Of a DNA stretch of 24,140 nt, positions 1 through 24,140 are shown piece by piece. The stretch spans positions 1 through 24,140 of the forward strand of contig DNLZ01000243.1 of the NCBI GenBank assembly GCA_003488325.1. The letters are read 5' to 3'. Origin of the DNA: Planctomycetaceae bacterium (GTDB lineage: Bacteria; Planctomycetota; Planctomycetia; Pirellulales; UBA1268). Position numbers and translations under genes: made by a program. The notes below the pieces were generated by a model that made no database searches, was not told the DNA's origin, and worked only from the letters and a program-made list of their open reading frames with translations. Position 1 is the first letter of the stretch; every line of letters starts with the position of its first letter.

Positions 1-218
1 GTGAAGTAGTGGGGCAGCCGGGCCAGGGCCGTCGACAGCGTGCCGACGAGCTTGATCTCCCCCACGAGGTAGTCGATCGCCATCGGCAGCTTCGAGGTCG
101 CGAGGATCTCCTCGCCGATCGCCGCGAGCGCCTCCTGCGCCGCCACGCCCGCGACCATCCGCTCCGCGAACGCCCTGAACAGGTGGGCCTGTTCGATGTA
201 CTCCTCGCGTTCGAGCAT
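1..218 (-). CDS. Conserved hypothetical protein, 5' part only (runs off the window edge)
   Basis: My own translation from ATG at 218: MLEREEYIEQAHLFRAFAERMVAGVAAQEALAAIGEEILATSKLPMAIDYLVGEIKLVGTLSTALARLPHYF. It stays open to the edge, has GC3-rich codons and protein-like composition, and resembles a planctomycete-conserved hypothetical family from memory. It is absent from the ORF track because its stop lies outside the window. Confidence 0.75.
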   Translation of the reverse strand, partial: MLEREEYIEQAHLFRAFAERMVAGVAAQEALAAIGEEILATSKLPMAIDYLVGEIKLVGTLSTALARLPHYF

Positions 219-280
219 GGGGCGTTCCGCACGGCGGAAGGGCCCGGGAAGCCCATCGGCCCCGGACGGCACCGTCGATC

Positions 281-301
281 CCGACTATAGCCGACTATGA
301 T
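281..301 (+). promoter_or_regulatory. Tandem CCGACTAT direct repeat overlapping a candidate -10 (TATGAT) in the divergent intergenic region upstream of ribBA
   Basis: CCGACTATAG at 281-290 and CCGACTATGA at 291-300; TATGAT at 296-301. No clear -35. Confidence 0.3.
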
Positions 302-360
302 GCGGGGTGTGGCCGCGCAGCCTCGCACCTTCCCCGCCCCCCCGGTCCTTCCGTCCACCG

Positions 361-1569
361 ATGCCTCTCGACTTCTCCACGATCGACGATGCCGTCGAAG
401 CCATCCGGCAGGGCGAGATCGTCATCGTGGTCGACGCCGAGGACCGCGAGAACGAGGGCGACTTCGTCTGCGCGGCCGACAAGGCCTCGACCGAGATCGT
501 CAACTTCATGATCCGGCACGGGCGCGGGCAGGTCTGCATGCCGATCCTGCCCGATGTGGCACGTCGGCTCGACCTGCCCATGATGGTCGACGCCAACTCC
601 ACGCCGCTGGGCACCGCGTTCACCGTGCCCGTGGACCATCGCTCGGCCCGCACGGGCATCACGGCGGCCGAACGGGCGACCGCGATCGCCGCGATCCTCG
701 ATCCGCGGAGTGCGGCGACGGACTTCGTGCGTCCGGGCCACCTCTTCCCCCTCGTCGCGAAGGAGGGGGGCGTGCTGCGGCGCGCGGGGCACACCGAGGC
801 GGCCGTCGACCTGGCTCGCATGGCCGGCTCGTCGCCGGCGGGCGTCCTCTGCGAGATCCTCGACGACACCGGCAATCGCGCCGATCGCGACACGCTCTTC
901 GCGCTCGCCGCCGAGCACGGCCTGAAGATCATCTCCATCGAGCAGCTCATCCGCCATCGACGCGTGCGCGAGAAGCTCGTCGAGCGGATCGCGGAGGCGG
1001 ACCTGCCGACCCGCTGGGGCAGGTTCCGGATCATCGCCTACGGCGTGCGGTTCGAGCCCCAGCAGCCGATCGTGCTCGTGATGGGCGACGTCACGGCGGT
1101 CGCCGCTCCGCTCGTGCGGCTGCACTCCTCCTGCTTCACCGGCGATCTCCTCGACAGCCTGCGCTGCGACTGCGGGGACCAGCTCCACCTCGCCCTCGAG
1201 ATGATCGGTCGCGAGGGATGCGGTGTGCTCGTCTACCTGCCGCAGGAGGGGCGCGGCATCGGCCTGGTGGAGAAGATCCGCGCCTACCAGCTCCAGGATC
1301 AGGGCCTCGACACCGTCGAGGCGAACCTCGCCCTCGGCTACAAGGCCGACGCCCGCGACTACGGCATCGGCATCCAGCTGCTCAAGGATCTCGGCCTGCG
1401 CCGGGTGCGGCTCTTGACGAACAATCCGAAGAAGACCGACGCCTTCATCTACGGTGGCTTCGACCTCGAGGTGATCGACCAGGTGCCGATCCTGCCCCCG
1501 GTGCACGAGTTCAACGAGCGCTATCTCGCGACGAAACGCGAGAAGCTGGGGCACCGCTTTCCCGACTGA
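361..1569 (+). CDS. ribBA: Bifunctional 3,4-dihydroxy-2-butanone-4-phosphate synthase / GTP cyclohydrolase II
   Basis: DHBP synthase motifs EDRENEGD, RPGHLFPL, RRAGHTEA, CEI. GCH-II motifs VRLHSSC..GD...SLRCDCGDQL (three Zn-binding Cys), QEGRGIGL, DARDY, LLTNNPKK. ATG 361 (MPLDFSTIDDAVEAIRQG) matches the usual family start better than GTG 307. Confidence 0.97.
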   Translation: MPLDFSTIDDAVEAIRQGEIVIVVDAEDRENEGDFVCAADKASTEIVNFMIRHGRGQVCMPILPDVARRLDLPMMVDANSTPLGTAFTVPVDHRSARTGITAAERATAIAAILDPRSAATDFVRPGHLFPLVAKEGGVLRRAGHTEAAVDLARMAGSSPAGVLCEILDDTGNRADRDTLFALAAEHGLKIISIEQLIRHRRVREKLVERIAEADLPTRWGRFRIIAYGVRFEPQQPIVLVMGDVTAVAAPLVRLHSSCFTGDLLDSLRCDCGDQLHLALEMIGREGCGVLVYLPQEGRGIGLVEKIRAYQLQDQGLDTVEANLALGYKADARDYGIGIQLLKDLGLRRVRLLTNNPKKTDAFIYGGFDLEVIDQVPILPPVHEFNERYLATKREKLGHRFPD

Positions 1570-1597
1570 GAGGGGGAGCGCGGCCGGCCCGCCTCGA

Positions 1598-1627
1598 TTG
1601 ACCCACGCGCGCCGCCCGCCGTAGCAT
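1598..1627 (+). promoter_or_regulatory. Candidate sigma70-type promoter of the ABC operon
   Basis: TTGACC (1598-1603), 18-nt spacer, TAGCAT (1622-1627), lying in the gap between ribBA and the binding-protein gene. Confidence 0.45.
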
Positions 1628-1697
1628 CGTCGGCCGGTGGAGTCGCCTCTCCCGCGGCATGCGGGATTTCCGCGGCCGAAGCCGTCCCGCGGAGGGC

Positions 1698-3719
1698 ATG
1701 ATGCACACGCGACCCGTCACCCGACTCCGTCGCCGCGGCAGCCCGCCGACCACCGGCCGATCGGCCTCGATGGCCGGCATGGCGCGACCCGCCGCTGCGG
1801 CCGGCGGGCTCCTCGTCGCCCTCGTGGTCACGGCGGGCTGCGGCTCGAAGGAAGGACCCGCGATCGACGCGGAGCTCCGTCCGCAGCCCGAACTGTCGGC
1901 GACGGTGGACCCGGAAACCACGGCGAAGGCGCGGGAGGCCTTCGTCGCACCGCCCCTCTCGGACATCGATCGCGACGCCCGTTGGATCGATCGCCCCGTG
2001 CGCGACGGGCTCGTGCTGCTCCGCGACCAGCAGGAGCGGCAGCCGGCCGTCGCGACGGTGGCCGAGGCCCTCGCGCTCGAGAACGACTCGGCCGACGCCA
2101 ACGCCACGATCCTCTCCGCACTCGGCAGGCTCCCGGAAGACGGGGAGGCCGATCTCGACGCCCGCATCGATCGGCACACGACGGGCGATCTCGGCAGCAC
2201 CAACCCCATCATGATCAGCACCTCGGCGGAGTTCGACGTGCTCGGCCTCACCGGCTTCGGGCTCTTCTCCTTCGATCGCGACCTCGAGCCGTTCGCGGCC
2301 GCGGAAACGGTGGTGAGCTGGCAGACGAGCGCCGACGGGCTGCTCGACAAGGTCGTCATCCGCGACGACCTGGTGTGGAGCGACGGACAGCCGATCACGG
2401 CCCACGACGTGGCCTTCAGCTTCACGGTGATCATGGACCCGAGGGTGCCGGTGCCCGCGGTGCGCAGCGGCACCGACCAGCTGCGCGGCGTCCATGCCTA
2501 CGACGACCGCACCGTCGTCTTCTTCCATCGCGAGCCGTTCGCCACGAACGTCTGGAACATCAACTTCCCCGTCCTCCCGCGACACGTCTACGCGGCGACG
2601 TGGGAGGACGACCCCACGCTGAAGGACAGCCCCGTCCACGTCCAGCTCGAGGCCAAGCCGGTGTGCGGCGGACCCTACGAGATCGTCTCGCGGGTGCGGG
2701 GTCAGGAGATCGTGCTGCGGCGGCGCGACGCCTGGTCGACCGTCAACGGCAGCCGCGTGCGCGAGGAGCCCTTCTTCCGCGAGGTGCGCTTCCGGATCAT
2801 CGAGGATCCCAACACCTCGCTCCTCGCGCTGAAGGCGGGGGAGATCGACGAGATGATCCTCCAGCCGGAGCAGTGGACGACGCAGACCGGCGACGACGAG
2901 TTCTACCGCCGCAACACCAAGGTGACGGCGCCGGAGTGGGTGAGCTTCCACTTCGGCTGGAACCTCGACACCCCCTTCTTCGCCGACCGGCGGGTGCGGC
3001 GGGCCATGAGCTACGCCTTCGATCACGACCGCATGCTGGAGACGCTCTGCTACGGACTCTACGCCCCCTGCACCGGCGTCTTCGCGCCGGGATCGTGGAT
3101 GGCGTCGCGCAAGAAACTCGCCCCCTACCGGCAGGACCTCGACCGTGCCGAGGCGCTGCTCGACGAGGCGGGATGGGTCGATCACGACAACGACGGCGTG
3201 CGCGACCGGGAGATCGACGGCCGGCTCGTGCCCTTCGAGTTTTCGATGCTCGTCAGCCAGCAGCCGCACCGGATCAAGATCTGCACGCTCCTCAAGGAGA
3301 ACCTCGAGCAGGTCGGCGTGCGGATGAACGTGCGCCCCCTGGAGACGACGGTGCTCCAGCAGCTCACGCAGGAGAAGAAGTTTCAGGCCTTCTTCGGAGG
3401 CTGGGGGTCGGGCACCGACCCCGACACATCGGACAACATCTGGGCGACGGGTGCCGGACGCAACTTCATCAACTACTCGAATCCCGAGATCGACCGGCTC
3501 TACGTCGAGGGGCGCCGTGAGCTCGACCGGGCCAAGCGGGCCGAGATCTACGGTCGCATCCAGGAGATCCTCTACGAGGACCAGCCGTACACGTGGCTCT
3601 ACTGGCGCAACGCCTTCTACGGCTTCTCGCGCCGCCTTCGTGGCTACGTGTTCAGCCCGCGGGGACCCTACCACTACGCGCCGGGCTTCGGCAGCATGTG
3701 GAAACCCGGGCGGGAGTGA
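1698..3719 (+). CDS. ABC transporter substrate-binding lipoprotein, family 5 (OppA/DppA/AppA-like)
   Basis: Lipobox-like LLVALVVTAG-C (Cys codon 1839-1841). Family-5 motifs include WSDGQPITAHDVAFSF, CGGPYEI, GEIDEM, RVRRAMSYAFD and LYEDQPYTWLY. The start is uncertain (ATG 1698, 1701, 1770 or 1779); GGAGG lies at 1691-1695. Confidence 0.93.
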   Translation: MMHTRPVTRLRRRGSPPTTGRSASMAGMARPAAAAGGLLVALVVTAGCGSKEGPAIDAELRPQPELSATVDPETTAKAREAFVAPPLSDIDRDARWIDRPVRDGLVLLRDQQERQPAVATVAEALALENDSADANATILSALGRLPEDGEADLDARIDRHTTGDLGSTNPIMISTSAEFDVLGLTGFGLFSFDRDLEPFAAAETVVSWQTSADGLLDKVVIRDDLVWSDGQPITAHDVAFSFTVIMDPRVPVPAVRSGTDQLRGVHAYDDRTVVFFHREPFATNVWNINFPVLPRHVYAATWEDDPTLKDSPVHVQLEAKPVCGGPYEIVSRVRGQEIVLRRRDAWSTVNGSRVREEPFFREVRFRIIEDPNTSLLALKAGEIDEMILQPEQWTTQTGDDEFYRRNTKVTAPEWVSFHFGWNLDTPFFADRRVRRAMSYAFDHDRMLETLCYGLYAPCTGVFAPGSWMASRKKLAPYRQDLDRAEALLDEAGWVDHDNDGVRDREIDGRLVPFEFSMLVSQQPHRIKICTLLKENLEQVGVRMNVRPLETTVLQQLTQEKKFQAFFGGWGSGTDPDTSDNIWATGAGRNFINYSNPEIDRLYVEGRRELDRAKRAEIYGRIQEILYEDQPYTWLYWRNAFYGFSRRLRGYVFSPRGPYHYAPGFGSMWKPGRE

Positions 3720-3722
3720 GGG

Positions 3723-4709
3723 ATGGCCACGTACCTGCTGCGCCGGGTGCTGCTCGGCGTGCTCACCCTGCTCGTCATCACCTGCTTCGTCTACGGCCTC
3801 GCACGCGCGATGCCCGGCACGCCGCTGACGGTGCAGCTCGGCGAGGACCCCAGCCGCAAGCTCAACCCCGAGGACCAGGAGCGGCTGCGGCGCATCTACG
3901 GCCTCGACAAGCCGTGGTACATGGGCTACGCGCAATGGCTCGGCAACGTCGTCCGGGGTGACCTCGGCCGCTCGATCACCCGCAAGCAGCCGGTGACGTC
4001 GCTCATCGCCGAGCGGATCGGGCCCACGTTCCTCGTCTCCGGGACGGCGCTCGTGCTCATCTGGCTGCTGGCGATCCCGCTGGGGCTCTACGCCTCGGCC
4101 CGCAGCGGCCATGCCGACGAGCGCACGACGAGCCTGCTGCTCTACGTGCTCTACTCCTTCCCGACGTTCGTCGCGGCGCTCTTCCTGCAGGTCATCTTCT
4201 CGGTGTGGCTCCGGGGCACTCCGTGGGAGCTCCCGCTCTTCGGCATGACCGACCTGCCCGCCGACGCCCCGTGGCCCGCCCGCTGGGCCGACGTCGCCCG
4301 CCACATGATCCTGCCGGTGACCTGCCAGACCTACGTCGCGCTCGCCTACGACAGCCGCTTCATCAAGGCGAACATGGAGGAGGTGCTGCGGCAGGACTAC
4401 ATCCGCACCGCGCGGGCGAAGGGTGTCGGACCCTGGCGGGTGCTCGTGCGGCACGCCTTTCGCAACACGCTCATCCCGCTCGTCACGCTGCTGGGCCTCT
4501 CCCTGCCGGCGCTCGTGGGGGGCTCGGTGATCATCGAGCAGATCTTCACGTGGCCCGGGATGGGGCGGCTCTTTTTCGAGAGCATCCGCGAGCGCGACTA
4601 TCCGACGATCATGGGCCTGACGCTCATGTTCAGCGTGCTGACGCTCCTCGGCCAGCTGCTCGCGGACGTCCTCTACTGCGCGGTCGATCCGCGAGTGAGC
4701 GTGGAATGA
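3723..4709 (+). CDS. ABC transporter permease (OppB/DppB-like)
   Basis: Several TM helices, GDLGRS motif, EAA-like loop EVLRQDYIRTARAKG and C-terminal RDYP...VDPR. Confidence 0.95.
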   Translation: MATYLLRRVLLGVLTLLVITCFVYGLARAMPGTPLTVQLGEDPSRKLNPEDQERLRRIYGLDKPWYMGYAQWLGNVVRGDLGRSITRKQPVTSLIAERIGPTFLVSGTALVLIWLLAIPLGLYASARSGHADERTTSLLLYVLYSFPTFVAALFLQVIFSVWLRGTPWELPLFGMTDLPADAPWPARWADVARHMILPVTCQTYVALAYDSRFIKANMEEVLRQDYIRTARAKGVGPWRVLVRHAFRNTLIPLVTLLGLSLPALVGGSVIIEQIFTWPGMGRLFFESIRERDYPTIMGLTLMFSVLTLLGQLLADVLYCAVDPRVSVE

Positions 4710-5788
4710 TGGCGCACGTCCCGCACACCCGATCCCGCGGCTTCTGGGCCGAGGCGTGGGGCCGTTACCGGCGCAGGCCGCTCGCCATGGCCGCCCTGTC
4801 GTTCGTCGGCTTCCTCGTGGCCGTCGCGATCCTGGCGCCGGCGATCGCCGGCACGAAGCCGGTCCTCTGCCGCTACAAGGGGCGGCTGTCGATGCCCTGC
4901 CTCGGCTACTTCAACCGCAGCTGGGAGCCGGCCATCTTCGCCCGCGACCGCTTCCGCGGCACCTACCCGCGAAACCTCGCGGACAAGGACCCCGACAGCT
5001 GGGCGATCTGGCCGCTCTTCTTCCAGGATCCCTACCGGGCCGTGCGTGCCGACGAATGGCCCGGGATGCCCGCGAATCCCGCCATGGACGAGGGGCGGCC
5101 CAGCGGCCGCAACCCCTTCGGCACCGATCAGGCCGGCGTGGACGTGCTCGCGAAGATGGTGCACGGCACGACCGTCGCGCTGCTCGTCGGGTTCGTGTCG
5201 ATGGGCATCGCCGGCACGATCGGCATCGTCGTCGGTGCGCTCGGCGGCTACTTCGGCGGCTGGGTCGACACGCTCACCAGCCGCATCACCGAGATCGTGA
5301 TGTGCGTCCCCACGCTCGTCCTCATCCTCGCGATCATCGCGATCCTCGAGAAGCCGACGATCTGGCACACGATGGCGATCATCGGCGCGACGGGCTGGAC
5401 CGGCATCGCGAGACTCACGCGCGGCGAGTTCCTGCGGCTGAAGACGAGTGAATTCGTCATGGCCGCGCGGGCCGCCGGCGCCGGACCGGTGCGGATCATG
5501 CTGCGGCACATCCTGCCGAACGCCCTGGCCCCGGTGCTCGTGCCGATCACCTTCGGGATCGCCGCGGCGATCCTCGTGGAGAGCTCGCTGTCGTTCCTCG
5601 GCTTCGGCCCGCCACCGCCCACCGCCAGCTGGGGCTCGATCCTCAACGACGCGCGGAGCAATTACCGCATGTGGTGGCTCGTCGTCTTCCCGGGGACGGC
5701 GATCTTCCTCACGGTGCTCGCCTACAACCTCGTCGGCGAGGGGCTCCAGGAGGCCACCGATCCGCGGCTGCGCGAGGCGCGGAAGTAA
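4706..5788 (+). CDS. ABC transporter permease (OppC/DppC/YejE-like)
   Basis: ATGA overlap with the upstream stop. Motifs NPFGTDQAGVDVL, EFVMAARAAGAG..RIMLRHILPN, ESSLSFLGFG, WGSILNDAR and GEGLQEATDPR. Confidence 0.95.
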   Translation: MMAHVPHTRSRGFWAEAWGRYRRRPLAMAALSFVGFLVAVAILAPAIAGTKPVLCRYKGRLSMPCLGYFNRSWEPAIFARDRFRGTYPRNLADKDPDSWAIWPLFFQDPYRAVRADEWPGMPANPAMDEGRPSGRNPFGTDQAGVDVLAKMVHGTTVALLVGFVSMGIAGTIGIVVGALGGYFGGWVDTLTSRITEIVMCVPTLVLILAIIAILEKPTIWHTMAIIGATGWTGIARLTRGEFLRLKTSEFVMAARAAGAGPVRIMLRHILPNALAPVLVPITFGIAAAILVESSLSFLGFGPPPPTASWGSILNDARSNYRMWWLVVFPGTAIFLTVLAYNLVGEGLQEATDPRLREARK

Positions 5789-5791
5789 CCG

Positions 5792-6856
5792 ATGCCCCTG
5801 CTCGACATCAGGAATCTCGTGACCGCCTTCCACACCCCCGCGGGGCGCGTGCCGGCGGTGGACGGCGTGTCGCTGGCGCTGGAACGGGGCACCACGCTCG
5901 GCCTCGTCGGCGAGAGCGGGTGCGGCAAGAGCGTCACGGCGATGTCGGTGCTCGGCCTCGTCGCGGCGCCGGGCGTGGTGGAGTCGGGGGCGATCCTCCT
6001 CGATGGGCCGGCCGGCCCCGTCGATCTCGTGCGGCTGGCGGAGCCGCAGCTGCGCTCGATCCGCGGGGGCCGGATCGGCATGATCTTCCAGGAGCCGATG
6101 ACCAGCCTCAATCCGGTGTTCACGATCGGTGATCAGGTGGCCGAGGTCGTCATGCTCCACCGCCACGTGTCGCGGGGGGAGGCGCGGGCCCGGGCGCTCG
6201 AGATGCTCCGGCTCGTGCGGATCGCCGATCCGGAACAGCGGCTCGACGAGTATCCCCATCAGCTCTCGGGCGGCATGCGCCAACGCGTGATGATCGCGAT
6301 GGCGCTCGCCTGCGAGCCCGACCTCGTCATCGCGGACGAGCCCACCACCGCGCTCGACGTGACGATCCAGGCGCAGATCCTCGACCTGCTCGCCGACCTC
6401 CGGCGCCGCCTCGGCACGGCGATCCTGCTCATCACGCACGATCTCGGCGTGGTGGCCGAGACCTGTGACGAGGTGGCCGTGATGTACGCCGGCAGGATCG
6501 TGGAACGGGCGCCCGCCGCCAGGCTCTTCGCGCGACCGCTGCACCCCTACACGATCGGCCTGCTCGCGGCACGACCTCAGCCGGGAGCCGCCGGCCCGCG
6601 GCTCCGCACCATCCCCGGCAGCGTCCCCTCGCCGCGGGAGTTTCCCGCCGGATGTCGGTTCCATCCACGCTGCGCCTACGCCCGACGGGACGTCCGGCCG
6701 CCCGGCGCCGACACGCTGCCACCGTCCGCCGCGACGGCCGACTGTGCGGTCGCCATGCCGGAATTGCGTGAGATCGAAGCGGGGCACTTCGTCCGCTGCC
6801 ACTACGCCGGAGCCCTCGGGCCTCCGGCGGACGGGCGCGACGGAGGGGGAGCATGA
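5792..6856 (+). CDS. ABC transporter ATP-binding protein (OppD/DppD-like)
   Basis: Walker A GESGCGKS, signature LSGGMRQR, Walker B IADEPTT, H-loop ITHD, and C-terminal CRFHPRC...C...RCH. Confidence 0.96.
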
Positions 6857-8019
6857 CGACCCGCAATGGAGAGCCGCCGATCCTCGAGGTGCGCGGCCTC
6901 GAGACACACTTTCCGATCCGACGCGGCCTGCTGCGCCGCACGGTCGGCGCGGTGCGGGCGGTCGACGGCGTGAACCTCGATCTCCGCCGCGGCCGCACGC
7001 TCGGGATCGTCGGCGAGAGCGGCTGCGGCAAGACGACGGTCGGTCGCAGCATCCTGCGGCTGGTCGAGCCGACCGCCGGCACGATCCGCTTCGCCGGCGA
7101 GGACGTCCTCGCGACCAACGGCGCCGCCCTGCGGCGCCTCCGCCGGCGCATGCAGATCGTCTTCCAGGATCCCTACGGGTCGCTCAATCCCCGGCTCACC
7201 GTCCGCGCGATTCTCGAGGAGGGTCTCGTCATCCACGGCCTGGGCGATGCGGCGGCCCGGGCCGAGCGGATGCGCTCGGCGCTCGACCGCACCGGCATGC
7301 CGGCCGCCTCCCTCGAACGCTACCCGCACGAGTTCTCCGGCGGTCAGCGGCAGCGGATCGCGATCGCGCGGGCGCTGGTCCTCGAGCCGGAGTTCGTGGT
7401 CCTCGACGAGCCGGTGTCGGCGCTCGACGTGTCGATCCAGGCGCAGGTGATCAACCTGCTCGTCGAATTGCGCGAGCAGTTCGGACTCACCTACCTCTTC
7501 ATCTCGCACGACCTGTCGGTGGTGGAGCACATCGCCGACGAGGTGGCGGTGATGTACCTGGGCCGCGTGGTCGAGCACGGCTCGACGGACCAGCTCGCCA
7601 GGGCGCCCCTCCACCCGTACACACACGCCCTGTTTTCCGCCGTGCCGCACGTCGATCCGACGCGGCGCCGGCGCCGCATCGTGCTCGTGGGCGACGTGCC
7701 CAGCCCGTCGCACCCGCCGGCCGGCTGCCGCTTCCATCCCCGCTGTCCGCTCGCGGAGCCGGCCTGCCGCACGATCGATCCTCCCGCGACCGATCTCGAC
7801 GGGCACGTCGTGCACTGTCACGTCGCCGCGCGTCTTCTCGAGCAGTGCGACGGGGACGGCGCGCGTGCTGCGGCACGGATGGCCGAGGCCATGGCGGGCA
7901 TGGCAGGCATGACGGCCGCCGGGGCCGCTCCCGCTCAGGACGCCGCCCCCGCCGGTCTCGCGATCCAGCAGGCCGGGAGTCATGCGCGCGAGGGCGAACT
8001 CCGTCGAGGTGGATCATGA
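6853..8019 (+). CDS. ABC transporter ATP-binding protein (OppF/DppF-like) with an Ala-rich C-terminal tail
   Basis: [27 protein letters not shown] and CRFHPRC...C...HCH. ATGA overlap with the upstream gene. Confidence 0.96.
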
Positions 8020-8813
8020 CACCACGCAGACCGACGACGATGGCACCGCCGCTCCAGGCCCTCCCGCTCGTGATCGCGGTCGTCACCGGCATGGGCCTCA
8101 CCACGTCGGGCGCCTGCGACCAGCCGTCGATGACCGCCGACGTCGAGTATGCATCCGTCGGCGGCCGCTCGCTCAGACTGGACGTCCACCGCGCCGCCGG
8201 AAACGAACCCTGCGGCGCAGTCGTGCTCGTGCATGGTGGAGGCTTCACGGGAGGTGCGAAGGGCGGCTACACCGGGCAGCTCGCACGCCACCTCGCCGGG
8301 CACGGGTTCGTCGCCTTCGACATCGACTACCGGCTTCGCGGTGATCTCGGTCCGGGTGCCACGCTCGAGCAGGCGATGGTCGCCGCCCAGGAGGACCTGG
8401 GCCGTGCGGTGGCCCATGTCGTCGAACGCGCGGCCACCTACGGGGTCGATCCGGATCGGATCGCGGTCGGTGGCGGGTCGGCGGGTGCCATCACGGCGCT
8501 GCTCGCGACGTACGGGACGAAGCGGATGCCGCACCGCCCCCGGGCGGTGGTCGCCTTGTGGGGCGGGATGTACGGGCAGGAGACGTCGATCCGCGCGGGT
8601 GATCCGCCGATGGTGCTCGTGCACGGCACGGCCGACCGCACGGTACCCTTCGCACAGTCGGAGGCGATTGCATCCGCCGCGCGGCGGGTCGGGGTCGAGG
8701 CCGTGCTCGTGAGGATCGAGAATGGTGGTCACACGCTGCCGCTCGACCAGCCGTTCGCCGGGAAGACGATTCTGGAGAGCACGCGTGCGTTTCTCGATCG
8801 GGCGCTGCGGTGA
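8016..8813 (+). CDS. Exported alpha/beta-hydrolase (esterase/lipase, HSL/BD-FAE-like)
   Basis: Hydrophobic N-terminus, oxyanion motif HGGGF, nucleophile elbow GGSAG (Ser codon 8478-8480), HGTAD (Asp) and ENGGH (His). ATG 8016 overlaps the previous stop (ATGA). Confidence 0.9.
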
Positions 8814-8888
8814 GGGGCGGCATCACGGCCGCGCTCCGCGGACCCGGCTGGCGGGGGCCGTGACGACACGGGGCGCGGAACAACGGTG

Positions 8889-9245
8889 ATGCACGGGACG
8901 TCGCGCGACTCCGACGGCGATCTGCTCGACGCGCGGCTCCGAGCCGCGGGTGGCGCCGGGCCGGTCCTCGTGCTGGCGGACAACGCCGCAATCGCCGCCG
9001 CGGCCCCGCACTGGGCACAGCGCCTGCGGGCGGCCGGACGGCCACACCGCGTGCGCTTCTGGGAGGGGGAGGCGGACACGACGGCGATCGCGGCGCTCGC
9101 CGCGGAGGCTCGGGGCTTCGGGGCGACGGTCATTCTCGCCGCCGGCGCCGCCGACACGCTCGCGGTCGCCCGCGATCTCGCCGCGGCGATCGGCACCCCC
9201 TGCGTCATCGACCCCGCAGCGGACAGCGACGCCGCGCGGGTGTGA
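8889..9245 (+). CDS. Small hypothetical protein resembling an isolated, degenerate N-terminal domain of the iron-containing ADH / glycerol dehydrogenase superfamily
   Basis: The pattern VLVLAD..(helix)..HRVRF.EGEAD...IAALAAEAR..GATVILAAG...LAVARDLAAAIGTPCV follows the beta/alpha order of that domain. The GGG nucleotide-binding loop and the C-terminal metal-binding domain are missing. Confidence 0.55.
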   Translation: MHGTSRDSDGDLLDARLRAAGGAGPVLVLADNAAIAAAAPHWAQRLRAAGRPHRVRFWEGEADTTAIAALAAEARGFGATVILAAGAADTLAVARDLAAAIGTPCVIDPAADSDAARV

Positions 9246-9323
9246 GGCGGCGCAACGACGGGTATCGCGACCGCTACACTGCTCCGATACCCCCGATCTG
9301 CTCTCTCTTCCTGTCGACGCGCC

Positions 9324-11906
9324 ATGCCGCCAACCCATCGTCGCTGCGTGCGGTCCGCCACACCTCTGGCCGCACTGGTGCTCGCCTCGGCCGCCCTGCC
9401 GTGCCTCGTCACCGCGGAGGAACCGCTGACGGAGTCCGATCGGCAGCGCGTCGTGGTCTCGGGTATCGCCGACACCTTCGACCCGGTGCGGGAGGCGATC
9501 GCGAAGGTGACACGCGCCGGTGGACGGGACTACCGGGTGATCGTCGTCGGCTCGGCCGGCGACGGCAGCGAGGCACGCACCGCCCTCGACGCGGTCCTCG
9601 ATCGCTGGCGCGACCGACCGGCGAGCGGCGGCACGGCGGACTTCGACCCGGCGACCGACATCGCGATCCTGCTCGACGTCGAGGGCCGCTCGGTCGCCAT
9701 GAAGGTGCCCTACGGCGTCGAGGTCACGAGCGGACTCGACACGGGCACGGTGGAGCGGGAGCTGATCTCGCGCGTCTTCGTGCCGCGGGCCAAGGATGGG
9801 CTGTACGCCGAGGGGCTCGCGGACCTCGTCACCGCGACCGAGCGGCTCATCTCCGCACGTGCGGCCGATGCGAAGCGCCGCGTCGAGGCGGCCCGCGTGT
9901 TCCGCACCCGCACGCTGCCGCTCGGCATCGCGGGATTCGCCGTCGCCGGTTCCCTCGGCGCGCTCGCCGTGCAGTACGCCAGGCACTCCCGGCGGCTCCG
10001 GGCGGCCCGCGAGAAACTCGCGACGTTCAAGGCGGAGGTCGTCGGCCTCTCGGAACTGCTCGACGAGCAGCAGGAGCGGCACCGCATGCTGCCACACACC
10101 GATCCCGACTACGTCACGCCGATGGAGGGCCAGACCCGCGCCGTCTACGACTCCGTGCAGGGATCGATCCGACGCTACCGGGAGCGCTGGCTCGGGCTCA
10201 TGGACGTGTGGGAACGGGCACAGAAGCACGTCGATGGCGAGTGGTTCCTCGGGACGTCGTCCGCCGACGAGGCGCTCCGCCTGCTCGATTCGGCCGAGGC
10301 TCGGCCACCGCTCGCGGACGTGGCAGGCGAGTGCCGCGCACCGCTCGACACGCTCGAGGCGGCACATGAGCGGGCGCGCGAGCTCCTGGCCGAACTCGAC
10401 TCGGCGACGGGGATGACGACCGAATCGCTCGCGGCTCTCGCCACGCGGGGGCGGTCCGCCGGATCACTCCAGGCGCCGCTCGCCGAGGTGGCCCGGGCCC
10501 GCACGCAGGCGGCTGGTGAGCTCGAGTCGGACCCCGTTTCCGCACGTGGCCGTCTCGAGGATGCGTCGGCCGCGCTCGCCGACCTGAACGGCCGGCTCGA
10601 GGCGATCGAGGAGGCCGACGACCGGAGGCAGCGGGCGATCGCGCAGGCCGACGCCGCCGAAGCCCGCGTGCGGCAGCGTCGGGCCGAGGGGTGGCTGCTC
10701 GCCGAAGAGGGCGCGAACCCGGACGAGCAGCTCGAGACCACCCGCGCGGAGTGCGCGCTGGCGGCGCAGCTGCTCGACGCCGGCGAGCCCGAAGCGGCCG
10801 CCGCGCACCTCGAGCGAGCCGAACGGATCGCCGCCGACGTCCTCGCGCTCGTCGAGCGTGTCGCCTCGGCACGACAGCGGATCGACGAGCTGCTGCCCGG
10901 CATCGCAGCGCGGGTGGAGGCTCTCGTCGGACGACGGCCGGAAGCCCTGCGCGCCCTCGAGCACCTCGGCGTCCACCACGCGGAACGGTCGTGGGCCGAC
11001 GTCGCCGACAACCTCACCCGCGCCGACGAGGGCCTCGCTCGCGTGCGCACGCTCCTCCTCGAGGCGAGGGCTGCGGCTGAGCCCTCGCGACAGGACTACT
11101 TTCGGGCCGTGGCGATCCTCGAGGAGGCCGCCCGGCAGGCGGACTGGACGGAGGGCTGCCTCGCGGCGATCACCGACCGGTATGCCGAACTCGAGGAGCT
11201 CCGCGCGGCGCTGCCGGCGCGGCGGGACACCGTGCGACAGCGTGTCGTGGAATTGGAGCGGCGCCTGCATCGTCAGCGGACCGACCGTCCACGCGCCGGC
11301 GAACGGTGCCGCGAGGCGGTGCGGCTTCTCGAGGTGGCCGATCAAGGCCTGGCGACCCAGAGGCCCGACCTCCCCCGGGCGGCCCAGCTCGTCGATGCCG
11401 CCGATGCCGCGTGTGCCCGCGGCGGCCAGCTCGCCGACGAGGACGAACGGCTCGCCACGCAGGCCCTGTCGGACGTCGAGGAGACCGACGCGGCGCTGCG
11501 GCGGATCGCCGCGTGGTATGCCGAAGGCGTGCAGGCCGACGTGCGGGCCGCGGCGGCCCAGCTCGACAACGCCCGCTCCCTCCTCTCCCGCCAGCGCTAC
11601 GAGGAAGCGATCGCCGCGGCGTCGGAGGCATCCCGCGCCGGCCGCCTGGCCTACGCGGCGGCGACGGCGGAGGCGGAGCGCCGCCAGCTCCTTCGGCAGC
11701 AGGAGATCGAGCAGCGTCGCATGGCGGAGTCGTTCGAGCGCATGTCGCGCGGTGCCGGCCCGTGGATGATCCAACTGCCGGGTGGGCCGCTCGCCGGCCC
11801 CAGCCCATGGCGATCGGTGCAGGGCGGCGCGCGACGATCGGCGGCGCCGCCATCCTCGACCGCCGGACGGGGGTGGTCGCGCGACATCGCGCAGGGGCGC
11901 TGGTAG
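9324..11906 (+). CDS. Membrane protein: signal peptide, TPM-like domain, one TM helix, ~600-aa helical/coiled-coil region and Gly/Trp-rich tail
   Basis: Signal-like LAALVLASAALPCLVTA. TPM-like segment (~9417-9850) with YRVIVV, IAILLDVEGRSVAM and FVPRAKDGLYAEGL. TM LPLGIAGFAVAGSLGALAVQY (~9915-9977). The remainder is A/E/R/L-rich with heptad-like spacing. Confidence 0.8.
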   Translation: MPPTHRRCVRSATPLAALVLASAALPCLVTAEEPLTESDRQRVVVSGIADTFDPVREAIAKVTRAGGRDYRVIVVGSAGDGSEARTALDAVLDRWRDRPASGGTADFDPATDIAILLDVEGRSVAMKVPYGVEVTSGLDTGTVERELISRVFVPRAKDGLYAEGLADLVTATERLISARAADAKRRVEAARVFRTRTLPLGIAGFAVAGSLGALAVQYARHSRRLRAAREKLATFKAEVVGLSELLDEQQERHRMLPHTDPDYVTPMEGQTRAVYDSVQGSIRRYRERWLGLMDVWERAQKHVDGEWFLGTSSADEALRLLDSAEARPPLADVAGECRAPLDTLEAAHERARELLAELDSATGMTTESLAALATRGRSAGSLQAPLAEVARARTQAAGELESDPVSARGRLEDASAALADLNGRLEAIEEADDRRQRAIAQADAAEARVRQRRAEGWLLAEEGANPDEQLETTRAECALAAQLLDAGEPEAAAAHLERAERIAADVLALVERVASARQRIDELLPGIAARVEALVGRRPEALRALEHLGVHHAERSWADVADNLTRADEGLARVRTLLLEARAAAEPSRQDYFRAVAILEEAARQADWTEGCLAAITDRYAELEELRAALPARRDTVRQRVVELERRLHRQRTDRPRAGERCREAVRLLEVADQGLATQRPDLPRAAQLVDAADAACARGGQLADEDERLATQALSDVEETDAALRRIAAWYAEGVQADVRAAAAQLDNARSLLSRQRYEEAIAAASEASRAGRLAYAAATAEAERRQLLRQQEIEQRRMAESFERMSRGAGPWMIQLPGGPLAGPSPWRSVQGGARRSAAPPSSTAGRGWSRDIAQGRW

Positions 11907-11924
11907 GCGTGCGCTGACACCCGG

Positions 11925-11940
11925 CGGCGCGGCCGCGCCG
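11925..11940. terminator. GC-rich palindrome between convergent genes, possible terminator or stability hairpin
   Basis: CGGCGCGGCCGCGCCG is a perfect 16-nt palindrome in the 41-nt gap between stops at 11906 and 11948. There is no U-tract. Confidence 0.3.
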
Positions 11941-11947
11941 CGGCGGT

Positions 11948-12868
11948 TCAACGAACCGTGATCGGAGGCACGTCGAGGCGGCCGATCTCGGCGGCCGGGC
12001 GGTCACCCGCCGGAACGCGCCCCTCGAGATGCTGCTCCATCCGTTCCACGCGTTCCCGCACGGCCCGTGGGAGTCGGCTGCGGGCCTCGGGCGTGTCGAT
12101 GCAGTCGTCGAACACGAGCCGTCCCGCACGGTCCGTCACGACGAGACGCGTGTCGTCCCCGGCAGTCAGCCGGATCTGGTAGTCGGCATCCTTGCGGACG
12201 AGCGTCTGTGCCGCCGGAGGTGCGGGCGGAGCCGTCGCGCCCAACTCGCTCCCGGGGAGCGTGAGGGTCGGTGGCGGGGGCGCCGTGCGCGCCTCGGAGG
12301 ACGACCCGAGCCGCGGCAGCTTCGCGAGCGTGGAGGCGGCCGGTCGCAGGGCATCCCGCGCGGCAGCTGAGACCGCCGCGGACGGAGCGGCCCCGTCACG
12401 CGCATCGAGGTCGATCACGACCGGCTTGCCGGCCCGCAGGACGTGGCATGCCAGCGGCACGCCGCGGGGCGACGCCTCCAGGAAGGCCGCGAACTGCTCC
12501 GGAAGCAGCATCAACTGGTCGTCGATGCGCACGAGCACGTCGTTGACCTGGAACCCGGCTCGGGCGGCGGCGGACGAGGGCTGCACCGAGTCGACGACGA
12601 GTCCGGACCCGCGCTCGAGCGCGAGCTGATCGCGCAGCACCTGCGGGGCGCGCGTGAGCCTCAGTCCCGCATCGACCACGGGCGTGGTGGCGACGACCTC
12701 ACCGACCGGCTGCAGATGGGATCGCGGGGCTGGACGACTGCCGGGCGCGGCGACCAGGCTCGGAGGAACGGCCGGTGATTCGCCTCGCACGGGCACGGCC
12801 GCACCGAGGAGCGCGATGAGCGCCAGACATCTGACGCGGTGGGTCACGACGCGGTTGGCGATCGGCAT
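11948..12868 (-). CDS. Exported PDZ-domain protein without a protease domain
   Basis: Signal-like CLALIALLGAAVPVRG. PDZ segment AGLRL...GSGLVVDSVQPSSAAARAGFQVNDVLVRIDDQ...VLRAGKP, then a Pro/Ala linker and a small C-terminal domain. Confidence 0.85.
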   Translation of the reverse strand: MPIANRVVTHRVRCLALIALLGAAVPVRGESPAVPPSLVAAPGSRPAPRSHLQPVGEVVATTPVVDAGLRLTRAPQVLRDQLALERGSGLVVDSVQPSSAAARAGFQVNDVLVRIDDQLMLLPEQFAAFLEASPRGVPLACHVLRAGKPVVIDLDARDGAAPSAAVSAAARDALRPAASTLAKLPRLGSSSEARTAPPPPTLTLPGSELGATAPPAPPAAQTLVRKDADYQIRLTAGDDTRLVVTDRAGRLVFDDCIDTPEARSRLPRAVRERVERMEQHLEGRVPAGDRPAAEIGRLDVPPITVR

Positions 12869-13218
12869 GACGACGGCACCCCCTTCATGAAACGGATGTC
12901 ACGGCTGGTCCGACGGCCAGACCTCGCGCGTCGATCCGACGGAGACGTGTGTGACGAACCGCGACCGACGACGCCAGATGACCTTTTAGACGGCCGGCAC
13001 CCGTGGGGGTCTGCGCGATCTGCGCGTGACCGGCGAGTGCGGGCTGCCGGCATGAGGTGAGAAGACGGGGCGGGCGGCACGAACTGCTCGGCGTGACCAG
13101 CGGCCAAGTGGCGCCGCACGGCGGCGGAAGACGATGGACCCGACGACGGGACGAGGTCGGCCGGGGGCTGGAGCAGCCCATGGAGTCGCGGCCGATTCCC
13201 GGATGGGGAGTCATCGCC

Positions 13219-14544
13219 ATGTCAGTCGTCGCACGCGCGTGGATTCTGGGTTTCGCCGCACTCGTCGCCTCGGCGGTCGTGTCGGGGCCGCGTGCGGACG
13301 ACATCGCGCTGCCGCCTGCCGACACCCAGCCCGACGCCGAGGAAGCGGCGATCGGCCTCGAACTGCCGACCGACTCGGCACCGCCGGCGGTCGCACCCGA
13401 CGAGCCTGAAGCGGAGGCGACAGGAACCGCGTCGTCGCCCGTGGCGCCCGAACCGACCGAGCCCGAGTCCGCCGAGCCCACCGAGTCCGCCGCCACCACC
13501 TCGGATGCATCGGGCGACGAGGCAACCGCCGTTCTGCCCGCCGACGCGCGGCAGGCCACCGCGGGAGCCGACTCCGCGGTCATGTCGCCCGTGGCGCCGA
13601 CGCCTCCGGCGCCCCCGAAGAAGCCGGTGCTCGTGCCGGGCACCGGCGCGCTCGTCAAGGGTGTGGGCGACGACTTCGAGGACGAGAACTGGAAGTGGCA
13701 CTACAACCACCCGAAGAGTTCCGAGGAGCAGGACAAGCGGCTGCGCGGCCCGCTCGGCAAGAGCGCCAACGGCCGTTGGTTCGAAGGTCCCAAGCGTGGC
13801 ACGCCCGACGTCGTCAAGCGGATCGCCCTGCCGACCACGGGGCTCGAGGGGAGCGAGCACGGCCTGCTCATCTCCACGCTCAACGCGGGCATCCCGGGGC
13901 GCATCAGCTACCAGATGCACCAGGACGACCTCATCTACAACATGCAGCGGGTGACCGGCCAGGGGATCCACACCGCCGACAGCCCGAGCGTGGTCGTGCG
14001 GGTCTACATGCCGCCGCTCGAGCAGTGGGAGCAGCGGTCGGGCCCGAGCTTCGGGTTCCGCGCGGGCTGCTACACCCACGCGATCATCACGGGCAAGGAT
14101 CATCCCCAGAAGGGCAGGTTCGGACTGGAAGAGTACTGGCCCGGGATGTTCGTCTGCCTCGAGAAGGGCGGGCGGCAGCGCGACGGCACCGTGTCCGAGG
14201 ACAAGGTCTTCCTCCGGATTCGGGGTGGCAAGCGCGGGGGCGAGATCCGCGGTCCCGAGATCGGCCAGATGGGCTGGTGGACGCTCGGCCTGTCGTTCTC
14301 ACCGGACGGCATGGTGCACTACTTCGCGAAGCCGGGCGTCGAGAATCTTTCGATGGACGACCACATCACCTCGCAGTATCCGTATGGCTACCGCACCGAG
14401 TGGTTCAAGACCTTCTTCTTCAACGTGTGCTCGCGGGACGACGGCCGCACCTGGAGCACGCCCTGGGTGATCGACGACCCGCAGGTGTACTTCGTCAAGC
14501 GGCCGCAGATGGCCTCGCCCAGCCGCACCCGCACGAAGCGCTGA
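13219..14544 (+). CDS. Secreted protein of unknown function: acidic A/E/P/T linker plus a ~300-aa globular, probably beta-rich domain
   Basis: GGGGAG 8 nt upstream of ATG 13219; signal-like AWILGFAALVASAVVSG-PRA; low-complexity linker; Trp/Gly/Phe-rich domain running from GVGDDFEDENW to WVIDDPQVYF; typical codon bias. Confidence 0.85.
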   Translation: MSVVARAWILGFAALVASAVVSGPRADDIALPPADTQPDAEEAAIGLELPTDSAPPAVAPDEPEAEATGTASSPVAPEPTEPESAEPTESAATTSDASGDEATAVLPADARQATAGADSAVMSPVAPTPPAPPKKPVLVPGTGALVKGVGDDFEDENWKWHYNHPKSSEEQDKRLRGPLGKSANGRWFEGPKRGTPDVVKRIALPTTGLEGSEHGLLISTLNAGIPGRISYQMHQDDLIYNMQRVTGQGIHTADSPSVVVRVYMPPLEQWEQRSGPSFGFRAGCYTHAIITGKDHPQKGRFGLEEYWPGMFVCLEKGGRQRDGTVSEDKVFLRIRGGKRGGEIRGPEIGQMGWWTLGLSFSPDGMVHYFAKPGVENLSMDDHITSQYPYGYRTEWFKTFFFNVCSRDDGRTWSTPWVIDDPQVYFVKRPQMASPSRTRTKR

Positions 14545-14550
14545 CCGCCG

Positions 14551-15837
14551 TCATTCGGCTCGGGCGGTCCGCACGAAGTCGCACGCGGGCGGCAGCAGAT
14601 GGGCGAGCGCGTCGGTGTCGTACGTCACCGTCAGGCCGTCGGCGCCCTGCGGGACGAGGGCGCAGATGCACGTGAGACCCGAGTCGGCCCCGCGGCCTTC
14701 GAGACGCACCTTCCATCCCGACGCCTCCCGACTCCACGTCCCTTCGGCGAAGCCACCCGTCGAGGTGAACACCCACGACCGCACGGCCCGCTCGCGCGGA
14801 TCCCAGCCGATGATCTCGGTGAGCTCCAGCGGCCGCCGCGGGCCGGCCGGCAGGAGCCCCGGAATGCGCTCATCGCCGGGCGCGGGTCGCGCCTCGGGCG
14901 TGTCGTCGAAGGTGACCGTATGCGTGCGCACGAGGAATCCGCGGCCCGCGCTCCAGAAGCAGGCGGTGCCCGCCGTGACGCCAGCCCCGATGTCCTCCCA
15001 CGACCCGACGAGCCACCCGAGTTCCGCCAACGGGTGCGCAGGCGACGGCGTCGCCGCCGCCTGCGAGGACGATGCCTCGCGCATGCTCGCCAGCCGCCAC
15101 TGGCCATCCTCCTCGACCATCACCGCCGAGAACCGCGTCTGCGTCGGGTCCGCCCCGTCGAATGACAGCCGCGTGATGCCGTCCACGACCGCGACCCCTT
15201 CGCGCAGTGGCCGGATCGATTCGACGTCGATGTCGATCGACGCCGACTCTTCCTCCGCGAAGAGGGCCGCGAACACGCCCTGCACCGCTTCGCGGCCGGC
15301 CGTCACCTCGCCCGACGCGAGATCCACGCTCGTGCCACCGGCGGTCCAGAGGGCCGCCAGCCCGCTCGCGTCATGGCGGTTGAACGCCGTCAGGTAGGCC
15401 CGCAGCGCCGCGCGAATGTGCGCGGCAGTGGTCTCTTCGCGATCCCGATCCATCGGTTCGGCCACCACCGACGGGATGACGGTCTGGGCCGCGATGGTCT
15501 GCCATGCGCCCGGGCGGGCCTCCGGTGGCGTGCCCGCCGCACGACCTGTCCCCTGCATCGACGGAAGGCGGCCGGGTGCGACCCGGTGCGAGGCACCGGT
15601 GTGCCCATGGACGGCGATCTGGGCCACGCGGAACGGCCTGGGCTCCGACACGACGACGGGCACACGACTGGTGGCGCGAACGTCCTGCGCGTCCCGGTGC
15701 ACGAGCCCGACCGGCCCACCGGCCGGGCCGCCTCCCGAGCACCCGACGATGCCAGGCAGCGCGAGGAGCGCCGCCCACGCGTGCGACCGCGAGAGGGAAC
15801 GGGGCCATGCCACGCCGAGAGCGATGCGGTCGAACAC
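14551..15837 (-). CDS. Putative lipoprotein with an NTF2/SnoaL-like (DUF4440, SgcJ/EcaC-like) domain and a C-terminal beta-rich domain
   Basis: AAGGAGG 8 nt upstream of GTG 15837; lipobox-like LLALPGIVG-C; NTF2-like YLTAFNRHDASGLAALW...GREAV...GQWRLASMRE; second domain starts LAELGWLVGSWED. Confidence 0.85.
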   Translation of the reverse strand: MFDRIALGVAWPRSLSRSHAWAALLALPGIVGCSGGGPAGGPVGLVHRDAQDVRATSRVPVVVSEPRPFRVAQIAVHGHTGASHRVAPGRLPSMQGTGRAAGTPPEARPGAWQTIAAQTVIPSVVAEPMDRDREETTAAHIRAALRAYLTAFNRHDASGLAALWTAGGTSVDLASGEVTAGREAVQGVFAALFAEEESASIDIDVESIRPLREGVAVVDGITRLSFDGADPTQTRFSAVMVEEDGQWRLASMREASSSQAAATPSPAHPLAELGWLVGSWEDIGAGVTAGTACFWSAGRGFLVRTHTVTFDDTPEARPAPGDERIPGLLPAGPRRPLELTEIIGWDPRERAVRSWVFTSTGGFAEGTWSREASGWKVRLEGRGADSGLTCICALVPQGADGLTVTYDTDALAHLLPPACDFVRTARAE

Positions 15838-15860
15838 GATCGGTACCTCCTTGACCAACT

Positions 15861-15920
15861 GAAACGGGCCGTCCTGAACCTGGCCTCTTGGAACCGGACG
15901 TGCCCGAACCGGACCAGCCG
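15861..15920. repeat. Four degenerate direct repeats with an exact 15-nt period
   Basis: Plus-strand units GAAACGGGCCGTCCT (15861), GAACCTGGCCTCTTG (15876), GAACCGGACGTGCCC (15891) and GAACCGGACCAGCCG (15906). Confidence 0.55.
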
Positions 15921-16066
15921 GGATCGCCGGACGGATGCCGTCGATCCGCGGCCGCGGCGCGTCGTTCCACCGGGGGATCGTACCGTGCGCGCTCACGCCG
16001 CGCACAGCCCACGCCCGCGGTGCTGGCGCCGCTGGCACGCGGCAGGCCGGCCCAACCCGTACGGGC

Positions 16067-17662
16067 TCACTTCGCTTCGGCGGTCACACCCGGAAAGTCA
16101 TCGGTGCGAAACGGCGTGAGTGGCAGGCCGGCAGCGGAGTACATGTTGCAAACCGGGTTGTCGGCCCACGCGTACCGCACGGCGACGGGCTCCGCCACGG
16201 CCGGGCTCGAGACCTCGATCCGACCGTCGTCCAGGATCTTCGCGACCGCCGGCACGAACGCCCGATCCGCTCCCGCGATCGTGAAGCCGACAGGCTCGGC
16301 GACGTCGAACGGCCTCCACGCGGCCTTCGCGGGCTCGACGTTGGCGAACGACAGCACGATGCCGCCTCCGCTCCGCTCCATCGACGCATACCGCGGGCTC
16401 CGACAGGCCACGCCCGAGCGGCCGTAGGTCTCGGCGAGCGCCCAGCGCGCGAGCCGCTTGGCGACATCCTGCTTGTTCTTGGGGTGGATGTCCTTGCCCT
16501 CGCCCAGGTCGATGATGACGGCCTCGCCGGTGTTCGGCAGCGCGTCGAGCGTCATGGTCTGCGCCTCGCGCAGTTCGGCCCAGTCGCTCTCCGCGGGATC
16601 CGGCTTCACCGCCTTGAAGTCCGCCAACTGGACCCAATAGAAGGGGAAGTCGCGGTTGTCGGCGAGGTTCCACTCCTCGCGCCACGACGCGATCATGAGC
16701 GGGAAGAGCTCGCGGTATTGATACGCCCGCGACGCGTTCGACTCGCCCTGGTACCAGATCACGCCGCGCAGCCCGTAGCCGATCGACGGGGTGAGGACGC
16801 CGGAGTGGATGTTGCCGGGCCGCGCGTTGCCCCGCATGCGCCCCTCCGGATTGGCACCGGGATTGGGGCGGGCCGGGGGCTGCGTGCCGTCCGCCTTCGC
16901 CTTGGCCGCGGCCTCCTCCCACTTCTTCACGCTCGCGTCGTAGGCCGCCTTCTCCGCCTCGTATCCGGCCTCCATGCCAGCCCAGCGTTCGTGGATCGCC
17001 CGCAGCGTGGGATGGCCGGCGAGACGGTCGCGTCGCACCCACGCCTCGGCCGCGCTGCCGCCCCACGCGTTGTCGATGAGACCGACGGGCACGCCGAGCG
17101 TCTGGTGCAATTGCCGGCCGAAATAGTAGCCGACTGCCGAGAACTCCCCGACGGTCTCGGGCGAGCAGGCCTGCCACGAGCCGGAGAACGTCCACTGGGG
17201 ATCCTGCGTGCCGACCTGCGGAACCGAGATGAAGCGGATCTGCGGATACGACGCGGCGGCCTTCTCGAGGTCGGCGTCGTTGCTCTGGTTCACGCTCCAC
17301 TGCATGTTCGACTGCCCCGAGCAGATCCAGACCTCGCCGATGAGCACGTCGTTGAACGTGAGCGTGTTCTTGCCCTTGACGGTGAGGGTGTGCGGTCCGC
17401 CATAGGCGGTCACAGGGTCGAGCATGACGTGCCACGCACCGTCAGGACCCGCCGTCCCCGCGTGGGACTGGCCGCCGAGGGTGACGGTCACCTGCTCGCC
17501 CGCATCGGCCCGTCCCCAGATGCGATTGCGGATGCCCTGCTGCAGCACCATGTGATCACCGAACATGGCGTTGAGCGACACATCGGCGGACGCCGTGCAC
17601 GCGACGATGGAGGCGACGAGGGTGATTCCCGCACGGATCGCGGCCTGGTGAGGCATCGACAT
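16067..17662 (-). CDS. Sialate O-acetylesterase-like carbohydrate esterase (SASA / SGNH family), exported
   Basis: FGDHMVLQQ; GEVWICSGQSNM (catalytic Ser block); WGGS; VIWYQGESN; DIHPKNK (Asp-x-His); VRYAWADNP...LPLTPFRTD. AGGAG upstream of ATG 17662, followed by a signal peptide. Confidence 0.93.
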   Translation of the reverse strand: MSMPHQAAIRAGITLVASIVACTASADVSLNAMFGDHMVLQQGIRNRIWGRADAGEQVTVTLGGQSHAGTAGPDGAWHVMLDPVTAYGGPHTLTVKGKNTLTFNDVLIGEVWICSGQSNMQWSVNQSNDADLEKAAASYPQIRFISVPQVGTQDPQWTFSGSWQACSPETVGEFSAVGYYFGRQLHQTLGVPVGLIDNAWGGSAAEAWVRRDRLAGHPTLRAIHERWAGMEAGYEAEKAAYDASVKKWEEAAAKAKADGTQPPARPNPGANPEGRMRGNARPGNIHSGVLTPSIGYGLRGVIWYQGESNASRAYQYRELFPLMIASWREEWNLADNRDFPFYWVQLADFKAVKPDPAESDWAELREAQTMTLDALPNTGEAVIIDLGEGKDIHPKNKQDVAKRLARWALAETYGRSGVACRSPRYASMERSGGGIVLSFANVEPAKAAWRPFDVAEPVGFTIAGADRAFVPAVAKILDDGRIEVSSPAVAEPVAVRYAWADNPVCNMYSAAGLPLTPFRTDDFPGVTAEAK

Positions 17663-17733
17663 GGCAACCGGCTCCTGGTGGCGAGGGGCGGCAGGACGCA
17701 CCCGACGGGCGATCGTTCCCGGCACCCCGCGGC

Positions 17734-17761
17734 AGCATACTGCCCGCGTCACGGGCCTCAA
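17734..17761 (-). promoter_or_regulatory. Candidate sigma70-type promoter of the esterase gene
   Basis: On the minus strand, TTGAGG (17761-17756), 16-nt spacer, TATGCT (17739-17734). Confidence 0.3.
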
Positions 17762-17914
17762 ACCGGCGGGAACCCGCGGTTTCGCGGCACTCCAGCGGTC
17801 TGGCCCGCGACTCCGGAAAAGTCAAATTTTGGCGGAAAGAGCGGCTGTCCGCGGCGGGACAACGGGGCTTGGTGAGGGCTCGGTGAAAAAAACGCACAAC
17901 CGCGCCGCACATCC

Positions 17915-17942
17915 TTGCAAGCCGTTTTACTCTACGTATCCT
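17915..17942 (+). promoter_or_regulatory. Candidate sigma70-type promoter of the YTV gene
   Basis: TTGCAA (17915-17920), 16-nt spacer, TATCCT (17937-17942), in a locally AT-richer stretch preceded by an A-tract at 17886-17892. Confidence 0.45.
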
Positions 17943-18077
17943 ATCCAACTTATCAGGCGGCCGAGCGTTTCGGTCGTCGTGGAGAGCGGTCTCTTCGACC
18001 GACCGGCTTCGGGCGCGTTCTCGACAACGTCTCGATCCAGTTCCTGTGTTCCCCCCCTTGTTTCTGAGGAGTTCCTG

Positions 18078-19727
18078 ATGCGGAAGTTTGTTTCCTGCCT
18101 GCTGGCGGCCGTCGCCGTCGCCGCCATGTGCACGAGCACGTGGGCGGCCGACTGCGGTGCCTGCGGCGGCGGTTGTGCCGGTGGCTGCGGTGACGCCGCC
18201 TCCAGCGCGAGCGGCTGTGGTGATGTGGGTGCCGCGTGTGGCGGCACCCGGACGGTGTACCAGCGTCAGTACGTGACCGAGATGCAGACGGTCACGGCGA
18301 CGGAGTACACCACGGAGACGCGTGAGCGGTCCTACACCGTCATGACGCGTGTTCCGAAGACCGAGACGAAGACCCGCACGGTCACCGTCATGGTGCCCGA
18401 GACGAAGACGAAGACCGTCAACTACACGGTCAATCGCAACGTCACGGAGACCAAGACGGCCGAGTACACCGTGCAGGTCCCGTACACCGAGCAGGTCGAG
18501 CAGACCTACACGGTGAACGTGCCGGTGAAGGAGGAGAAGACCTCCACCTACACCGTCATGGTGCCGAAGAGCGAGGAGCGGACCTCGACCTATACGGTCT
18601 CGGTTCCGTACACCGAGCAGGTCGAGCAGACCTACACGGCGATGGTGCCGGTGACGGAGGAGAAGACCTCCACCTACACCGTCATGGTGCCCGTGTCCGA
18701 GGAGAAGACCTCGACCTACACGGTGAGCGTGCCCTACACCGAGCAGGTCGAGCAGACCTACACGGTGAACGTGCCCTACACCGAGGAGATGAGCGGCAGC
18801 CGGACCGTGCAGAAGCGGGTTCCGGTCCAGTCGATGAAGACGGTGCAGGTGCGCGGTGGCTCGTGGCAGAACCAGATGGTCGAGGTGCCGGGTGGCACCG
18901 ACGCCTGCGGCTGCCCCTGCCCGCCGAAGCAGTGCTGCAAGCGGGTCTGGGTGCCCACGTGTGAGACGAAGGAAGTTCCCGTGACCACCTACGAGTGCGT
19001 CACCGAGGAGGTTCCCTACTCCTACACGGTCACCAAGTGCCGTCAGGAGCAGCGCAGCCGGATGGTCAGCGTCACCAAGCACCGTCAGGAGGAGCGGACC
19101 CGGACCTACACGGTCACGAGCTGCCGTCCTGAGGAGCGGACCCGGACCTACACCGTGACGAAGATGGTGCCCGAGCAGAAGACCCGGACGGTCTCTGTCA
19201 CCAAGCACCGTCAGGAGGAGCGGACCCGCACCCACACCGTCACGGTCAACGTGCCGGAGGAGCGGACCCGCACCTACACCGTCACGAAGATGGTGCCGGA
19301 GCAGAAGACCCGTTCGGTCAGCGTCACCAAGTACCGCACCGAGACGAAGACTCGGGAGTACACGGTGACGAAGTGCGTGCCGGAGACGATGACCAAGGAG
19401 GTCTCGTACACGGTCATGGTTCCGCAGCAGAAGGAAGAGTCGTACACCGTGACGACCTACGACTGCGTGCCGGAGACCAAGACGTCGACCTACACGGTCC
19501 GCGTTCCGCACACGGTCACCAAGGAGGTGCCGGTGCAGAAGTGCGTGACGGTCGCGGTCGAGGTGCCCGTCGAGGGCGGCTGTGGTGGTGATGCCGGTGC
19601 CGCCGGTGCCGGTGCCTGTGGCGACGCGGGTGCCTGCGGTGCCGCCGGTGCCTGCGGTGGCGAGGCCGCCGCGTGCGGCTCGGGTGGTCGTGGCTGCCGC
19701 AAGCGCGGCTGCCGTCGCGGCTGCTGA
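18078..19727 (+). CDS. Secreted Cys-rich YTV-repeat protein (planctomycete envelope/structural protein family), 549 aa
   Basis: GAGGAG 6 nt upstream of ATG 18078; signal peptide MRKFVSCLLAAVAVAAMCTSTWA; many 14-aa YTV repeats; Cys/Gly-rich ends. YTV repeats are known from Rhodopirellula (Pfam YTV family, recalled rather than searched). Confidence 0.92.
   Translation: MRKFVSCLLAAVAVAAMCTSTWAADCGACGGGCAGGCGDAASSASGCGDVGAACGGTRTVYQRQYVTEMQTVTATEYTTETRERSYTVMTRVPKTETKTRTVTVMVPETKTKTVNYTVNRNVTETKTAEYTVQVPYTEQVEQTYTVNVPVKEEKTSTYTVMVPKSEERTSTYTVSVPYTEQVEQTYTAMVPVTEEKTSTYTVMVPVSEEKTSTYTVSVPYTEQVEQTYTVNVPYTEEMSGSRTVQKRVPVQSMKTVQVRGGSWQNQMVEVPGGTDACGCPCPPKQCCKRVWVPTCETKEVPVTTYECVTEEVPYSYTVTKCRQEQRSRMVSVTKHRQEERTRTYTVTSCRPEERTRTYTVTKMVPEQKTRTVSVTKHRQEERTRTHTVTVNVPEERTRTYTVTKMVPEQKTRSVSVTKYRTETKTREYTVTKCVPETMTKEVSYTVMVPQQKEESYTVTTYDCVPETKTSTYTVRVPHTVTKEVPVQKCVTVAVEVPVEGGCGGDAGAAGAGACGDAGACGAAGACGGEAAACGSGGRGCRKRGCRRGC
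18465..18800 (+). repeat. YTV N-arm: 8 x 42-nt (14-aa) coding repeats with a 126-nt super-period
   Basis: Units of the type YTVxVPYTEQVEQT and YTVxVPxxEEKTST. Near-identical DNA CC(G/C)TACACCGAGCAGGTCGAGCAGACCTACACGG at 18480, 18606 and 18732. Confidence 0.9.
19023..19358 (+). repeat. YTV C-arm: 8 x 42-nt (14-aa) coding repeats with a 126-nt super-period
   Basis: Units of the type VSVTKHRQEERTRT, YTVTxxxPEERTRT and YTVTKMVPEQKTRT. GTCACCAAG anchors at 19071, 19197 and 19323. Confidence 0.9.
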
Positions 19728-19768
19728 AGGCTGAACGACGGGCTCACCAGCCGTCGCTGATGTGATCA

Positions 19769-19808
19769 GAGGGGGTCGGACGCAACGCGTCCGACCCCCT
19801 CGTTTTTT
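19769..19808 (+). terminator. Rho-independent terminator after the YTV gene
   Basis: Perfect 15-bp stem GAGGGGGTCGGACGC (19769-19783) / GCGTCCGACCCCCTC (19787-19801), AAC loop, followed by GTTTTTT. Confidence 0.9.
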
Positions 19809-20053
19809 GCGGGCTTTTTCCCCCGACGCAAGTGATTCGCCCCAGCCGGTCGGCCGATTCCAGCCTCGCACGGCACCGGAGGAATCGGGCGATCGCGGCG
19901 CGACGCGCTCCAAAAGGGCCGCCCTGGCGGTCCTGACCGACTTGCTGGCGGCAAACCCTGCGGCACGGTACCCTCTGGAGGCCGGCGAACACCCTTTTTC
20001 GCCCATCGATTTTTCTGGGTTGCCGGCCCCCGCCACCCGCTCGGACTCGTGCC

Positions 20054-20410
20054 ATGGACCAGTTTCGCAGAATCCAGACCGGCAAGAAGGGCGACATTCA
20101 CATGGTGCTCTTCAAGGACAAGAAGATCCTCGACGACACCACGCTCGACGAGATCCGTTCGGAAATGACCCAGCTCATCGGCAAGGCGTCGGGTCCGGAC
20201 GTGCTGCTCGACTTCTCGAACGTCGAGTTCATGTCGAGCGCCATGCTCGGCCTGCTCGGCCAGCTGCATCGGAAGATCTCGGCCGGCCATGGACGACTGA
20301 AGATGTGCGGCATCCGGCCGGAAATCTTCCAGGTCTTCAAACTCACGAACCTCGACAAGCTCTTCAGCATCCACAAGGATGCCCCGACCGCGCTGGCCAC
20401 CTTCACCTGA
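20054..20410 (+). CDS. STAS-domain protein (anti-sigma factor antagonist, RsbV/SpoIIAA-like)
   Basis: VLLDFSNVEFMSSAMLGLL (phospho-Ser region), GRLKMCGIRPEIFQVFKLTNLDKLF; 118 aa. Confidence 0.92.
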   Translation: MDQFRRIQTGKKGDIHMVLFKDKKILDDTTLDEIRSEMTQLIGKASGPDVLLDFSNVEFMSSAMLGLLGQLHRKISAGHGRLKMCGIRPEIFQVFKLTNLDKLFSIHKDAPTALATFT

Positions 20411-20425
20411 CGCGAGGTGGCACAC

Positions 20426-21862
20426 GTGGACGCCAGCAGCGAGGCGGCGACGGCGGAGGCACGCCCTTCCGGCGGAGTGGATGTCCTCATCGCCGAGGAC
20501 AGCCGGATGCAGGCGAAGATGCTCGAGCGTCGGCTCGTCGCCGCAGGCCATACCGTGCGCTGGGCGGAAAACGGGTCGGACGCGCTCGTGCTCGCGCGAC
20601 AACGTCGGCCCGATATCGTCATTTCCGACATTGAAATGCCGGTGATGACCGGCTACGAGTTCTGCAAGTCGCTCAAGTCGGACCCGTCCCTGCGGACCGT
20701 CCCCTTCATCCTGCTCTCCACGCTCGCGGATCCGATCGACATCATCCGCGGCCTCGACGCCGGCGCGGACAACTACGTCACCAAGCCGTACGAGCCCGAA
20801 TACCTCCTCGGACGCATGGAGTCGCTCCTCGCGACGCCGCTGCAGGTCGAGGACGAGGCGGAGTCGGTGCTCGAGGTCAAGCTCGCCGGGCAGACGTTTC
20901 GCGTGCGTGCGGGACGCCAGCAGGCCCTCAATCTGCTCGTCTCGACGTTCGAGAACGCGGTGGCGAAGAACCGCGAACTGATCGTCGCCAACCAGGATCT
21001 CTCGATCGCCCGCGACAGCCTGCAGAAGTCCAACTCGGAATTGCGCGAGCTCAACGAGGAGATTTCCCGGATCAACGCCCACATGGTGCGGGATCTGGAG
21101 GCGGCGGCCCGCGTGCAGCGCTCGCTCCTGCCCGCCGAGGACATGACGCTGCCCTCGGCGAACGTCGCCTGGCGGTACGTCCCATGCCAGGGCCTGGCGG
21201 GAGACTTTCTCAATTTCTTCCCGCTCGACGAGGAGCACGCCGGCCTGTTCGTCGTCGACGTGAGCGGCCACGGGGTGCCGTCGTCCCTGATGGCCGTGAC
21301 GGTGGGACGCTTCCTCGTGCCGAAGGTGTCGGACTCGGCCGTGCTCGTCCGGCAGGGTCCCGATGGCCGACCCGTGATCGTGCCCCCGGCGGAGGTCGCG
21401 ACCCAGCTCAACCGCCTCTTCCAGGCCGACGAGTTCTCCGGCCTCTACTTCACGATGCTCTACGCGGTGCTCCACCTGCCGACCGGGAGGCTCGACTACG
21501 TGTCGGGAGGGCACCCGGCGCTCGTGCGGGTGCCGGGCGACGGCGCCGATCTCGAGTTTCACGCCGCCGAGGGATTTCCGATCGCGTTCGTTCCCGAGAT
21601 CGAGTACGCGCAGCAGTCGCTCCAGCTCTCCCCGGGTGACCGCATCTACTTCTATTCCGACGGCGTGCCCGAGGCGATGGATGCGGAGAAGAACCCGTAC
21701 GGCGACGAGGCGATGGCGGCCTGCATGCGGGCCGCCCGCGACCTGCCGCTCGAGGAGAGCGTGGCGTCGCTGCTCGCCGCGGTCGAGACGTGGTGTCAGC
21801 CGAACGGCCCGCTCGACGACATTTCCATCCTCGGCCTCGAGTGGCGGCCATCGTCGGGCTGA
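20426..21862 (+). CDS. Response regulator receiver + PP2C/SpoIIE Ser phosphatase (RsbU/RsbP-like)
   Basis: REC domain: AEDS, DIVISDIEMP (phospho-Asp), LLST, TKP. Coiled-coil linker. PP2C motifs AGDF, VVDVSGHG, YSDGVPE and DDISIL. GAGGTG lies 6 nt before GTG 20426; the alternative start is GTG 20417. Confidence 0.95.
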   Translation: MDASSEAATAEARPSGGVDVLIAEDSRMQAKMLERRLVAAGHTVRWAENGSDALVLARQRRPDIVISDIEMPVMTGYEFCKSLKSDPSLRTVPFILLSTLADPIDIIRGLDAGADNYVTKPYEPEYLLGRMESLLATPLQVEDEAESVLEVKLAGQTFRVRAGRQQALNLLVSTFENAVAKNRELIVANQDLSIARDSLQKSNSELRELNEEISRINAHMVRDLEAAARVQRSLLPAEDMTLPSANVAWRYVPCQGLAGDFLNFFPLDEEHAGLFVVDVSGHGVPSSLMAVTVGRFLVPKVSDSAVLVRQGPDGRPVIVPPAEVATQLNRLFQADEFSGLYFTMLYAVLHLPTGRLDYVSGGHPALVRVPGDGADLEFHAAEGFPIAFVPEIEYAQQSLQLSPGDRIYFYSDGVPEAMDAEKNPYGDEAMAACMRAARDLPLEESVASLLAAVETWCQPNGPLDDISILGLEWRPSSG

Positions 21863-22611
21863 CCGCGGACGGCCGGATCGACCTCGCCCGCCGGTCCGAC
21901 GAGCGCGATCCGCCCGTCGAGGTGCTCGACGAGGGCCGTGCAGTGCTCGACCCAGTCGCCGCAGTTGTGGTAGTCGATTCCGTCGAGGCGACGGATGGCC
22001 GGCACGTGGATGTGCCCGCACACGACGCCGGCGCAGCCCTGCTGCCTGGTGTAGCGCACGACGAACGATTCGAAGTCGTTGATGAAGTTGACCGCCGACT
22101 TCACCCGGGTCTTGAGCGCCGAACTGAGCGACCAGGCCGGATACCCGAGACGGCGGCGGGCGACGTTCATCCACCGGTTGAGGTGGAGCGCCGCGGTGTA
22201 GGCGCGATCACCGAGGTGGTACACCCACGCCGCGTGCTTGGTGAGGTGATCGAAGCAGTCGCCGTGGATGACGAGGAGCCTGCGGCCATCGACCGTGACG
22301 TGCACGAACTGGTCCGCCAGTTCCATGTGGCCGAAGGTGTGCGGGGCAAACTGCCTGAGAAACTCGTCGTGGTTGCCCGTGACGTAGAAGACCCGGGTGC
22401 CGTGCTTGAGCATCCCGAGCACGCGGCGAACGACGAAACTCGCGGTGTCGTCCCAGACGAAGGTGCGCTTGAGTTTCCAGCCGTCGATGATGTCGCCCAC
22501 GAGGTAGAGCCGGTCGGGCTCGTAGCGGCCGAGAAAGTCGTGGAGTTCCTGCGACTGCGAGAAGGGGCAGCCGAGATGGACGTCGGAAATGAACAGGGCC
22601 CGGACCCTCAT
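21796..22611 (-). CDS. Calcineurin-like metallophosphoesterase of the LpxH2/PlcP type (often auto-annotated UDP-2,3-diacylglucosamine diphosphatase)
   Basis: SDVHLG, LVGDIIDGW, GNHDE, HGD, GHIH, NCGDWVE, plus WSLSSALK..VK.AVNFI. GGAGGT lies 6 nt before ATG 22611. Confidence 0.9.
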   Translation of the reverse strand: MRVRALFISDVHLGCPFSQSQELHDFLGRYEPDRLYLVGDIIDGWKLKRTFVWDDTASFVVRRVLGMLKHGTRVFYVTGNHDEFLRQFAPHTFGHMELADQFVHVTVDGRRLLVIHGDCFDHLTKHAAWVYHLGDRAYTAALHLNRWMNVARRRLGYPAWSLSSALKTRVKSAVNFINDFESFVVRYTRQQGCAGVVCGHIHVPAIRRLDGIDYHNCGDWVEHCTALVEHLDGRIALVGPAGEVDPAVRGQPDDGRHSRPRMEMSSSGPFG

Positions 22612-22728
22612 GATCGACACCTCCGCGTGTGGGGCCGTGCGTGAGCCCGTGAACGAGGTCGTCCATGCCAGCCATCCACCCTGCCACCCGTGCGGGCGAC
22701 CGGCCCTGTGCCGGCCGTCCCATGCGGC

Positions 22729-22822
22729 TCCGTGAGGCGGTGGACCCGATCCGTGATCCTCGCTGGAGGGTAGTCACGGAAACACGCGCAACGCAGCACC
22801 GATCGATGTGAGAATTCCGTGA
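22729..22822. promoter_or_regulatory. Cluster of four TCCGTGA/TCACGGA heptamers upstream of the metallophosphoesterase gene
   Basis: TCCGTGA at 22729-22735, 22750-22756 and 22816-22822; reverse copy TCACGGA at 22774-22780. Confidence 0.45.
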
Positions 22823-22898
22823 AAACGCGCGGCGCCGATCGCGTCGACCGCGTGTCGCGATCACCGGCGGAACGGGCCGACCCGCTTCAGGCACCGGC

Positions 22899-23297
22899 TC
22901 AGGCGATCGTCACGGCATGCCGCTCGAGCAGGTCGCGGGGCACGATCGACAGCGACTTCTCGTGCGTCGCCTCGAGCACGACCGGGGGCGCGTGACCCGC
23001 CTCCGCGGCCTCGAGCCATCGGGCGGCACAGAGACACCAGCGATCGCCCACGACCAGTCCCGGAAAGCCCCACTGAGGCTGCGGCGTCACCAGGTCGTTC
23101 CCCGCTCGAACGGTGAACTCGAGGAAGTCCTTCGTCATCACCGCGCAGACCGTGTGCACCCCGGCGTCGGCGGGTCCGGTGCGACAGCACCCGTCGCGGA
23201 AAAAGCCCGTCAGCGGCTCACGGGAGCAGGCGATGAGCGGTCCGCCGAGGACGTTTCGCTCCTGCGGCGTCGAGGCGGGGCGATCGAACGCGATCAT
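22899..23297 (-). CDS. DUF2237 family protein
   Basis: RNVLGGPL..CS..PLTGFFRDGCC, HTVCAVMT..FL.F....GNDLVTP, GDRWCLCAARW and PPVVLEATHE. GAGGT upstream of ATG 23297. Confidence 0.93.
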   Translation of the reverse strand: MIAFDRPASTPQERNVLGGPLIACSREPLTGFFRDGCCRTGPADAGVHTVCAVMTKDFLEFTVRAGNDLVTPQPQWGFPGLVVGDRWCLCAARWLEAAEAGHAPPVVLEATHEKSLSIVPRDLLERHAVTIA

Positions 23298-23425
23298 GGC
23301 ACACCTCGGCGGGAAGGGGATGCCACGCGTGCCGTACGGCGCCCGGGAAACCCCCAAGACTCGTATCATGGGTCGCGGGGATGCCGACGGCAAGGGTCCG
23401 TCCGCCCGCTCCCGCGGCGCCGTCC

Positions 23426-24001
23426 ATGCTCAGCCTCGCATCCACGTCGTCGGCCCGGTGGCTCGCCCAGGTCGATCGGCACCTCGACGAGGTGCTCATC
23501 GATCACGCGCACTGCGAGAAGAAGGCCGCCGGCGTGGCGATGAACCTCCTCTTCTCCTACGTCGACCGCCCGTCCGTCGCGCGATCCATGCCGGAGATCG
23601 TCACCGAGGAACTCGATCACTTCCGCCTCGTCCTCGACCTGCTTGAGCAGCGCGGCATCCGTTTCCGCAAGCTCGCCCCGGGTGGCTATGCCAAGGGTCT
23701 CCACGACCTCATCCGTCGCGACGAGCCACACCGCGCGGTCGACAGGCTGCTCGTCGCATCGCTGATCGAGGCACGCAGTTGCGAACGCTTCTCGCTGCTC
23801 GCCGAGCACGTGGCGGACGACGCGCTGCGGCGGTTCTACCGCAGCCTCTTCGAATCCGAAGCCCGCCACCACGCCACCTACGTGCGGGCAGCCTGCGACT
23901 TCGCGACCGACCGCGAGGTGCACGAACGGCTGCATGAACTGGCCGAAGCGGAGGCCGCGATCATCGACCGCGGCGACCCGCTGCCGCGCATGCACAGTTG
24001 A
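23426..24001 (+). CDS. miaE: tRNA-(ms2io6A) hydroxylase (ferritin-like di-iron)
   Basis: LIDHAHCEKKAA, EELDHF, LIEARSCERF and ESEARHH di-iron motifs. ATG 23426 gives the typical MLxLxxxxxxxW start. Confidence 0.93.
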   Translation: MLSLASTSSARWLAQVDRHLDEVLIDHAHCEKKAAGVAMNLLFSYVDRPSVARSMPEIVTEELDHFRLVLDLLEQRGIRFRKLAPGGYAKGLHDLIRRDEPHRAVDRLLVASLIEARSCERFSLLAEHVADDALRRFYRSLFESEARHHATYVRAACDFATDREVHERLHELAEAEAAIIDRGDPLPRMHS

Positions 24002-24140
24002 AGCGGATTCTGGTGGGCGCGAGCGACGCCCGGCAGTCCGGGCAGGCAGTCGAAGGGGGGCGGCGAACGCTTCTCTAGGGAACGGTCGCCGCGGCCGGAC
24101 CATTCGCACGCCTGGAGGCGTACGCCACAGGGAGAATCGA

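What the first reader, a model, noticed from the sequence alone, without database searches (positions are those of the whole stretch)
18078..19727. YTV protein is mirror-symmetric: candidate ~70 nm fold-back beta-hairpin rod
Seen in sequence: the beta-prone region (T57-V498) is centred on residue ~277-278, which is exactly the turn GGTDACGCPCPPKQCC (C277 codon at 18906). The only two Trp of the mature chain, W263 and W291, are equidistant from C277. Eight 14-aa units (aa 130-241) and eight different 14-aa units (aa 316-427) sit symmetrically either side. Counting K+R minus D+E, the N-arm block is about -10 and the C-arm block about +14. Established, from memory: YTV-repeat, Cys-rich proteins are described as planctomycete envelope proteins. 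Inference: the chain folds back into one very long antiparallel two-stranded ribbon, the arms held together by charge complementarity. At about 220 residues per arm and about 0.33 nm per residue this is a ~70 nm rod. It could act as a strut, fibre subunit or molecular ruler. I am not aware of this fold-back architecture being described, but cannot check the literature.
Basis: partly seen in the sequence, partly recalled or inferred. Interest (0 to 1): 0.85.

Follow-up and report, generated by a model that had tools for sequence, protein, structure and literature searches.

The report
Giant beta-hairpin YTV cell-wall protein
This gene encodes an ordinary member of the known cysteine-rich YTV cell-wall protein family of planctomycete bacteria, but structure prediction, residue co-variation and exactly matched arm lengths in over 130 relatives all indicate that its two repeat halves zip into one two-stranded beta-hairpin of about 214 residue pairs (up to about 70 nm), a shape with no solved counterpart.

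Summary
**Observation: confirmed.** Window 18078-19727 (+) encodes a 549-aa secreted YTV protein (PF07639, E 6.7e-31).

**Interpretation: the core is supported.**
- Two AlphaFold2 runs on independent alignments give one continuous hairpin, residues 57/58-270 against 284-496/497.
- My co-variation test peaks at i+j = 554, with satellites at 552 and 556. It does so whether anchored at the turn or at the open end.
- Between conserved anchors, the N arm minus the C arm is exactly 2 residues. This holds in 73 of 79 database homologues and 57 of 65 genome orthologues, for arms of 72 to 312 residues in mostly 14-residue steps.
- All 1,223 arm prolines in 73 homologues share the parity of the conserved Trp pair W263/W291.

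**Not supported:** a charge zipper. At register 554 there is only one direct opposite-charge pair. The pairs are Tyr against Lys/Arg (20) and Thr/Ser against Thr/Ser (33). The acidic-arm/basic-arm asymmetry is confined to this orthologue clade.

**Open points**
- Monomeric fold-back versus a swapped dimer.
- The real rod length.
- The wall-mesh function.

This scan reached the same hairpin reading before on other genomes. I found no paper describing it.

The parts
18078..19727 (+). YTV protein gene, 549 codons plus stop (protein P0001)
   Evidence: Translation; Pfam PF07639, E 6.7e-31.
18078..18146 (+). Sec-type signal peptide, aa 1-23 (basic start, hydrophobic core, T-W-A before the cut). Holds W22, C7 and C18.
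   Evidence: Read from the sequence. AlphaFold2 gives a helix at 2-16. The N-terminus is conserved in orthologues. No signal-peptide predictor was available.
18147..18245 (+). N-terminal Cys/Gly cap, aa 24-56, six Cys (26, 29, 33, 37, 47, 54).
   Evidence: Cys positions; pLDDT below 50; C33 and C47 nearly invariant.
18246..18887 (+). N arm of the hairpin, aa 57-270. Net acidic in its regular block 130-241.
   Evidence: AlphaFold2 strands 57-164 plus 171-270 and 58-270; co-variation.
18476..18775 (+). 126-bp (3 x 14 aa) super-repeat inside the N arm: 2.4 copies, 87% matches.
   Evidence: Tandem Repeats Finder. Longest exact repeats are 36 and 41 nt.
18864..18866 (+). W263 codon, the cross-strand partner of W291.
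   Evidence: 263+291 = 554. At least 90% conserved. Serves as the anchor of the co-variation ridge.
18888..18926 (+). Turn with the central Cys knot, aa 271-283 (C277, C279, C281). C286, C287 and C295 follow on the C arm.
   Evidence: Non-strand in both models. C277 and C281 nearly invariant. The W-to-W loop varies from 20 to 128 aa across the family.
18948..18950 (+). W291 codon, invariant in 76 homologues.
18927..19568 (+). C arm of the hairpin, aa 284-497. Net basic, and holds all the Cys that lie within the arms.
   Evidence: AlphaFold2 strands 284-383 plus 390-497 and 284-496; co-variation.
19058..19385 (+). 126-bp super-repeat inside the C arm: 2.6 copies, 78% matches. It faces the N-arm super-repeat.
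   Evidence: Tandem Repeats Finder.
19569..19724 (+). C-terminal Cys/Gly/Ala cap with a basic Cys tail, aa 498-549, eight Cys.
   Evidence: Cys positions; pLDDT below 50; C502 nearly invariant.
19769..19811 (+). Intrinsic-terminator-like hairpin 42 nt after the stop: 15-bp stem with 12 G-C pairs, then a T run.

Best explanation
The gene encodes a secreted YTV-family wall protein. Its mature chain folds back on itself.

**Fold.** Residues 57-270 (N arm) pair antiparallel with 284-497 (C arm) in the single register i+j = 554. This gives a two-stranded beta-ribbon of about 214 residue pairs, with a contour length of up to about 70 nm.

**Closure.** The ribbon is closed by a 13-residue Cys-rich turn, just beyond the conserved cross-strand Trp pair W263/W291.

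**Open end.** The N-terminal cap (6 Cys) and the C-terminal cap (8 Cys) come together there.

**Faces.**
- One face carries Val, Tyr and the charged residues, mostly as Tyr against Lys/Arg and Val against a charged residue.
- The other face carries Thr/Ser pairs, all the prolines and nearly all the arm Cys.

**Inferred steps.**
- The prolines sit at the non-hydrogen-bonded positions of both edges and block sideways sheet growth, so the ribbon stays a rod.
- The Cys knots at both ends, and the arm Cys, disulfide-link rods into the SDS-resistant protein wall described for this family.

**Length evolution.** Rod length evolves in 14-residue units, about 4.6 nm per unit, that must be gained or lost in both arms.
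For: **Shown here**
1. Two AlphaFold2 runs on independent alignments (76 diverse homologues; 54 genome orthologues) give the same hairpin and the same register.
   - pLDDT 69.5, above 85 near both ends.
   - pLDDT 58.3, unbroken strands.
2. APC-corrected mutual information between the arms peaks at i+j = 554 (0.10, against a background of -0.019).
   - Satellites lie at 552 and 556 and nothing at odd offsets, as expected for cross-strand and diagonal neighbours.
   - 27 of the top 30 inter-arm pairs lie on these lines, where about 1.5 would be expected.
   - Anchoring at the open end gives the same peak, with 26 of the top 30.
3. Arm lengths between conserved anchors differ by exactly 2 residues in 73/79 homologues (arms 72-210) and 57/65 orthologues (arms 144-312).
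   - With cruder anchors, phylogenetically independent contrasts (lineage-corrected length comparisons) give r = 0.92, with six large coordinated changes in sister pairs.
4. All 1,223 arm prolines in 73 homologues share the parity of the Trp pair. In this protein Val is 76:0 and Pro 0:24 between even and odd positions.
5. Scanning registers on this sequence alone, 554 has the most aromatic-cation pairs (20), ties for the most Thr/Ser pairs (33), and has no like-charge pairs.
6. Both arms hold a 126-bp super-repeat facing each other.

**From the literature**
- YTV proteins are major constituents of SDS-boiled wall preparations (PMC5287468, PMC8567305).
- One is essential in Planctopirus limnophila (PMC10632474).
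Against: - pTM is low (0.28 and 0.22). pLDDT falls below 50 mid-arm (149-181 and 370-404), where units are near-identical, so continuity there rests on arm-length arithmetic and on the second model.
- I could not read model coordinates, so length, twist and straightness are not measured.
- Co-variation and arm matching cannot tell an intramolecular hairpin from a swapped dimer.
- 7 of 65 orthologues have an N arm that is 28 or 42 residues short.
- The unit count in this MAG could not be verified with independent contigs.
- Localisation and disulfide cross-linking are taken from relatives. Nothing was measured for this protein.
Confidence: 0.75

Rival explanations
1. Swapped pairing. The N arm of one chain pairs with the C arm of another, in the same antiparallel register. 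This would give a dimer about twice as long, or an open-ended polymer, rather than a monomeric fold-back.
For: Co-variation and arm matching are blind to whether the partner arm is in the same chain. The family is known from insoluble wall material (PMC5287468).
Against: The loop here is short: 13 non-strand residues, closed by a conserved Trp pair. In some relatives the W-to-W distance is only 20 residues. Both features favour a local turn. AlphaFold2 was run on a monomer only.
Confidence: 0.12
2. The hairpin is only a protomer. Hairpins join edge to edge into a wide sheet, barrel or tube, as the stems of pore-forming toxins do, or stack face to face as a cross-beta fibre.
For: The only structural look-alikes in the PDB are long hairpins that exist inside oligomeric barrels, such as lysenin, aerolysin, anthrax protective antigen and the phi29 tail. 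One face is rich in Val and Tyr.
Against: Those matches are negligible (TM below 0.1). Prolines recur about every 14 residues on both strands, always in one parity class. By inference these are the outward-facing, non-hydrogen-bonded sites, so they would break edge-to-edge bonding. The Val/Tyr face is interleaved with 83 charged residues.
Confidence: 0.1
3. The units fold locally, as a beta-solenoid, a meander of short hairpins within each arm, or a trimeric beta-spiral like the adenovirus fibre shaft. The two halves would then be independent domains.
For: A 14-residue period with a conserved proline resembles the repeats of fibrous beta proteins (a resemblance from memory). Co-variation within an arm shows a small rise at separation 14.
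Against: There is no consistent local antidiagonal. The best local ones are noisy means over 4-7 pairs, while the inter-arm ridge averages 0.10 over 59 pairs. Independent domains would not need arms matched to the residue. Neither AlphaFold2 run gave such a fold.
Confidence: 0.03

Closest known systems
YTV-domain cysteine-rich cell-wall proteins of Planctomycetia (Pfam PF07639; reported from wall preparations of Rhodopirellula baltica, Gemmata obscuriglobus and Tuwongella immobilis)
   Same: It matches the family model at 106.5 bits. It is Cys-rich and secreted, with YTV units. Its relatives are all planctomycete genomes. It is a member.
   Different: Nothing sets this protein apart from the family. 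What is new is the reading of the family fold. The papers I could search describe the motif, the Cys content, the wall localisation and essentiality, but no three-dimensional architecture.
Stem hairpins of beta-pore-forming toxins and phage tail proteins (lysenin 5ec5, aerolysin 9fnq, anthrax protective antigen 3j9c, phi29 tail 6qz9)
   Same: They are long two-stranded antiparallel hairpins with alternating faces, and they were the best Foldseek hits.
   Different: Those hairpins are several-fold shorter and exist only inside oligomeric barrels. TM-scores are 0.04-0.10 and there is no sequence relation.
Single-layer beta-sheet of Borrelia OspA, and tryptophan-zipper hairpins (both recalled from memory)
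   Same: These are beta structures without a hydrophobic core, built from Thr, Val, Lys and Glu. In tryptophan zippers, cross-strand Trp pairs at non-hydrogen-bonded sites stabilise the hairpin. Here W263/W291 share the parity class of all the prolines.
   Different: They are analogies of principle only. No homology exists, and the scale differs by one to two orders of magnitude.

Membership tests
YTV family (PF07639) | Match to the family HMM above Pfam's gathering score | tested here: met
   106.5 bits against a cut-off of 21, E 6.7e-31, 7 stretches. No NCBIfam model matches.
YTV family (PF07639) | Many tandem units with a Tyr-Thr-Val motif | tested here: met
   17 YTV triplets. Regular 14-aa units at 130-241 and 316-427.
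YTV family (PF07639) | Cysteine-rich, exported protein | tested here: met
   28 Cys in three clusters plus the C arm. The N-terminus looks like a signal peptide (helix 2-16). No dedicated signal-peptide predictor was available.
YTV family (PF07639) | Restricted to Planctomycetia | tested here: met
   The 80 genome loci are almost all labelled Pirellulales, Planctomycetaceae, Planctomycetia or Botrimarina. A few MAGs carry other labels that look like mislabels.
YTV family (PF07639) | Recovered from SDS-insoluble wall preparations | not testable with these tools
   Reported for relatives only (PMC5287468, PMC8567305).
Giant fold-back beta-hairpin (the architecture proposed here and in earlier notes of this scan) | Two arms of equal length between conserved anchors | tested here: met
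   200 against 198 residues here. N minus C = 2 in 73/79 and 57/65 relatives.
Giant fold-back beta-hairpin (the architecture proposed here and in earlier notes of this scan) | Antidiagonal co-variation in one register along both arms | tested here: met
   Peak at i+j = 554 from both ends, with satellites two residues either side.
Giant fold-back beta-hairpin (the architecture proposed here and in earlier notes of this scan) | Structure prediction gives a single long hairpin | tested here: met
   Two AlphaFold2 runs with different alignments. Confidence is low mid-arm.
Giant fold-back beta-hairpin (the architecture proposed here and in earlier notes of this scan) | Unbroken two-residue alternation with no phase slip | tested here: met
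   Val 76:0 and Pro 0:24 by parity here. 1,223 of 1,223 prolines in 73 homologues.
Giant fold-back beta-hairpin (the architecture proposed here and in earlier notes of this scan) | Pairing within one chain (monomer) | not testable with these tools
   No multimer prediction or experiment was possible.
   One opposite-charge pair at register 554. Across the family the arm net charges are +2.8 and +3.3. The asymmetry holds only in the orthologue clade, -3.3 against +14.8.
Beta-solenoid or local-hairpin repeat protein | Contacts between neighbouring units of the same arm | tested here: not met
   No consistent local antidiagonal ridge. Not predicted by AlphaFold2.

The most novel reading that the evidence does not exclude
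YTV proteins are free-standing two-stranded beta-ribbon rods, the longest beta-hairpins known: about 214 residue pairs here, and roughly 90 to 330 pairs in relatives.

Their length is set in 14-residue steps (about 4.6 nm) by matched gain or loss of units in both arms. Cys knots at both ends link them into the protein wall of planctomycetes.

This would be a new class of structural biopolymer, and a concrete building plan for a wall whose make-up has been debated for decades.
Probability: 0.5. Interest if true: 0.85.

Novelty: new member of a known kind. Interest (0 to 1): 0.68.

Why it matters
The make-up of the planctomycete wall is a long-standing question. YTV proteins are its best-documented protein component, and one is essential, yet no architecture has been published in the literature I could search.

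A rod with cross-linking knots at both ends gives directly testable predictions:
- Rod length should be proportional to unit number.
- Contacts should fall at i+j = 554.
- Mesh size should be set by arm length.

A stable ribbon of over 200 residue pairs without a hydrophobic core would also interest protein physics and materials design. The exact matching of arm lengths poses an evolutionary puzzle, because two separate duplications are needed for each length change.

Tried and rejected
1. **Charge zipper.** Rejected as the pairing force. The asymmetry is real only within this orthologue clade.
2. **Crude arm measurement from Cys clusters.** This gave r = 0.77-0.92 and an apparent group of unequal-armed homologues. 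Reading those sequences showed long N-terminal caps and long W-to-W loops, not unequal arms. Exact anchors removed the discrepancy.
3. **Local hairpins or a solenoid.** No signal.
4. **Solved relatives.** None by sequence. By fold there were only negligible matches.
5. **NCBIfam.** No model.
6. **Independent check of repeat copy number with public runs.** Contigs break inside both arrays, so the result is inconclusive.
7. **Gene neighbourhood.** It gives no functional partner. A divergent SASA esterase is syntenic in 32 of 80 loci, and a STAS/SpoIIE pair in 7.
8. **Mahajan et al. 2020.** The paper could not be retrieved.

Full report
**1. What is there**

Window 18078-19727 (+) is an open frame of 549 codons.
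- It matches Pfam YTV (PF07639) at 106.5 bits against a cut-off of 21, in seven stretches. No NCBIfam model matches.
- The N-terminus reads as a Sec signal peptide: a basic start, a hydrophobic core, and T-W-A before the likely cut. AlphaFold2 makes residues 2-16 a helix.
- A 15-bp G+C-rich stem followed by a T run lies 42 nt after the stop, so the gene looks like a self-contained transcription unit.
- The long antisense frame 17556-20036 is most likely a by-product of high G+C content and repeats.

**2. The observation**

- Trp occurs only at 22, 263 and 291.
- The Cys-rich turn segment is at 272-287.
- There are eight 14-aa units at 130-241 (net charge -10) and eight different 14-aa units at 316-427 (+14).
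- The beta-prone region is centred on residue 277.5.

At the DNA level each arm holds a 126-bp (three-unit) super-repeat:
- 18476-18775: 2.4 copies, 87% matches.
- 19058-19385: 2.6 copies, 78% matches.

**3. A family-wide plan**

Searches returned 367 hits and 761 hits at E of 0.001 or better.
- Most full-length members share one layout: N-terminal Cys cluster, arm, central Cys cluster flanked by two Trp, arm, C-terminal Cys cluster.
- In an alignment of 76 members W291 is invariant. G261 is also invariant, and W263, C277 and C281 are nearly so.

**4. Arm lengths**

- Crude anchors already gave r = 0.77-0.92. Phylogenetically independent contrasts (lineage-corrected length comparisons) gave r = 0.92, with six large coordinated changes in sister pairs.
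- An apparent group with unequal arms turned out to have long N-terminal caps and long W-to-W loops.
- I then used exact anchors: the conserved Pro aligned with residue 63 up to W263, against W291 up to the conserved C489.
  - N minus C is exactly 2 residues in 73 of 79 database homologues, for arms of 72, 102, 116, 130, 144, 156, 158, 200 and 210 residues.
  - A separate set of 80 genome loci, mostly freshwater MAGs labelled Pirellulales or Planctomycetaceae, gave the same. 57 of 65 had N minus C = 2, with arms of 144 to 312 residues in steps of 14 or 28.
- This protein has arms of 200 and 198 residues. So does L011, a 94%-identical orthologue.

**5. Structure prediction**

- AlphaFold2 on the diverse alignment gave strands 57-164, 171-270, 284-383 and 390-497. 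Every limit mirrors about i+j = 554.
- pLDDT exceeds 85 near both ends. It drops below 50 at 149-181 and 370-404, which face each other and lie in the near-identical units.
- A second run on 54 orthologues, an independent alignment, gave unbroken strands 58-270 and 284-496 in the same register, at lower confidence.
- pTM is low in both runs (0.28 and 0.22).
- I could not read coordinates. The figure of about 70 nm (214 pairs at about 0.33 nm) is therefore a contour-length upper bound, not a measurement.

**6. Co-variation, computed here**

- I anchored 128 sequences without gaps on the two Trp. APC-corrected mutual information between the arms has:
  - a ridge at offset 0 (0.10),
  - satellites at offsets of plus and minus 2 (0.064 and 0.078),
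  - nothing at odd offsets,
  - a background of -0.019.
- The ridge persists for all 60 residues examined. 27 of the 30 strongest inter-arm pairs lie on i+j = 552, 554 or 556.
- I repeated the test from the open end, anchoring 118 sequences on the Pro-63 equivalent and C489. The peak is again at 554, and 26 of the top 30 pairs lie on the three lines.
- Within the arms there is the expected i,i+2 signal but no consistent local hairpin ridge.

**7. Chemistry of the ribbon**

Under register 554, partners have the same parity.

| Positions | Val | Tyr | Lys/Arg | Asp/Glu | Thr/Ser | Pro | Cys |
|---|---|---|---|---|---|---|---|
| Even | 76 | 23 | 54 | 29 | 13 | 0 | 1 |
| Odd | 0 | 6 | 7 | 22 | 106 | 24 | 8 |

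- Across 73 homologues, all 1,223 arm prolines share the parity of the Trp pair.
- From the geometry of antiparallel sheets (established knowledge), one parity class is the non-hydrogen-bonded class, whose NH groups point outward.
- My inference is that Pro, and the Trp pair, occupy those sites. The edges would then be capped against sideways sheet growth.

Scanning registers on this sequence alone, 554 has:
- the most aromatic-cation pairs (20),
- a tie with 556 and 558 for the most Thr/Ser pairs (33),
- no like-charge pair,
- only one opposite-charge pair.

So the arms are not zipped by salt bridges.
- The net-charge asymmetry is absent in the wider family.
- It is conserved only in this orthologue clade: N arm -3.3 against C arm +14.8, with N below C in 93%.

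**8. Comparison with what is known**

- No PDB chain matches by sequence.
- Foldseek finds only the long stem hairpins of pore-forming toxins and phage tail proteins, at TM 0.04-0.10.
- The literature describes YTV proteins as:
  - Cys-rich major constituents of SDS-resistant walls (PMC5287468, PMC8567305, PMC12673574),
  - restricted to Planctomycetia,
  - essential in Planctopirus limnophila in one case (PMC10632474).
- No paper in the searchable library combines YTV with hairpin or AlphaFold. Mahajan et al. 2020 could not be read.
- Earlier notes of this scan reached the same giant-hairpin reading for YTV genes in other genomes. That is not independent evidence, but the tests run here on this protein agree with it.

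**9. Mechanism and limits**

- *Shown:* matched arms, one register from both ends, alternation without slip, and Cys clusters at the turn and at both termini.
- *Inferred:* the hairpin is intramolecular, it stays a single rod, and its end knots and arm Cys disulfide-link rods into the wall.
- *Not resolved:*
  - monomer versus swapped dimer,
  - the true shape,
  - whether the seven orthologues with an N arm 28 or 42 residues short are real intermediates or collapsed repeats. They always lack units in the most repetitive part of the N arm.
- Public short-read contigs break inside both arrays, so the copy number here could not be confirmed independently.

**10. Verdict**

This is an ordinary member of a known family. 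It carries clear, multiply supported evidence for an undescribed and unusual fold.

Noticed in passing
L003:279-1850 (+), contig C118 of the same genome: A second YTV gene (523 aa) with the same central Trp/Cys-knot layout and the same C-terminal basic Cys tail. It has no N-terminal Cys cap, and a Cys ladder (Y-C-V units) runs along its C arm. A third, partial copy lies on contig C459.
   Followed up: partly
L013, L016, L023, L032, L042 (N arm 28 aa short); L058, L066 (N arm 42 aa short): Seven of 65 orthologues break the arm rule by exactly two or three units. The shortfall is always in the most repetitive part of the N arm. They are either tolerated evolutionary intermediates or repeats collapsed by short-read assemblers.
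   Followed up: partly
window 16067-17761 (-): A divergently oriented SASA-type carbohydrate esterase (PF03629). It lies next to the YTV gene in 32 of the 80 related loci. This may be plain synteny among close relatives.
   Followed up: partly
window 20054-21862 (+): A STAS-domain protein followed by a response-regulator/SpoIIE (PP2C) phosphatase, which is a partner-switching pair. It is found downstream of the YTV gene in 7 related loci.
   Followed up: no
window 17900-19850: Near-identical sequence (76-94% of sampled words) is held by at least 19 public runs from freshwater, drinking-water, groundwater and one mollusc-associated metagenome. The organism therefore seems widespread in fresh water. 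No RNA run was sought.
   Followed up: no
L013, L017, L023, L024, L034, L064 (labelled Candidatus Kuenenia stuttgartiensis); L057, L075, L076, L082, L085 (labelled Chitinophagaceae): These MAG records carry 51-80% identical orthologues of this Pirellulales-type YTV gene. Their organism labels are probably wrong, or the bins are contaminated.
   Followed up: no
window 17556-20036 (-): An 826-aa antisense open frame covers the whole YTV gene. It is most likely an artefact of high G+C content and repeat structure, not a gene.
   Followed up: no
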